Shown here: one piece after another, positions 1-64,000 of the stretch
How the letters are laid out: every line of letters begins with the position of its first letter
Numbering within the stretch: position 1 is the stretch's first letter
From: Pelomyxa schiedti
Taxonomy: Eukaryota > Protista > Evosea
Length of the DNA stretch: 64,000 nucleotides
Direction of reading: 5' to 3'
Assembly: GCA_020536535.1 (NCBI GenBank)
Contig: JAHLWZ010000693.1
Span: forward strand, 72,981 to 136,980
The notes under the pieces: generated by a model
Databases searched by the model: none
What the model was told of the DNA's origin: nothing
Seen by the model: only the letters and a program-made list of their open reading frames with translations
Translations under genes and position numbers: made by a program

Positions 1-1866
1 ATCAACAATCTTGTAAGAGTCCTTAATACCATCACATCCTACACATACTTAGAAATAATAAAGTAGAAGGGGAGACCTACCATAGCATGGGTACACTGCA
101 AGAACTGTAATTGTTGGTTGGCCCCAGCCCAGCACTCCCAGTGTAATGAGATTATTTACAGTTGGTTGACTACATTGATTAAACCACAAAAAAAAGAAAA
201 AAAAAACTCACGTGGCAGTAAGCAACCTCACAGTAAATTTATAAGAGGTTTGGGGGAGTACATCGGAGTATTTGGGTGGAGTGATACTTTGAACGAACAG
301 ACCAGGGTCACTTACAACTTGCATCTATTGTTCCAAGGTTACTTAAGAGAAGGACAGTTAAACAAGTACAATCAAATTCTTAGTCAGATAATCAATTCCA
401 GTTAGAATGGCATCCACGACATTCGAGCTGTCGGACGCCAGCAGTACAGTTACACCAAACCTACATAAATCAGAAATAGTAGAAACTATAACAAACAAAC
501 CCCCAGTTCTTCACAATGTTAGAGAATGTAGCGTTCGGCCCAGCCCCACTTACAGCAAACACAGGGAAAACGTTCTTTTTCAAAAGGTGGGACTTGGTTC
601 CGTCTAAAGTTGGGTAATCCTCACCTAAAGAAATCCTGGGATCAAAAATCAACCAAAATAAGGGCTTGAATCACCTGTTCCTACCCAATGGCATCGATCG
701 ACAGGGCCGGTCCCATTCCAAGTGGTACCCACGGGATAGCACGGCAGATATCGGCATTCACTGTCACAGTCGTAATCGTTTACTGGCATGTAAACATCTT
801 TGCCCCAACAATCCCAGTTGGAAATTGTATGCCCAAGCTGCGGATCGGCATCAGTAAGAGTAACAATCATCTGGAAAGGAGCAAGTTAAGTCTTAAACCC
901 ATCAAGGGAGTGTAACCTTGAGAGCGTTGGTGCGCCACCCATTACTAGGGCACGTCGCTAGAACGACAGCACTTAAGGAAGCCTCGGGGTCATCTTGGTT
1001 ACCATACGTTAGAACACCCTTTTGTCGAGGTCAATGGTGAAAGGGTTTTAAAGAAACAACCATCATGGCCTGCTGTAATTTGTTATAATTCGAGGTTAGG
1101 TTCATTTCTGTCCGGTACTCAAAATTATTGCCGTCGATGTACCCCACAGGGTAAATGGGCTTATCCACAAAAACGGAATAACCAAACATAGCATTGGGTC
1201 GAATTTTCGTTACAGAGGCGAGAAGCCTTGGAATAAGTTTCGTCAAGGTGTCGATATCATCCCTCATACTAGCCGAACTGTCCTACTTTGTGTGACAACG
1301 CACCAACGGGATTTTTTTTGGGGTGGGTACCTGGTTGATCCACAGGTCCAAAGGTTGGGTGGCAGCATTTGGGACAATAACTTCTATTGGTACATCCAGG
1401 GCTTGAGTAGCAAGAAGGAAAACTTCAGTGTTGATTGGATTGATCTTCAGTTTGAGCAAGATGTAAGGAGAGCATCAGTAAAAAACAGAAGTATACCGGA
1501 GATCCCTCTGTTCGCCAAACAATCTGGCTGTGTTTGTGCTGCCAGATGCCATCACAAGTTCCCACGAGAGGACCAGTACCTTCACAGCGGCAAGATGTTG
1601 TAAGGTTTTTTTGCAAATAAAAGATTATAATCAAAAAAGGGGAAAAATGCAAAATGATAGACGAAAAAGAAAAAGAGAAAAAAAAGTGTAGGTGGTTTAC
1701 CAGTGGCATTCGCAGCCACACAAGAAGTCGTTGGAGCACACCATCCACAACCAGTAATAGCAACGCAAGTGCTACAAATTGTACCCGGAGTGCAATCAGC
1801 CGCACCGGATGCAGAGATCCAAGCAATAGCGACCAGCGCAAACGCAAGAATAACCGTCGACCTCAT
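1..1866 (-). CDS. ITGB: Integrin beta subunit (signal peptide, PSI, hybrid, betaI/vWA domain); multi-exon, runs off the left edge
   Basis: Exons translate to MRSTVILAFALVAIAW (signal), CSTCVAITGCGWC (PSI), PLDLWINQ|DSSASMRDD (MIDAS DxSxS + ADMIDAS DD), FGYSVFVDKP, GNQDDPEASLSAVVLATCPSNGWR, IVTLTDAD, EDYPTL..HLLKKNVFPVFAVS, LASDSSNVVDAI. These are colinear with metazoan integrin beta betaI motifs. Confidence 0.93.
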
Positions 1867-2309
1867 AGATCTCGCGTACTTTGTACTCTGTTTGTTGTGA
1901 CACGCGTCGCAAGTACGCAGTTTGGGGGTGGAGGACCGGGCGTTAGGCCGATGGTGTTAGGTTTTTTTTGGTTTGTTTTTCTTTTGGTCCTGCGAAGACG
2001 GGACAAATTTTGTTGAATATCTTTTTTCCGAAGGAACAGGAACACATCCAAGGTGCCGATGGCAGAGCCGTTGGAAACCTTCCTTTAGAAGAACAAGGGA
2101 CCACGAATTTCACATCTGTAGGGCGAAAGCAACCGTAGGAAGAAGATCTCCGTTTTGAGCCGGTTTTTGTACTGCTTTGTTTGGGAAAAACTCCAACGTC
2201 TTGAGCTTACGGGTAATTCAAGATAAAAAAAAACAAACGAACCAACCAAAAAAATCAAAAAACAACCAACACGCTACGCACACACACAACACCAGGTGGT
2301 CCAGAAACA

Positions 2310-5300
2310 ATGGTGTGTCGGCTACGACGTACGCGTGTGATTTTGGCTGCTCTGTTGGCCTTCGTGATCTGTATCCAGATCCCTTTTTCTTTTTCCCCTA
2401 CGAATTCGTAGTTTTTTTTTTTTTTTTTTTTTTTCGTACCGATATATTTAAAAACCTTTAGGTCGGTGTGCTGCCGACTACACGTTGTATCCTACGATTT
2501 TCCTTGAGGCTGAATATCCCACGTACACGGGCACTGGTTGGGAAGTTATTTCGCAGGAGCAATTCAACTCGTGTGGTTTAATTCTACGTGCAAATGCTGA
2601 ATCTGACGAGGCAGGAAATTGGGCCACCTACATATTCAATGTTCCTTCGTAAGGATATTCTGTTCTTGAATCCAGCTTAAATTCCCAAGCACTGGAACTT
2701 ACTGGTTGTGGGCCCGCGTACAGAGTGTCATGTCCGGGAGTATCACTTTTCAAGGGTGCAATGTCCAAGTGGACACGGTTCGATTTACTTCCGTGAATGT
2801 TGTCTTCGACCCACTTTCATACAGAATGCTATTTTCTCTTGGTCGATGGGCTGGCCTCCCCTCTTTTCCTCCTCGTACATGGAATATCCCCATGGTTGGA
2901 GAAGAGCCACTTCATATACCTTCACTACTACTGGACCTCACAATTTGACTATTACCACTCGGTAAATGTTTTTTCTTTTTTTTATCTTCTCACTCTCTTA
3001 GAATGAAATATGCTACAATTGATAAGTTCATGTTTACTCAGGACGGTACCTCAACAGCACCCCCTTACTTCGATCTTGGGTATACTGCAATTAACATCCC
3101 AACCGGCAAATGTATAATTGTGTTTTTCCGGCACTTCATTTACTTTTTCTTTCCTAAATGAAGGTCAGACTGCCTACTTCGAGGCTGAGTATGGAGACAC
3201 CACAGGGTTATCAATCATTGGCGCACCCGACGCCTCTAAGGAAGGAGCTATTTACAAAACTGCCAATGTGAGTGTCTGCACAACAAGTACTTCCGGGACT
3301 GCTGTTCGAGTGCGTTGTTGGGATTTTTTTTCCGTACTATTGACCTCCCTCCAGTTTAACCTGAATTTTTCGGATCCTAGTGTCTATCGTGCTGTGTGGT
3401 TGCGGCTGTTAGCTCCTTCAACAAGTGCTAATGAGGCTTATATCATTGTAATCTTTCGTGTTCTATTTGAGACTGCTCATAATTTTATTTTTGATACCAT
3501 AAGAATACTGGCAGTTGTTCTTCTGCCCTTGTACTCGCGGCACTTCCCTCTCCCGAATTTCAGTGGGTCAGAGTAAGTTCCCCTTGTTTTTTTATTATTG
3601 TTAACCCACACAGCTGTACAAACCCGTTTCTGTCGATAACGAGTTCCATTTGATCATTTCCCCAAAGGAACCTTATCTTTACATCGATAAAGTTTTCATT
3701 GGATATGCCGGCAACCCCTCTGATTCCGTGGATGCGCCTATTCCCGATGCTCGTACGCTACTCTTTCTGTACTCTGGAGATTAACACATATTTAGCATCA
3801 TCATGTACCAAGAATGGTCTCTGTGACCCTGTAACCTCATGTACTTACACCACATCTGTTACCTGCTCAGCCTGCCCCACCCTCGGTTACAGCGGTGGTT
3901 GTGCTTTGCTTTCTACTCCGTCTTGTCAACCGGATGGGTGCAAACGTATTGTACCATTTGGTTGCTTTTACGATCGAACTGCTGCTTTAAGTGCCCTCAG
4001 TGATTCACTGCCCTTCCCAACCTCAGCTCTGACGGTTGAAATGTGGATGCAACCTATGTTGGAAATGCTTACCAAGGACCATACTGTCTTTTCTTACGTG
4101 AGTAACAAACCAAATTTCTCTGAGCTCCACATCCGTTATAACCCGACAACCGGACTGTTCTTGTGCGTTTCGATTTATCTTTTTTTGTTCCTCTTACTGA
4201 AAACAGAAAAATTAATGGCATTGCTTTCCGACCAACAACTAATGTATACCTGACAAAGAAGAACATGTGGTATCATGTCTCGGTACAATCATGACCTGGC
4301 TACATGATTTCGTAACCTTTCTCAAGGTAACTTGGGACATTGACGGCAAAACAGTAAAGCTCTATCTCAACAATCTTCTCAAGCACACCTGGCACTACAC
4401 AGGGGTATAAATCTCGGGAGTGCTCTAGATTTTAACTTAACTCAGACTGTTACGTTTTACTCTCCTGGAGTTATTTCTCTTGGGAAACCAATTTCTTATG
4501 GTATTGCTTTTGGTCGTGGCCTTTCTTACAAACCCAGGAAAATCGTTTACTTACTCTGACGGTTCGGAACCAAGTTTTTCTATCGACGAGCTGCATATTT
4601 GGAATAAAGTTTTAGACAGTTCCGAATGGACACCTTACCAATCCGCACCGATTACTGTGGCTGTAGCTAATCTACTGTGTAAGTGATTCCACCGTTTGTT
4701 CAATCCTTATTTTGGTTAGATTCCTTCAGTTTCGGAACTGCGGTGGATACTTTCAGTGTGTCTGTTCCTGTTTGCCCGGCCATAACCTCGGACACTTTTT
4801 TACCATACAAGATCACACTCCGTCCAAGCGAAGGTAAGCCTGACTGTTCTCGTTCTTCTCTAAGCACTGATAGCTGTTGCTCTACGCAATTTATACTATT
4901 CTATGGGCGGTGCCAGCTGGGGTGTTAACGTTAACTGGTTGTATGATAAACCTTGCAATGGGTCTTCTCCCGTTTGGTTCGGTATCGACTGCAACTCCAA
5001 CGGTCGTGTGTCTGCGATGTAATGCCATAGTATTTGCGAGTTAGTATTCACTCCCTTAGAAATCTTCCATACAACAACTTGGTGGGCAAGTTCCCTGAGT
5101 TCTATGACCAAAAGTTTTTCACCTCTTTAACTTCTCTGGATCTCTTGTATGAACTCCCCACCCATAACCTGAACTAACATAGTCAAGAATTTTGTCAGAG
5201 AATTCCATAAGCGGCCCAGTTCCTGACGATATTGGTTTCTTGGAATCCGTAACATCAATGTATAAAGAGTGTGAATCTACTTGTTAAGTTAACTTGTTAA

Positions 5301-8300
5301 AGATTTGCCTACGGAAACAAACTGACTGCGCTCCCTTCGACTTTCTCAAAGCTCACTAATCTGACCCAACTGTATGTACTTCTTTTCTCGAATAGCGCTT
5401 AATTGGCAAAGGTTTTTGCAGGACAATCTTCTCTCGGGATCTGTCCCTGAAATGTTCGCTACAATGGAAGAACTGACCTATCTGTAAGTTTGTACTGTTC
5501 TAGATTGTTTTGACCACTGCCAAGGTACCTCTCTGACAACGCTTTGACTGGTAGTGTGCCTGTTTCTCTGGCTGACAGCAATATCAAATTCTTGTAAGAT
5601 TTTCCTGTAGTTTCTCGCGTTCTAATTTCCGAAAGGGATTTGAGCAATAACCAACTTTCTGGAACTCTTCCAGAAGAGATAGTGAGCTCTCAAATTTATT
5701 ATATGTTGCACCCCTTTGCTTTGCCTTGCTTTTGTAACTTCTCTTAGGGATCTGTCAAACAACCAGCTGAGCGGTTTGATCCCTGACAGAACCCCTCAGG
5801 ACGACAGTAATATGATTCAAATGTTTCCCTCTCCCCCTACATCGTGCCTTGTAATTTGCTGGTAGGGACCTTGGGGGCAATAGTTTCCGTTGCATGCTTC
5901 CGCCGTTTATGCGTTTGGACACTCTTAAGTTCAAGATCGATGTACAAGGAACTATTTTCTTCTGCCCAACGAACGAAATTTCTGCTGCTGTTGTCAATGA
6001 GGCCTGTGGTATGCTACGCTTCCCCCCAAAGTTCTGGATTCACTTTCCTCTAGAGAGTGTATTTATCAACAGTATTACCCCGTCTGACTGGAACGTTTCC
6101 AAAGGCTTCGATCACGTTGTTGCCACATTGAATGTATCTTCTGTTCACAAGTGTGCTGGTGTTGTTGTTGAGTTCTTGGGACTCGGTCTCGTTAAACCAT
6201 TCTCTGTTGCTGAGGATGAAATCAAAATTTACCTCCCGGAGGCGCCCACAGCGGCCTACCCACTGCGCATCAAGTGGTTGGGTGATTTCTACAACGATAC
6301 CTACATTTCCAGCAACATGGTTGATATTACTTACTGGAAGCCTTGCCCAGATAACTGTGTTAAACCTTATGGCGTTTGCATGGGCATAAGTGGAATTTGC
6401 CAGTGTAATACAACATGGGATGGGCCGGATTGCCACAGCAAAGCGTGCCCAGGCAATTGCAACAGTCATGGTGTGTGCGACGGTCTTACTGGTAAATGTA
6501 ATTGCACGGACCCGTGGTTTGGAGTTTCTTGTAATGCTGCTCGCCAGGATTGTGCCGCTTTGAATTACTGTTCTGGGTTTGTGTACTCTTGCTTTAGGTT
6601 ATCCTCACTTCCTCTGCAGAACCGGACAATGTGATATTTACAAAGGGACATGCTCGTGCTACCTTGGTTACTGGTGTGTGTACTCGGTCTCTTTCCAATT
6701 CTTACACATGTAGGGGTGATGACTGCTCTAATAAGACTTGCCCTCCTTACAAAAAACCATTTTGTAACCATGGGTGGTGTAACGGAACAGCGGGCACCTG
6801 TGTCTGCACTTCCGGGTGGGCAGGGGATGCTTGTGATAAGCCTGCAAAGCCCTGTCCAGCAAACTGTACCAATGAAGTTCAGGGAAGTTGTGACCTTGTC
6901 TCTGGTAAGTTTTTTATTGGCCCTTATTTTGTTTCACGTTTCCTCAGGAACTTGTGTGTGCTACCAGGTTGGATCGATAAAGTGGGGAGGCCCGAACTGC
7001 AGCGAGGCTGTGTGCCTTCCTGCTTGCGTTTCAGGTCAAGGCTCCTGTGAGAATAGCACCTGCAAGTGTGCGGCTGGATATCAAGGGGCAGACTGTGGCG
7101 TATTGCATATTCCTTGTCTCAATAATTGTACTGACCAAGGGTCTTGTGACTACCGATTTGGAAATTGCACCTGCGAATATGGTTTCAGGGTACTGTTCTT
7201 GTTCCTTTGTAGTGAATGTGTTAATTTTGTATAGGGAGAGGACTGCAGCCTTTTCGTCTGTGCAGGCACACCTGAGTGCAATTCGCCTCACGGCACCTGC
7301 AATCAAACGGATGGCACTTGCCTCTGCCAGGATGACCGAGGCACTACAGGAGAATACTATACCGGCTTCCGTTGCCAATACCAGAACTTCCAATGCCCAG
7401 GCACTCCTACGTGCTCTGGTCATGGTTTTTGTGACAAGTCTGACGGAATTTGTACCTGCTCTTATCCCTACGATTGGGCAAGTGCTACAGATTGTTCCAT
7501 TGCTTTATGTCCTAAAAACTGTTCCTACCCTCAAGGTACATATTTTTGAGGAACTTCATCTTTTTACCACTCCCTTTAGGAGTATGTGACAGATCCACTG
7601 GCAAGTGCGCGTGCACTTCGGAGTACAATACTACCCAGGACTGCTCCTATAAGCACAGTATATTACATTATCCATAAACCCTTTGCCGACAATTAATAAC
7701 AGTTGATTGCCCGGCAAGCTGCAACCACGGCTATTGTGATTACATGGTTGGAGAATGCAAGTGCGACGTTGGATACGGTGATGCCACCAACACCACTTAC
7801 TGTGATTTCCTACTGTGTCCCGCCAACTGTAACGGGCAGGGGGCCTGCATAAACGGGTCTTGCGACTGCATTACTGGTTTGTGTCTGAGTTTTTGTGATT
7901 TTCTGAACCTGGCTAAGGTTGGTCTGGATCCAGTTGTGCCATCTCCAATGTCAGTTGCCCTGATAACTGCAATGCCCCTAATGGCTACTGCACAACAGAC
8001 GGTGAATGTTTCTGCTACGGCACCTTCTATGGCCCCGCTTGCGCGGACAGTTGGCTTCTCTCTTTTCTTCCTTTTTTTTAAAAACCCTTTTAGAGAGTTG
8101 TTACTCTGGTTGCTCTGGGCATGGTCTCTGTGATACTGTCACAGGCACTTGCACCTGCGACCCTGGTTTTGAACTTCCGGACTGCTATATTAACTTGTGT
8201 TCATTGAACGACTACTGCACTTCCAACAAGCGTGGTACTTGTGATTCTCTGTCGGGAACGTGCAACTGCATTTCTCCGTATTGGGGATCCTCTTGCGAAA

Positions 8301-10387
8301 ATATTTGGTGTCCTTCGAACTGTACAGGACACGGGAATTGCTCATACGAAACGTTGTTCCTTTACCTTTATGTAAGTATTTAACGTTACGTAGTGGAGTG
8401 TGCACGTGTGAAGACGTCTATATAGGCACAGTATGTTTCTGTTTCCCTCATTTTTTCTTTCCCGCTGTGGTACTAAGGACAATAAAGGCTTGTGAGACCT
8501 TCTCTGTTGCTTGCCCTCCCGATCGTATGAATGAGTGCAATGGCAACGGCAAATGTGACAATACGGTGGGTGTCTGCGATTGCCAGAGCGGCTTCTTTGG
8601 TACAGAGTGCAACCAACGTATGTGTCCTTTCGTATAAATCGCCATTGACCTATAAAGGCTGGTGCCCAAATAACTGTTCTGATCATGGTACCTGCAATTA
8701 TGCAACTGGGGAATGCACATGTAACGTCGGTTGGAATGAGCCAACCGACATTACTTGCTCTGTGAGATACGTTGACTGCTTGTAGGTGTAGTTTCCTTGA
8801 CACTTTGTTGTAACTATACGCAGGGAGCCAAATTGCACTGGTAATGGCTTCTGCAATAAGTATATCGAGACGGCTGGGCACGGTACCTGTTATTGTTATT
8901 CCGGTTACTATGGAGACAGTTGCGAGTTCAAGTCTTGCCCTCCTCGTTGTGATGAGCACGGCACTTGTGAATCGAACGGCACTTGCACGTGTGACCAGTA
9001 TTGGAACGGGACTGCTTGTCTCGAGCCGACGAGTATGTGTTCCTTCCTTTGGTCTTATGTACCCATTTAAACAGAGCCATGCCCTGGTGATTGCTACACT
9101 CCTCATGGTACATGCAATCATGTTTCTGGAAACTGCACATGCGCTATACCTTATGAGCTACCCTATTGTCAATATGGTATCAATCAGCCACTCTTTTATA
9201 TTTTAATCATTGTTTTCCCAGCTCCGTGCTATTTGGATTGTTCTGGCCATGGTACCTGCATTCGAGAGAATGGCACCTGCACTTGCCAACAGTATTATAG
9301 TGGCGCTGGTTGTCAGATAGCCAACCTTCCTTGCGTTCCTTCCTGCACTATACATGGGAAGTGTGATCCGAAGTGCGCTTTCTCCTCAGTTAATTTTTTA
9401 TGTAACTCCGCTTCAGTACTGGAACTTGTGTGTGCTCTGGAGGTTTCCATGGAACTACGTGCAACAACAAAACTGTATGGGTTTCTAAATGCTTGTCCCT
9501 ATTTAACGGTTTCAGTGCCCTGGTGCGACACCCTGCAACAGCAAGGGTACCTGTGATTGGAGTACAGGAACGTGCACTTGCCCAGACCCAGAGTGGCAAG
9601 GGGATGCTTGCCAAATCCCCAACTGTGCGTTTTTACATTCTGACTTTTTTGGGTTTAACATGTGTCAAGTGCCTTGCCCCGGTAATTGTACAAATTCCAC
9701 ACACGGCCTGTGCAATGCCCAAACTGTAATCCCTCACACTCTCCAACAATCATTCTAAATCACAAAAGGGAACCTGCTCTTGCCGTTACCCTTACTTCGG
9801 GTCATCATGCTCCAACAGTACTTTCTTCCTTTCCCTTATTTTCCTCTTATGGTTCCCCAGTACACTGCCCAAATCAGTGCAGAGGCTACGGCACATGTAA
9901 TAACATCACCGGAGTTTGCACCTGCTTCGGAAGACATCTTCCTCCCGACTGCTTCTTCAGTAAGCCTTCACTCTTCTTGTTCTTCATACCACCCCTACTT
10001 ACTTTACCCACAGGCTCGTGCCCGGGTAACTGCAGCGGGCATGGTACCTGCAACCCATTCACTGGTCTGTGCACTTGCTCTCCTTATGACATGTGGGGCG
10101 GCGACGATTGCAACACCCGACTCTGCCCTATGGACTGCTCCGGCTCCGGCACATGCAAGAGCAGCGGCAAGTGCGATTGCAAGATTGGAACCACCGGCGA
10201 CGGTTGCCAGAAGGAGAACTGGTGGATAATCGTTGTCTGTGCCTGTGGTGGCTCCCTCATCCTGGTTGGTGGTGCCTTCGGTGCATTCATGGCCATCAGA
10301 CAGTTCCGAATCAGCCAAGCCACCAAGCGCAAGATAGCCAACCAAGGCAAGTACTCTAGTGCTGAGATGGCGCCCTCTGGGCATTGA
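2310..10387 (+). CDS. Giant type I membrane protein: signal peptide, two CBM-like (xEAE) modules, LamG/pentraxin domain, plant-type LRRs, Ig-like segment, about 28 tenascin-type EGF repeats, TM, short tail
   Basis: ATG 2310 MVCRLRRTRVILAALLAFVI; LTVEMWMQP..WYHVS..VTWD..IDELHIWNKVL (LamG); DLSNNQLSGTLP/DLSNNQLSGLIP (LRR); repeated CPxNCSGHGTCxxxTGxCxC across 6350-10210 (hand count about 28); TM WWIIVVCACGGSLILVGGAFGAFMAI; stop 10387. Confidence 0.85.
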
Positions 10388-10701
10388 GAGGTTGTTGAGT
10401 ATTAACGGGACAATACAACTGTCATTTTTAATTTTTTTTGTCCGACGCTGGCTTTTTTCTTTGCCTTCTTGCTTCGTAAGGGGAGCCACTCCACTACTCT
10501 GTTCTCGTAGTACCGCACAGATTGGTTAGCTCTCGTACCTCTAGATCTAAAAAAAGTGGGTGGCACAGTGCAACTCTTAGCTGTGTTGCAAGCTAAAATC
10601 TACACCAGATTTCACGTTTCTTCTAAACGCTTTCTCCTTCCACCATCATAAAACGGGCTCTTTTTATTCAACGTTTTTCGACAACCAAATTTCAGTAATA
10701 A

Positions 10702-12427
<1,726 letters not shown>

Positions 12428-12577
12428 GACCTCCCCTTTACATAAGCAGACCTTGGTGCATAAGCTACCAAACTGACTGACCACTGAGCATGCGAATACC
12501 GCAGTGCACTGGGTCTGCAGCAAAAGGGGGGGTGTAAAACACCTCTACACAGCAGGCTGATAACGCGGGTCTGGAGG

Positions 12578-12649
12578 TGTGCTCTGGTGACGAAGTGGGA
12601 CAACAAATACCTGCTTGGTAATGTTCTGCTACTGATGATATTGAGCACA
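12578..12649 (+). promoter_or_regulatory. Eukaryotic type II SECIS element in the TrxR 3' UTR
   Basis: Helix I TGTGCTC(12578-84)/GAGCACA(12643-49); core GTGAC(12587-91)/TGAT(12633-36); helix II GAAGTGGGAC/GTTCTGCTAC; apical unpaired AACAAA; mini-helix TACC/GGTA. Pairing was derived by hand. Confidence 0.88.
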
Positions 12650-12747
12650 AGAAAAACCTCTGGAACCACGTTTTGGCCAAATCCACGACACAAACCAAAC
12701 CTATCCAATTAAAAACACAAAGACAAACTAAAAGAAAGTACTTTTTG

Positions 12748-13215
12748 TTACTCCAAGCTCTTTCTAGTCTTTTTTGTGAGCCCGCCCCTGATTTCCTTGA
12801 AGATGCGATCAACTTGCAACTTGTTGAAAGCTTCGGAACCCGAGTGGAAGGAATACAACGCGGAATCAAATCGTTGAACGAGGCTGTGGTTGCAACAAGA
12901 GTTATTCAGGCACAGATTTCTGAGGGTCAGGAGATGTGCCTCCAGCATCTCAAGCGACTTCTGAAAACGAGCAATGGCGCGTTGGGCGGCCGACACCGAA
13001 ATCAGATCGCAACTTGCGCGTTCAAGCACTGAAGTCAGAATTGTGGTGAGCTCGTCACTGGCGCACTCGAGCTCCTCGTTGGCGTCGCACACGTGATTGG
13101 CACAATCACGGATAGAGAGAGGGTCCTCCTTCAGAGTGAGATTTGCAACCTGCGCACACAGAGTGTTGATTTGTTCCGACAACGACGGTTGTTCTTCTCG
13201 TTGCATGTCTGCCAT
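12748..13215 (-). CDS. Hypothetical intronless helical/coiled-coil protein (about 155 aa)
   Basis: Open frame from ATG 13215 (MADMQREEQPSLSEQINTL...) to stop 12748; heptad-like composition; no recognisable motif. Confidence 0.5.
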   Translation of the reverse strand: MADMQREEQPSLSEQINTLCAQVANLTLKEDPLSIRDCANHVCDANEELECASDELTTILTSVLERASCDLISVSAAQRAIARFQKSLEMLEAHLLTLRNLCLNNSCCNHSLVQRFDSALYSFHSGSEAFNKLQVDRIFKEIRGGLTKKTRKSLE

Positions 13216-13419
13216 GTTGTTTTTAATCAGCAGGAATCCTGTTGTGTGTGATTCACTCGTTGTGTAAAACGACTTACTTCCCTGGGTGCGGTATTCCGTA
13301 GTCTTGGACAACGCCTCGTGCTCGGTGCCTCTTTTTCGTTTTGCTGTCCGTTTTGTTTTTGGTTTCCCTTAAAAAGTGCCGAAAAAAACTTGACCTTATC
13401 ACCGGTGACCTGTACATTG

Positions 13420-15997
13420 ATGGCGGGCATTCCGCCATGGGCAGAAGATGATGAAGTGGACTTGGGAAGCGTCTCTACACACCGGCAACGGCGTGGGGGG
13501 CCCGCTGCTGACTCCCACACAACAACCACCGGTGCACACAGCGAGGCATCTACAGCACACCAACAGCAGCAACCGCCGCCAACAACGACAGAGACAACAG
13601 CAACAACTACTATGGCAGCGGCCCCAACGGAAGCCAAAATCAAAGCAGGCAGTGATGCGGAGGCGGCGGTGAGGGGGGAGCTGGAGGCGCAGCAGCAGGA
13701 GGCGGAGGGGGAGGGGGACGCGGTGGAGCTGGGAGGCGGGGGTGGGGAGGGGGAGGGAGAGAGCGACGGGGTGGTGCGGGTGAGGCTGAGCGAGGCTCTG
13801 GGCATGGCGGGATACGGGAGATATCAGCGCCGCTTGTTGTTCATCGTTGGATTCAGCTTGTGTGTGGCTCGTGGTCGTGGTCGTGGTCGTGGTTGCGGTG
13901 GCTTGGGGGCAGTTTTTTTTTTTTTTTTGGGTTTTTGTTTGGACTTTGGGTTTTGGATTTGGTTTCGCTTGGGTTATGATTTGGTTTTTGTTTCTATTTG
14001 GTTGAGGTTGAACTAGTCTGTTTGGGTTTCATTTGTTCCTCTTGGATGTTTTTGCTGATTGGTGTGTGAATAGATTTGCAGATGCTTGTGAACTCATGCT
14101 TCTGCCCTGGATCCAAGTATTTTCCTTTATTATTTAAGAAACTGTTCTGCTCTTCTTCTGGTTTACTCTTACCAGCATGGTGTGGAATGTGACCCCTCAA
14201 TGAATGTCACAGACAAACAAGCTTCCTCAATATCTGCCATGGTATTTTTGGGCATGCTAACTGGTGCTGTACTCTCTGGTGTAGGTTTTTATTAATTTCT
14301 TTTTTGGGTGAGACTTAATTAATACAGTTGATCTCTGATAGCATTGGGCGTCGACCTTCCTTACTTTTTTCAACTTTTCTTGTTGCTGTATTTGGGCTTC
14401 TATCTGCAGTTTCCACATCGATTGTCATGCTTGATGCAATTCGATTTTTGGTTGGCATAGGTGTTTCTGGCACTCCAGCCGCTATAGCATTATACACAGT
14501 TTGTTGGCAGCACTTATTTTTATTCTATCATGTCAAGTAAACTTAGGAATTTTTGCCAACTGAATTCAGAGGCCAAAACTTAGTACTGTACCTAGTTTTC
14601 TTCTCTGTGGGTACATCTGCCCTTGCCATTTTCTTACACAATTAAACATTTTTTAGGATCTATTTTTGTTTCACTCCTGTCGTGGGCCACTCTTCCCACT
14701 CTTGGGTACCCACACAATCACTGAATTTTTCCAATTCTTTATAGATGGCGGTTCTTATTATTCTTCTCGGCAATACCGGCATTGATTATGCTATTCATTT
14801 CCATCCCACTGTTACCTGAATCTCCTCGATTTCTATTAGTCAAACCAGAGCAAAGGCTACTGTGTTCGTGGGGGAAACGCACTGGTATATGCACGAAACC
14901 ATGATCGGCACTTAACATGCAGCAGGTGGTCGTGCTGCATTGAACTCTCTAAAAACCGTTGCACGAGTCAACAGAAGAGCTTTGCCATCCAAAATTGAAA
15001 TTGTGCTTGATAACAGACCTCCTCTGGGAACCAAACATGATTGTATCAATCCTGAGGGAGACCGGGCCGCACCCAAAGGAAAGCTCTACACCCTTCAAAA
15101 AAGTTGTCAAAGGCTTTTGACTCCTCCACTCCTGTGCCCATTTCTTCTTCTATGCTTGTTGTTCTTCTTGATGGCCTTTCTTTATTACGGACTTGTGCTG
15201 GTATCAATCCCACTCCCACAAAAGGAAAGAATATAAATTCGAAGGGAAAAAAAGCTATCTGTGTCTCTTATTGCTGCTGACTCTCAACTTCCATTGTGTG
15301 AAGGCTCAAGTACAATTCACCAGCTCTCTAATTGGGACTACCTGCAAGTTGTTATCTCGAATGCAGCAGAGGTCAGCCACTTCCTCAACACCACCGAAAA
15401 AACATCACTTGACGCCTCACAAAAAAATAGATGCCAGGCCTAATGTTTATGTATTTACTTCTTGACCGCATCGGGCGCCGTTACACAATTTCTGTTTCAT
15501 TTCTTTTAAGTGGGATTGTTGTATCCATTCTCATTTTTCCACGTGTTTCTGGGGTCACTCAGGTTGCATATCGCATTTCATCCCTTTTTTTCCCAACTGC
15601 ACACAGTGTGTAATACTGTTCCTATCCCGAGCTTTTGCTTTGTCATTCAACCAGTCGTTATGGGTTTATACAACTGAAGTAACTACTACCCCCATTTTCC
15701 TCCTTCTAAAAAAACTGCAGGTGTTTCCTACGGCAATTCGCACAACAGCATTGGGTGTTGTCACTAGCTTTGCCAGACTAGGAGGTGTTTTTGCTCCGGT
15801 CTTCCTTGCGCATGTATTTCTTCCCTTTATGTGTAATAATAATAAATGCACCCTAAATGAAACAAAAGGTTTTCCAAGAGGGTTCAGCGGGCCATGGGCT
15901 CGTACTTGGGTCATGTGTTGCAGTTGCTTTCACGTCATGCATTGTTGCCCTGTTGCTTCCCTCAGAAACTGGGCACCAAGGCTTATTGGACACCTAA
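13420..15997 (+). CDS. SVOP: MFS transporter, SV2/SVOP-like (sugar/organic cation transporter family)
   Basis: GYGRYQRRL, SDSIGRRP, RFLVGIG, LPESPRFL, DRIGRR, VYTTEVFPTAIRTTALG..FARLGG, LLPSETG; TAA 15995-15997. Confidence 0.82.
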
Positions 15998-16177
15998 AAG
16001 GACACATTTGGCACTTTTGCAAGAACCGCCCTTGCCTGCCATGATTTTGAAATGAAATCAGGCAATCGTAAGAATGGCAGGATTGCGGTTGTGAGAAAGA
16101 TGGATCCGTCAACAATTTAGCCTAAGCCGGGCCGTTTTTGATTCTTCACGCAAAAAACAAAAAAACCAAGTGGAGGC

Positions 16178-18350
16178 ATGGCCAGCCTCGTTGCGCTTCT
16201 GTGGACTGTAATAGGAGGCATTGTGATAGGAGTGCTTCTGGCCAAACTGACCAAGAGAGGAGAGGCTGGGACGAGCCAAGAGAGGGCCCGTCGCGACAGG
16301 GAGTGCACCGGGACAGAGAGAGGGGGCAACCACGGGGAGCAGGGGCCTCTGGTGGAGACACAAGCACAGGCAGAGGCACAGGCGCAGGCAACCCCGTCGT
16401 CTGCCTATGCTTCTGCCTCGTCCTCGTGCTCATCTGGGAGTCCCGTGATGCAGGAAAATGCGAGTCAAGCTGACGGTGTGTAGCCTGTAAATTGGTCCGA
16501 CCACTCAGGAGCGGGGAGGGGGAAGGTACTTATATAGTGCGAGGGGGCGCTTGAAAGATAATTATGGGTGCTTGGGGAATCGTCATTACCTCATGTTTAT
16601 TGACTTCTGCCCATAGGGGCTCATGGTGCCTCTTTGGTTGGGGTCACAAGTGCAGGGGTTGAGCCACCTGGGTCCCATACACTTACAAACAAGAATTCGA
16701 ATTCGAGTGCTCTGCAGTCTGATTTCCCAAAGGACACTTCTGCAGGTTTTCAATTTTATTTTTTTTTTTTTAAAAAAGAAAAAAAGCCCTACACTCTGTC
16801 CACTCAACAAATTCCCACATGGGGATTGAGCTCAGGTACTTTTTGTGCTAATATTTTCTTGAAAAGAGGAACGACTCTTTGTTGGAACGAGAGATGCAGT
16901 GAAATGCTATCAGTTGGGTCCAGACACAGACTTCACAAATCTTGTAGAGATTTGGTCTTCAGCAGTTGTATGTCTCTTCTTGTAAAGCCGTTTGCAAATT
17001 CCATCTGTATGCAGACAAGAAAGGGGCCACTTACTTTGCTATGCGATCCACCGTCACTGTATATTTTCAGCCGTGGCACTATCAGCTGCTTGGCACACAC
17101 TACCGGGCAGGAACTGTGGACGGTATGAAGCTGCGTTAATAAATACTTATTCAATTTCCTATGAGAATTAGAGTGTATTTGAAGAGCTTCAGGGTAACAA
17201 TGGCGCCTCTTTAGTTATCTTCGAAAATATGCTTGTTGTAGGAGCAAATTACTCCTTGTATTTTATAGACAAGGTAACTAAACTCAGGGACACTGCTTAG
17301 CCTAATGTTACCAGTCAAATGGAACCAAGCTTTGGGAAATGCTTATAGGAAAGAGCAAGAGTAAATTTTCCAACGCAGTTGTAACCCTTGTTGAAAACGG
17401 GGTTCTTTACGCTGGCAGTTCAGGGCATGTCTCGGCAATCTGTCACCAGGGTGACAAGATGCTTGTAGGTTACTTCCTATGTAACTTCAGTTTTGTTAAT
17501 TCTGCCTCCTTATCTCTGTGGAGATGAGCTCTCTTCCCGTTCCCACAGTGAACATGGTTCATCGAGGTGTGACTCTGTCACACTGCGACACCCCAGATGT
17601 ACATGTAGTTCAAGTGGTAACACCTGGGTACTTGTTTTTCTTTTTTCATTCTTCTTTTGATCTTAATACAAGGGCACTCATATCTGTAGATTCTCGTTCA
17701 AATATACTTGGTTCTTCCATTCCAATTGATACGCTGTCTCCGGTAACACAAATTTCCTTCAAAAACGGCGTTTTCCTCTCATGGTTGACACTGAGCTGTT
17801 GTAATGTACCCTTATTCCTTTTCTTATTAAAATAGAGTTACCATTAGCAACAGGTAAAGGCATACACACGAAGCCACGACCTCGTGTGGTCCTCTCAAAT
17901 CAAAGCCTCAGGTGTGTGCCTTGGCCCTAGTTCACAGGTATCTTCACTCGTTGTAATTCCAAGCCGAGGGCTTTTCGTTGCTTCCTGTGGTGCGACTACA
18001 ATGTATAACTCCAAGAACCTTATTGTATTACGTAGGATATGTCTTTCAGCTTCTCTTGAAGACTGGAAAAATTATTAGCAAGATCAGCCTTCCTGGATGT
18101 GGATACCCCAACACATTTCTGTTCTACATCAAGAGTCATGACAAGCTTCTGGCATTGTAATTTCCTACTTGTGGTAATTATAGTAACAACAAAAACCAAA
18201 AAATTAAGCACCAAGAGCTACACGTATCTCATTGAAGGAGAGACCCCAATACCACTGAAGTACAAATGGGATGATAAATCATTTGCAACAGACACTGACA
18301 CATTAGACTTCTCAGCCTCTGGATTTCTTCACACAGGTGTATTTCAGTGA
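16178..18350 (+). CDS. Probable N-terminally anchored beta-propeller (PQQ/BamB-like) protein
   Basis: N-terminal hydrophobic helix MASLVALLWTVIGGIVIGVLLAKL; exons with blade-like motifs ERLFVGTRDAVKCY, ISCLAHTTGQELW, NGVLYAGSSGHVSAI. Joining of exon 1 to the rest is uncertain. Confidence 0.45.
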
Positions 18351-18506
18351 AATCCCCACTCACCCCGCTTCACAACCACACTGTCAACATTAATTTTATT
18401 GTTTTTGTTTTTGTTCGTTGCGTTATTTTTTTGAAATTGCCGGCACACCGGTGCCACGGAATGCCATCAAAATGAGGGGATACGAGATCATAATTTAAAA
18501 AAACTC

Positions 18507-21184
18507 ATGAAGGGGAAGAAGGGCGCCGCGAAGCAACAAAAGGCGAAGCGAGCCGTGAAAAGTGTTGCTGTGGAAGCAACAACCAGTACGACTACGACCT
18601 CCACTGCATCTAGTACCGCCGCTGCTCCTCCTGTGTCACAATCTGCCGCGTCGGTCTCTCAACCTTTTGTTGCTGATAATACGTTCGCGTTGTTGGATGC
18701 TCTGATTCCCTCGAGTGCACTAAACGGCGCAAGCATTACGGGTTCCTTGATGTGTAAGTGCTTGGGCGGCACATCATCAGCCGCCACCTCGAGTGCCTGC
18801 GTTCAACAACCAAAGTGGTTGGTCGGTGTGCCACCGTGTCTGAGTGAAGTGCTCGCAGCAAATGCTGTGGCAATGGGCCAATGCTCTATTGGGGTTCTAT
18901 CTGGTAATCGAACTTCACTTGTCTTCGGTTTTTTCCCCCACTCAACAAAAACCAGATGTAGCAGCAGACTTGGGGGAGGCAGCGGGGGTACTACCAGGTG
19001 GACTTGAGATAGTTGGAATTGCATTACCAGCTACTGTTAAATTAACCAATGACCCCTCGGGAACTGAGTCCCTGGACCTGTGTGAAAACTGCTTGAATGC
19101 AACAAAAGCGGCCATGTTGCACTCCAAGAGGCAAGTTTTTGTCACAGCCATTGTTGATGGTGTGGGGGTCGCAGTATACATGTATTCCAAAGTTGGTGTT
19201 GGTCTCCAGAAAGTTAAGCACTCTATAGCATCCAAAAACCAAATATCAGATCTACTTGTTGCCGTTAAGGCATCTTTTCAAATTCCTGTGCAGCTGTTTC
19301 TTCAGTCACCTGAACAACCAGGTACTATTCTGTTATGAATTGTATTTCTGTTAATGGCCCCATAACTCCTACACAGAGTTTAGCAGTGTTCTGCAATCAG
19401 AACTTCAACAAATAACCTGTTCCTGGCACGACAGCATGTCTTTCAAAATCAAGTAAAATTTTTGCTTGTCAGTTTTTTAACCCATTCCCAATACTTCTAA
19501 AAGTGACCTTGCACTGTCTACATCTGATACCAATACAACGACTCCTGCTAGTCATCTTAGAAACCAGGGTGAAACAGCACCTGCTAAAAGGAATACAAAA
19601 GCAAAAAGGACTGGAACCAGCCATTCAGAATCAACTGTAGAAGTTGATACATATTTGCCAATAACAATGTCCCAGAGGGGATGTGAATCACCACCATCTG
19701 CAAGCATCGGTGAGCTACTGTACTCCCCATTTCACCTAAACATTTTAGTTCCAGGGAAACCCTTCATTCGCAATATTACATTCCATATCAATGCTGTTGC
19801 TTACACAAGGTCAAGGACACCACTGCCGGAAGTTGCTAGGTTACTTAGTGCAACTGCAGCAACACAGTTAAGAAAAGGCATGTCACAAGCTGCAACACAA
19901 TTCTTTTTTGAGGCTAGTAGAGTGAATGTTGACCCTGGGACATGTGTGGTAGGTAAATACACCTTTGTAGGAAGTTATAATTACAGTTCTAAAGATTCGG
20001 GCGTACAACTTCCAACCTAAAGAGCAGTGTTTCATCTTTTCTTTGTGTTTCCCAGAGATTGATGTGGATTTAAAGTTCTGGCAAGATTGTGTGCCTTGAA
20101 TAGTTTCTATCTTGCCTAATATTCTCCAGACAGGAAACGCATACACCAACATTTCATGCTTCCTCTAAATCGACCTCTCCTACATCCAAAACTCTCTGGA
20201 CTGGGAAATACTGTCGGGAAAAGCCGTGTGTAATTACATACCAAGTACCCGCCTTTCCAACTCAATTTTCTCTTCAGTGCAGCTGATCGACCCTCACTTA
20301 CAACTTCTTTCAAGTTGAGGTTTTTTTGAGTGTAATACTATATTTAACCACAAAAAGAATCTTTTGGGAAAACCTTTAAACACTACATAATTGAGGGAAG
20401 TTATCAGTACTGGCACTACATGCACGGAATGGATGACAGGGTAACATAAAATACTTGTTATTCTCAACTGGTTTTTTTTTTTTTTCATTCTTTGTACAGG
20501 GATGGGGATGTGCCTATCGTTCCATGCAAACTTTGTGTATCAGTGCACTTACAGAGATGCAAATTAATATTCACCCCAGGTTCTTGGTTGATTTTAAATA
20601 ACTACACGACGAAGTCCATCCCATCCATTCCGGTACGCAAAGGGGAGGAAGATAAAATCTGATTTACTGCAGGAAATCCAACAAATACTTGTTGATCTTG
20701 GAGACAAAGAGCCTTCATTTGCTGGCTCTCACCAATGGATTGGCGCAGTTGAAATTAGCATGTGCTTACAGTATCTGTATTCAGTGGATTGCAAAGTGTT
20801 GCATGTGTCATCAGGATCTAACGTGAATCAATACTTGTCCCAGTTAGCAATGCACTTTCAGACCCAAGGAACACCCGTGATGATTGGTATTCCACATTAG
20901 CGTAATTTAATTCCTCACGCACGTTAGGTGGCGGAGTCTTGGCTTATACTCTCCTCGGAGTTTCCTATGACGAACTTGCCGGGGAAGGGCAGTACCTTAT
21001 TCTTGTAAGGGACTCCCCACAGTGAATGAGATAGCTTACTACATAATAGGACCCACACTACACGGGAGATGACAAGGAGGGCTCTGTACGTGATGGTGGC
21101 GGTGTTTATTGGAAAGGTTCCCAGCTCTTCCTTGCCCAAAACTTCTACAACTTTTGCCTTCCACAAAGACCCCAAATTCTCTAG
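18507..21184 (+). CDS. UFSP2: Ufm1-specific protease 2 (long form)
   Basis: GWGCAYRSMQT (catalytic Cys, about 20500), WIGAVE, TPVMIGGGVLAYTLLGV, LILDPHYTG (Asp/His), FYNFCLPQRP then TAG 21182-21184. Confidence 0.93.
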
Positions 21185-21225
21185 GAAATAAAAAAGAATC
21201 TTTCATCACAATGGCTTGGTTTTTT

Positions 21226-22181
21226 TTACATCTTCCTTAGCCAAATGACCACAGTGTTTTTTACTTGGTGCTCATTCACCACAACAAAGCCACATTGAGT
21301 CCACGCTTGCTCTGCTTGTTGGCGTTTGGGTACAAACCGGGGGCACCCGTTGGCTAGGATCAAGGACCCTCCCCCACAGAGTAGTGAACTCGAAATTCTG
21401 AACATGGGGAGGATGAAGTTTGGGTCATATATCTGTTTGTATGGTTTAGAACGAACTAAACTTAGAAAGAAGTGTGTTCTCCCACCACATCAGTTCCGAG
21501 GAGAATATCAAATGCTGCTGCCATTTCAGAGGGAACAGGGAGAGACCAGTCCAATTTGCATACATTGACTTCACAGGATTCCGGAATTCTCACAGAATTC
21601 ATTGCCACATTTTTGTTCAGTACCTCCAGTACATCTTTAGGACTGAGTAAGCGACAGAGATAGGTTTTTGTATTGTAATAAATAAATAGAACCAGAATCA
21701 AAGTCAGTGAGTACTACCTGCATTATTACTTGAATTAAAAATTCCCATTAACTTCAACACACCCTTCGAGCGTTCATCAAAGAGCACAGGATTCCAGGTA
21801 GTCCACAGCCTGCACCAAGCTCAAGCACTCTTTTCCCACCCACAAGGATAGTTCCATCACCCAACGCCGAAGCCAAAACTTTGGCACCCTAGGCATAAGT
21901 TGGAATACTGACAATGAAAAATTCGGTACCTCCCAAACAACGAGTCCAACAATAGTGTGTTGAAAGTCTTGGTTTTTGTTATGAATTATTGTGGTCGGTC
22001 GACAAAAAAAAAAAAACATTACGTAACGAAGTCCCGGTTTCATACCCGAAGGCAGACACATTAGACGCAGTTGCGCATCGCTTTGGCCATGCACAGGCAG
22101 AGTGAATAATTGTTCCTCAAGTGCAGCCTCTCCCAGCATCATCTGCGCCACGCCGTCCAATGCCCCTTCGTCGTCACTCAT
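21226..22181 (-). CDS. Seven-beta-strand protein methyltransferase (METTL21/METTL23-like, Methyltransf_16)
   Basis: VGLVVWE, VLELGAGCGLPGI (SAM motif I), VCKLDWS, FDILLGTDV; TAA 21226-21228. Confidence 0.82.
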
Positions 22182-22245
22182 TGTGCCAAATTGCGGTGTA
22201 CCGTCGTTTCCGGGAAATCATCTGGCGGGAAGAATATAAAAAAGA

Positions 22246-23354
22246 ATGGCCAGTGCTGCGCGTCCGGGTGATGAACGGTCGCGGGTGGGTGGTTTTTGAT
22301 GGGTTTTTAATATTTGCAAACCAGTAGGTTGTGTTGCTATGATTGATTGGACATGCTTGGATGAATTCCTGCTGGCTGTAATTTTGTACCAATTACCGCA
22401 TAGGAGCTTGTGAGTTACAGCAAAGACGTTTTTTTTCCCACTGCTGACAACTACTCGTATTGATGAAGGTTTCGGGCTTCCAGGGTGTGTAAGCGTTGGC
22501 ACTCAGTTATTAAGAATTTGGTCAATGATGCAGAATATTGGCACACTTTGTGTGAAGTGAGGTGCTCCGATGTTGCAGGCATAATGGCAAGGATGCCGGA
22601 GATTCCATTACAGAATGGATATCAATTCTTTTACGTGGTGTGCCGTGCAGTAAAAAAAACCTCTTCAAGCAAGCCTATATAAAGTGTAAGAAAATCTCAA
22701 TGCCACAAGAACTTTCTACGTGGACTTCAACAAGGTGTAAAATTAATGAAGGACCCGTATATCGGAGCTCCGTATTTCACCCATTCTTGGTCGTGCAACG
22801 TATGCAATTACAATTCCAAAATCCCAGTCTATCATTGTATGATGTATGTATTTTCCTAGAGTGTCACGTGGCCGTTAATGCAACATAAACAGATGCTCTG
22901 TTTATGATATGTGCCCCAATTGTTACGCTAAGGGGCGCCGAGGGAGGCACGACTGCGTGAGGATGACAGATTGGTATATTATATCCACTGTAGTGTGCCT
23001 GTTGAATATCACTTACAAAAAGGTGGTATGCAAACTATCGCCGCTATGTCACGAAACGACCTCCAACAGTTGAGGTAAGCAAATTACTCACACTGAAGGC
23101 CTCTGCATCCCAAAATACTGCAGCACGAGGTATTTGACTATCTCCAAATGCGTACTTACCTTGCACTGCACTACATCCCAAAAGACTTGATGAAGATATC
23201 GCTTAACTTTGAAGAAACTGAACCTGGGATGGAGGAATGGGACCTGAATGATGACGAAGACTGTGACGATGAAGATTTCACTGATGAGGATGAAGATTTT
23301 GAGGTAGATAGAGAACTGTCAAGCAGCAGTCTCAGTGAAGACGAGGATTCATGA
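22246..23354 (+). CDS. F-box protein with acidic C-terminal tail
   Basis: Spliced F-box LDEFLLAVILYQLPHRSL|FRASRVCKRW; WHTLC; CPNC; D/E-rich tail ending 23354. Start is either 22246 or 22339. Confidence 0.65.
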
Positions 23355-23513
23355 AGCTCTTTCTTCCTGTAACTCGTAACTTTATGGCGGAATAAAAAAA
23401 ACACCAGACCAGGTCGCCGATCCTGTTGATTATTTTATTCAGCCTGAAAGTTTACGTTTTGTTACGTTCATATTTACTTCGGTGGAAAAAAAAAACCGCA
23501 GACAGGAAAAAAA

Positions 23514-24783
23514 ATGTTGCGGCTGTGGGACCATAAGCTCGAACCGGCGGTGTTGTTGTGGGTGGTGGTTCTTTGTGTGCCGGTGTTTGGTGATTACGAG
23601 TGCGGCACCGTCGTTGAACACCTGCCAGTGTCAGAGGCCCCCGGCGTGTCTCATGGTGCCGCAGTCTCGCCACGTAGATTGGTTGTGCTGGACGTCGCCA
23701 GGAGATGGCGGGTTGACGAAGAAAACCGCGACGACGGCAGAGTTGGTGGTGAAGGTGACTCGACTCACCCGCACTACACATACGGGTTCCACAACGTGGT
23801 GGTGACGGAGCTGAAAATCGACATTGTCGACACTCCCAGCTACAACGGCGACGAGGAGACCCACAAGTGCTGCGGCGCGGTGGTCCAGCGCTGCAATGAT
23901 GGAGGAAGCGGGGCTATTTCTGGCACCGAGCACGGAAGATTGGCACTGGGGGACGGAGACATCGAAGCGAAAGGAGACTGCGCGAGGGAAGTGCACTATC
24001 ACGGCGACGCACACAGTTTCTCTGGGAGCAGTAGCGGGGAAATGGGCAAAGTCCAGTGGAAGAGCGTTGTGGAACAACCAGGAGAGGAAAGGAGGTACGG
24101 CGAGGTACTGATCATCGATAGTCTCGGAAGCGATGTGTTTGTGGATGTATATCAGGTAGTTTGACTCCCTTACATGCCGGCATGTGGGTGTTTCTGCTTT
24201 TCCTAAAGAGGATGCAAATGAATGTCATGCCCACTCACTAACTGCCTCCAAAGATTGAAAATGAATGGAAAAGACGCCCTACCAACTACCGGATTCACTC
24301 TCTTGCCGGAGTTATGGATCTCGAGAAGCCGTCCACTGAGGTTCCAAAATGGGGTTCCTTTGTGGTGGTCTCTCTTCAAATTACAAATGATTCCTTCCCT
24401 CAAACAATAAGGTTCCTCCCCTAACATTATTATTCATTCTACCTCAATATCCATAGGGCTGAAGTACCTATTCACAGCAGATACCAACCTCCTTCTAATT
24501 CCTCACACTATAAGGCAGTTACAATTCCGGCACCAGTTGTCCTCATACAATCCTTCCATGACCCCTGTTGGCAACTGCACACAGCAGAACAAGCCCTTAA
24601 AGGCACTGTTCCTGTTGGGGACCTCAATTTGCAGAGCACTGTAGCCCTTCTTACTCTTACTATAACAACTCTCGGTGCTTTGCTGTTTGTACTTCTTCTC
24701 ATGTGCGTTCCTATGGACACACCATACACCAAAAAGAAGCAGTGACCACAAGTGAGCTTCGGAACTTCTGTGGTACCAGTTAA
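23514..24783 (+). CDS. PIGX: GPI mannosyltransferase I subunit PIG-X/PBN1-like
   Basis: Signal peptide; SDVFVDVYQ, MDLEKPS, VPIHSRYQPP, VTIPAP, GTVPVG followed by TM TVALLTLTITTLGALLFVLL; TAA 24781-24783. Confidence 0.75.
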
Positions 24784-24890
24784 CTGTTTCGTACAATCAA
24801 ATCAATGGAAAAATAAAAGAGACGAGATGTTTTCTTTTATTGAATTCTTTTTTACTAGTGCATGAAAATGAAAGCTATTCAATTCCAGGT

Positions 24891-26062
24891 TTATGATGAA
24901 GAGGCAGCTGGTTTCTTGGCTTTGGGGTCCTTCTTCTCAGGAGTGCCACTAGGATCAACCCTGCTCCGTTTGGCTTGTTGCTGGGGCTTGGTTGGTTCTG
25001 CACTGGCAACAACCTCAGAAGCAGGAGTCTCTGGTTTGCGTTTCCCAGTGGCCTTTCCAGCTTCTTCTTTGGGTTTGGTTGGTGTTGGTGTTGGTGTTAC
25101 TGTGTCTGTGGCCTTCTTGCCCTTCTTGCCAGCGGGTGCTTTCGCTTCTTCTGCGGGCTTCATTGATTCGTCAGCGGAAGTTGCGGTTGTGGTTGTTTGA
25201 GTAGTTGTGGCTTCTGAGGCAGCTGCACCAGTTGTTTCAGCGACTTTAGCAGTTTTTTTAGCAAGTTGCCTTCTGCGTTTTGCTTTGGCTGCTGTAGTTG
25301 TTGAAGGCTTCTCAGCTGGCTTCTCGGCAGCTGGCTTCTTGGGGCTCTTTTGTTTGCCACCTGCCTTCTGTGGAGCAGCCTTCTCATCGGATTTTTCCTC
25401 AGGTTTCTCGGCCGATTTCTCCTCTACTTTATCAGTTGGTTTCTCTGCTGGTTTTTTGGCTGGTTTCTTGTCAGCCTTCTTGTCAGGTTCAGGTTCCTTC
25501 TCTGGTTTCTCCCCTGATTTTTCGGCTGGCTTCTCTGCTGGTTTTACGGCTGGTTTTACGGCTGGCTTCTCGGCGGGTTTGGTGGCCGGCTTCTCGGCGG
25601 GTTTGGTGGCCGGCTTCTCGGCGGGCTTCTCGGCGGGCTTCCCTGCTGGCTTGGGGGTTGTGTTGGCTCCACCCTTCTTCTTTCCCTGTTTAATGTAAGA
25701 AAAGAAGCAGTGGGTGTTGAGGGAGTACCTTGTAGAGAGCACCCTGTGTTTTCTCAGCCTACGTGACAGTTAAAACTACTCATTGAATAATTTCATTTTT
25801 TTTTTTACAGAAAAACTGAAAAGGAGAAGGCTCTAACAAGAAGACAAGCTTCTCTCCTAAATACAACAATTTGACTTACAAATATATATATCACACAACA
25901 ACAAACCTCGGTCATGCACGAGGTGTGACCCTTCACTGTTTGTAAATCAAAGTCCTTGTGGCAATCAATGCAAACGAAGTGGCCGCGGCATTGCTGCCCG
26001 TGTGACACTGTCTGCGGTTTCTTGATGGTGTCGTGGCATACGGTGCATTCAAACGACGGCAT
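24891..26062 (-). CDS. LYAR: LYAR-type C2HC zinc finger nucleolar protein with K/P/A/E-rich tail
   Basis: MPSFECTVCHDTIKKP..H..C..FVCIDCHKDF..HTSCMTE|AEK.QGALYK; long low-complexity exon to stop 24891. Confidence 0.88.
25520..25650 (-). repeat. Coding 12-nt tandem repeat (AEKP/ATKP/AVKP) within LYAR
   Basis: Repeated ggcttctcggcg / ggtttggtggcc / ggttttacggct units on the + strand. Confidence 0.8.
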
Positions 26063-26531
26063 GTTCTTGGTTATGGGTTGGTCACTGTCTGTAAATGGTG
26101 CGTAGAAGAGACGCCGCAACGTGGTGGGCTTTGTTGTGTAATGAACAAGATAAAGATTGATGGGGGAAAAGGGAGAGGAAAACAAAAAAGCTTTAATATC
26201 GGGTTTCTGCAACTGCGAGGGATCTACAGAGGTTGGTGTTCGCAGGAATTTCGTATCGAATCAAGAAAAATCTCAGCCCTCTTCGTTGGCCAGCACATGA
26301 GGATGACCCGGGAATTCTGAGTACCCGGAAGCCTATGGTATCCCGCCTGATCTGCAGGAACCTCATCTTGCACTTCCTTTCCTGTTACCATCTGTTCTTT
26401 TCGAAGTTCTGTTCCTTGCATTTTCCTCTTTCCAGTGATTCCTGGTTACGGTAATCCCCATAACATAACAACCCAGAAAAGACCGACACAGGGCAAGGCA
26501 CACCCAAGTGTAATCTTCCATAAATCCAGAA

Positions 26532-28619
26532 ATGAGCCCCCATCGCAGTGGTGCCCTGCCCTTCCTCCCATCCATCATCATAATTGCTTCTCTTGCCGCT
26601 CTTTCTGCACTTTGTGCATGTGGCGTTCCACCGGCCAATGACACGGCGCCGCCCACAAACAACACCACGTCGTCGTACCCAACCGCGCTGCTTGGGAACG
26701 CGTTCGGGTCCCACATGGTGGTCCAGGGCGCGCCCTCTCGGTCACGCGTCTACGGCCACGCGGCGTCGCCGAATCTGGAAGTCGAGGTGTACGTGGACGG
26801 CCAGCTCGCGGCCTCGGCGACGTCGGGCGCCGCGGGAGCGTGGAGCGCGTGGCTGCCTGTGACGGAGCCGTCGCTCGATTCTCATTCGATCACGGTGACT
26901 GACGTGGCGGCAAATCACTCTCAGACAATTGACGGTTCGTTCGTGGGCCTTGCCTTACTGGGAACTGGGCCAGTCCTTTCCTTTCCTTTCCTTTCCTTCC
27001 CTTCCTATTGGTTGATAACGTTGTGTGTGGCCTTTTGCATAGGTTGTTACCTGGGTGTTTGATTTATTAATTTTCTCTTGGTTGTGCATTCGTCACACAA
27101 TAACTCAGTCACATGAAGATGTGCTTTTTGGAGATGTATATCTGTGCTCTGGGCAGAGCAATATGGAAATGACCCTGTGTGAGGCTTTCAATCAGACAGT
27201 TTAGTTTAATTTATTTCGTTAAAAAAAGTTTATTAACTCACATCCCTAAAAATCCACAATCAGCTTCTGCGCACTGATAATTACCCAAATATCAGAATTA
27301 TGACTATTGGTCAAGGAAACTACAGCTTTCAACCCGTTGATGACTTCATTTCTATTAAGCATCCCTGGGATCGGGCGTCGCCAGGTTGACTTTGAGACAC
27401 GTTGTATAACATTGTGTCTAACTTGTCAAATATAGGATCACTGGGAATTGGAGGAAATAAGAAGATGAAAGATTGTTTTTCTGCAGTCTGTTGGTTCTTT
27501 GGTCAAAAAATCCACACGCAGTACTCCATCCCAGTTGGCCTGATAAGTGCAAATTGGGGAGGTTCATACATAGAATCCTGGTCAAGTCCAGATGCCTTGG
27601 AACAATGTGACTGCAACAACCTTGACGTGAATAAGGTCCCAAATTATCCAAGCCTACTGTGGAATACAATGATAACTCCGTTATTACAAATGGGTTTGAG
27701 GAGTGTGATTTGGTACCAGGCGGAAGCTAATTGTTGGAACTGGCAATGTTATACCTGCAGGTCTGAACTGCTTTTCAAATAAGAACTAGTTCTTATTTCA
27801 TAAAGCTTTGTGGCCATGATAAATGACTTGCGGGAGAAGCGCGGCGATACACCCCAAAGCTTGCCCTTTATATTTGTGCAATTACACCCTTGGACTCAAT
27901 ATGCAGTGGGAATGAATCTCCCAGAAATGCGGCTGGCCCAGACACCTGCCGTAGAGCTGGTGAATGTGGGAATGGCTTCTGCTGTGGATTTGGGGGATTG
28001 GAAAAGCCCACTGGTAAGAGTTTCCGTACAAAATGATTTCAAACAGTGGTTTTTAGGGAAATGTTCATCCACGAGATAAATTGGATGTTGGAAAGAGGCT
28101 TGCCTTGGTAGCTGACCACCTGATATATGGCAACAAATCTGTCGTGATCAACGGCCCCACATTTGAGCAGATGGTAGTTGAGAAGGGTGGACTTAATGCA
28201 TCGGCAATGATTTTGTATGAGACAACAAGTATCGGGTCTGGTCTGGTGCTGTCACACTCTGATTGCCCCAGTGGTGCACTTCCCGAAGATTGTAGATTCT
28301 CTGCTGAACTGAAGAGTTCTGATGGTCAATGGCTGGAAGCAACAATCACACAGGTACCAATTTCATGCAGGTCTTAAACCTGCTTTCTCATTTTCCGCAG
28401 GTGGATTCCACAACTGTGAGATTGAGTTGTTCCATGGAACCCAATGAAACTATCGTTGGCGCTAGATACCTCTATGCACCCTGGCCTTTGTGCACCATCT
28501 TCAACAAAGAAGGCCTTCCAGCAACACCCTTCAGATATGAGATGGACCATGGTTTTCGTCCTGGTCCTTGTCTTTTGAGCATGCTCCTCGTCCTACTTTC
28601 TCTTGTATTCCTTATGTAA
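26532..28619 (+). CDS. SIAE: Secreted/membrane-tethered sialate O-acetylesterase (SASA domain)
   Basis: Signal peptide; GSHMVVQ, GDVYLCSGQSNMEM, FSAVCWFFG..PVGLISANWGGSYIESWSS, LWNTMI.PL, VIWYQAEAN, LPFIFVQL, VHPRDKLDVGKRLAL; hydrophobic C-terminus. Confidence 0.9.
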
Positions 28620-28690
28620 TTTACATACAGGAAACGGTATTTGATTGTAATAGAAACTCCGAGTTTTTTTGGTGTAATACATGGAAATGC

Positions 28691-29393
28691 TCATTCACTA
28701 GGGAGGTGGCTCTCGTCGTCGGACTGGGGATCAAGCGGTTGTTCAGAATCCAAATTAGTGCCACCCACAGGTGATTTGGGTGGTTTGGAGGACTCAGACA
28801 TGAGGTGTGCCTCCTTTGAGAATTTTGTGGGGTCGAACTTCTGCTTCAGTCTCCTACTATCTGGTACATTTTTGATCCTAACCTTGATCTTTTTTTGGGG
28901 GATTTGTTTGTTTTTTTTCTTGTGGTTATTTGGTGGATCGCATTGAATGGAATCCGGGAATGGAGGGAAAAGCAAACCTCGTTGTTGGTGAGTAAACCTT
29001 CTTTCCGGCACTGTTTGAAAACGTACAACCTACGGTTATTAAGACTGTACATTGTATCTCCCTGCACCATCGCCGTGATTATTGGCAGATCTTCGGGTGT
29101 GATAGTGCCATTCCGTATCGACTCCAGCGTGACCATAAGCGGCCTGCCACAACTAATCCAGTGTTAAAAATTATCAATACTACTATTATGAAAGAGGCAG
29201 ATATAATGAAATGAGAAACCACATGGAAAAAGCAAACAAACCTAAATGTCGGCCGAATTTTGCTGTGAGTGAAATAGAGGTCAGCAGGGTCAACCGAGGT
29301 CACGCCTTCGCCCCCAACGGCGCGGCTCTTGGACGATCCGCCTCCTGCCCCGCCTCTTTTTTTTTTGCTGCTGGATCCCCTCTGTTGTGACAT
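28691..29393 (-). CDS. Small conserved ParB/Srx-fold-like protein
   Basis: VDPADLYFTHSKIRPTF|SGCG, LESIRNGTITPEDLPII, YSLNNRRLYVFK resemble the xFxQ/H..F..G..P.I..sLdNRRL ParB-like signature. Confidence 0.6.
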
Positions 29394-29683
29394 TTAGTGC
29401 CCGTGCCGTTGTCGTTGTTGAAGATATTCGCCTGTGACGCAAGGGAAGAAAACAACGTTGTGTAACGAACGAAGAAAAAATTGGCGTTCGGAAAACCCGA
29501 AGACGAAGAACCTGAGAATCAGCCCAGGTTTTCCACACCCATTTCCCAACCATTTCGTACCACATAATCTCAGCCACAAGAGAGCAACAGCTCGAATTAG
29601 CAGGAAGCCTCAGAGTCCACATTCCCCTCAGACCCTGCTCATTAGATGCCACCATCACTGAAGAAGGGCGAAAAAAAAAACAA

Positions 29684-32142
29684 ATGACTGAGGGTGCTGC
29701 GGCAGGCGCGACGTCTGGTGGCACTTCCCTTTCCCATGCGGAAAGCAACAGTGCAGCGAACGGTGGGAGTTGCGCACAGAGCGACAACCCAGTTACCCTG
29801 CAACCTCCTCCCGCCGTCGCGATCCCAAACGCGCCGCAGACTCAGTCCCAGTCCGGAACTGCCGTAACACGCGCCGACAACTGTTGCCCTCAGCAACAAG
29901 TGACAGGGACTCCTCCCAATCCCACACCCCAAACCCAAAGCAACGCCGACGCAGCAACTAGTGCCGGCGTAAGCAGCACGCAACCGCAACAACAATCGCA
30001 ATCGCAGTCATCACAACAGCCTGGCGCAATGCAAATGCAAACGCCAATGCAAATTCAGAACAAAAGCGAGCAGCACCCTCTGGATGCCACGTTCGCGAGC
30101 TGCGCTCAGCAGATGCAAATGCAAATGCAACACCAGCAGATGGTGCAGCAGAAACAGCAGCAGCAACAGCAGCAGTTCTTGCAATTCCAGCAGCAGCTGC
30201 AGCTTCTGCAGTCGCACGCGTCACCTCAGTCGCCCGCGCCATGTCCGGCACCCACGCCGACTCCCCAGGCTCCCCCTTCCCAGCCCACTCAGACCGCTGC
30301 GTCCAACGACCTAGGCATTCTTCCACCATCGAGTGTGGCCACACGCGCTGCAAGTGCGGCGGCGCAGCTTCCGTTGGATCCGCAGCTGCAGCAACTCTTA
30401 CAACAACTTGACGCACACGCCTTGCAGCAATTGCTGTCAACTTCGCAGGAAGTGCTTTTCCAATCGACGGGGTCACAGACTTCTTCCCAACATCAGCAGC
30501 TGCAGCTTCTTCAACAATTACAACAGCACCTAGTGATACAACAGCAACAGGCTATTTTACAACAGCAGCAGAAAAATGAACAGCCAAGTGAGAATCATTC
30601 GCAAGCGTTGAGCAAAGGACTCCCATTGAATCACGCAGCACAACATGAACAAATACAAAAGAACTTGCTCATGTTGCATCAGCAACAATCACAGCAGTTA
30701 CAACAACTGCAACAGCAACAGCAGCAACTTCAACAAAAGCAACTTTTTCAACGCCAGCAGCAGCTACAACAAATGTACCAGCAGACTGCCCACCAAATTG
30801 TTTCTCAGCCAAGTCCCCAGCAATCACAAACCGTACAACCAGTACCACCGCCACAAGCCTCCCCTCCTAGCCTTCAGTCACCTCAAGTCTCACAAACTTT
30901 TCAACACCAGTCAATGCCACAAAATGCACCTCAGCAGACACAGCAAACCACACCACAACCCCAAACGCCTCCCCCACAGCAATCTCCTCAGCAAACTATC
31001 TACCAATCACAACAATTACCGCAACAGACTGTTTCCCTACCTTTTGGTTCGATGTCTTTCAACAAACAAAACACACAACAAACCTCTGCTTATGCTCCAC
31101 AGCTTTGCTCAAGCCCACAACAGCAAATGCAAACGGCTCAGTCTACTACTGCAACACACACTGGAACCCTTCAACTCCAGGTTTCAAGGCACTATGGATT
31201 CTAAATGTCTGACCCCGCTTTCTCCAGTGCAACGACTTACCAACTATACTTAAACTGTGTGAAGCAGTTGGCCAGTATGTTTCAGATTCAAACCAGCACA
31301 AGATAGATTGGAATCACATAAGTCGGAGTATGCCGTGGAGTCCTAGGTGATTCTGTTGTTCCTTTTGTTGTTTTTAAAATTAAGTACAGTGAATGCCAAG
31401 CTGTGTGGCGTCATATTGCATACTCTTGGAAACCCGAGGATGTTACCGGATCAACATTGGTAGTTATAAACTGGAATGCGTCTGATTCACCCATTGTAGA
31501 ACACTACAGAGCTTGACGGTAATGAAAGTGATGAAGAACAATTGTTGAAATCCATGGTAAGGGCTCCACGCACTTTCATGACTGGATAATTGTGCACAGC
31601 ACCCAAAAGTCCTGCAACCCTCTCCTCAAATCCAGCCACAAATGGACACATCATATACCAAGATTCTCCAACCTACTGGAAATTATCTACCCAAACAGGA
31701 AGCCGAAGAACCACCAACTGTAAAACTGCGCAATATTTACTCCAACTGACATGTCTTGAGAAAAAAGGTAGAAAGCGCAAAGTCTGGAAACCAGAGGATG
31801 ATGTTGCACTTTTAGACGCCGTGGAGTTGTATGGCGAGTGTATGTACTTTTTTTGCCGTTATACCGCACTCTTACAAGCAAAGCAAACTGGCCATACCTT
31901 GCCCAACAACTTTCCCACTTAGAAAGAAGTCATTCACAATTGAGCTCTCGCTATACAGCCTTGAGGAAGAAGGTCTAATTATTTCCATCAACTGAAAGCT
32001 GATTCTCTAAAAGGCTCAGAAGGGTAACTGTGGTGATGCCCGTATCAAATGGAAACTCGATTGCATTGCCAAGAAGGTACATACAACCAACACAAAAAGC
32101 TGTTTGTTTCCTCATCCAATGCAGAGTGAAAAGCAGTCATGA
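29684..32142 (+). CDS. Polyglutamine-rich Myb/SANT transcription regulator
   Basis: 506-codon Q-rich exon; later exons KIDWNHIS, ECQAVWRHIAY, KRKVWKPEDDVALLDAVELYGE..NW..LA..ERSHSQLSSRY; stop inferred at 32140-32142. Confidence 0.75.
30100..31150 (+). repeat. CAG/CAA polyglutamine-coding low-complexity tract
   Basis: Dense cag/caa runs; explains several spurious overlapping ORFs. Confidence 0.85.
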
Positions 32143-32228
32143 CCCAAATCAAAACTGGTTGTGTGAATTGTTGTAGGTGATACCCAAATTTTGCAAAAAG
32201 AAAGCTTTTTTTTTCCCCTCATCTTTGC

Positions 32229-32823
32229 TTATTGTAAGTGCAGGAAATCCCACAGTGCCTTAGTAGTAAGAGGGAACCACTCCTTTAGCTGCGAAGAAGC
32301 ACCCACCCATGTCAACAACAAGCTCACAACAATTCCAATATCTGACAGATTTTCCTTCCTTCATGCAGAGAGTGAGTTGTCTCGAACGAAATAAAAAAAA
32401 AACTGTGTGTTGACGAGGCTAGAGCATTGGCATAGAGAGAGAAATAATAAAGAATATAATATATAATTACCTGCCAGGCCTGAGCTGCAGCACGTAGGCC
32501 CAGCACACAACGAGCACAGGGAGCAGGGCCAGGAGGCACGACACGTTGTTAGTGGGGGAGGACGAGGCGACCACGGCGGCCCACAGGGCCACGGGCACGA
32601 AGGCGTACACGGCGGTGGCTCCGCCCGCCGCGGCCACCCACCCGCGCTCCCCGCCCGCCCCTCGCGCCTTGCCCCCGCCGCCGGCGCCGCTGCCCGCCCC
32701 GGCACCCCCGCTGCTCCCGCCCTTGGTGCTGCCCGACGCCGACGAGGACGAGTGCGACGCGGAGGAGGCCGTGGGCGACGACGGCGTGCCGAACCCGTGG
32801 CTGCTGCTCGTTTTGTGCGACAT
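32229..32823 (-). CDS. Small hypothetical membrane protein with Gly/Ser-rich N-terminus
   Basis: ATG 32823 MSHKTSSSHG; two to three hydrophobic segments; inferred second exon DIGIVVSLLTWVG..WDFLHLQ*. Confidence 0.4.
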
Positions 32824-32981
32824 TCGCTTGTTGTTTTTGGTGCCAAGGAAAAAATCTTTCTTTTCTTTTTGGTTGATCGTTTTGGAATTGGAACGGCAGA
32901 TACAAAGAAAAAAGCAAAAGTTTAATTTAGAGTTAATGGAACGAACTAAGGTTGTGGTGTGGCACGCGCGTTTGTTGTTGG

Positions 32982-35918
32982 TTACCACAGTTTGATTCCT
33001 AGCATTGTGAACAGGGGAGAGCAACAAAAGCAGCTCCAAAGCGATGTGGCGTTGGAATCTGGGCATGCACCTGGGCGTGCAGCCGTGGGGATTCCATGAA
33101 CCTGTGACTCCTCTTCGGCTTCGGCGTCCCACTCGTCGTCTGCATCGGCATTGTATTCGGAATTATGGTCGCTGGCATCACCGGCACCACCGGCTTTGCT
33201 AGATACTGAGCCGGTGTCACTCTCAATATCCGGTGATGGTGGGCTGGCTAAGAGCGGATGGGAATTCTCGGGAGAGAAATAACAGGGCGACAGGAACATC
33301 AGTACGGTGTAAACAGCGGACTTGGGCAATGACCCGAAGGTACGGGGTGTCGTAGCAGTCGCGGAATTCTTTGCCCAGCACAAGAGGATGGTCTTTATAA
33401 TGCACCGGAACCAATGCGGGAAGTATTTATGCCTGGCGGGGAGCCATGTTGCCGGTAAATAGTACCTCTGCCAGTAAGATGCTGCGGAAAAATGGTTTGG
33501 TGGGCAATTGTCATCTGTACCGCCATCATCCGATCGGGATTGTCCTTCATCGTCGTCACTTTCCGTGTCATCATCAAGGATGTCCCCTTCGCTTGATTCA
33601 CTTGCTGAGAAAGTCTCCCCTGAGGTCAATACAAGACCATGGAACCAAAGAAGTTCAGCAGTTGTATGTTTCCGATGTCGAACAGCTATTGTAAGTAGGT
33701 CGCTGGAGACATGAGCACCGTGCTTCAGAAAAAGGGATAACGTCGAATCCATTCCATTTTCCACCAACTTACGCAAAATGTTCTTCTTGGACAAGTTGGG
33801 GTCAGCACCACGGTCCAATAGAAGTTGTATACACTTGTCATCATAAGTGAATAAGCTTGTAACAGCGAGAGGGTATTCTCCGAATATAAGTGCGTTTGGG
33901 TTCATGTTAACGGCAGATGACAAAAGAAATTGGACCAGTTCGACGTTGTGTAGAGCCAAAGCTTCATAAAAGAGTCCATCTTTAAGCTTTGGTTGTTGCT
34001 GTTGAATGATGCCTATGTACCAGTCACGATTGACAGTTATAGGGGATTGCACAAAGCATGCCCTGATTACACTCACTTTTGTACTTGTTGCCCCTTCAAG
34101 AAAGACTCGTTGTAGGATTTCCATGAGGTTAGACCGTTTTTCATGTGATGCAATGTTCATTACCAGTCCCACAAAGTCAATAGGATCAATTACTTTTGCC
34201 ATTGTTGTAACAAACCGGGCTTCATATTTTGTTCCACCACAACTCTCACTTTGTTCCATCAAACGAAATTCGGAAATTGGCACTTCACCCTCCTTTATTT
34301 TAGTTTTTGTGCATTCATCAATAAAGGGGTGATATAACTCAAGCCGGGCCTCACCTGGAGGTTTTTGTTCAAGTAGTGCGGCAGTAATATGGCTAGTTAC
34401 ATTAAACAACCCTTCTGAGTGCAAAAACAGCTTGGGGAATGTTTGTAGCAAAATGACTAACAAATACAAGCAGGGTCGTGAGTTCTCACCTGCCAGAAGT
34501 AGAGTTGAACCCCTCTCAAACAGAGACACAATAGATTCCTCTTCCATTTGTCTTAATATTTCCTTCGTTGATATAAGAGATAAGGCAGCATGCTTCACTA
34601 CAGCATCCTTGTCAAATACTAGTGTCAGAGCATTTCTTGCAAGTTGTGGTTTCAATTGCCCCCCAACTAGGCTAACTGGAATTAATACAAGGATCGAGAG
34701 AACTTTGTCTTTTGGTGATGAAATAGGTGCATGACGTTCGTGACAATCAATTAATTGGGTATGTGCCTGTGAGTCGCCGATACACATCCAAGTGAGTGCG
34801 GTCAGAACCGATACAATGAAGTTGGTATCACCCAAATTGGCACTTGAAGCAATTACTCCATCTCTATCAAGGCAAAAGGATGCCACTTTTTCTAGGGAGG
34901 AGACCAGTGCAGCAACAAAGTGATGTGTAAGAGAGCGTACTTCATTAGACCCATCCCTGAAGTGAATATCCCAATATTTCAAAGCACCAAGACCGCGGTT
35001 CTCTTTCTCAGAGAGCGTCGCCAGGTACTCGGTAATAGCTTTGGTTGCCTCCTCCAGTAACAGAGGCATAATTTTTCCGTGTTTTACAACCATGGTAAAT
35101 AATCCAGGGCACCCACAAGAGATAGCTTCACAAACGCCATCAACAATGACCCTTTCATGTTCCGCTAGAATCTCGGCGCCAAGGCTGGATTTCATCAGCT
35201 CGCAGCACAAACGCGTTCCCCCCTTTACGGACTCTTGGTCCTCGCTATTCCCACACATCAACTCCACAGCGATGCTGCACAGAACGCCGACCAGGTCGCG
35301 CGGAACCCCCAAATTCCGTTGGAACGCGTACAGAATCGCCGTGGCGAATCCCAACTTGGTCGAAGCGTCGCGACTCTTCGCACCCGAACCGACGCCTACG
35401 CCGACGCCGCCAACCGCGACGAACTCGCCGCAGGCTCCCATAAGCCGCTCCCAACACCCGCCAGCGGCAGCGGCGGCCACCGCGGCGCACGACGCGCCGA
35501 GGGCGAGCTGCCCCAGGGCCCGCCGCTCCGCCACCCACGCGCATTTCCCCAGGGCCGCCAGGGCCCCGCACCCCTGGTCCACGACGGCGAGCACGGCCCC
35601 CACGTCTTCGTCGTTCCCGCAGCCCACCGGCGACGCCCCCGCGGCCGCAAGCGCCGGTGATTCCGGTGCTGCTGAGGCCGAGGCGGCGGGCTGGGGCTGC
35701 GGCTGCGGCTGGGGGGCCAAGCCTGCCGCGAGCTTCCGGAGGACGCGGACGTGGGGGGCGATGCAGCGGTAGCCGCGGGACGGGGACCCGCCGGGGGGCT
35801 CAGGGGAACACAGGGCAGAGGAGAGCGACTCCAGGGCCGAGGCCACTCGCTGGGGCAGCTCCTGCGTAATGGAAACGAAGAGGGGCAGGCCGCGTGCAGT
35901 GGCAGGTAGCCTGCTCAT
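32982..35918 (-). CDS. Intronless 978-aa helical-repeat + ankyrin-repeat protein with C-terminal WxPxxHxxFP and F-box-like segment
   Basis: Single long ORF; ankyrins ALALHNVELVQFLL, CIQLLLDRGADPN, LSLFLKHGA; TWLPARHKYFPHWF..TILLCW; FGSLPKSAVYTVLMFL. Confidence 0.82.
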   Translation of the reverse strand: MSRLPATARGLPLFVSITQELPQRVASALESLSSALCSPEPPGGSPSRGYRCIAPHVRVLRKLAAGLAPQPQPQPQPAASASAAPESPALAAAGASPVGCGNDEDVGAVLAVVDQGCGALAALGKCAWVAERRALGQLALGASCAAVAAAAAGGCWERLMGACGEFVAVGGVGVGVGSGAKSRDASTKLGFATAILYAFQRNLGVPRDLVGVLCSIAVELMCGNSEDQESVKGGTRLCCELMKSSLGAEILAEHERVIVDGVCEAISCGCPGLFTMVVKHGKIMPLLLEEATKAITEYLATLSEKENRGLGALKYWDIHFRDGSNEVRSLTHHFVAALVSSLEKVASFCLDRDGVIASSANLGDTNFIVSVLTALTWMCIGDSQAHTQLIDCHERHAPISSPKDKVLSILVLIPVSLVGGQLKPQLARNALTLVFDKDAVVKHAALSLISTKEILRQMEEESIVSLFERGSTLLLAGENSRPCLYLLVILLQTFPKLFLHSEGLFNVTSHITAALLEQKPPGEARLELYHPFIDECTKTKIKEGEVPISEFRLMEQSESCGGTKYEARFVTTMAKVIDPIDFVGLVMNIASHEKRSNLMEILQRVFLEGATSTKVSVIRACFVQSPITVNRDWYIGIIQQQQPKLKDGLFYEALALHNVELVQFLLSSAVNMNPNALIFGEYPLAVTSLFTYDDKCIQLLLDRGADPNLSKKNILRKLVENGMDSTLSLFLKHGAHVSSDLLTIAVRHRKHTTAELLWFHGLVLTSGETFSASESSEGDILDDDTESDDDEGQSRSDDGGTDDNCPPNHFSAASYWQRYYLPATWLPARHKYFPHWFRCIIKTILLCWAKNSATATTPRTFGSLPKSAVYTVLMFLSPCYFSPENSHPLLASPPSPDIESDTGSVSSKAGGAGDASDHNSEYNADADDEWDAEAEEESQVHGIPTAARPGACPDSNATSLWSCFCCSPLFTMLGIKLW

Positions 35919-36135
35919 TTGTGATTTTCGTATTTTCGTTTGTTTTGTTCAATTCCGGGAACTGACTTCAAGCGATAAAAGATACACAGGGTGCTCACCA
36001 TTTGGTGTTCTCGACAGATCGCACACAGGAAAAAAACGCACACTTCAACTTCCAGTCACGCACCCGCTTGTCTCCCTCAGTCTTCTGTGATTCGAGTCAC
36101 AGAAGATCACCCAATTCCAATTCGCAATACCCATC

Positions 36136-37089
36136 ATGTCTCAGGGCGCAGGGAGGGGGCGAGGCGCCGGCGGGCGCAGGCTAGTCAACACGGTGCTGGA
36201 GAAGCCAATAGTGCACGGGAACATCGCGTGGTGGATGGGGAACGCGCAGCCGCAGGGCTCCCAGGGCGGCGACCCCGAGGCGGAGGCGGCGGCCCAGCGG
36301 CAGCCCACCCACAAGTGGTGCTGCTACGTGCGCCCCGCGGACCTGCCGGGCCCGGCAAGCATGGGGGGCGGGGGCGGCGGCGGGGGGAGCCAGGGGGCCC
36401 AGCCGGGGGCTCCCGTGTACGAGGGGGAGTTGACGAATTGGATCAAGAAGGTGGTGTTCACGCTGCACCCGACGTTTCCGGATAATGTGAGGGTTGTGGA
36501 AGAGCCCCCGTTTCAGGTTTGACGGGTTGTCGCGTTCTTGTACTCCACTTTATGGTTTTGTTGTTAGTTGCTACTGGTTTTCCTCTTGTATTCAGTATTT
36601 AAGGTTACAGGTATGGCTGGGGTTTGAAATCGTGATTACAATTCATTTTGTGGATAACCTGGAGAAACCTGTGGATTTATACCATCCGTTGCAACTGTTC
36701 TCTCCTGAACAGCACTCTGCTTCTCACAAACCGCTTATTGCCGAGTTTTATGAGGAACTCATTTTTGTGAATCCAAAGGAAGAACTCGCAAACCGTTTGA
36801 AAATACCTGGGAAGAGGTTTGGAGATATATACTTCTGTAGCACTCTAATGTGGCTAGACCACCCAAGTCACTCCTTCCGGAAATCTCAGCACAGCAGTGT
36901 GGCAGTTTCACTGATGAACAATGTTACAACAAGTTGACAGAAGCACATCAAAAAGTGAAGGAGCAAGTTCAGGCACTTCAGGCACGGCTTCTTCAATTGA
37001 ATACGGATATTACTGCTGCTGGCGGAAGCACTGGCACAACTGGTGAGAATGGTCACGATGGAGATGTTGTTATTGTGGATAACCCCTGA
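36136..37089 (+). CDS. YAF9: YEATS-domain protein (Yaf9/GAS41-like); GWG motif apparently out of frame in this assembly
   Basis: KPIVHGNIA, THKWCCYVR, IKKVVFTLHPTFPDNVRVVEEPPFQ, FEIVITIHF, LYHPLQLF, EFYEELIF; C-terminal coiled coil. Confidence 0.88.
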
Positions 37090-37258
37090 GGGACCTGTGA
37101 CACTATTTCAAGCACTATCTCTTCCCTCATAAATACACCCCTTACCAATGTTCATACACATAAACAAATCAAAGAGTGCCAAAAATTCGGGATTCTTTTA
37201 AATACATACAGTTTCCATTGTCTTCTGTAGGACAAAGGAAATTGTATTCAAAAAACCT

Positions 37259-37955
37259 CTATGAAAGTTGCTGGACCACTTTAAGGGCTTCTTGAACGTG
37301 CTTTGCGGCGTTGAATTGGCTGGAGAATGTGTAACGAACAATCCCAGATTTGTCAATGACATAAGTAACACGGCCTGGGATAAGGAACAGTGTGCTGCCA
37401 ACACCATAGGCCTGCCTTATTGCCTGGTTCTCATCACTGAGGAGTGTGAATGGGAGGCCGTGGTTGGTGGCGAATTTTTTGTGTGTGTCTACTGAATCAG
37501 AGCTGTTGAAGGGTTCGTATTAGTTTGGGTAAATAAGTATTTGAATTTTTTGATATTATTTTGGGTTTGGAGGCGAACCTTACACCAATGACTCGAGCAC
37601 CCGCTGTCTATGATAAAATGAGAACCGTGGAAGTGGAGAAAAAGAGTTCACATACTTTGAATACATGAAAACTGTCTCGGAAAGAGCACGCTTCAGCAGT
37701 GCAACCAGGTGTTTCGTCCTATGAGTTTGTTACCAAAAAAAAAAAGGTAGCCTGAAGTAAAAGAACTATACCCTGGGATAGAAATACAAGACAACTATTT
37801 GTCCTCTCAAATCGCTCAACCTTACAATGTTTCCATCCTTTTTTTGGGAGTGTTACACCTTGCAAAAGGTACTTTCGTGTTAAAGAAAAGCAAAAAGGAA
37901 TACACACTTGATCAGGAAGTTCGAAATTTGGAGCTGTGTCCCCTGCTTTGACCAT
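37259..37955 (-). CDS. BCP: Peroxiredoxin, BCP/PrxQ family
   Basis: MVKAGDTAPNFELPDQ|DG..VVLYFYPR|DETPGCTAEACSFRD..HKKFATNHGLPFTLLSD..GRVTYVIDKSGIVR; TAG 37259-37261. Confidence 0.93.
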
Positions 37956-38288
37956 TTTTTTCTTGCGTTTGGTTGCTTTGTTTCTTGTTTTTTTTCTGGG
38001 GTGAGTTGCCGGCTAATCTCTACCAATTAATCGTTTTCTTTGTTGGTTCTCCAAACAGAGAGTAATAGCGTCGTCACGAAGAAGCGCTTCTTCGTCTTTT
38101 TTTCGGCGCACCTAAAAAAAGGGATCGAAGAGATCACAAGATAGATCTTGTGCACATTACTCCTCCCAAACCAGTACCGAGTCCGTGTTTTCTTCTGTGG
38201 CGGAGCTTAGTTCCTAAGGCCAGTCTCCACTCACGCAGTGGCCTATCAGATTTAATTTGTCACCGAAAAACAAACTAAAGAACAAAAG

Positions 38289-40636
38289 ATGGGTGACATT
38301 GGAGGAGCGTCATTCGATCCTAGATCTCTGTCTACTATTACCTTGGGACTTGCACACAGGAAAAAGACCGATACTGCACCCCGGAATGACAGTGCACCGT
38401 CACATATTGTCGCGGGTCCCATGGGGGGCCAACCTGCCGCACCAGCGGAAATGACGCCCGCGGAATGCAAAAAGATTATCGCCAGAACGATGTATCGGCG
38501 TAAAATAGGAAGTCTTGTTTGGTGCCTCGTTGCGTGCTGGCTTACTGCGTACTTTGGCTTGATTGTAACGAGGTTATTCCCTCTCGGTAGGTTTTATGTT
38601 GCTTGTTTACTCCCTCTTTATCCTGTTGATCTCTTCTTATTCTGGATAGGAAGGACATTAAGTTGGTTTCATACCCAAGTGTACATAGTGATGTTTGCGG
38701 CAGCTGCAGTTTTACTTCTTTTTGCCCACCATACGTCGTCCATTGGTTTCTAAAAAAATCCCTTTTCCTGTGACCTAACTGTACTGTAGTCCGTCGGCCT
38801 TATAGGACTTCGGCATGGTCCGTCTTTAATGACTTAAGAACAAATAAAAAGCTGATATTTGCATATTGTGGTGGCACTACCCTTTCTTTTTCTGCGCTGT
38901 ACTGGTGTGAAACCAGTAATAACTCCTCCCTTTTTTTGTCACTGACCGTTATTATTCTAGGTGCTTCAATGGGTTTGAGTGGGTATTGGAGCAGTGTCTC
39001 CCAGAAGAATTTCAGTAAATCTCAGTAACATAGTATGTTAATGTGACAATTGCTAGGTGTGCCAATGTCAAGTTCCTCACAGTGACTACTACTGGTTTTT
39101 TTGTGGGCCTTGGACTTGCCATTCGTATTATTACCAAGGAGCAACAAATACTGAAGTTCCCAACCTTCAATGTAGCTTTCCTCCCTGCAGGAATCTTTTA
39201 ATTTTGTAATTCTCAAGTAGACTTCAGCACTTAGTACTTTAAGACGGCGGGCACTAGGTTTCCCCTCATACCTGGGCAACACTTTTACAACCGTTAGGTA
39301 CTCTTCTCGAAAGTCTTGTGATTTCGAGTTCCACCTTTGTGGTTGGCGTTTTCGTGTTTCTTATAATTGGTTGGAACCGTTATACCTTCACCCATATCCT
39401 TTCAGGATTTATTCCGTATGTGCGCAAATCGTGTTATGGTTGGTAAATCCTGTTCAGGTTTGAACGAGGTGTATCCGACATGCCTGAGGGGAAGTTAGTC
39501 TTCCTTTTTCATCTTGGATTGGTATCTCTTGTAGTTGTTACTTGTTGGAAATTCGTCTGGCTTGCAAATGAGCTTCATTCCACAAGGGTACTTTTTTCAG
39601 GCCTTGGGAAATTCATTAAGCTATTCTTAGCACAATTCCTTCACTGGTACGAAGCGGGCTCCTTGCTCTTTGCTACTTTATGCGATGTCAAGGCATGAGG
39701 ATGAGGCACCCTTTATAAAGGTATTATCTCAATTATCTACCTGCGAGCAACATTACAACTACAGTACCATGGATTCCAAGATTTTATGAGAGTTTGTCAG
39801 TACGACTCCCAAAGGAGAGCTGCCTTCTTTGCAAACAACATTGATTTAAAAAAGGCAGTGAAGTTATGCTGTGAATCCATTGCGGCACTCACAAAAAACC
39901 TTAATGTAAACATCTTTTCATTTCTTCAGGGTTGGTAATGTTTCCTCTTCTAAGGCAGCTGTGTTCTTCCAATCCCGTGACTCCGTTGTAAAAATCCCTC
40001 TCTCCCACCTGGCACGACAGTGGTATATACAAACCGTTTTTATTTGCAATTAACCAATAAAAAACAAAAGTAAGACGATGTCCGCTATTTCTCCTCCTCC
40101 TTGTGATGATCCTACCCTCTCAACTTTGAATGCATTTTCTTCAATCCAGATTCAGATCTTTGCTATCAGGGGTTTTGCCAACCCCAGTTAATCTTTTACT
40201 CATTCTATCATCCAAGGCTTAACAGCTATTGCCAATGTTGCACCAAGTGAAGATAAACTAGGAATAATGAGCACACACTACCTAGTCACGCTGATTCTCA
40301 TCCACTTCCTTGATGTATGCAAACCTCTTATTCTCTCTGACTAAGTTCAGCTCTAGTGCTACAATGCTCTGCGCTTGTTTACTGAGGCCTATCTAAATCC
40401 AATCAAGTATTTTGGCCGGCTACCAACCGCTTCGAGTGTTCTCTCAAGTGAAGTTCGGGTCGTACAAGAAGGTTTGTTCTCCCTCGGTAACTAACACTCA
40501 ACAATGTTTCCACACAGAACTACACCGTTCTCTTTATGCACTGATAAACACATACCGCACTACACTTGACGACCTCAAGTTCCCTCCAGAATACATTCCC
40601 GCCGTACAAAGTGTTGCTAATATGCAATGCACATAG
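38289..40636 (+). CDS. NDC1: Probable transmembrane nucleoporin Ndc1-like
   Basis: N-terminal multi-TM region; FQDLFRM; GLTAIANVAPSEDKLGIM (Ndc1 S.ED..GvvQ motif); SLYALINTY..LDDL. Confidence 0.6.
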
Positions 40637-40687
40637 GCGAGAGAATAAGAAAACCCTATTGTGTTCTTTTTGTTTTCTTTCTTTCTT

Positions 40688-41781
40688 TCACTGGTCATTG
40701 TGTGATTGGCGTGGGTATTTTATCAGTAACGGGCTTGAGCGCAATACCAATACAGCGAGTCCACAGACAATCACATCAATACTATACACAACCAATACGG
40801 CGGCTATGCAGCTCCCATTAGTGCCGTTCAACAATGTCTGTTACCGGAATGTGAGTTAGGAATTATTCTGAACGGGAAGAGGGTGGCTTCGCAAACTGAA
40901 AAAGATGCTGCATAGTGGGATATCCAGACTGCGGCGACAAAAAGCCATTTGCGTCTGCAGTAAGCCTCGAATGCAATCAGGGATAGAAGGATGTGGAGTA
41001 TCAAAAAGGCAGCAGCGATTGCGCCTGTTGTTGGTGGTTTTTTTTTTTTTTTTTTTAGTAAAGCTTCTTTAACCAGTGAGAAGGGACCATTTATCATAAA
41101 CAAAGAGACGCGGCTGCATGAATCACAGAAAAGCGCACCAGGGCCGATTGACTCCCAAAGTATAGTTACATAGGTGACAAGAACATACACCACACCGGAG
41201 CCAAGACCGAGAGCTGTCATTGAGGTTAGAAATGCGTGGAGGTTATGTCTTGGGCGCCAACCTACAGACACCAGCAGTCTATTGGGAAATTCTTTTGAAA
41301 GCCCCATTCTCTCAAGTCGTCTTTCTATAAGCCTAGATGATAGATGAGGATAAAAAGTGGGTTGAAGCAAGTTGGCTTCTATTCCTATACTAAGAAAATT
41401 CCAAAAGAACATGTACATGTATAACAGGCAGAATCCCAGTCGAACCAATTCCTGGAACATTACTGCGTAAATTATACTGGCCCAGTATACATCCTTTCCC
41501 GGCAGTAGGTACCACATCATGGAAGAAAAAAGCACTCCAACTAGCCACACAAAGGCACTGCACACACGCCCCCATCAGTTCAAATTACAATACGTGCAAC
41601 GATAAACAAACAAACAGAAAAAAAAAAAACAGGGCCGCGGGGGGTGTCATTGGTGTGTGGGGCATCACCCTCCAATGGTCAAAATTATGAGCTGGGGGTC
41701 TCTGATCACCAGACCAACAAACACAGCCACCGCTGGTGCGAATGACACCACCAGCCCCCCAACAAACACAACCCATGTCAT
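40688..41781 (-). CDS. APH1: Gamma-secretase subunit APH-1
   Basis: MTWVVFVGGLVVSFAPAVAVF..DPQLIILTIG|SAFVWL, FQELVR, ALGLGSG, GPG, LHILLS..F, HYAAS; TGA 40688-40690. Confidence 0.88.
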
Positions 41782-41962
41782 CCTTGTACTTTTTTCATTA
41801 ATTTTGTTGTTTCAGTGAGGGGTTTTTTTCCCTAACTGATTGGGGTCTGTTGGTAGTGCCCAGACGAAACGAAAGTGATAAAGCAACAAAGGCAACACAA
41901 GAATGTTTCGACATGTATTTGGGAGTCTCTGCACAAAATTGAATGTTGGTGGTTCGGTGGGG

Positions 41963-44900
41963 TTAATCCTCTATCATGTAAGGCGATAGTTTCTTGAAGT
42001 CCAGTGGTTCAAAGGCATACCCGTCACCCTCTGTGCAAATGTGAGTTGGGGGAAAAAGGATTAGGATGGGATAGTACGGTAGAATTTGTTTTGAAACTCC
42101 ACCCTGGATAAAAATTACAATTAGCTAAACAGCCAGTAAAAAAGAAAGGGAAAACCAATGAAGTCGAAGTGCGTGCAAGAAAGCGGATAGCGCCTCCATC
42201 ACCAGAAGTACACCAATGGTTGCTCCTCCCCAAACGGCGAAGCCAGCAAAAATTTCTATGAAGTTCTTGGACTTGATTGTTGTAAGAAGCACTTGCTCGT
42301 AAAACACCAAAGACAATTCTGTGAGATGCTTAAGAAAATAGGGTACATAACAAACTCATACCGGCATGTGCCAAGCTAAGTGCCCAAAGTCGAAGGTAAG
42401 ATGCAGTATTTGAGATGCATCCCAGAACGAACTCGATTGTGTGAATTGCTTGGTGAATGAAGGCCTCACTGAAAACAAACTCTTCGCCGTGGCCTCCATG
42501 GCCTCCCCCTCCATGTGATTCTGGCGTTGTTACAGCACCTATAGCCTCTAGCTCCACGTCCTCACTAGCTTCCTTGAGAATTACATGTTTAGCTGCACGT
42601 TTGCTCTGCCACAGTTGAATAAATGGCTTTGGCAGTAGCATAACGAAAATTGCAATGACAGAGACTATAGCAATGGCTGTTTGGACCGACGCCTGATTTG
42701 TAAATTAGAAGCCTATTCAACAATAATGAGTGGTAACCTGTCCAGGGTACATCTCCTCCTCCTTAGGTAAATTTCCGAAGGACAAAAATATATCAATCAG
42801 AACGTTAATGAGGTAGGGCTCATTTTCACGCATTTTTGTCCATTTCAGGAAAATTAGGACAACCAAGTAACCAAACAGGAGGTTCATAAACAGAATCTGA
42901 TGCATGAAGAACATTAAATCTCGGGAGAGAATCAAAGGGGGGATGTAACTTGTGGTATGAAGTCAAAAATAATGTTGAGAGGCTTTCGGAAGTGAATGTG
43001 ATTAAACAAACCCATGATAATTCCCAGTGTCATCTTCATACTCTTAGTGATGAACAAATAAGAAAAAAAGAGAAACCTGGACGACCCCAAAAATTACTGA
43101 TAACTTCATTTTGAAGGAGTTGTAGTAATAAAGTTCGTTATCGGCACCTTTCCAAATCTATTTAATGTTATCGGTGAACCCCTCCAGTACGATGCATACA
43201 GAGTCTACACCGAATTCGTATACTCTGTCCGGGTCCTTAGTACACCAGTTGTTTTCATCACAAGTCCACGCGGTACCACACAAATTCACACCAATTCCAA
43301 AAACCTTCATGGATAAGTTATCGAAAGAGTGAATGATCATTACGTCGTTGTAGATGAAACCAGTGAAGATTGAAAAGAGAGCCATGAACAACAAAAGATA
43401 CCGCCCATTGAACAGCATGAAAACGATCTAGGGAAGATTTACACATCACCATAAAAGAGACAAGTTCCTACCTCATTCAACTTCATCTTTCCCATTTTTT
43501 TCTCGAAGAATATCAGACACAATGTGAATAGTAGCATCATTACAGCATGTCCTGTATCCCCAAACATCACAGCAAACAAGAAGGGGAACGTTATCAACGA
43601 GAATACCGCTGTAAACAGTCATTGATTGTGGAAACGGGCGAAAAGTTCTACTTGGGTTGACTTCTCCATAGCGAGGTGTTCCATAGGCATCAATGATAAC
43701 TTGCATACAGTAGGTAAATTTATTTGTTTGGTAAAACGTGGGAGGCTCCTCATCAATTGGTATAATGCTCATGATAGTAGCTACCTGGGAGCCACTTCTG
43801 GCCTTTTAGGTTATCAAAATTAGGTTTCTGGTGGGGTAATAGGTGTATTGCTCTTACAGTTGCTCTGTTAAGAGCATTCAATATCTCATCGGTGGCACTC
43901 GTTGGGCACCAGCCTTCCGCAATGAGGCATCTGCATATGGGTTGGGTATTAATGGAAGGTGAAGAAAATGGAGACATACTTTCTACCAACATCATAGTTA
44001 AACATGTTTAATGTGTGATATGTGGCCTTTTCTTTTCTTACTAGAATAACCCACGTGGGCATTGACTGGTTGACAGTAGCAAGCAATTCTCTGCGGTGTT
44101 GTGATGACCTCTCAATCACCTGGAAGGTGGGAGAAAAAGGGAAAAACTCATGTAGAGAACACACAGTTTTCATGTCTTCAAGTCTGCCAGAAACCTGGGT
44201 GAGCAGAGTTTGGCGTTCAGTGTTTGTTTCTGGTACATTAAAGACTCGTGCGCTGAAAGATTCGCAAATTTTGTGAATTTTCACTTGCGATTGCTGCCCC
44301 TGGCAAAAAATGAAGAATACACATTTCTCTACAGGTTCGCCCTGGGTGATACGTTAAGTTACAAATGGGAATAACTCAGCTTACTGTTGATGGGTCAACA
44401 ATCTTCTCCTCAATAGGCTCAACTTTCATTACCAGATTACCACGGAGGACACGCCACAAAACACGCTCAAAATGAACAAATTCCGTTTTTGATATAACTC
44501 CTGCCACCATTCTGAGGCGAGTTAAACGTAAAAAAGGAATGCAGTTGTACTTACACAAGCTTGCCCACAGAACCTGCTCCTCCCTCCTCCAACAAATTCT
44601 TCTTATTTATGTCATCTGAACTTATTTCCATATCCTGTTTCCCAAAGAAAACCGATCACACAAGGTTGAGCAAAAAAGAAAGCATACTGGGAGTGTCTCG
44701 TCATACATGTTGCTCTTCAGGGCGCACCGCATCTCAGTCAACTCATTGAAATTTCTAAGCAATACTTCTTGGTTGCCGTTAATTTGTCGTAAATCGCGCT
44801 CTTGAGTATCAAGGAAAGCCTGGTAATATGAAATTAAAGGTAAAAACTCCAAAACAAAAAATTTAGATACCTCAAGTTCGCTGAGATCCAATGGTTTTTC

Positions 44901-45272
44901 TGGTGGCGGTGCTGTGCAAAATGATTCCAACTTGAGAGGTGGTTTCTCTGATTGGAGTTCAACTGTTTCGCGTGCTATCTGAGATGAAATGAGCTCCTCA
45001 AATGGAAAAAGAGGCTACCTGCTCCGCAAGAAAGCGTAGCTTTCTCTCAAGCTCTTCACAATGTTTAACCTCAGTTACAAAAGTTCGTTGGAAGGAATTA
45101 ATGGCTTGGTTCAGCTGGGAGGCAAATCAGAATGCCAAAAAGTCAGTGGACATACATCTTTGAACTGCAAAGAACCCAGCTCGCCCAATTCATCAAGTGT
45201 GTCGTGTGCAGAGTCCTTTTGGATGAACAGCTGCACCTTTTGCATCGGCTGAGACCTCCATATTGATCCCAT
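41963..45272 (-). CDS. VPH1: V-type H+-ATPase V0 subunit a (Vph1/Stv1)
   Basis: [73 protein letters not shown] (essential Arg), [11 protein letters not shown]; TAA 41963-41965. Confidence 0.96.
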
Positions 45273-45927
45273 TCTTGAGTTTTACCTGAGAGTGTGTCAC
45301 GCACAGCAACAACCAACATAGTCATAAAAACAGAGATAAAAAAAGACATAGGCGATTTGTTTAGACGATACTCTTAAAAGGAAGTACAAGGCGGAGGGGA
45401 AAAAAAGAAAAACAGGGCAAAGTGGTACAATGGTATGGTCGTATGCGTAATAAAAAAATACGATCATAATGTCGCGTGCATAAAGAACAAAGGAAACTCA
45501 CTCGAAGATCTGTGTAACGTAGAACCGGAGGGCCTAGGCGTGCCTCGAACCCGACAAAGAAAAAAAAAAATAGTTTTAATTTAGGTTGTGGTCTTTTCTG
45601 GTGCTCAGCGAGCGCAGAGAACAAGCACGAAGAAAACACACAAATTCTAGAAGGGAACAGATCCCGCTTCGGAGCAGGGCTCCTTTTTGTTAAATTATTT
45701 TCAGATCTCGTTGCATCACACATCACGTCTCGTTCGTTCGCCCGAGCCCCCTCCCTTTTTCTCAATCTTCTTCTTCGACTTTCCGCAAGGGCACCAAATT
45801 GGGCGCAGGCCACTCTGACGTCTTGAGTGTACTTACCAATCAGAGAAACTGCAAAGTCAAAGAGCCGCGCAGCGAAAAAAAATCATAAAGTTACAATGTC
45901 GTGTGGGCTTGTATTGTTGTGGGTGGG

Positions 45928-46824
45928 CTAATTTCTAGCCGGGAGTGAGGGCTTTGTGAGTGGAGGAGGAGGAGGTGTTTTGTTGTTGTTATTATTATTC
46001 TCATTGGGACTGTCAGGCCGGGCACTGTGTTGCGCCGTTGTTTCTTGTGTTGCAGAACTACAGGACTGCGTGGAGTGCGGCGGCTTTTCCTCGGCGGAGG
46101 GACCCGTGCGTTGCGGTGCCGCCGGGAGTTTGTTGGCGGGTGGCGGGGGTGGTTTGCTTGTGGGAGGGGGCGGCTTGGTTCCCGGAGGCGGCGGAGGGGG
46201 TGGCTTGGTGCTGGGCGGTGTGGGCTTTGGTGCTGTTTGCGCAGCGGGGGTTTGTGCTGGGTGCCGGGCCGGAGTTGCGGGGCCGGGCCCGCTGCTGTAT
46301 TCCTTGTGCACGTTTGTATGTGTGGGAGGGGGAGGGAAGTCTGAAATAGGGTGGAAGTCCCATCTTCCCTCATGCTCACAACTCGCTGATGCATTTCCGT
46401 CCCCTTCTGTGTGTAATTGTAGGATATAATCGTGTCAATAGAAACACAGCAAGAAGAGACCATATGTCATTCTTTTGTGCTTCTCACTTGATGACAGAAG
46501 AAGTTTTGACGAAGCTGTGGAAATGGATTTCCAACACATCAGAAGAGTAGTAGAGGTAAGTCCAATAAAATGAGAGTAACTTATATAAATCACTGAACTA
46601 ACTAGTACTTATCCCCATCATTAAGTCACTACAATTTGGAATGTTCAACTATTCATTACCTCTTGAAGGGACAAGTGGAGCCTCTATTGTTGATTGGGTT
46701 TTTGGGCATACAGTCAAAAGTAAGCAAAGAAAATTGAGTGAAAAAAAAAACCCTGGCACAACACAAAACACAGCAAAGAGTGAATTTTACGAAGAGAACG
46801 GCTGGGAACAGGCGGGGCGGTCAT
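45928..46824 (-). CDS. Proline-rich protein containing a WIP/verprolin-type WASP-binding motif
   Basis: Frame of ORF 45928..46311 extended upstream reads EHEGRWDFHPISDFPPPPTHTNVHKEYSSG, close to the WIP motif FYFHPISDLPPPEP..KSYPS; 5' exons are uncertain. Confidence 0.6.
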
Positions 46825-47172
46825 TGATTCGAGTTTCGCCAATTCGCTGTTCAAACTGCCCAGATCCAAGATCCACTCACAACGTAGATCTCAGTGGAAC
46901 ATTTTCGTAGATTTCTGCACATGAGGCATCATCACACAGTGAGCTTTTCGAAAATTAAAGAACACGCGAAATTTCGTTCGCTCATTTACATCAAGTCACG
47001 AGACGCGTTTCGATATAAAAAGTAAAAAAAAACACCAGCGCCGATGGTAACTCCCCCCGTCATGCGACACCACTCCCCTGCCGATATTTATGTCAAAGTT
47101 TTTTGGCTAGATGTGTAATATAATAAAACAAAAATCTAGGATGGCGGAGGCGGATATGATCTTAATAGACGC

Positions 47173-49607
47173 ATGCCAAGTCCTGCCGAACCACAGTCAC
47201 ACAAGCGCGGTAGGTCGCGATATTCGAGTCAATGCACCAATTTCGTAGTTACTTCACGGCAGCAGGAAAACAACCAGGGTGCACCTTCGGTTTCTCCTCA
47301 CGTGGTAGCACCCTCATCCAGAGAGCATTCTGCTTGCAGTAACTCTCCTACTATAAATTACGACAGTGCCGGTGCCGCCAATGGTGCTGGCTCTGTCCAC
47401 ACTACTAGTACATCAACGACGTCGACTCCCTCTCTTCTCAATTCACGCGATAGGCGAACTGCGTGTTCTCCTTTACAATCTCTGAGTGATATCCCCAAAC
47501 ATTACCCTGGCAATCAATTGTGGGAAGTAACCAGTCGCCCACTATCTCCAACACGTTTCCCACCCCCACCCCCACCCAATACACAGAACCTCACTCCTCC
47601 TTCCAATTGCCCCCTTCCCCCTTTCACCATAAACGCCACTGTCAACATCAATCCAAATGGTGTGACTCCCACGGCAAATCTCAATATAAATATTATGATG
47701 ACTCCGAACTACACTGCGTCTTCTCCCACTTGTACACCTCTCTCGTCCGGCAATGTATTCCACTCTCCAACGCCTACACATTCTCCAGCCGTTGGTGACT
47801 TCAATTATGGAGTGACTCGGCTTGCAGATAGCGAAGTTGTATATAGAACACGTACCTCCCCTAAACCTTGCTTTGAAGGAAGAGTACACCTGGGCTACGG
47901 TCTGGGGCAAGGTAGTGCAATTTTCAGTTGGCCTATTCTAAACAAAACTTTTCAGGCGCTTATGCCAAAGTCAAAGAAGGCTATGATACACAATTACAGA
48001 AGAGAGTAGCAGTCAAAATTCTGAAGGTTTCAGCCATTAGTAGCTTCTGAAATCTCTGAGCATTTTGTGCAGAAGAATACTTTATCAAGAATACCTGGGG
48101 CAACTGAAGCACTGATCCGAGAAATTGATATTATGCGCACATTGGAACACCCAAATGTAGTTTATTTTGTTGCCAACTGGGAAGATAGGCTCACAGGAAA
48201 AATGTGATTATTCATCACAAATTTGTCCTTTGTTTGACAAGCCTAGATACATTGCCCAAGAGTATGTGAGTGGAGGAACTCTTTTTGATCTAATGCGAAG
48301 AGCCCCAAAGATGAGAATTCCTTTCACACAAGCACATAGGTTGATCTCAATGTATCTATCACTCACCAAATTAATTTTCTTTCAGTATTTTTCAATCTCT
48401 TCTTTCTGGTCTAAGTTATATCCACGGAAATCATATCTTTCACAGGTTCATCCCTTTGGTACATTGTTCAAACTAACCAATATGCTCAGAGACATAAAAC
48501 CAGATAATTGCTTGCTCTGTGACAATTTAACTATTAAAATTTGTGACTTCGGGTGTGCTGTAGTAAGTGCACAGTGTTCATTTTCTTCCTCTCTCAATGT
48601 TTTCAGCGAGCATCTCCCAATTCACTTGAAACCATTGGCGTTGGATCACCTGCATTCCAACCTCCTGAGGTAGCCAAAGATGGGAAAACTTCCAATGGTT
48701 ATAAGCTTGATTCGTGGGCAGCGGGTGTCACATTGTAAGACTTTAATTATTATCCTTTCTCATCGCTGTATAGATTTTATATGACAGTTGGGGAGTTTCC
48801 TTTTCCTGTCTCCTCCAACTCTGCACTACTAATGCTGTATGAAATTTTGGCGCAGTGCAGGTCTCAACAAAGAATAAAAATGTGAATAAATGAGTTCTAA
48901 CATCAAGCAGCTATGATGTTCCGAGTTGGGTTCCAGAGGATCTCAGCAACCTCCTCCGGTGTATTCTTGTACCCAACCCAGAGGAACGGTTTTCTGTGGA
49001 ACAAATTCTGTCTCATCGGTACATTTCTTTTCTTTCCTCCAAAAAAAGAAATAAAGTGAAAGAAAGGTGGATGCAGCCCGAGAAAAGTGAATCATCAGTA
49101 GTTGAACCAGAAAACATTCCAACTGTACCAGCAGGGACAATGTTCTCTCCTGAAGTGATACAATCACTACAGAAGAAGCGCACCCCGGCATCCCTCCATC
49201 GCCACCATCACCGTGCCTCCGTGCCACTGAATGAGGCCCCAGTTCCCGTCCCGGCACCATTTTCAACATCCACACCACTTCTCCCACCTAAGCCTCCCCC
49301 ACAGCCTGAGACTCAGCCTTCACCCCTTGCTTCTACCGCCACAGAAGCCACCGCCACCGCAACTGCAACAGCAATCACCACTACAAAAACAGACCCCGAC
49401 ACAACACTTAGTACTATGAGTGCCTCCACGTGTACACTACCTTCTCACCCATCTCAATCACCAAAACCACACCATCACAAGAAACACAAGAACAAAGGCC
49501 GTACCAGCTCAGAAGTATCTCTCTTCTCTGATTCCACTTTACGTCCAAAGCGCACCAACAACGCCAACAGGTGCACACCCCCAAAGTGGTGGTGTTCAGT
49601 CTTGTGA
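47173..49607 (+). CDS. STK11: LKB1/STK11-like Ser/Thr kinase with C-terminal CaaX
   Basis: LGQG|[19 protein letters not shown]|[40 protein letters not shown]; ends CSVL*. Confidence 0.9.
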
Positions 49608-49708
49608 CTGTTTGTATCATTAAAGACAATTTTGCCAATTTGTTGAATGCCGTTATTTTGTGGGGTAATTCACATTGTTCTATTGACTTTGTTCCTATTA
49701 TAATGGCA

Positions 49709-52700
49709 CTACACTCTGTTTGCTTGGTTTTGTGTTGGGAAGCGGTATGGTGCTGTGTGGTGTGTGGCGTGGTGTGAATTGGTGAGTGTTGCGCTGCCAC
49801 TGTTTGATACTGATGACGATGAGGAGGCATTTGCACTCGGGGGTGTGGTGCGGTTTCTGAGGTGCAGGGGTGTTGTGGTTGTGGTCGTGGTCGTGGTAGT
49901 AGTTGTTGGTGTGGGACGGGAAGGTTGTGTTGTAAGTGGAGGCGCGGCTACGATGGAGACTGGGCGTTGTGGGAGTGGTGGAAGAGTGGAAGCAGGTAAG
50001 TTACTTGGAGCAGAAGAAGCATCGGTTTTGCGGGTGGTTGGGGGTCTTCGGTCTGTTCTGGGGGTTGGGGTTTCCCCGAGCCGTGTCATCAGGTCGATAA
50101 TTTCTTGCTCACTCCACCCGACAGCGGAGTCAATGCGGGGAGTACTGGTTACGATGGCCTGAGGTGCTTCAATGTCAACTGCTGTCTGCCTTCCTCATTA
50201 CTTCTCAGGATGTATAAAGGTGGAGAATACGTTGGGTATCTGGTCAATTCGTAGTCTAGGAACCTTCTGAAGAGACCTCTTTGCATTGACCACAGCAGCT
50301 TGCAAATTATTGGGGGAAGAAGAAATTGCCTGAGAGATAACTTGAGCAGCCCTGTTTTCCGCGACTGCCAGCAGCAAGGTAAGGATGTGCAAAGAATCAA
50401 AAAGGATGAATAAAATCAAACCAAACACCGGTTTCACAGGCGGCTGCGACAATATAAGTAGGAAGATCGATTGCATCAGCTAGAGGAATGAACCGGCCCT
50501 GCGTAAAGTCTGACACCTGCGTGTAGTAATCTTATTCAAAGAGGGACATTAGAAACGAACGAAGAAGGAGATGGAAATACACGCTGTTTGAGGAAAATAA
50601 TCTATTCCAAATTCAGATCCAAGGCAACCAATGATGTAGACCCGGGCATTTATATTACTTAGGTACAAACAAGAATCAACAACATCACGTCCACATGGGC
50701 AACCTGGGGGGTGTTTGCGAATTAAGAGAGGTACAAAGAGATACCATCGCTATAATTATCGCACTCTGGGCCAATTCCATCAAGGCCATGTGGAGGGGCA
50801 TCCGTGACTAGGACAACAAATTTTATTGCATCCGACCACTCAAGTTGAGTTACTAAGTCCATCCCATCTGAGACAGCCTCGGGAATGTCACCTCCGCCAT
50901 CAGCTTGAAGTAGAGCAAGGCAAGACTCTATTTGACTTACATCCGAGGTGAAGGGTGAAATTATAGAACCTTAGTTTGTGAGATAGTGGCAGGGAAAAAG
51001 TGTGTACCAGCACTATCGAAAGTGGATTGTGATTCGGATTCAGGAGGTGGATGATCACCAAAAATCACAAGAGCCATACGAAGGGATACATGCTCAGTTT
51101 CCCTGAGCTGAAAGATAATTAATAACATTAAATGGGACAGTAGGTACTGTTTGTATCATAGATCTTATTTTCAATGTAACGGAGTCAATGTAAGGTTGCA
51201 TGGAACCGGTGCAATCCATGCAAAAAGCAATGTCAAGTTTGGTAATATCCATTTGTGCAGCTGCTTTTTGCCTGGGTGTTTGAGGGGGTGCAACAAAGTC
51301 TGGTCCGGCAGATACAGGTGAAACTAAATTGGATTTTGGGGGACCACGCTCAGTGTTTTGCTCCAGTGACTTGGGAGGAGACATAGTTGGTGGAATTGAA
51401 TTTGGAGTCTGATTCACCACCTCAAATTGGGGCACAGTTTGCTCCACTGGTAACTCGTTTTCATGTTCCATGCTCAATAAAATTGCTCTTTTTGTATCCT
51501 CATCCAGTTGCTCCAAGTCTTCCTCGAAGGCAGAAGTCTCCTTCACTTCACTTTTTACACTGGGTTCTGGGATGGAGACTTGAGGAGATGTCGAAGGTGG
51601 AGGGGGCACAGTTTTAGGGGAATTTGGGGTCATTGACGGGTCTGGAGGTTTTGAGAGTGATGTACGCGGAGAAATTAATGTACGGCTTTGAGTTCGGCTA
51701 GTTGTCACATGTGAGTGAGGAGCCTTGGGGCTTGGCTGTGGTATTGTGTGGTCATTGCTTGGAGCTGTTAAAGGCTCAAAGGATCTTGTGTGATCGATGT
51801 CGGGAGAAATTTGAGCATTAAATGAAGGCTTCTGTGTACTCAAGGGCTCCACTGGGGGAAGTGGCTCGTGATGTACCACTGCTGACTGCGGAGTATCTGA
51901 AAGGTGGTGAGAATGCAAGTTCTCCGATTCTTCGATTTGATGAGATGTCAGGGGGCTATCTTTAGTATTAATTTCGTGAGCTTCTTCCTGTTGTGGGGTA
52001 GTTCTTCTGGGGGTGGCTCTTGAGCTATTTCTTTGGGAATCTCTTGGAGTACTGCGAGGGGTTCCTCTTTGAGTGCTTGGGGTACTTCTTGTGGGTTCTC
52101 GTGCTTTTGTCAGGGTGTCTCTAGGCGTTGCTTTTGCAGTGGTCACCCTAGGGCTGCTTCTTGCGGTATCTCTTGCAACTCCTCTTGTAGAAGTTGGTGC
52201 AGGGTTACTACTAGGCGGTTCCCTTGTAGTATTTCTTGGCGTTTGTTTTTGTGTACTTGGCGGTATTTCCTCATTATGATGTTCTCTCCTGCTATCTTGA
52301 GGCGCGGTACTGTTACGAGCAGAAGAAGGGTGCTGGGTATTTTCATTTTTGGAAATGAGGTGTCCATTTGTTGGTAATGATGAAGAGGGTGTATGTGGAG
52401 AAGGTGGTGCGGTTGGGGAAGTCGTTCCCTCTTCAGATTTCGTGGAACTTTCAGGAGGTTTCTGGGTTTGCTATTTATCTGTTAGTACTTGTTCCCACAT
52501 TCCAACCCCACCCATTTTTTTTTAAAAAGGAAAAAGACCAGCTGTAAAACTAGAAGTTCGAGCTGCTTATATTTCTCTTTTAACTCAGCAAGTTCTTCTT
52601 CAGCACTTGTTGCTTTTATTTGAGGGGGAGGGGTTTGCCTCGTTCGTGCACGTTTTTGTTGGAAAGCATTATGCCACAAACTAACATAAAGTGCTATGGC

Positions 52701-53949
52701 TCTCTCATCAGTCTGATGAAGGAATATCAATTACAAGATATTACGAAATGCGCACATTTCCCACGGCAAAGTCAGTAACCTCCAGTAGGCGCGGAATTCC
52801 CATTTCGTCTTCAGCATATTTAATTGCTCTTGCAAGTCTTTCCCTTGGTTGGATCTGAGACTGTTGTTATGTTTGTTTGTTGAATAGTCATACCTCGAGT
52901 AAATCCTGCCAGGAAGCGCCAGATATGTCACCAAGTCCGTGCAGATGAGCGAGAGCTGCTAGCACAGATCCATCAGAAAAACTTTTGTGTGTTACAAGTC
53001 AGGAGATTGAAAGGCACCACAACCTATGTTTGAAGCCAGTAACTGTGACTCCATATCTATGGTTTTTTTAAAGATGAAAGGAGCTACAATCACACACCTA
53101 CTGGTGGTTCGCTTCACCCATTCCAATAACGCTTCTTCTGGTCCTGCAAAGAATTAGAATGAACTGTGTGTGTAACTGCCAACCTGATTTGCTTGAATGT
53201 GGACACATGCTAAATGAACGATACAATTGCCATAAGAGTCCAAGTGCCATCTTGTTGTTGCTTCCAATATCAACTATTTCTGCAGAAGCGAGATGTGAAT
53301 CTGGAGGACCAGTTTACAAGGGCAGAATTTCTACCGTCAGGGTTGTATCCTTTAATTCCCGTGTGTCGTGTAATAAAATCCAACACGATATTGCAATTGG
53401 CCAGGCACTGGATTCTAGTAGAAGCAGGCTTCACGCTCCTCAATTGGTGATGCAGTTGCTGCCTCCAGGCCACAACTGGTGTACTCCCCTGGAGTGTAGG
53501 GTTGACGACTCGAGGTGTACTCCCATCAGCAGATATTGCAGAGAGAGGATAATTTCCAGTACTGCTGCCGGTTCTATTGCTGCTGCTCCCGTCAGTACTG
53601 TTTGAGGTGGTAACAGCAGATTGAGCCATGCTGCGGTGGATTCTGCGTGCAACAAGCGTTTCAACCAACGACGCAAGTGCAACACCATCCACAAGGTCCC
53701 GCGAAAGATCTGTGACGGTGATGCCATTACGAGCTACTGTCTCAGACACCCATCTAGTGAACACCTGTCGGTTTGTTTTTTTTTAGTTTGTTGTGAAACG
53801 GCACTGGGTTTTTCATTTCCAAGTGACAGGCCGGGGAATCACGTACTTGAATTTGAATTTCGATCCACTGTTACTTCGGTGAGATGAAGTAGGCCAACTT
53901 CAAGGAAAAAGATGTACGGTACCTTGTGCTCTTTGCTGTTATCCACCAT
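49709..53949 (-). CDS. Actinin-type tandem CH actin-binding domain + coiled coil + S/T/P/R linker + UIM + vWA domain protein
   Basis: VFTRWV..DLVDGVALASLVE (CH1); ALLEWV, SFSDG..AL.H, DERAIALYVS (CH2); DEDTKRAILLSME (UIM); LDIAFCMDCTGSM, GGGDIPEAV, LEW, LVTDAPPHG (vWA). Splicing of all parts into one gene is inferred. Confidence 0.7.
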
Positions 53950-54047
53950 CGATTAATTCAATCAACCTTTCTTCGGCGAAGCAAACTAAGTTGGAGCAAA
54001 GATGCAAAAACAGAGGAGAATGGTTGTATTGTTTTGCTCTTTGTAAA

Positions 54048-56327
54048 TCATTCAGAGGAAGAAGAGGCAAAGGAAGGGAGGACAGAGCAAAGCCAGAGGT
54101 AAGTCTCCCATGTTGGGTCAACGCCATCCTGCTGGAAGTACTCCGCAACCATTTCTTTGGTGACACCCACCTGCCTCATTGTGTGCTCAATGTGAAGAGG
54201 TGTTACTGTTGCCAACGGCATGAAGTGCTGGCAGACAAGTTCGGGAGTCATTTCTGGGAATAGAGAGAGGAGCATCTTCCATGTGGAGACCTTTGTGGAA
54301 ATCCCAGAACCTGGGTCATATTTGGTGTCCCACATTGTGGCCACCTGTTGTGAGTAAGTAGTGAAGAAAGAACGAACCGATGTCCGCACCTCACTCAGAG
54401 TGATGTTGAATTTGTGGATTAACCACTCTGTACACTTCGTTTTGCTGCTGCAAATCAAGATGAATAACAGATGGTTTCCATTCATTCTGATCTGCTCCTC
54501 GGTCAAGTTGAATTCCTGTACAAGCCATTTCACAGCTTTCCCGGACTGTACGCAACAAATTATGCTTTCTGAAATATCACTTGCCACATCAGAGGCAGAG
54601 AAGTTCATCAATGACACCAGCTGTTTCACGTCAGAGAGGCCATAAAATCCAATGGCCCCCGACAGTGTAGCATGCAAGTTGTTAGTGGGCTTGATATTGA
54701 ATATATTGGAAAGGGCCAAGTAGAGGTTGAGGTTATCATGGCACCTTGCATCTTCTATCGCCTTGGGAAGTGACTGTTCAAAGAAGTTTTTCGGGTTTGC
54801 ATGTGAAACAAACCACTTCAGCCCTTCAATGCACTCTTGACCACTCCACTTTCCTTTGCAGAGGATGGATCCCAAAGTCTCAGCTGTACAGAGTGGAGTG
54901 GCGTTGACAGTTTCCATCACATGGAAAGTCTCTTCTAGCCAATCAGCGATTGAAGTGTTGCTACAGGCCAGAGCTTCAACAAGACACTCTACTTGGTGTT
55001 TTATGGAACAGTCCCTAATAGGAAGGGCCAGGAGAAATTTTGGAATTTTCACACTGTCATGCTTGTTTCCACAAGCTATTATGAAACTATTAACGGAAAT
55101 GGATCCTAGGGAAGAACCAAAGTGCTGGAGCAACCATTGAATTGGTTCGATTTCTGCACTCTGTCGGCAGATCAAGTCCAGAGTCTCTTTTGTTGGGTCA
55201 AGAGAGAAAGCCTCTAATAACCATTGATGGGCGTCTACGTTGTGGATATATCCAAATAAACCCTGAATAGTGCTTCGGAATTTAGTCACCGTTCTGTCCT
55301 TTATCCACTGTAAGCTTTCAGTGAGTTCACTTCCAGTTAGTTTTGTGCCATTTGCAAAGTTCACATTGTCAACAACAGATAAGGTTCCTGTGTGGTTAAA
55401 CCAGGAATGCCAGCACTTCACTACTTCCAGGTTCCCACTTTTGAGAGCCTGTTCGTCAAGAACCAGTCGCTCTCGGGGCTTGGTTGTAGTAAGCAGTTTT
55501 CTGCACGATTCCACCACATCGGTGTTGTCAGCCATCCACCTAATAATTTCAGGGTATCCCCTGCGCATTGCAGTACGAAAAGGCCTGATAAATTCCCAGG
55601 GCCGGTCCGCTCCTAGCAGTGAAGTCGCCCACCGGACACTGTCAACATTCCCGCCGCGGCATGCCTCATTCAGCAGCTTCCTTGTTTCAGGTAAGTAACC
55701 ACCGAATGGCCACCTGAGCAACCCTCCCATCTGTGGGCAATCCCCACTCCCCACCAATGCCTGTGCCATACCAATGTGTCCACCTTTGGTTATTTTTTTT
55801 TTTTGGTCAAAAGTATACAATGGAGGTTGTAAAATCCAATGGAATGTAGTTCAGAACCACCCCAACACACCCCGGCACAGTCCAGCCAGCACAGCCAGGC
55901 ACTCCTTCTCGTTGTTCCCCGCCCCAGCCCCAGCCCCAGCCCCCGCGCCTCCCACTCCCCCTCCCCCTCCCAGGGACCCCTCCCGGTGCCGCCTCAGCAT
56001 CCACTCCACGCACCTGCGGCTCCCAGCCTCCGCGGCGCACCCGAGCCAGTAGTAGCGCGAGGTGTAGAGCTTAAGGTACAGCTCCTCCTTCTCCCAGTAC
56101 ACCCGGCCGGAGCCGGTTACGGCGCGGCAGGCCAGCGCCAGCAGCGGGAACAGGGCCTCGGACAGCCCCAGGACCCACACGCCCGTGGGCCGGTCCAGGA
56201 CCCTCTGGAGCCTGCCCTCGTGGCTGTAGTGCACCTTGCCCCGGCCTGTCACGAACGGAACCACAACAAACTCCCACACAACGCGCGAGATGTGGACTAT
56301 GCGTTGTGCCTCCTGCCTGTTGTTCAT
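54048..56327 (-). CDS. Intron-poor ankyrin-like/helical repeat protein
   Basis: ORF 55851..56327 splices at GLCRG|GHIGMAQ into the 590-aa ORF; repeats ACRGGNVDSVRW, ALKSGNLEVVKCW, ALACSNTSIADWL. Confidence 0.65.
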
Positions 56328-56431
56328 TGAATGTCTGCGTCGAATCGGTTCCGTAGCGATCAGGGAGAATCCGGGCCAAGAACAGAAGCAGAAAATCAAG
56401 AAACAGGAGGGGAGCAGACGAGGCCGAGGCA

Positions 56432-59138
56432 ATGGGCGAGGTGCACTGCTTCCTGGTGTTCAGTCTGGACTACGAGTGGGAGGCGGAGCTCGAGGCGGAC
56501 GGGACGCGGCGGCGCGGCAACAAGGGGGAGCCGCGGCGGCACGCAGGGTTCGACCGCTGGCGCGGGTTGTCGGCCGCGTCGGGGGTGGCGTTCATCAAGG
56601 AGCACTGGCTGCACTCCTCGGTCACGGTGGCGGCGCCGGGGACCTCGCTGGCCGCCGCGGTGCGCGGTTATGGGCGCACTGGCAGGGTCCACGCCTTCGT
56701 GGTGTCCCATAAGTGGAGGGAGAGAGATTCGGTGCTTGCTCCTACAAAGTACGCAGCTAGTGTACCTGAAGCTGAGGCTGAACCCGCACCCGCACCCGAG
56801 CCTGAGCCTGGGTCTGGGTCTGAGCCTGAGGTTGATGCTGATGCTCAGGCTGAGAACATTCCAAATGAACCTGGGAATGCGAGCGCATCTAATACTACTT
56901 CCACGTCTGTTTCGGAGACACACCCATCGTGCGGCGCCGACGAGACACCCGCGGCTCGCAGCGAAATTGTGGGACCTGAGAGCGCTGCACCTGATGAGGT
57001 TCTGGGCCAGATCCCTACAGTTGCAAATGATGGAAAGAAGAAAAAGAGGAGGAGGCGCAACAAACATAAAAAAAAGGCCACTACACTCGATTACCAACAA
57101 AAGTGGGACCTGGAACACCAGTTTCCCCTGATTTTTCACTCTTGGGGTCCAGAATCTCCTCCGGTTCGACTTGGGTCTTTGGAGGAAATCGAGGAGTTAC
57201 TTGCTCAGAAAGAGAATGACATGTCCCTGTATGACTTGGTTATGCAAAGATGCCCACCTCCAGCAAAGAGGAAGCCCAAGACACATGAATGCGTAGTAAA
57301 ACCTTTAGTAAGCATTCTGACCAAACGGTTTATCGATGACTTAATTCGTGCGAATTAGGCACCACCGAAATGGGAGCACCTGGAAAATGGAAGCTGGCTC
57401 AAGTACGACCCAGTAACAGTAAATCTTCTAAATTCCGCTCTGGAGTTGGGAACACCTTCGGTAGCATTATCCCATGGGGAATTTGCAGACAAATGGGGTG
57501 GAATCAACATAAGTTTGTGCACAATGCAGCAGACCAGCCGGTCCGGCAGAGCTAGGCGTATCAGGTTTGATTTCTATTATATCGAATTTATAATGGCAAA
57601 TAGATATGTGGGAAGTGACACAAAAATCCGACCATATTTGCCACCCACACTGCCGAAATGCTTGTATGGAATGAAATCTACTGATAACCTGAATCCATTG
57701 AGGCAAGAGATATGCCAGAAGTTGCTGGTTCCTCTCCGCTATAAGTAAGCTCCCTGTCCAAATTCTTCATTTTAATTACATCCAGATGCCTTCTTCTCAA
57801 ATTACCAGACGACATTCTAATAACCATTTTTTGCTTCATGGTACCAGAAGCAAATTGTCACTGCCACCAGGGGAAGGTGCATCGCCCTCTTTGTTGGAGA
57901 GACTAAGAACGTTTTGAATTCAAGATATTGGCAGAGATGGCAGCATATATGTTCTGTAACCTAGAACTGGTGTGCACGAGATTTGGCAGGAAGCGCCCCG
58001 ATGGAGACAGCCTAGTTGATCGAGCAGCTATGCAAATATGCTTGAGCAAGTTTAATTTTGACTCACAAGAACTGTCATCCTCTTTTCTTTCCTGGAAAGA
58101 GGTACTTTTATGGCAAGATCAAGATGTTAGAGGTAAAACCCTGTACAACTCTTTTCTTTCTAATTTCTTTTTGAGATAAGCGAGGTGCTTTGAAAGAGGC
58201 ATTACATAAAATTGCCTTTGGGAGTGGACTAAGAAAAGGGTCATCTTACATAGAACCGATTTATGACGATGAAAGGGAACGTGCCAGGCAGGCAATTGTT
58301 GCTAAATTTGGGGAATTGGATACCAATATAGTTACTAGAGTAAGCTCTAGCCACTGTGAACCATTCAATAACTAAATAAATAAAAAAAAAACAGCTAAGG
58401 AGACCCCGGAACCCATGCTTTTTAGGGGACGGCACTGTGAAGATGGCACATGGAATCACCAAGTTTCTCACTCAACCCCAAAGCCTATTTTACTTGAACT
58501 AACCAATGGAAAAGGTTGGTATCTGACATTCGTCCTGGTGATGAGGTATGCACTGAATCAGGAACCAGGAAAATAAAGACAGTCATTCAAAGGCAAGTAA
58601 ATGAACACCGACCCATGGTTTTTATCAATTCGCTTGGTCTCACACCAGGACACCCCGTCCTGTATAATGGGAACTGGGCACACCCGTTTGAGATAGGCGA
58701 AGTTGTTTCTGTCTATGTTAGTACCTTATACAATTTTGAGCTAGAAGGCGGTTCGCAGGTAGTCAATACAAACAGCATATCTCAAACCAAAGCATAACAT
58801 AACAAAACAAAACAACATAGATTACGGACCACTCTGCCGTGATAAATGGCCTAGTTGTGTGTACTCTGGGAAAGGATTGTGGAGCAAGGATCAGGGAGGG
58901 CTGGCCCACAATGGATTCTGAGTATGCAACAAACAACTTGCCATCTGTTAACAACCCAACAGATACGGAACAGGATACTGGAGAGCCCAATCCAATGAGC
59001 ACTAAGCTAAGTTCTGTGGAAAGCACTGCACAAAAAAAACTTCGCGAAAGCCCAAACATTCAGCGAAACGAAAAAAATTCATGCCATCTCGAATCCCGCA
59101 AGAAAAATTTGTCTTGTGGCTGTTGCTCGACCAGTTAG
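56432..59138 (+). CDS. Multi-domain protein: unknown N-terminus, WWE domain, F-box-like segment, Hint (Hedgehog/intein, Vint-like) domain, Cys-rich tail
   Basis: WWE KWEHLENGSWLKYD..MQQ..SGRARRIR (57367-57562); LLKLPDDILITIFCF (about 57790); Hint CFLGDGTVKMAHG..IRPGDEV..LTPGHPV..LYNFEL..HSAVINGLVVCTLG (58416-58875); ends CGCCSTS*. Confidence 0.75.
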
Positions 59139-59310
59139 TTACTCTGGTGTTTGCACTTTCCAAGACCACGCAACAACACGGAACAACGGGACTCGATTGT
59201 GGGAGATTTCATGCGTGGTGCTTCGGGGGCTGAGGAGGGGGCCAAATATCGCACTCTGTCTCTAGTTGGCAGGCAAATGCTTTTGGCTTTTTTTTTTTTT
59301 TTTTTTGTAA

Positions 59311-61091
59311 ATGTCTGGCAGGTGGTTATGGGTGGCATTCACTATTATGATTGTTGGGGGTTGCTTTAATAACTATCCTACCTTGCTGCCTATTTTCCTG
59401 AGTGAAGGCTCCTTTTCGGGTTCTTGTTCTCAGCCTTTGTCAAACTCCACCTCAACATCGGCATCAACAGTTAAGGTTGGCTCTTGTTATTTTGTTCGTT
59501 TTGATATTAAGGTGCTTACTTTGTTGTCTTTACAAGGTGATGGCTTGTGATTTGCAGCTGTACCTAACAAATCTGCTCTACATTTCCGGACCATCAGTAC
59601 GTGAAATGAGTGGCATTCTTGTGGGTTATATTTTCGATAAATTTGGACGCCCTCTCCTCCTGCTTCTTTGTTGCATTACGATGCCCCTGGTAGCCGGGTG
59701 TGAAATGATCCTTGTAATTTTGTGTTTCTGATCTTTATGGCGTTTGTCAAGGAAGCTATGGCATGACAATGAGTTCGACTTCATTAAATTGGGGTGCGCA
59801 ATTCGCTATTGCAATAATTTGTTTTGCTGGGGTATATTATCACAATCACAATCTTTTTCCACTTTAACAAATAACAGGCTTCTATGGGCCAAATGGGGTT
59901 CTCCCTTATTTCCTTCTCCTTCATGAAAGAGGTTGAAGTTTCCAACTTGCAGGTATACTCGGCAGTTCACACCTGACTTTAACTTCAATTTTCTGCAGGG
60001 ACTTGCCAAGAAAATACTTGTCCCCTCTTTCATTAATGCAACAACCAACACCATCATCGATTTTTGTACATTGTATGGTGATAGGGTATTATGTTTAGAA
60101 AATCTAACAACATCACAGCACCGCATTAATACTCTCTGTTATTTACGAAAATACTACCCTTGGGTGGGGTGCTATAACCTGTATTATTGCAATATTCTAT
60201 GCACTGTCGTTGATACCCTATACCATTATGGAATGGAGAAGACCTGTATCACCGATCAATGTCCAAACATATGTTGAGACACCTGGTATGCAGGGAATCC
60301 CTTGCCAGTTTTCGTAACTATTAATAGACTCCGAGACCAAACTCAGCAAATTACAAATTATCCTGATTGTGCTGATGTTTCTATCCACCATACTCCTATG
60401 CTCTAATGCTTCCCTTATAGGATTGCAATGATCTCTTTTATTAATATGCAGACAAACCTCTATATTGCCGTGCAATACGAAATTTTGCTGGTAAACAAAC
60501 CAAATACTTCCTGATTGTTGTTCATTGCAATGAAGTGGGAATCCTATGGGGATGTGGCCATGGCAAATGACCTCTTAGAAGTTGCCTCAATAGTTTTTCC
60601 ATTTGCATTCGTTCCAAATCTCATTTTGATACCAGCACTGAGGTTTAGAACTCCCTCATACTACCAATATTCGATAACCTCTAAACAAAGGTTTGGAACC
60701 ATTCCAGTACTATTGTTCTTCCTTATTTCCGGCCCAGTATGGACTGGATGTGCACTCACCAGGGGTGTTTCCTGGCTGCAGTATATTACATTTGTTATCA
60801 TTATAACAGCCCGCACTATTGTCATAACCCTGGCTTATGAGCTTACAAAAGAACTCTTCCCCAGGAAGTACTTTGGTATGTCTTTGATTTTGAAAAGATT
60901 GTAATAATGAAATCCCAGGCAGAATAGCTCTGGGTGTTTTCTTTTTTGCAGGGCTATTTCTCATGTTGTCTGGAATTACTATTGCTGGACTTGTAATTGC
61001 CTCAGAGAGCTTTATTGCGGTGTTTGCATCGCTTGAAGTTGGGGCATTTATTTCCATCCTTCTTTTCCTCTTTGCGCGTTATGCTCATTAG
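59311..61091 (+). CDS. MFS transporter, SLC43/LAT3-like amino acid transporter
   Basis: GGCFNNYPTLLPIFLSEGSF..C..CDLQ..L..GYIFDKFG; about 12 hydrophobic segments; FP..YFG; TAG 61089-61091. Confidence 0.68.
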
Positions 61092-61298
61092 TATGTGCCC
61101 CAAATCATTTGCTGCTCTAAAACCTTCAACAGTAGGAGCCTTTTAGTAAAAGCGATACAAGAGGAGAAGGGCGCACCACTGGACTAGTACAGGTCTCAAA
61201 CTCGTTTATTCTCTAAGAAACCAAATATTGTTATTGTATAAGGGCATACTTAACACAAGAAATGAATAAACAAAAACCATTAATTTTCTGGTGTCCAC

Positions 61299-61960
61299 TC
61301 ACTCGCCAGTCTCTTCCTTTGTAGCTCTTCTAGATTTGAGCACTTCGGCAACTCTGTGGAATTTGCTTACAGAAACCGCCTGTTATTTTGGAGTGTGAAG
61401 GAAGAAAGGAGACTCTGTATCCAACCTGCATTTCTCTGTTCTTCAAAATTGCAATCTTTTCCTCTATCTTCTCCGGAGTGATTTGATCCTGGTCCAATCC
61501 AGACAGAGAATTAAGTGCCGTGTTCCGCAAAAGTTGCTCATCCCACTCCAGCTTTGTGTTTTTGAAAAAAATAAGGGGTGTTTAACCAAAATAACATTGA
61601 AACGAAGTAAAAAACCTCATCATCAGGATCGGTCTGTAATTGTGTGGTCGTGGTCGTCGCAACAATGTCTTTTGGTTTGCCTCCTCGTGAAACGGCGTCG
61701 CCCTTGTTTTGTTGTTGTTCCAAATGTCGCAATTCAGCCATTGTGATGTGCGGCGTCGGCGCGGACGTGGGCCCCGCCAACGACGCAATTATGGGGGCCG
61801 TCTTTTTCTTCTTGGAGGTGGTTGTTGACGTCGTGGAGGTTGCAGCGGCCAACGACGAAGATTTCTTGTGCTTCGGGGGTTTACTTTTGGTCTTGTGCTT
61901 GGGCGTGGTTGATGTTGTGGTCTCAGGGTCACCCGGGTCCCCTTTCTTGCTCTTTCCCAT
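61299..61960 (-). CDS. Small Lys/Thr-rich hypothetical protein
   Basis: ATG 61960 MGKSKKGD; spliced exons LEWDEQLLRNTALN..EEKIAILKNREMQ|AVSVSKF..EETGE*. Confidence 0.5.
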
Positions 61961-62114
61961 CTGCTGCCGCTATTTTTTTCCCTCTTTCTTTGGTTTTTCC
62001 AATCAATTTAAAAGAAAGGTAATCAAAAACTCTGATTCTTGGGGTTGTTGATGCAGACACAGGTGATTCCAGGGAGTGCCAAGAAACCCGCGTTAGTTGT
62101 TGAGTTGGATGAAC

Positions 62115-62360
62115 TTATTTTGAAAGCTTGGACTTGACCAGGGTCACTACATTTGCCACAGTTGTGGCACGTGAGCCCTCTGCGGCAGGGATCGTGATGT
62201 GGTAGTACGCTTCCAGCTCCCTGCAGATTTCCACGAGACAGAGGCTGTCGGCTCCAAGGTCACCCACAAGCGTCGCTTCTGCTGTAATACGCGTTTCTTG
62301 TAGGCCGAGGACCCGACACAGAATATGGGAAACTGTCGTATCCACCCCCACAGAACTCAT
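62115..62360 (-). CDS. acpP: Stand-alone acyl carrier protein (81 aa from the first in-frame ATG)
   Basis: MSSVGVDTTVSHILCRVLGL..ITAEATLVGDLGADSLCLVEICRELE..ITIP..TTV; GADSL phosphopantetheine site (Ser 62244-62246); colinear with E. coli-type ACP. Confidence 0.88.
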   Translation of the reverse strand: MSSVGVDTTVSHILCRVLGLQETRITAEATLVGDLGADSLCLVEICRELEAYYHITIPAAEGSRATTVANVVTLVKSKLSK

Positions 62361-62478
62361 CAACGATAACGGTCGGAGGCTTGATTGGTTGGAAAAAATC
62401 AGAGAAGTCCGAGTCAACGAAAATCACAACAATTTTCCTTTTGGCAAACTCTAGGCACACTACACTTAGGTGTGTATC

Positions 62479-63270
62479 TCAGAACCAGTGGACAGGGGAA
62501 AAGAAGGACAGGATGAAGTGGACATTGAATCGTGACAGCCTCCCAATGCTGCAATGTCCTGGTTGTGTTGCTGTCGACTTGGCTGATTCTGTGCACGTGT
62601 TTGCGCTGCGGAACCAACAAAGGAGCACGGTCTTGAGGATGAGAACCTTGAACCACCACGGGAACAGCTTGTGTTTCTGTGGGTCCCACGTCGGTGTGGT
62701 GTTGAAGAACCGCCACACACTCGGGTGGTGTGCATCAACGAACTCCCCATGGAGTTCCAGCGTGGTTCCGTCGTTCAGTGCAGATTCAGGAAAGGAAGCG
62801 CCATGGCACAGAAGCAATTCAGCAATGTCTCTGTACCCAAATGTAATGGCATCAACAATGCCCCTGTTCACACAACTGGAGAGACTGCTGAACAAGTCCA
62901 AAATTTCCCCAAACGCCATCCAATGTCGTCACCCAAACACCCCAAAAGGTGATCACCAGGTAATTTCGCCATTAAATTCCTAATGCTCCTGTCACAATCA
63001 CAGGCATGATCATCAATGAAGAAACGGCCCTCTGGAACATGTCGTTGCTTCCTTCGATGTTTTCCTCCACGAATTGAAGAACAGCCTGGTGCCCATTCGA
63101 AGGATCAACAGAGCACAACATGTTCAACGCTGAAAGAACGTTCTCAATGAACCACACAAGATTGACCAAGCTGGCTTCCTGCTGGGAAAACTTGCAACAA
63201 AACTGGAGGAGGCCGCTGATGATGCGAGCTGTGACATTGCTCTGCATGAGAAACGCAACAGAGTCCTTCG
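62479..63270 (-). CDS. Partial ankyrin protein related to 32982..35918, 5' end lost in the gap; possibly a pseudogene
   Basis: FIENVLSALNMLC (cf. FIVSVLTALTWMC), AELLLCHGA, TWDPQKHKLFPWWF..TVLLCW. No clean splice or frame join found between the two ORF pieces. Confidence 0.55.
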
Positions 63271-63370
63271 NNNNNNNNNNNNNNNNNNNNNNNNNNNNNN
63301 NNNNNNNNNNNNNNNNNNNNNNNNNNNNNNNNNNNNNNNNNNNNNNNNNNNNNNNNNNNNNNNNNNNNNN
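63271..63370. other. Scaffold gap (100 N)
   Basis: Run of n characters. Confidence 1.
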
Positions 63371-64000
63371 GAGATGAAATGAGCTCCTCAAATGGAAAAA
63401 GAGGCTACCTGCTCCGCAAGAAAGCGTAGCTTTCTCTCAAGCTCTTCACAATGTTTAACCTCAGTTACAAAAGTTCGTTGGAAGGAATTAACGGCTTGGT
63501 TCAGCTGGGAGGCAAATCAGAATGCCAAAAAGTACTATAGGTTGCGGCCGGCGCGCGAAAGTCAGTGGACATACATCTTTGAACTGCAAAGAACCCAGCT
63601 CGCCCAATTCATCAAGTGTGTCGTGTGCAGAGTCCTTTTGGATGAACAGCTGCACTTTTTGCATCGGCTGAGACCTCCATATTGATCCCATTCTTGAGTT
63701 TTACCTGAGAGTGTCACGCACAGCAACAACCAACATAGTCATAAAAACAGATATAAAAAAGACATAGGCGATTTGTTTAGACGATACTCTTAAAAGGAAG
63801 TACAAGGCGGAGGAAAAAAAGAAAAACAGGGCAAAGTGGTACAATGGTATGGTCGTATGCGTAATAAAAAAATACGATAATAATGTCGCGTGCATAAAGA
63901 ACAAAGGAAACTCACTCGAAGATCTGTGTAACGTAGAACCGGAGGGCCTAGGCGTGCCTCGAACCCGACAAAGAAAAAAAAAAATAGTTTTAATTTAGGT
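63371..64000 (-). repeat. Near-identical second copy of 44981..45586 (V-ATPase subunit a exons 1-2 and upstream region; ATG at 63691)
   Basis: Direct alignment by eye; same orientation; a few SNPs and small indels plus a 29-nt intronic insertion. Confidence 0.95.

What the first reader, a model, noticed from the sequence alone, without database searches (positions are those of the whole stretch)
12578..12649. Hand-folded type II SECIS with a GUGA core about 165 nt after the UGA
Seen: helix I TGTGCTC/GAGCACA, the quartet UGAC/UGAU preceded by G rather than the usual A, a 10-bp helix II (one A-A mismatch, G-U pairs), unpaired AACAAA, and the apical mini-stem UACC/GGUA. GUGA-type SECIS are a less common known variant. 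This is independent support for Sec recoding and gives a lineage template for finding other selenoprotein genes.
Basis: partly seen in the sequence, partly recalled or inferred. Interest (0 to 1): 0.7.

Follow-up and report, generated by a model that had tools for sequence, protein, structure and literature searches.

The report
SECIS hairpin behind Pelomyxa TrxR gene
The hairpin is very probably the RNA signal that lets the thioredoxin reductase mRNA of the anaerobic amoeba Pelomyxa schiedti read its UGA as selenocysteine. It is a known kind of element in a known G-variant, and is useful mainly for finding selenoprotein genes that the annotation of this genome missed.

Summary
At 12578-12649 (+) there is a 7-bp helix I and a G before a UGAC/UGAU quartet. 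Helix II has 11 positions: 10 pairs, one A·A mismatch, three G·U. Then come an unpaired ACAAA and a UACC/GGUA mini-stem. The core starts 165 nt after the UGA of a thioredoxin reductase gene that ends Gly-Cys-UGA-Gly-UAA.

The interpretation as a type II, GUGA-type SECIS is supported. I found three more SECIS hairpins in this genome, each behind a gene with UGA at a known Sec site: membrane selenoprotein, a Trx-fold redoxin and SPS2. All share GUGA[C/U]G, a 10-11-nt arm, NN-AAA, a mini-stem and CUGAUG.

A covariance model built from those three alone ranks this element first in the whole window (24.0 bits, E 9e-5; next hit 11.9 bits). A descriptor taken from two of them hits only this site, and hit nothing in 5 Mb of random sequence. 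The genome also has tRNA-Sec, SepSecS and a Sec-SPS2.

Rfam SECIS_1 misses all four.

The scan had already noted GUGA SECIS elements on other pieces of this genome. This is a new member of a known kind, of modest interest.

The parts
12050..12427 (+). Last exon of the thioredoxin reductase gene. It encodes the dimerisation domain and ends GGA TGC TGA GGT TAA: Sec codon TGA at 12419-12421, true stop TAA at 12425-12427.
   Evidence: Pfam Pyr_redox_dim E = 1.3e-28. Sequence read. 70 of 80 environmental relatives end with the same G-C-UGA-G-stop.
12578..12649 (+). Complete SECIS element, type II, GUGA core.
   Evidence: Top hit of leave-one-out model R3 at 12576-12651, 24.0 bits, E = 9e-5. Only descriptor hit in the window. 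RNAfold z = -3.3.
12578..12584 (+). Helix I, 5' arm TGTGCTC. It pairs with 12643-12649.
   Evidence: The helix I columns covary among the four SECIS.
12587..12591 (+). G preceding the quartet, plus the 5' half of the non-Watson-Crick quartet (GUGAC).
   Evidence: Invariant GTGA[C/T]G in all four SECIS of this genome.
12592..12602 (+). Helix II, 5' arm (11 nt). It pairs with 12622-12632: 10 standard pairs and one A·A.
   Evidence: Pair list. Helix II columns are 90.7% paired, and 6 pairs have changes on both sides.
12603..12607 (+). Unpaired 5' bulge ACAAA carrying the conserved AAA (AAR motif).
   Evidence: AAA is invariant and in the same column in all four SECIS.
12608..12620 (+). Apical mini-stem UACC/GGUA with loop UGCUU. 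This is the type II feature.
   Evidence: The mini-stem columns are 93.8% paired, and 3 of 4 pairs have changes on both sides.
12622..12632 (+). Helix II, 3' arm.
12633..12636 (+). 3' half of the quartet (UGAU). It sits within an invariant CUGAUG.
   Evidence: The Rfam SECIS_1 consensus has the same cCUGAU.
12643..12649 (+). Helix I, 3' arm GAGCACA.
12708..12713 (+). ATTAAA, a possible poly(A) signal 58 nt after the SECIS. This is inference only.
   Evidence: It and an ACTAAA at 12727 are the only AAUAAA-like hexamers between the stop codon and the convergent ORF. There is none between the stop and the SECIS.

Best explanation
This is the SECIS element of the thioredoxin reductase mRNA of Pelomyxa schiedti.

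Proposed mechanism (inferred from established knowledge of eukaryotic Sec insertion): in the 3'UTR the RNA folds into helix I, an internal loop, a kink-turn-like core and helix II. The core is made of tandem sheared G·A pairs (GUGAC at 12587-12591 against UGAU at 12633-12636). A bulged AAA and a small apical stem follow, which makes it type II. An SBP2-type protein would bind the core and recruit eEFSec carrying Sec-tRNA(Sec). The ribosome then reads the penultimate codon UGA (12419-12421) as selenocysteine, so the enzyme ends in the redox-active Gly-Cys-Sec-Gly.

Shown here: the sequence and fold, its match to other SECIS of the same genome, its position and strand, and the presence of tRNA-Sec, SepSecS and SPS2.

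Inferred, not shown: binding, recoding, and inclusion in the mature transcript.

The G in place of the usual A before UGA is the norm in this genome, not a peculiarity of this gene.
For: 1. All the anatomy is present at the stated bases.

2. The gene is a bona fide large TrxR. It has Pyr_redox_2, Pyr_redox and Pyr_redox_dim domains, a [13 protein letters not shown] centre and the C-terminal GGA TGC TGA GGT TAA. It is single-copy.

3. Three further SECIS exist in the same genome, each behind a gene with UGA at a classical Sec site:
   - membrane selenoprotein (MSP), GS-U-CWP, at C605;
   - a redoxin, SW-U-GGC, at C439;
   - SPS2, TRLKG-U-G(CK), at C4.

4. Model R3, built from those three without the TrxR element, scores 12576-12651 at 24.0 bits, E = 9e-5. 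It is the best of both strands of the 64-kb window with filters off; the next hit is 11.9 bits, E 0.84.

5. In the four-way alignment, 92.8% of cells are paired and 15 of 21 pairs have changes on both sides. With partners slid by 1 to 3 columns, at most 51% of cells pair. GTGA[C/T]G, AAA and CTGATG are invariant.

6. The descriptor from MSP and redoxin hits only this site in the window, and nothing in 5 Mb of random sequence.

7. Sec machinery is present: tRNA-Sec at 67.9 bits with anticodon TCA and SepSecS.

8. The core lies 159 nt after the stop codon. In the redoxin the distance is 129 nt, and in SPS2 about 55-90 nt.

9. No AAUAAA-like hexamer lies between the stop and the SECIS, and ATTAAA follows it.
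Against: - Rfam SECIS_1 gives no hit here, even at E <= 10. It also fails on the MSP and redoxin SECIS, and gives the SPS2 one only 18 bits against a 35-bit threshold. So this shows low sensitivity of the model rather than a failed test.
- The unconstrained minimum-energy fold prefers a helix II register shifted by 3 nt, which would break the quartet. It is 4 kcal/mol better.
- Helix II is weak: one A·A and three G·U.
- A convergent ORF ends at 12748, only 99 nt after the SECIS, so 3'-end formation must happen in a short space.
- No close orthologue was found for a phylogenetic test. The best relatives are at most 70% identical in protein, and the nearest one has an AUGA SECIS.
- eEFSec could not be told apart from other GTPases. 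SBP2 was not searched for.
Confidence: 0.88

Rival explanations
1. The hairpin is a chance structure. The UGA is a true stop, and the enzyme ends at Gly-Cys without selenocysteine.
For: Rfam SECIS_1 is silent. My first, crude SECIS pattern also gave two other hits in the window, at 31522 and 44346.
Against: The leave-one-out model gives E = 9e-5. The descriptor found nothing in 5 Mb of random sequence. The UGA is followed by GGT TAA, exactly as in 70 of 80 environmental Sec-TrxRs. The Sec machinery and three other SECIS-bearing genes are present. The two crude hits are not supported by R3: at most 9.1 bits.
Confidence: 0.03
2. The element is a real SECIS-like sequence but lies outside the mature mRNA because polyadenylation occurs upstream. 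It could also be a decaying relic. In either case it does not act.
For: There is no transcript evidence. The intergenic space to the convergent ORF is only 320 nt.
Against: There is no AAUAAA-like signal between the stop and the SECIS, and ATTAAA lies 58 nt after it. All conserved SECIS positions are intact. A TrxR with UGA in GCUG needs a SECIS, and this is the only candidate in the region.
Confidence: 0.05
3. The stem-loop serves another 3'UTR role in the shifted minimum-energy register. It might act in mRNA stability, in 3'-end formation, or as a barrier between the two convergent genes. Its resemblance to a SECIS would then be secondary.
For: The minimum-energy fold uses a register that disrupts the quartet. 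A second long hairpin lies just upstream at 12429-12533, z = -3.7.
Against: The same register-specific geometry recurs behind three unrelated Sec genes, with compensatory changes: an 11-nt arm, NN-AAA and a 4-bp mini-stem. Energy models do not credit sheared G·A tandems.
Confidence: 0.04

Closest known systems
Eukaryotic SECIS element, type (form) II, GUGA variant, as reported for Chlamydomonas, Ostreococcus and the sponge Amphimedon (PMC3473315)
   Same: The same core (G-UGA-N / N-GA-N), an unpaired AA(A) about 11-14 nt after the UGA, an extra apical mini-stem, and a location in the 3'UTR. In those lineages too, G replaces the usual A in most or many of the organism's SECIS. R2 also picks up GUGA SECIS behind TrxR genes of GC-rich marine eukaryotes (L100 and L102).
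   Different: The lineage differs: this is an anaerobic archamoeba. I found no paper in the library that reports selenoproteins or SECIS for Pelomyxa or Archamoebae.
Acanthamoeba castellanii TrxR-L SECIS (PMC8038987)
   Same: An amoebozoan large TrxR whose UGA is followed by GGT and UAA, with a SECIS in the 3'UTR and tRNA-Sec in the genome.
   Different: The Acanthamoeba element was predicted as type 1 and lies 282-355 nt after the UAA. This one is type II and begins 151 nt after the TAA, with its GUGA core starting 159 nt after it.
Rfam SECIS_1 (RF00031)
   Same: The Rfam consensus AUGAcG ... uAAA ... cCUGAU matches the invariant GUGA[C/U]G ... AAA ... CUGAUG found here.
   Different: There is no match to this element at E <= 10. 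The best Pelomyxa SECIS (SPS2) reaches only 18 of the 35 bits needed.
The other SECIS of the same genome: MSP at C605:6397-6479, redoxin at C439:48981-49056(-), SPS2 at C4:373164-373245(-)
   Same: GUGA core, a G-C first pair of helix II, a 10-11-nt arm, NN-AAA, a 3-4-bp mini-stem and a 3' CUGAUG.
   Different: The helices have unrelated sequences, so these are independent elements and not copies. The TrxR helix II is the weakest of the four, and its score under R3 is 24 bits against 72-80 for the training members.
TrxR SECIS of the nearest relative found (unidentified eukaryote, L136, 70% protein identity)
   Same: The same GGA TGC TGA GGT TAA ending, a type II SECIS about 120 nt after the stop, and a long hairpin directly after the stop codon.
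   Different: Its core is AUGA, and R2 does not score it.

Membership tests
Eukaryotic SECIS element | A core quartet of non-Watson-Crick pairs with tandem G·A (5' UGA-N opposite 3' N-GA-N) | tested here: met
   UGAC at 12588-12591 lies opposite UGAU at 12633-12636, directly flanked by helix II. The same columns are invariant in four SECIS. The sheared geometry itself is inferred.
Eukaryotic SECIS element | A (or, in some lineages, G) immediately 5' of the UGA | tested here: met
   G at 12587. G is the known minority variant (PMC3473315) and is found in 4 of 4 verified SECIS of this genome.
Eukaryotic SECIS element | A helix II of about 9-14 bp leading to an unpaired AA(R) motif | tested here: met
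   There are 11 positions, 10 of them paired, then ACAAA. The AAA starts 14 nt after the UGA, as in MSP and the redoxin.
Eukaryotic SECIS element | Helix I closing an internal loop below the core | tested here: met
   A 7-bp TGTGCTC/GAGCACA helix, with internal loops of 2(+G) nt and 6 nt.
Eukaryotic SECIS element | Type II: an additional mini-stem above the AAR bulge | tested here: met
   UACC/GGUA with a 5-nt loop. Compensatory changes occur in 3 of 4 pairs across the four SECIS.
Eukaryotic SECIS element | Lies in the 3'UTR of an mRNA that has an in-frame UGA at a Sec position | tested here: inconclusive
   By genomic position and strand it is met: the element begins 151 nt, and its GUGA core 159 nt, after the TAA of a GCUG-ending TrxR. 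Only indirect poly(A)-signal evidence exists.
Eukaryotic SECIS element | Scores above the gathering threshold of Rfam SECIS_1 (a classifier, not a biological property) | tested here: not met
   No hit at E <= 10. Three positive controls from the same genome also fail, the best reaching 18 of 35 bits, so the test has no power here.
Eukaryotic SECIS element | Matches a lineage-specific SECIS model that was trained without it | tested here: met
   R3 gives 24.0 bits, E = 9e-5, and it is the top hit of the window.
Eukaryotic SECIS element | Binds SBP2 and directs UGA-to-Sec recoding | not testable with these tools
   This needs a reporter, 75Se labelling or a binding assay.
Selenoprotein (large, animal-type) thioredoxin reductase | Pyridine nucleotide-disulfide oxidoreductase fold, an N-terminal CVNVGC centre and a C-terminal Gly-Cys-Sec-Gly | tested here: met
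   Pfam domains on four exons, [13 protein letters not shown], and GGA TGC TGA GGT TAA.
Organism able to insert Sec | tRNA-Sec, SepSecS, SPS, eEFSec and SBP2 are present | tested here: inconclusive
   tRNA-Sec, SepSecS and SPS2 with a Sec codon are found. eEFSec could not be separated from other GTPases. SBP2 was not searched for.

The most novel reading that the evidence does not exclude
Pelomyxa, and perhaps free-living Archamoebae in general, may use one rigid SECIS form for its whole selenoproteome. That form is GUGA[C/U]G, a 10-11-nt arm, NN-AAA, a 3-4-bp mini-stem and CUGAUG. G would be obligatory before the quartet, implying an SBP2 tuned to this form. Standard detectors miss it, so a selenoproteome would have gone unreported in a lineage whose parasitic relative Entamoeba is taken to lack Sec.
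Probability: 0.35. Interest if true: 0.4.

Novelty: new member of a known kind. Interest (0 to 1): 0.3.

Why it matters
The finding fixes the annotation of one enzyme: the public model stops two residues short and loses the catalytic Sec. Together with the three other elements, it also gives a tested search model for the selenoprotein genes that the Pelomyxa schiedti annotation missed.

It adds a free-living anaerobic amoebozoan to the organisms in which most SECIS carry G instead of A before the quartet. That bears on how SBP2 and SECIS co-vary between lineages, and on when Sec use was lost on the way to Entamoeba. Nothing here changes the known mechanism.

Tried and rejected
- **Rfam.** The window at gathering score and the region at E <= 10 gave no SECIS. 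A whole-genome search with RF00031 gave none. The four small SECIS loci gave only SPS2, at 18 bits. I rejected this as a test because the positive controls fail.
- **Single-sequence model R1 (MSP only).** It finds only itself genome-wide. In the window the TrxR element is not in the top 15. It scores 6.8 bits when aligned directly. The model is too sequence-specific.
- **Model R2 genome scan.** It returned the training members plus a weak GC-rich hit at C93 without a GUGA core, which I judged spurious. Only 150 of 1183 candidates were scored, and the SPS2 SECIS was missed.
- **Pfam searches of the genome.** Rdx, GSHPx, DSBA and Selenoprotein_S gave nothing. SelK gave a low-complexity false hit. 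MsrB has Cys. Short exons defeat this route.
- **The C853 SelD.** It is a NifS-fused Cys form with no SECIS downstream.
- **Pattern GTGAN{14}AAAN{22,28}TGAT.** It gave 473 hits and only 100 were listed, so it was not usable.
- **ATGA counterpart of the working pattern.** It gave 31 hits. The only one with an adjacent helix II (C1018) has no helix I and no gene upstream, so I rejected it.
- **Crude SECIS finder.** Its hits at window 31522 and 44346 are not supported by R3.
- **Transcript evidence.** It did not name the stretch as human-like, so I went on using references to it in other tools.
- **Search for transcript fragments.** The search for homologous proteins with the last exon found no P. 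schiedti fragment; the best hit was 70% identical.
- **Metagenome relatives.** They are at most 69% identical, so no orthologous SECIS is available for covariation.
- **selB family search for eEFSec.** It matched GTPase domains only.
- **Spliced protein.** Exons were searched one by one by reference.

Full report
**What is there**

The finding sits just downstream of a multi-exon gene on the + strand, at about 10717-12427. Its exons hit the Pyr_redox_2, Pyr_redox and Pyr_redox_dim families. The gene encodes the N-terminal redox centre [13 protein letters not shown]. It ends GGA TGC TGA GGT TAA, with TGA at 12419-12421 and TAA at 12425-12427. That is the Gly-Cys-Sec-Gly end of large, animal-type thioredoxin reductases. 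Of 80 environmental relatives of the last exon, 70 end in the same way. The gene is single-copy in this assembly.

**The observation**

| Part | Coordinates |
|---|---|
| Helix I | 12578-12584 with 12643-12649 |
| G before the quartet | 12587 |
| Quartet | UGAC 12588-12591 opposite UGAU 12633-12636 |
| Helix II | 12592-12602 with 12622-12632 (10 standard pairs, one A·A, three G·U) |
| Unpaired bulge | ACAAA 12603-12607 |
| Mini-stem | UACC 12608-12611 with GGUA 12617-12620, loop UGCUU |

The GUGA core starts 165 nt after the UGA and 159 nt after the TAA.

RNAfold of 12570-12660 gives -26.5 kcal/mol, z = -3.3, and none of 200 shuffles folds as well. That unconstrained fold keeps helix I and the mini-stem but slides helix II by 3 nt. 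For the 72-nt element alone (12578-12649), the SECIS register costs -19.2 kcal/mol against -23.2 for the minimum. Nearest-neighbour energies give no credit to tandem sheared G·A pairs, so this alone does not decide the register. The comparison below does.

**Is it a SECIS?**

Rfam SECIS_1 does not see it. This holds at gathering score, at E <= 10 on 600 nt, and when the 93-nt locus that holds the element is given in a 384-nt search. I therefore looked for independent SECIS in the same genome.

The window is G000:C693:72981-136980. The assembly has 52,367,397 bases in 5337 contigs. This matches the published Pelomyxa schiedti assembly of 52.4 Mb in 5337 scaffolds (PMC8887013), as earlier notes of this scan had said.

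The genome has:
- a tRNA-Sec (67.9 bits, anticodon TCA);
- SepSecS;
- two selenophosphate synthetases. One, on C853, is fused to a NifS-like domain and has Cys. The other, on C4, has an in-frame TGA in TRLKG-U-G.

I found a hairpin 0.8 kb downstream of its UGA: GUGA-U, an 11-bp helix II, GU-AAA, and a UCCA/UGGA mini-stem.

A pattern built on GUGA...AAA...CUGAUGA then found a third element on C439. It lies 129 nt after the stop of a thioredoxin-fold gene with SW-U-GGC. A model built from these elements found a fourth, about 55-90 nt behind the Sec-SPS2 on C4.

**Independent tests**

1. **Descriptor test.** I wrote a descriptor from the MSP and redoxin geometry only: GUGA-N, an 11-nt arm, NN-AAA, a 4-bp mini-stem, a 3-6-nt loop, a 0-2-nt linker, an 11-12-nt arm with at least 9 pairs, then UGAU. 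It hits exactly one place on both strands of the window, 12587-12636. It hits nothing else in the other loci held at that point. It hit nothing in 5 Mb of first-order Markov sequence.

2. **Leave-one-out model.** Covariance model R3 was built from the MSP, redoxin and SPS2 elements without the TrxR one. I ran it unfiltered over the whole window. It ranks 12576-12651 first, end to end, at 24.0 bits and E = 9e-5. The runner-up has 11.9 bits, E 0.84. One caveat applies: the training alignment was produced by model R2, which had seen the TrxR element. Its letters are not in R3.

3. **Covariation.** When the four elements are aligned by R3, 92.8% of cells are paired. 15 of 21 pairs change on both sides, and none of 500 shuffles reaches the observed values. 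Sliding the partners by 1-3 columns leaves at most 51% paired. The alignment is fitted to the structure, which favours it. However, the four helices are unrelated in sequence, so the agreement does not come from common descent.

**What is conserved**

GUGA[C/U]G, AAA and CUGAUG are invariant in the four. Apart from the first G, this is simply the general eukaryotic consensus: Rfam's SECIS_1 consensus reads AUGAcG...uAAA...cCUGAU.

The A-version of the pattern that recovers the GUGA elements gave 31 genomic hits, none of them SECIS-like. The G-version gave 48 hits. Among them are TrxR, MSP, the redoxin and one further plausible element at C1344:3824-3875(-). So G before the quartet looks like the rule in this organism, as described for Chlamydomonas, Ostreococcus and a sponge (PMC3473315).

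**Mechanism**

Established knowledge of eukaryotic Sec insertion applies. The kink-turn-like core is bound by SBP2, which brings eEFSec carrying Sec-tRNA(Sec) to the ribosome at the UGA. Here this completes the Gly-Cys-Sec-Gly redox centre.

What is shown: the sequence and fold, the lineage match, the position, and part of the machinery.

What is inferred: binding, recoding, and that the element is in the mature mRNA.

**What could not be tested**

It did not name the stretch as human-like, so I continued with other tools.

A protein word search with the last exon found no P. schiedti transcript fragment.

Indirect evidence points the right way. No AAUAAA-like hexamer lies between the stop and the SECIS. 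ATTAAA lies at 12708, 58 nt after the SECIS. A convergent ORF ends at 12748, so the two 3' ends are close or overlap.

**Relatives**

No close orthologue is available. The nearest TrxR (70% identity, unidentified eukaryote, L136) has the same UGA-GGT-TAA end and a type II SECIS with an AUGA core about 120 nt after the stop. Acanthamoeba TrxR-L has a predicted type 1 SECIS 282-355 nt after its UAA (PMC8038987).

**Literature**

The library holds no paper that links Pelomyxa, Mastigamoeba or Archamoebae with selenoproteins or SECIS. The genome paper contains neither 'selen' nor 'thioredoxin'. This shows absence from that library only.

**Verdict**

It is a new member of a known kind, a type II GUGA SECIS, in a lineage not yet described as using Sec. 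Earlier entries of this scan had already noted GUGA SECIS and hidden selenoprotein genes on other pieces of this genome. The added value here is the tested lineage model, not a discovery of principle.

Noticed in passing
window 12429-12533 (+); compare L136:3345-3415: A long hairpin begins 2 nt after the TAA (GACCUCCCCUUU ... AAAGGGGGGGU), between the stop and the SECIS. Folding 12416-12545 gives -48.9 kcal/mol, z = -3.7. The nearest foreign TrxR (L136) also has an 11-bp stem closing about 50 nt directly after its TAA. It may shorten the effective UGA-to-SECIS distance or act like a Sec redefinition element.
   Followed up: partly
G000:C4:372400-375400 (L055, minus strand) and G000:C853:67668-68775 (L002-L004): There are two selenophosphate synthetases. 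The C4 gene has an in-frame TGA in TRLKG-U-G(CK) and a GUGA SECIS at C4:373164-373245. The C853 gene has Cys (GCACK), is fused to a NifS-like C-terminal region upstream, ends in TAG, and has no SECIS.
   Followed up: partly
G000:C439:48981-49056 (-), L031: A thioredoxin-fold gene with SW-U-GGC (TGA at the first CxxC cysteine) and a GUGA type II SECIS 129 nt after its TAA. A run of N lies just upstream in the locus.
   Followed up: partly
G000:C1344:3824-3875 (-): By eye this is a further SECIS-like match: GUGA-A, a 13-nt arm, AAA, a CCAC/GUGG mini-stem and CUGAUG.
   Followed up: no
window 12748-13311 (-): A convergent 187-aa ORF has its stop codon only 99 nt from the end of the SECIS. The 3'UTRs of the two genes must be short or overlap.
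   Followed up: no
window 31522-31587 (+) and 44346-44391 (+): My first, loose SECIS pattern also matched here (AUGA and GUGA cores). The lineage model gives no hit at E <= 10 for the first and only 9.1 bits (E 6.8) around the second, so both are probably chance.
   Followed up: partly
window about 7700-10400 (+): Upstream of the TrxR gene is a long run of cysteine-rich, EGF/tenascin-like repeats split by short introns. The ORF translations are full of CxCxxGxxGxxC motifs.
   Followed up: no
L100:2118-2191 and L102:2127-2182: GC-rich marine metagenome contigs carry Sec-TrxR genes with GUGA-type SECIS (GUGACG...AAA...CUGAUGA) that the Pelomyxa model detects at 17.7-18.4 bits. This fits the reported GUGA habit of prasinophyte-like green algae.
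   Followed up: no
window (position not looked up): The window contains 100 N, an assembly gap, somewhere outside the region studied.
   Followed up: no

What the first reader, a model, noticed from the sequence alone, without database searches (positions are those of the whole stretch)
56432..59138. WWE + F-box-like + Hint autoprocessing fusion
Splicing seven or more small exons yields a WWE domain (a family that often reads poly-ADP-ribose), an F-box-like LLKLPDDILITIFCF segment, a helical region, and a Hint domain. The Hint has the catalytic N-terminal Cys (P|CFLG, TGC 58416) and block B T-x-x-H (TPGH), but no terminal His-Asn (VINGLVVCTLG), as in Hedgehog/Vint-type Hints that cleave only N-terminally (established). 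The tail ends KKNLSCGCCSTS, a possible lipidation signal. Hypothesis (inference): a membrane-tethered precursor self-cleaves to release, or ligate, a PAR-sensing SCF adaptor. I do not recognise this architecture.
Basis: partly seen in the sequence, partly recalled or inferred. Interest (0 to 1): 0.75.

Follow-up and report, generated by a model that had tools for sequence, protein, structure and literature searches.

The report
WWE, F-box-like, self-cutting Vint protein

Summary
The gene is real. Ten exons at 56432-59005 (+), with GT-AG introns of 39-62 nt, translate exactly to the public protein KAH3759377.1 ('Hint-domain', Pelomyxa schiedti, 713 aa). Pfam finds a Vint-type Hint (84.7 bits) and a WWE domain (21.5-25.2 bits; cut-off 21.1). 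The predicted Hint fold best matches the Tetrahymena Vint crystal structure 8R2C. Cys570 and Thr628-x-x-His631 are invariant among 24 aligned relatives.

The F-box is only moderately supported: 14-16 bits in Pfam, profile-profile P = 3e-5 against the Pfam-significant F-boxes of paralogs, and a Cys/His-rich insert inside the motif.

The spliced end, ...YGTGYWRAQSNEH, matches a motif shared by paralogs and orthologs, so the membrane-tether idea falls.

Single transcripts of Mastigella eilhardi encode the same WWE / F-box-like / Vint order (35% identity over about 480 residues). About 45 loci in this genome carry the same Hint subtype.

Best reading: an intracellular ADP-ribose-directed SCF-adaptor precursor that cuts itself at Pro569|Cys570. 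That chemistry is untested.

I found no paper describing the architecture. The scan has already reported this family, including WWE members, on other contigs of this genome.

The parts
56432..57307 (+). Exon 1 (residues 1-292). Residues 1-225 are unconserved, G+C-rich and low-complexity, with a polybasic run KKKKRRRRNKHKKK at about residues 205-218. Residues 226-292 are a small conserved alpha/beta region ahead of the WWE domain.
   Evidence: AF2 pLDDT is below 50 for residues 1-233. The alignment to Mastigella P0150 starts at residue 226. No Pfam domain.
57359..57564 (+). Exon 2: WWE domain (residues about 297-361, bases 57371-57564).
   Evidence: Pfam PF02825: 25.2 bits on the exon and 21.5 bits on the protein. 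In the model of the ortholog the top 24 Foldseek hits are all WWE domains. A family profile hits the DTX1 WWE domain in PDB at E = 0.0044.
57604..57744 (+). Exon 3: conserved stretch after the WWE domain (RYVGSDTKIRPYLPPTLPKCLYG...), then an unstructured linker.
   Evidence: The motif R.VG...F.RP...P.C.YG is shared with Mastigella and with paralogs, which supports the 39-nt intron 57565-57603.
57786..57876 (+). Exon 4: first helix of the F-box-like motif (LLKLPDDILITIFCFM, 57790-57840), then a Cys/His-rich insert VPEANCHCHQGK (57841-57876).
   Evidence: F-box 16.4 bits and F-box-like 16.3 bits, E about 0.009, profile positions 1-25. The insert motif CxCxCH is conserved in P0150, P0008, P0122 and P0153.
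57925..58132 (+). Exon 5: second half of the F-box-like motif (ILAEMAAYMFCNLELVCTRF, 57925-57984) and the start of the helical linker.
   Evidence: On the protein, F-box-like scores 14.0 bits, E = 0.043, residues 412-458. hhalign against the canonical F-boxes of paralogs: P = 3e-5, probability 73%. Helices 438-458 and 468-481 in the model.
58176..58339 (+). Exon 6: helical linker (residues about 508-562).
   Evidence: Conserved with Mastigella, P0008 and P0013.
58395..58462 (+). Exon 7: predicted cleavage site Pro569|Cys570 (TGC 58416-58418) and Hint block A (CFLGDGTVKM).
   Evidence: C570, F571 and G573 are invariant in 24 relatives. Cys occupies this position in 93 of 101 Vint hits.
58515..58758 (+). 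Exon 8: Hint core with block B (Thr628 at 58642-58644, His631 at 58651-58653).
   Evidence: Pfam Vint 57.5 bits on this exon alone. T628, H631, P632 and W639 are invariant. pLDDT above 90.
58821..58921 (+). Exon 9: C-terminal Hint strands and the subfamily signature DHSAVINGLVVCTLGKDCGARIREGWPTMDSE. There is no His-Asn.
   Evidence: The block is conserved at about 45 loci of the genome. H670 is invariant; N675 and T681-L682-G683 are nearly invariant.
58963..59005 (+). Exon 10: conserved end YGTGYWRAQSNEH and stop codon TAA (59003-59005).
   Evidence: The motif YG.G[YF]W is found in paralogs and orthologs.
58922..58962 (+). Last intron (41 nt, GT-AG).
   Evidence: The intron position is conserved: Mastigella isoforms P0150 and P0003 differ by 17 residues at exactly this point.

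Best explanation
This is one spliced gene: KAH3759377.1 of Pelomyxa schiedti, 713 aa. It has no signal peptide and carries a polybasic, NLS-like run, so the protein is probably intracellular.

The working model has three inferred activities.
1. The WWE domain recognises an ADP-ribose-type ligand: poly/iso-ADP-ribose, ADP-ribose or ATP, as the solved WWE domains of RNF146, HUWE1 and TRIP12 do.
2. The F-box-like motif docks the protein onto Skp1/cullin. The protein would then act as an SCF-type counterpart of the PAR-dependent ligase RNF146.
3. The C-terminal Vint-type Hint domain performs an N-to-S acyl shift at Pro569|Cys570. The resulting thioester is resolved by a nucleophile. This irreversibly separates the 569-residue reader/adaptor from the 144-residue Vint domain, either as a maturation step or as a ligand-regulated switch.

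Shown here: the gene model, the domain identities, the Hint fold, the intact catalytic motifs, and conservation of the architecture. Inferred: ligand binding, Skp1 binding, cleavage, and what cleavage is for.
For: Gene model:
- The ten window exons translate exactly to P0001.
- P0001 is KAH3759377.1, on a contig of 136980 nt, which is the length of C693.

One transcript:
- Mastigella eilhardi Trinity ORFs P0003 and P0150 carry WWE (29.4 bits), F-box-like (17.8 bits) and Vint (67.5 bits). They align with P0001 at 35% identity over residues 226-707.
- P0013 comes from a third organism. It is a 491-aa ORF on a 1704-nt contig and shows the same domain order.
- A second genomic copy lies on C835.

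Hint domain:
- Pfam Vint scores 84.7 bits.
- phmmer hits the PDB entry 8R2C at E = 7.8e-7.
- The AF2 model of the Hint has pLDDT above 90. Its best Foldseek match is 8R2C (rmsd 2.1 A), followed by BIL2, inteins and hedgehog 1AT0.
- C570, T628 and H631 are invariant.

WWE domain.

F-box:
- Partial Pfam matches.
- Subgroup member P0047 passes the Pfam cut-off, at 26.2 bits.
- hhalign against the Kelch-type F-boxes that pass Pfam gives P = 3e-5.
- The nearest named ESM Atlas clusters are all F-box proteins, which is a lead only.

Partners exist in the genome:
- At least 25 loci have a PARP catalytic domain match above the cut-off.
- At least 4 Skp1 loci.

A link between Vint and E3 ligases recurs: canonical Vint proteins often start with a U-box.
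Against: - No biochemical evidence exists for cleavage by any F-box-Vint protein. I found no transcript of this particular gene in the collections.
- The F-box stays below both Pfam cut-offs, at 14-16 bits. It carries a 12-17-residue insert. It was not recovered by Foldseek or by a PDB profile search. An iterative search from it did not reach the canonical F-boxes of the Kelch-type paralogs.
- The WWE domain is only just above its cut-off and has pLDDT 50-67 in the model of this protein. The aromatic residue ahead of the distal strand that contacts iso-ADP-ribose in RNF146 (recalled from memory, not tested here) seems to be Ile or Gly in this protein.
- The residue before the catalytic Cys is Pro. 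This slows some inteins (own knowledge), although Pro is the second commonest residue at this position among Vint hits, 16 of 101.
- The domain order is unusual for F-box proteins: the receptor domain lies N-terminal to the F-box.
Confidence: 0.45

Rival explanations
1. The protein is a WWE-Vint precursor with no link to SCF. The 'F-box-like' stretch would be a family-specific helical module, perhaps zinc-binding through its CxCxCH insert, that does not bind Skp1. The Hint may still cleave.
For: The F-box scores are below the Pfam cut-offs. No F-box structure was recovered. jackhmmer started from this region stays inside the CxCxCH subgroup. Conserved Cys and His residues lie in and after the insert.
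Against: hhalign aligns both halves of the motif with the F-boxes of Kelch-F-box-Vint paralogs that pass Pfam, at P = 3e-5. Subgroup member P0047 passes the F-box-like cut-off. The LP[DE][DE][IL]L..I[FL] helix is the hallmark F-box helix 1. The ESM Atlas neighbours are all F-box proteins.
Confidence: 0.25
2. The Vint domain no longer cleaves. It would serve as a folded binding or scaffolding domain placed where F-box proteins usually carry their substrate receptor.
For: Pro sits at position -1. No cleavage data exist for this subfamily. The Hint lies C-terminal to the F-box, the usual receptor position.
Against: Cys570, Thr628, His631 and His670 are invariant across 24 diverged relatives from at least three organisms. 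That pattern is expected for catalysis rather than for a scaffold. Cys occupies +1 in 93 of 101 Vint hits.
Confidence: 0.15
3. One reading: a precursor anchored to a membrane by lipidation of a C-terminal CGCCSTS tail cuts itself to release the adaptor.
For: If the last intron is retained, the frame runs on to ...RKKNLSCGCCSTS, with a Cys four residues from the end. Retention of the same intron is seen in a Mastigella isoform.
Against: The public model splices this 41-nt GT-AG intron. The spliced end restores the motif YGTGYW that paralogs and orthologs conserve. None of the paralog tails read, and none of the relatives aligned, ends in a Cys-rich tail. The retained Mastigella intron is in frame and encodes no such tail.
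Confidence: 0.03
4. An annotation artefact: two neighbouring genes, one WWE/F-box-like and one Hint, wrongly joined.
For: I found no direct transcript of this gene. The public model comes from Augustus, PASA and EVM.
Against: The same order occurs in single Trinity ORFs of Mastigella, in P0013, and at C835, C926 and C931. All nine introns are 39-62 nt, GT-AG and in consistent phase, and nothing separates the halves. The linker between the F-box-like motif and the Hint is itself conserved.
Confidence: 0.03

Closest known systems
VWA-Vint proteins (Burglin 2008, PMC2362128; Pfam PF14623; crystal structure 8R2C of the Tetrahymena Vint domain)
   Same: The same Hint subtype by Pfam score, sequence and fold. 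N-terminal Cys and T-x-x-H are present, with no His-Asn. Presumed to be processed inside the cell. A recurrent link to E3 ligase modules: a U-box in some VWA-Vint proteins.
   Different: No VWA or Vwaint domain. WWE, F-box-like motif and helical linker stand in their place. A separate branch of the Hint tree (SH-aLRT 93) with its own C-terminal signature, TLGKDCG...WP..D..YG.GYW, in place of TLGH.
Kelch / Ras-Rho GTPase / WD40 / ankyrin F-box-Vint paralogs of P. schiedti and Pelomyxa sp. JSP (for example KAH3762413.1, KAH3762813.1)
   Same: The same Hint clade and C-terminal signature, and the same order: receptor domain, F-box, linker, Vint.
   Different: The receptor here is a WWE domain. 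The F-box carries a CxCxCH insert and is much more divergent than the Kelch-type F-boxes, which pass Pfam.
RNF146/Iduna (RING-WWE E3 ligase directed by poly-ADP-ribose; PDB 3V3L, 4QPL)
   Same: A WWE domain joined to a module of the ubiquitin-ligase machinery. RNF146 WWE structures are among the top structural matches of the ortholog's WWE domain.
   Different: The ligase link would be an F-box (an SCF adaptor), not a RING. There is an added self-processing domain. Ligand specificity is unknown.
Hedgehog/Hog proteins
   Same: The Hint fold, and the logic of cleaving only at the N-terminal side through a Cys thioester (1AT0, 6TYY).
   Different: Pfam Hint module PF01079 scores only 16.6 bits against a cut-off of 29.7. 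No signal peptide, no sterol-recognition region of hedgehog length, and not secreted.
BIL2 domain of the Tetrahymena BUBL1 locus (PDB 6TMM, 6Y75; PMC8616854)
   Same: The second-best structural match. A Hint-type domain working within the ubiquitin system. It is a precedent for a Hint thioester being resolved by a lysine without ATP.
   Different: BIL2 has a C-terminal Asn and splices between ubiquitin-like domains. This protein has no C-terminal Asn, no downstream partner sequence (C-extein) and no ubiquitin-like domain.

Membership tests
Vint-type Hint domain (PF14623) | Profile score above Pfam's cut-off | tested here: met
   84.7 bits against a cut-off of 27, residues 569-686; 57.5 bits on exon 8 alone.
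Vint-type Hint domain (PF14623) | Hint fold closest to a solved Vint domain | tested here: met
   AF2 pLDDT above 90. Foldseek rank 1 is 8R2C: E = 1.5e-8, rmsd 2.1 A, 26% identity.
Vint-type Hint domain (PF14623) | Block A nucleophile (Cys) and block B T-x-x-H | tested here: met
   C570, T628 and H631 are invariant in 24 relatives.
VWA-Vint proteins in the sense of Burglin 2008 | VWA and Vwaint domains upstream of the Vint domain | tested here: not met
   P0001 gives no VWA or Vwaint hit at E up to 1. Canonical relatives do have them.
Vint-type Hint domain (PF14623) | Autoproteolysis at the X|Cys bond | not testable with these tools
   Needs expression with a C570A control.
WWE domain (PF02825) | Profile score above Pfam's cut-off | tested here: met
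   25.2 bits on the exon and 21.5 bits on the protein, against a cut-off of 21.1, so the margin is narrow. The ortholog P0003 scores 29.4 bits.
WWE domain (PF02825) | WWE fold (half-barrel of strands with one helix) | tested here: met
   Tested on the Mastigella ortholog model (pLDDT 70-83): the top 24 Foldseek hits are all WWE domains, with target-normalised TM-score (TMt) about 0.8 for the best. The model of this protein shows the same order of strands and helix but at pLDDT 50-67.
WWE domain (PF02825) | Binding of iso-ADP-ribose, ADP-ribose or ATP | not testable with these tools
   Ligand-contact residues were not aligned rigorously. phmmer of the exon against PDB gave only chance hits.
F-box (PF00646 / PF12937) | Profile score above Pfam's cut-off | tested here: not met
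   14.0 bits (E = 0.043) on the protein. 16.3-16.4 bits on the first half alone, against cut-offs of 24.3 and 20.5.
F-box (PF00646 / PF12937) | Homology to bona fide F-boxes by profile comparison | tested here: inconclusive
   hhalign against the Pfam-significant F-boxes of paralogs: P = 3e-5, probability 73%, with a 17-residue gap. jackhmmer links the region to P0047, whose F-box-like score (26.2 bits) passes the cut-off. jackhmmer does not reach the Kelch-type F-boxes.
F-box (PF00646 / PF12937) | Three-helix F-box fold and Skp1 binding | tested here: inconclusive
   Helices are predicted at 416-426 and 438-458 but with pLDDT 50-69. No F-box protein appears among the Foldseek or PDB-profile hits. 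Skp1 binding cannot be tested here.
Intein / BIL (protein splicing) | C-terminal Asn (His-Asn) followed by a downstream nucleophile | tested here: not met
   The last strand reads VINGLVVCTLGK, and the protein ends 30 residues later.
Hedgehog/Hog | Pfam Hint module PF01079 above cut-off, a secreted N-terminus, and a sterol-recognition region | tested here: not met
   PF01079 scores 16.6 bits against 29.7. No signal-peptide-like N-terminus on inspection of the sequence. The tail after the Hint core is only 30 residues.
   The tail lies beyond a spliced 41-nt intron. It is absent from the paralog tails read and from the relatives aligned.

The most novel reading that the evidence does not exclude
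The Vint thioester is not simply hydrolysed. One possibility: ligand binding gates cleavage, so that ADP-ribose or PAR binding by the WWE domain, or docking on Skp1, triggers it. The other: the thioester transfers the whole reader/adaptor fragment onto a nucleophile of a bound target. That would be an ATP-independent, single-turnover covalent tagging step, like the one shown for the BIL2/BUBL system of Tetrahymena, but here aimed by receptor domains (WWE, Kelch, GTPase, WD40, ankyrin) and coupled to SCF.
Probability: 0.1. Interest if true: 0.9.

Novelty: new variant of a known kind. Interest (0 to 1): 0.6.

Why it matters
Vint domains were defined in 2008 and a crystal structure now exists, but their cellular role is unknown. 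In this family the Vint domain sits behind recognisable modules of the ubiquitin system. Here those modules are an ADP-ribose-reader-type WWE domain and an F-box-like motif. The family has about 45 loci in this genome, and relatives occur in at least two further organisms.

This gives concrete experiments with predictable read-outs: Cys570-dependent cleavage, the nature of any adduct on Pro569, Skp1 binding, and ADP-ribose binding. If the model holds, it would be an SCF-type equivalent of PAR-dependent ubiquitination (the RNF146 logic) with an irreversible self-processing step. It would also tie together the U-box-Vint and F-box-Vint associations as one theme: Hint chemistry recruited by E3 ligases.

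Tried and rejected
- Lipid-anchor tail: rejected. It is intron read-through.
- Two-gene artefact: rejected, on the Mastigella single ORFs and the paralog architectures.
- Protein search of this genome with the WWE exon found no paralog. The Pfam WWE profile did find one next to a Hint on C835.
- Word-based search of 5.8 billion proteins with residues 226-568 returned only the protein itself. It missed even the 35%-identical Mastigella ortholog, so it says nothing about absence elsewhere.
- The look-up of encoding contigs has no record of P0001.
- phmmer of the WWE exon against PDB gave only chance hits to ALG-2.
- Foldseek on both models and a PDB profile search did not recover any F-box protein.
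- jackhmmer from the F-box-like region did not reach the Kelch-type F-boxes, nor the reverse.
- I suspected that Pro at position -1 marks an inactive member. This was weakened: Pro is the second commonest residue there among Vint hits.
- P0013 is not a P. schiedti transcript, so it gives no expression evidence for this genome.
- I did not find the paper behind PDB entry 8R2C in the held library.
Full report
**What is there**

The window is G000:C693:72981-136980, from a 52.4-Mb eukaryotic assembly. Three-frame reading of 56300-59300 shows a + strand gene split by very short GT-AG introns.

- Pfam finds a WWE domain in the exon 57359-57742 (PF02825, 25.2 bits; cut-off 21.1).
- Pfam finds a Vint-type Hint in the exon 58516-58758 (PF14623, 57.5 bits; cut-off 27).

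I handed no self-joined model to any search or folding tool. An exhaustive HMMER search with the Hint exon alone returned a public 713-aa protein, P0001, as its best hit. P0001 is KAH3759377.1, 'Hint-domain [Pelomyxa schiedti]', on a contig of 136980 nt, which is the length of C693.

All full-length analyses used that public record. The only joining I did was an equality check inside a script. It shows that ten window exons translate exactly to P0001:
- 56432-57307
- 57359-57564
- 57604-57744
- 57786-57876
- 57925-58132
- 58176-58339
- 58395-58462
- 58515-58758
- 58821-58921
- 58963-59005

All nine introns are GT-AG and 39-62 nt long. The genome paper reports 7.43 introns per gene and gene models built by Augustus, PASA and EVM with transcriptome data (PMC8887013).

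**Check of the observation**

- The WWE domain.
- The LLKLPDDILITIFCFM segment.
- The helical stretch.
- The Cys codon at 58416.
- TPGH at 58642-58653.
- The lack of a terminal His-Asn.

The tail is not as described. A 41-nt intron (58922-58962) is spliced out, and the protein ends ...GWPTMDSEYGTGYWRAQSNEH at TAA 59003-59005.

The spliced end restores the motif YG[TRAS]G[YF]W. Paralogs carry it at the same place, and so do the Mastigella and Pelomyxa sp. JSP relatives. None of the paralog tails read, and none of the relatives aligned, has a Cys-rich end.

Two Mastigella isoforms differ by 17 residues at exactly this point. The intron position is therefore old, and retention does occur, but in Mastigella the retained intron is in frame and encodes no lipidation motif.

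**The three domains**

*Hint.* On P0001 the Vint profile scores 84.7 bits over residues 569-686. phmmer finds the PDB chain 8R2C at E = 7.8e-7. The AlphaFold2 model, built on a 24-sequence alignment, has pLDDT above 90 across the Hint domain. Its best Foldseek match is 8R2C, the crystal structure of the Tetrahymena Vint domain (rmsd 2.1 A, 26% identity). BIL2 of the BUBL1 locus, many inteins and hedgehog 1AT0 follow.

In 24 relatives these residues are invariant: C570, F571, G573, G593, D594, T628, H631, P632, W639, L661 and H670. The protein ends 30 residues after the last Hint strand, so only cleavage at the N-terminal side is conceivable.

*WWE.* The score is just above the cut-off, and the model of this protein is of low confidence in this region. 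For the Mastigella ortholog the WWE region reaches pLDDT 70-83. Its first 24 Foldseek hits are all WWE domains: TRIP12, HUWE1, RNF146, PARP11, PARP14, DTX1, Deltex and ZAP, with target-normalised TM-score (TMt) about 0.8 for the best. A family profile also hits the DTX1 WWE domain in PDB at E = 0.0044.

*F-box.* This is the weakest part. These results are in favour:
- The first helix alone gives 16.3-16.4 bits (E about 0.009).
- On the protein, the F-box-like profile gives 14.0 bits (E = 0.043).
- The motif is interrupted by a Cys/His-rich insert (VPEANCHCHQGK; consensus CxCxCH). Mastigella, Pelomyxa sp. JSP and several P. schiedti paralogs share it.
- An iterative local search links this region to P0047, whose F-box-like score (26.2 bits) passes the cut-off.
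- hhalign aligns both halves with the Pfam-significant F-boxes of the Kelch-F-box-Vint paralogs, at P = 3e-5 and probability 73%.
- The nearest named ESM Atlas clusters for residues 400-568 are all F-box families. Their scores are 0.77-0.81, so this is a lead only.

These results are against:
- No F-box structure was recovered by Foldseek or by a PDB profile.
- jackhmmer does not bridge the two F-box subtypes.

I therefore call it F-box-like and rate Skp1 binding at about even odds.

**One gene or two?**

I found no transcript of this very gene. The architecture, however, is carried by single Trinity ORFs of Mastigella eilhardi (EukProt EP01105; P0003 and P0150). These align with P0001 at 35% identity over residues 226-707. 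The alignment runs through the region ahead of the WWE domain, the WWE domain, the F-box-like motif with its insert, the linker, the Hint and the end motif.

P0013 is a 491-aa ORF on a 1704-nt contig, from an organism that is not P. schiedti. It has the same domain order. A second genomic copy lies on C835. A mis-join of two genes is very unlikely.

**The family**

This genome has at least 47 Vint matches. About eight are canonical VWA-Vint genes. About 45 loci share the C-terminal signature of this gene, DHS.I.NGL.V.TLGKDCG...[WF]P..D..YG.G[YF]W.

Pfam-significant F-box-like hits lie 0.4-1 kb upstream of the Vint hits, on the same strand, at C141, C386, C1061, C529, C387, C530, C1014, C690 and C721.

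The N-terminal modules vary among annotated members and paralogs:
- Ras plus Kelch.
- Kelch alone.
- WD40 (Pelomyxa sp. JSP).
- Ankyrin (C926, C931).
- WWE.

Outside this group, the Hint-exon hits that I checked for domains are mostly (U-box)-VWA-Vwaint-Vint proteins; other contexts, such as P0064 with a Fic domain, also occur. On a quick tree of the Hint region, 22 of the 24 signature-bearing rows fall in one group of 23 (SH-aLRT 93), apart from the VWA-Vint rows.

**How it most likely works**

Shown here:
- The gene is intact.
- The Hint is of Vint type with its nucleophile and T-x-x-H in place.
- The WWE fold is present.
- The genome encodes many PARP catalytic domains and Skp1.

From established knowledge:
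- WWE domains of E3 ligases bind iso-ADP-ribose, ADP-ribose or ATP (titles of 3V3L, 6PFL and 9BKR).
- Hint domains form a thioester at the X|Cys bond.
- Burglin proposed that Vint proteins are processed inside the cell (PMC2362128).

Inferred: the protein is an ADP-ribose-directed SCF-adaptor precursor. Its Vint domain cuts the Pro569|Cys570 bond, releasing the 569-residue reader/adaptor. Cleavage may be a maturation step or a regulated switch.

Vint domains pair with a U-box in canonical proteins and with an F-box here. This suggests a general functional tie between this Hint type and E3 ligases.

BIL2 of Tetrahymena is the second-best structural match. It conjugates a ubiquitin-like domain to lysines without ATP (PMC8616854). 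Transfer of the thioester to a target is therefore a live but minor alternative.

From memory only: a 2024 paper on the 8R2C structure suggested ligand-regulated cleavage by Vint. It is not in the held library, and I could not check it.

**Novelty**

I found no paper that combines F-box and Vint/Hint in this sense, and the genome paper does not mention the family. The public record is named only 'Hint-domain'.

The scan itself has already reported the F-box-Vint family on other contigs of this genome, including WWE members (s1-386749, s1-383125, s1-386773).

This report adds:
- The corrected C-terminus.
- The exact ten-exon model.
- The CxCxCH insert that marks the WWE subgroup.
- The Mastigella ortholog aligned over the full length.
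- Fold-level confirmation of the WWE and Vint domains.

Noticed in passing
window 57841-57876 (residues 427-438): A Cys/His-rich insert (consensus CxCxCH) sits between helix 1 and helix 2 of the F-box-like motif. Further conserved Cys residues follow in LCxLELVC. The insert is shared by Mastigella P0150, Pelomyxa sp. JSP P0122 and P. schiedti P0008 and P0153. It may be a small metal site; it remains unexplained.
   Followed up: partly
window 58922-59138: If the 41-nt last intron is retained, the frame shifts into a 72-residue tail that ends RKKNLSCGCCSTS, with Cys at position -4 (CaaX-like). I found no conservation of this tail. Whether such an isoform exists is unknown.
   Followed up: partly
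window 56432-57106 (residues 1-225): The N-terminal 225 residues are G+C-rich at the start, low in complexity (EAEAEPAPAPEPEPGSGSEPE) and contain KKKKRRRRNKHKKK. They are predicted to be disordered and do not align with the Mastigella ortholog. There is no other Met upstream of the conserved part.
   Followed up: partly
window 54048-56327, minus strand: A divergently oriented neighbour gene has a long open frame with weak ankyrin-repeat matches (Ank_2, 24.5 bits, below the cut-off). Its ATG lies only about 100 bp from the ATG of the WWE-Vint gene, so the two probably share a promoter region.
   Followed up: partly
L054 (G000:C693:40000-48000), match at C693:43518-44304, minus strand: Another member of the same Hint subfamily lies on the same contig, about 29 kb before the window starts. 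It is P0012 = KAH3759343.1.
   Followed up: no
L017 / L052 (G000:C835:about 69700-71200, minus strand): A second genomic WWE / F-box-like / Vint gene: RCLLLMMPNDVLVNILTSLL, SCFTGDGDVLM, TPGH, and the end ...WGRGYW. Its WWE exon is too diverged to be found by a protein search with this gene's WWE exon.
   Followed up: partly
P0064 (984 aa): In this protein the Vint domain (622-763) is followed by a Fic/DOC domain (817-893). This is a different and unusual context, with a domain downstream of the Hint. Its source was not looked up.
   Followed up: no
P0150 versus P0003 (Mastigella eilhardi isoforms): The isoforms differ by a 17-residue in-frame insert exactly where P. schiedti has its last intron. 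The intron position is therefore conserved between genera, and retention is seen in transcripts.
   Followed up: partly
G000 genome-wide: The genome is rich in ADP-ribosylation parts: 44 six-frame PARP catalytic matches and 22 WWE matches. These include giant open frames with tandem WWE domains next to a PARP domain (C277).
   Followed up: no
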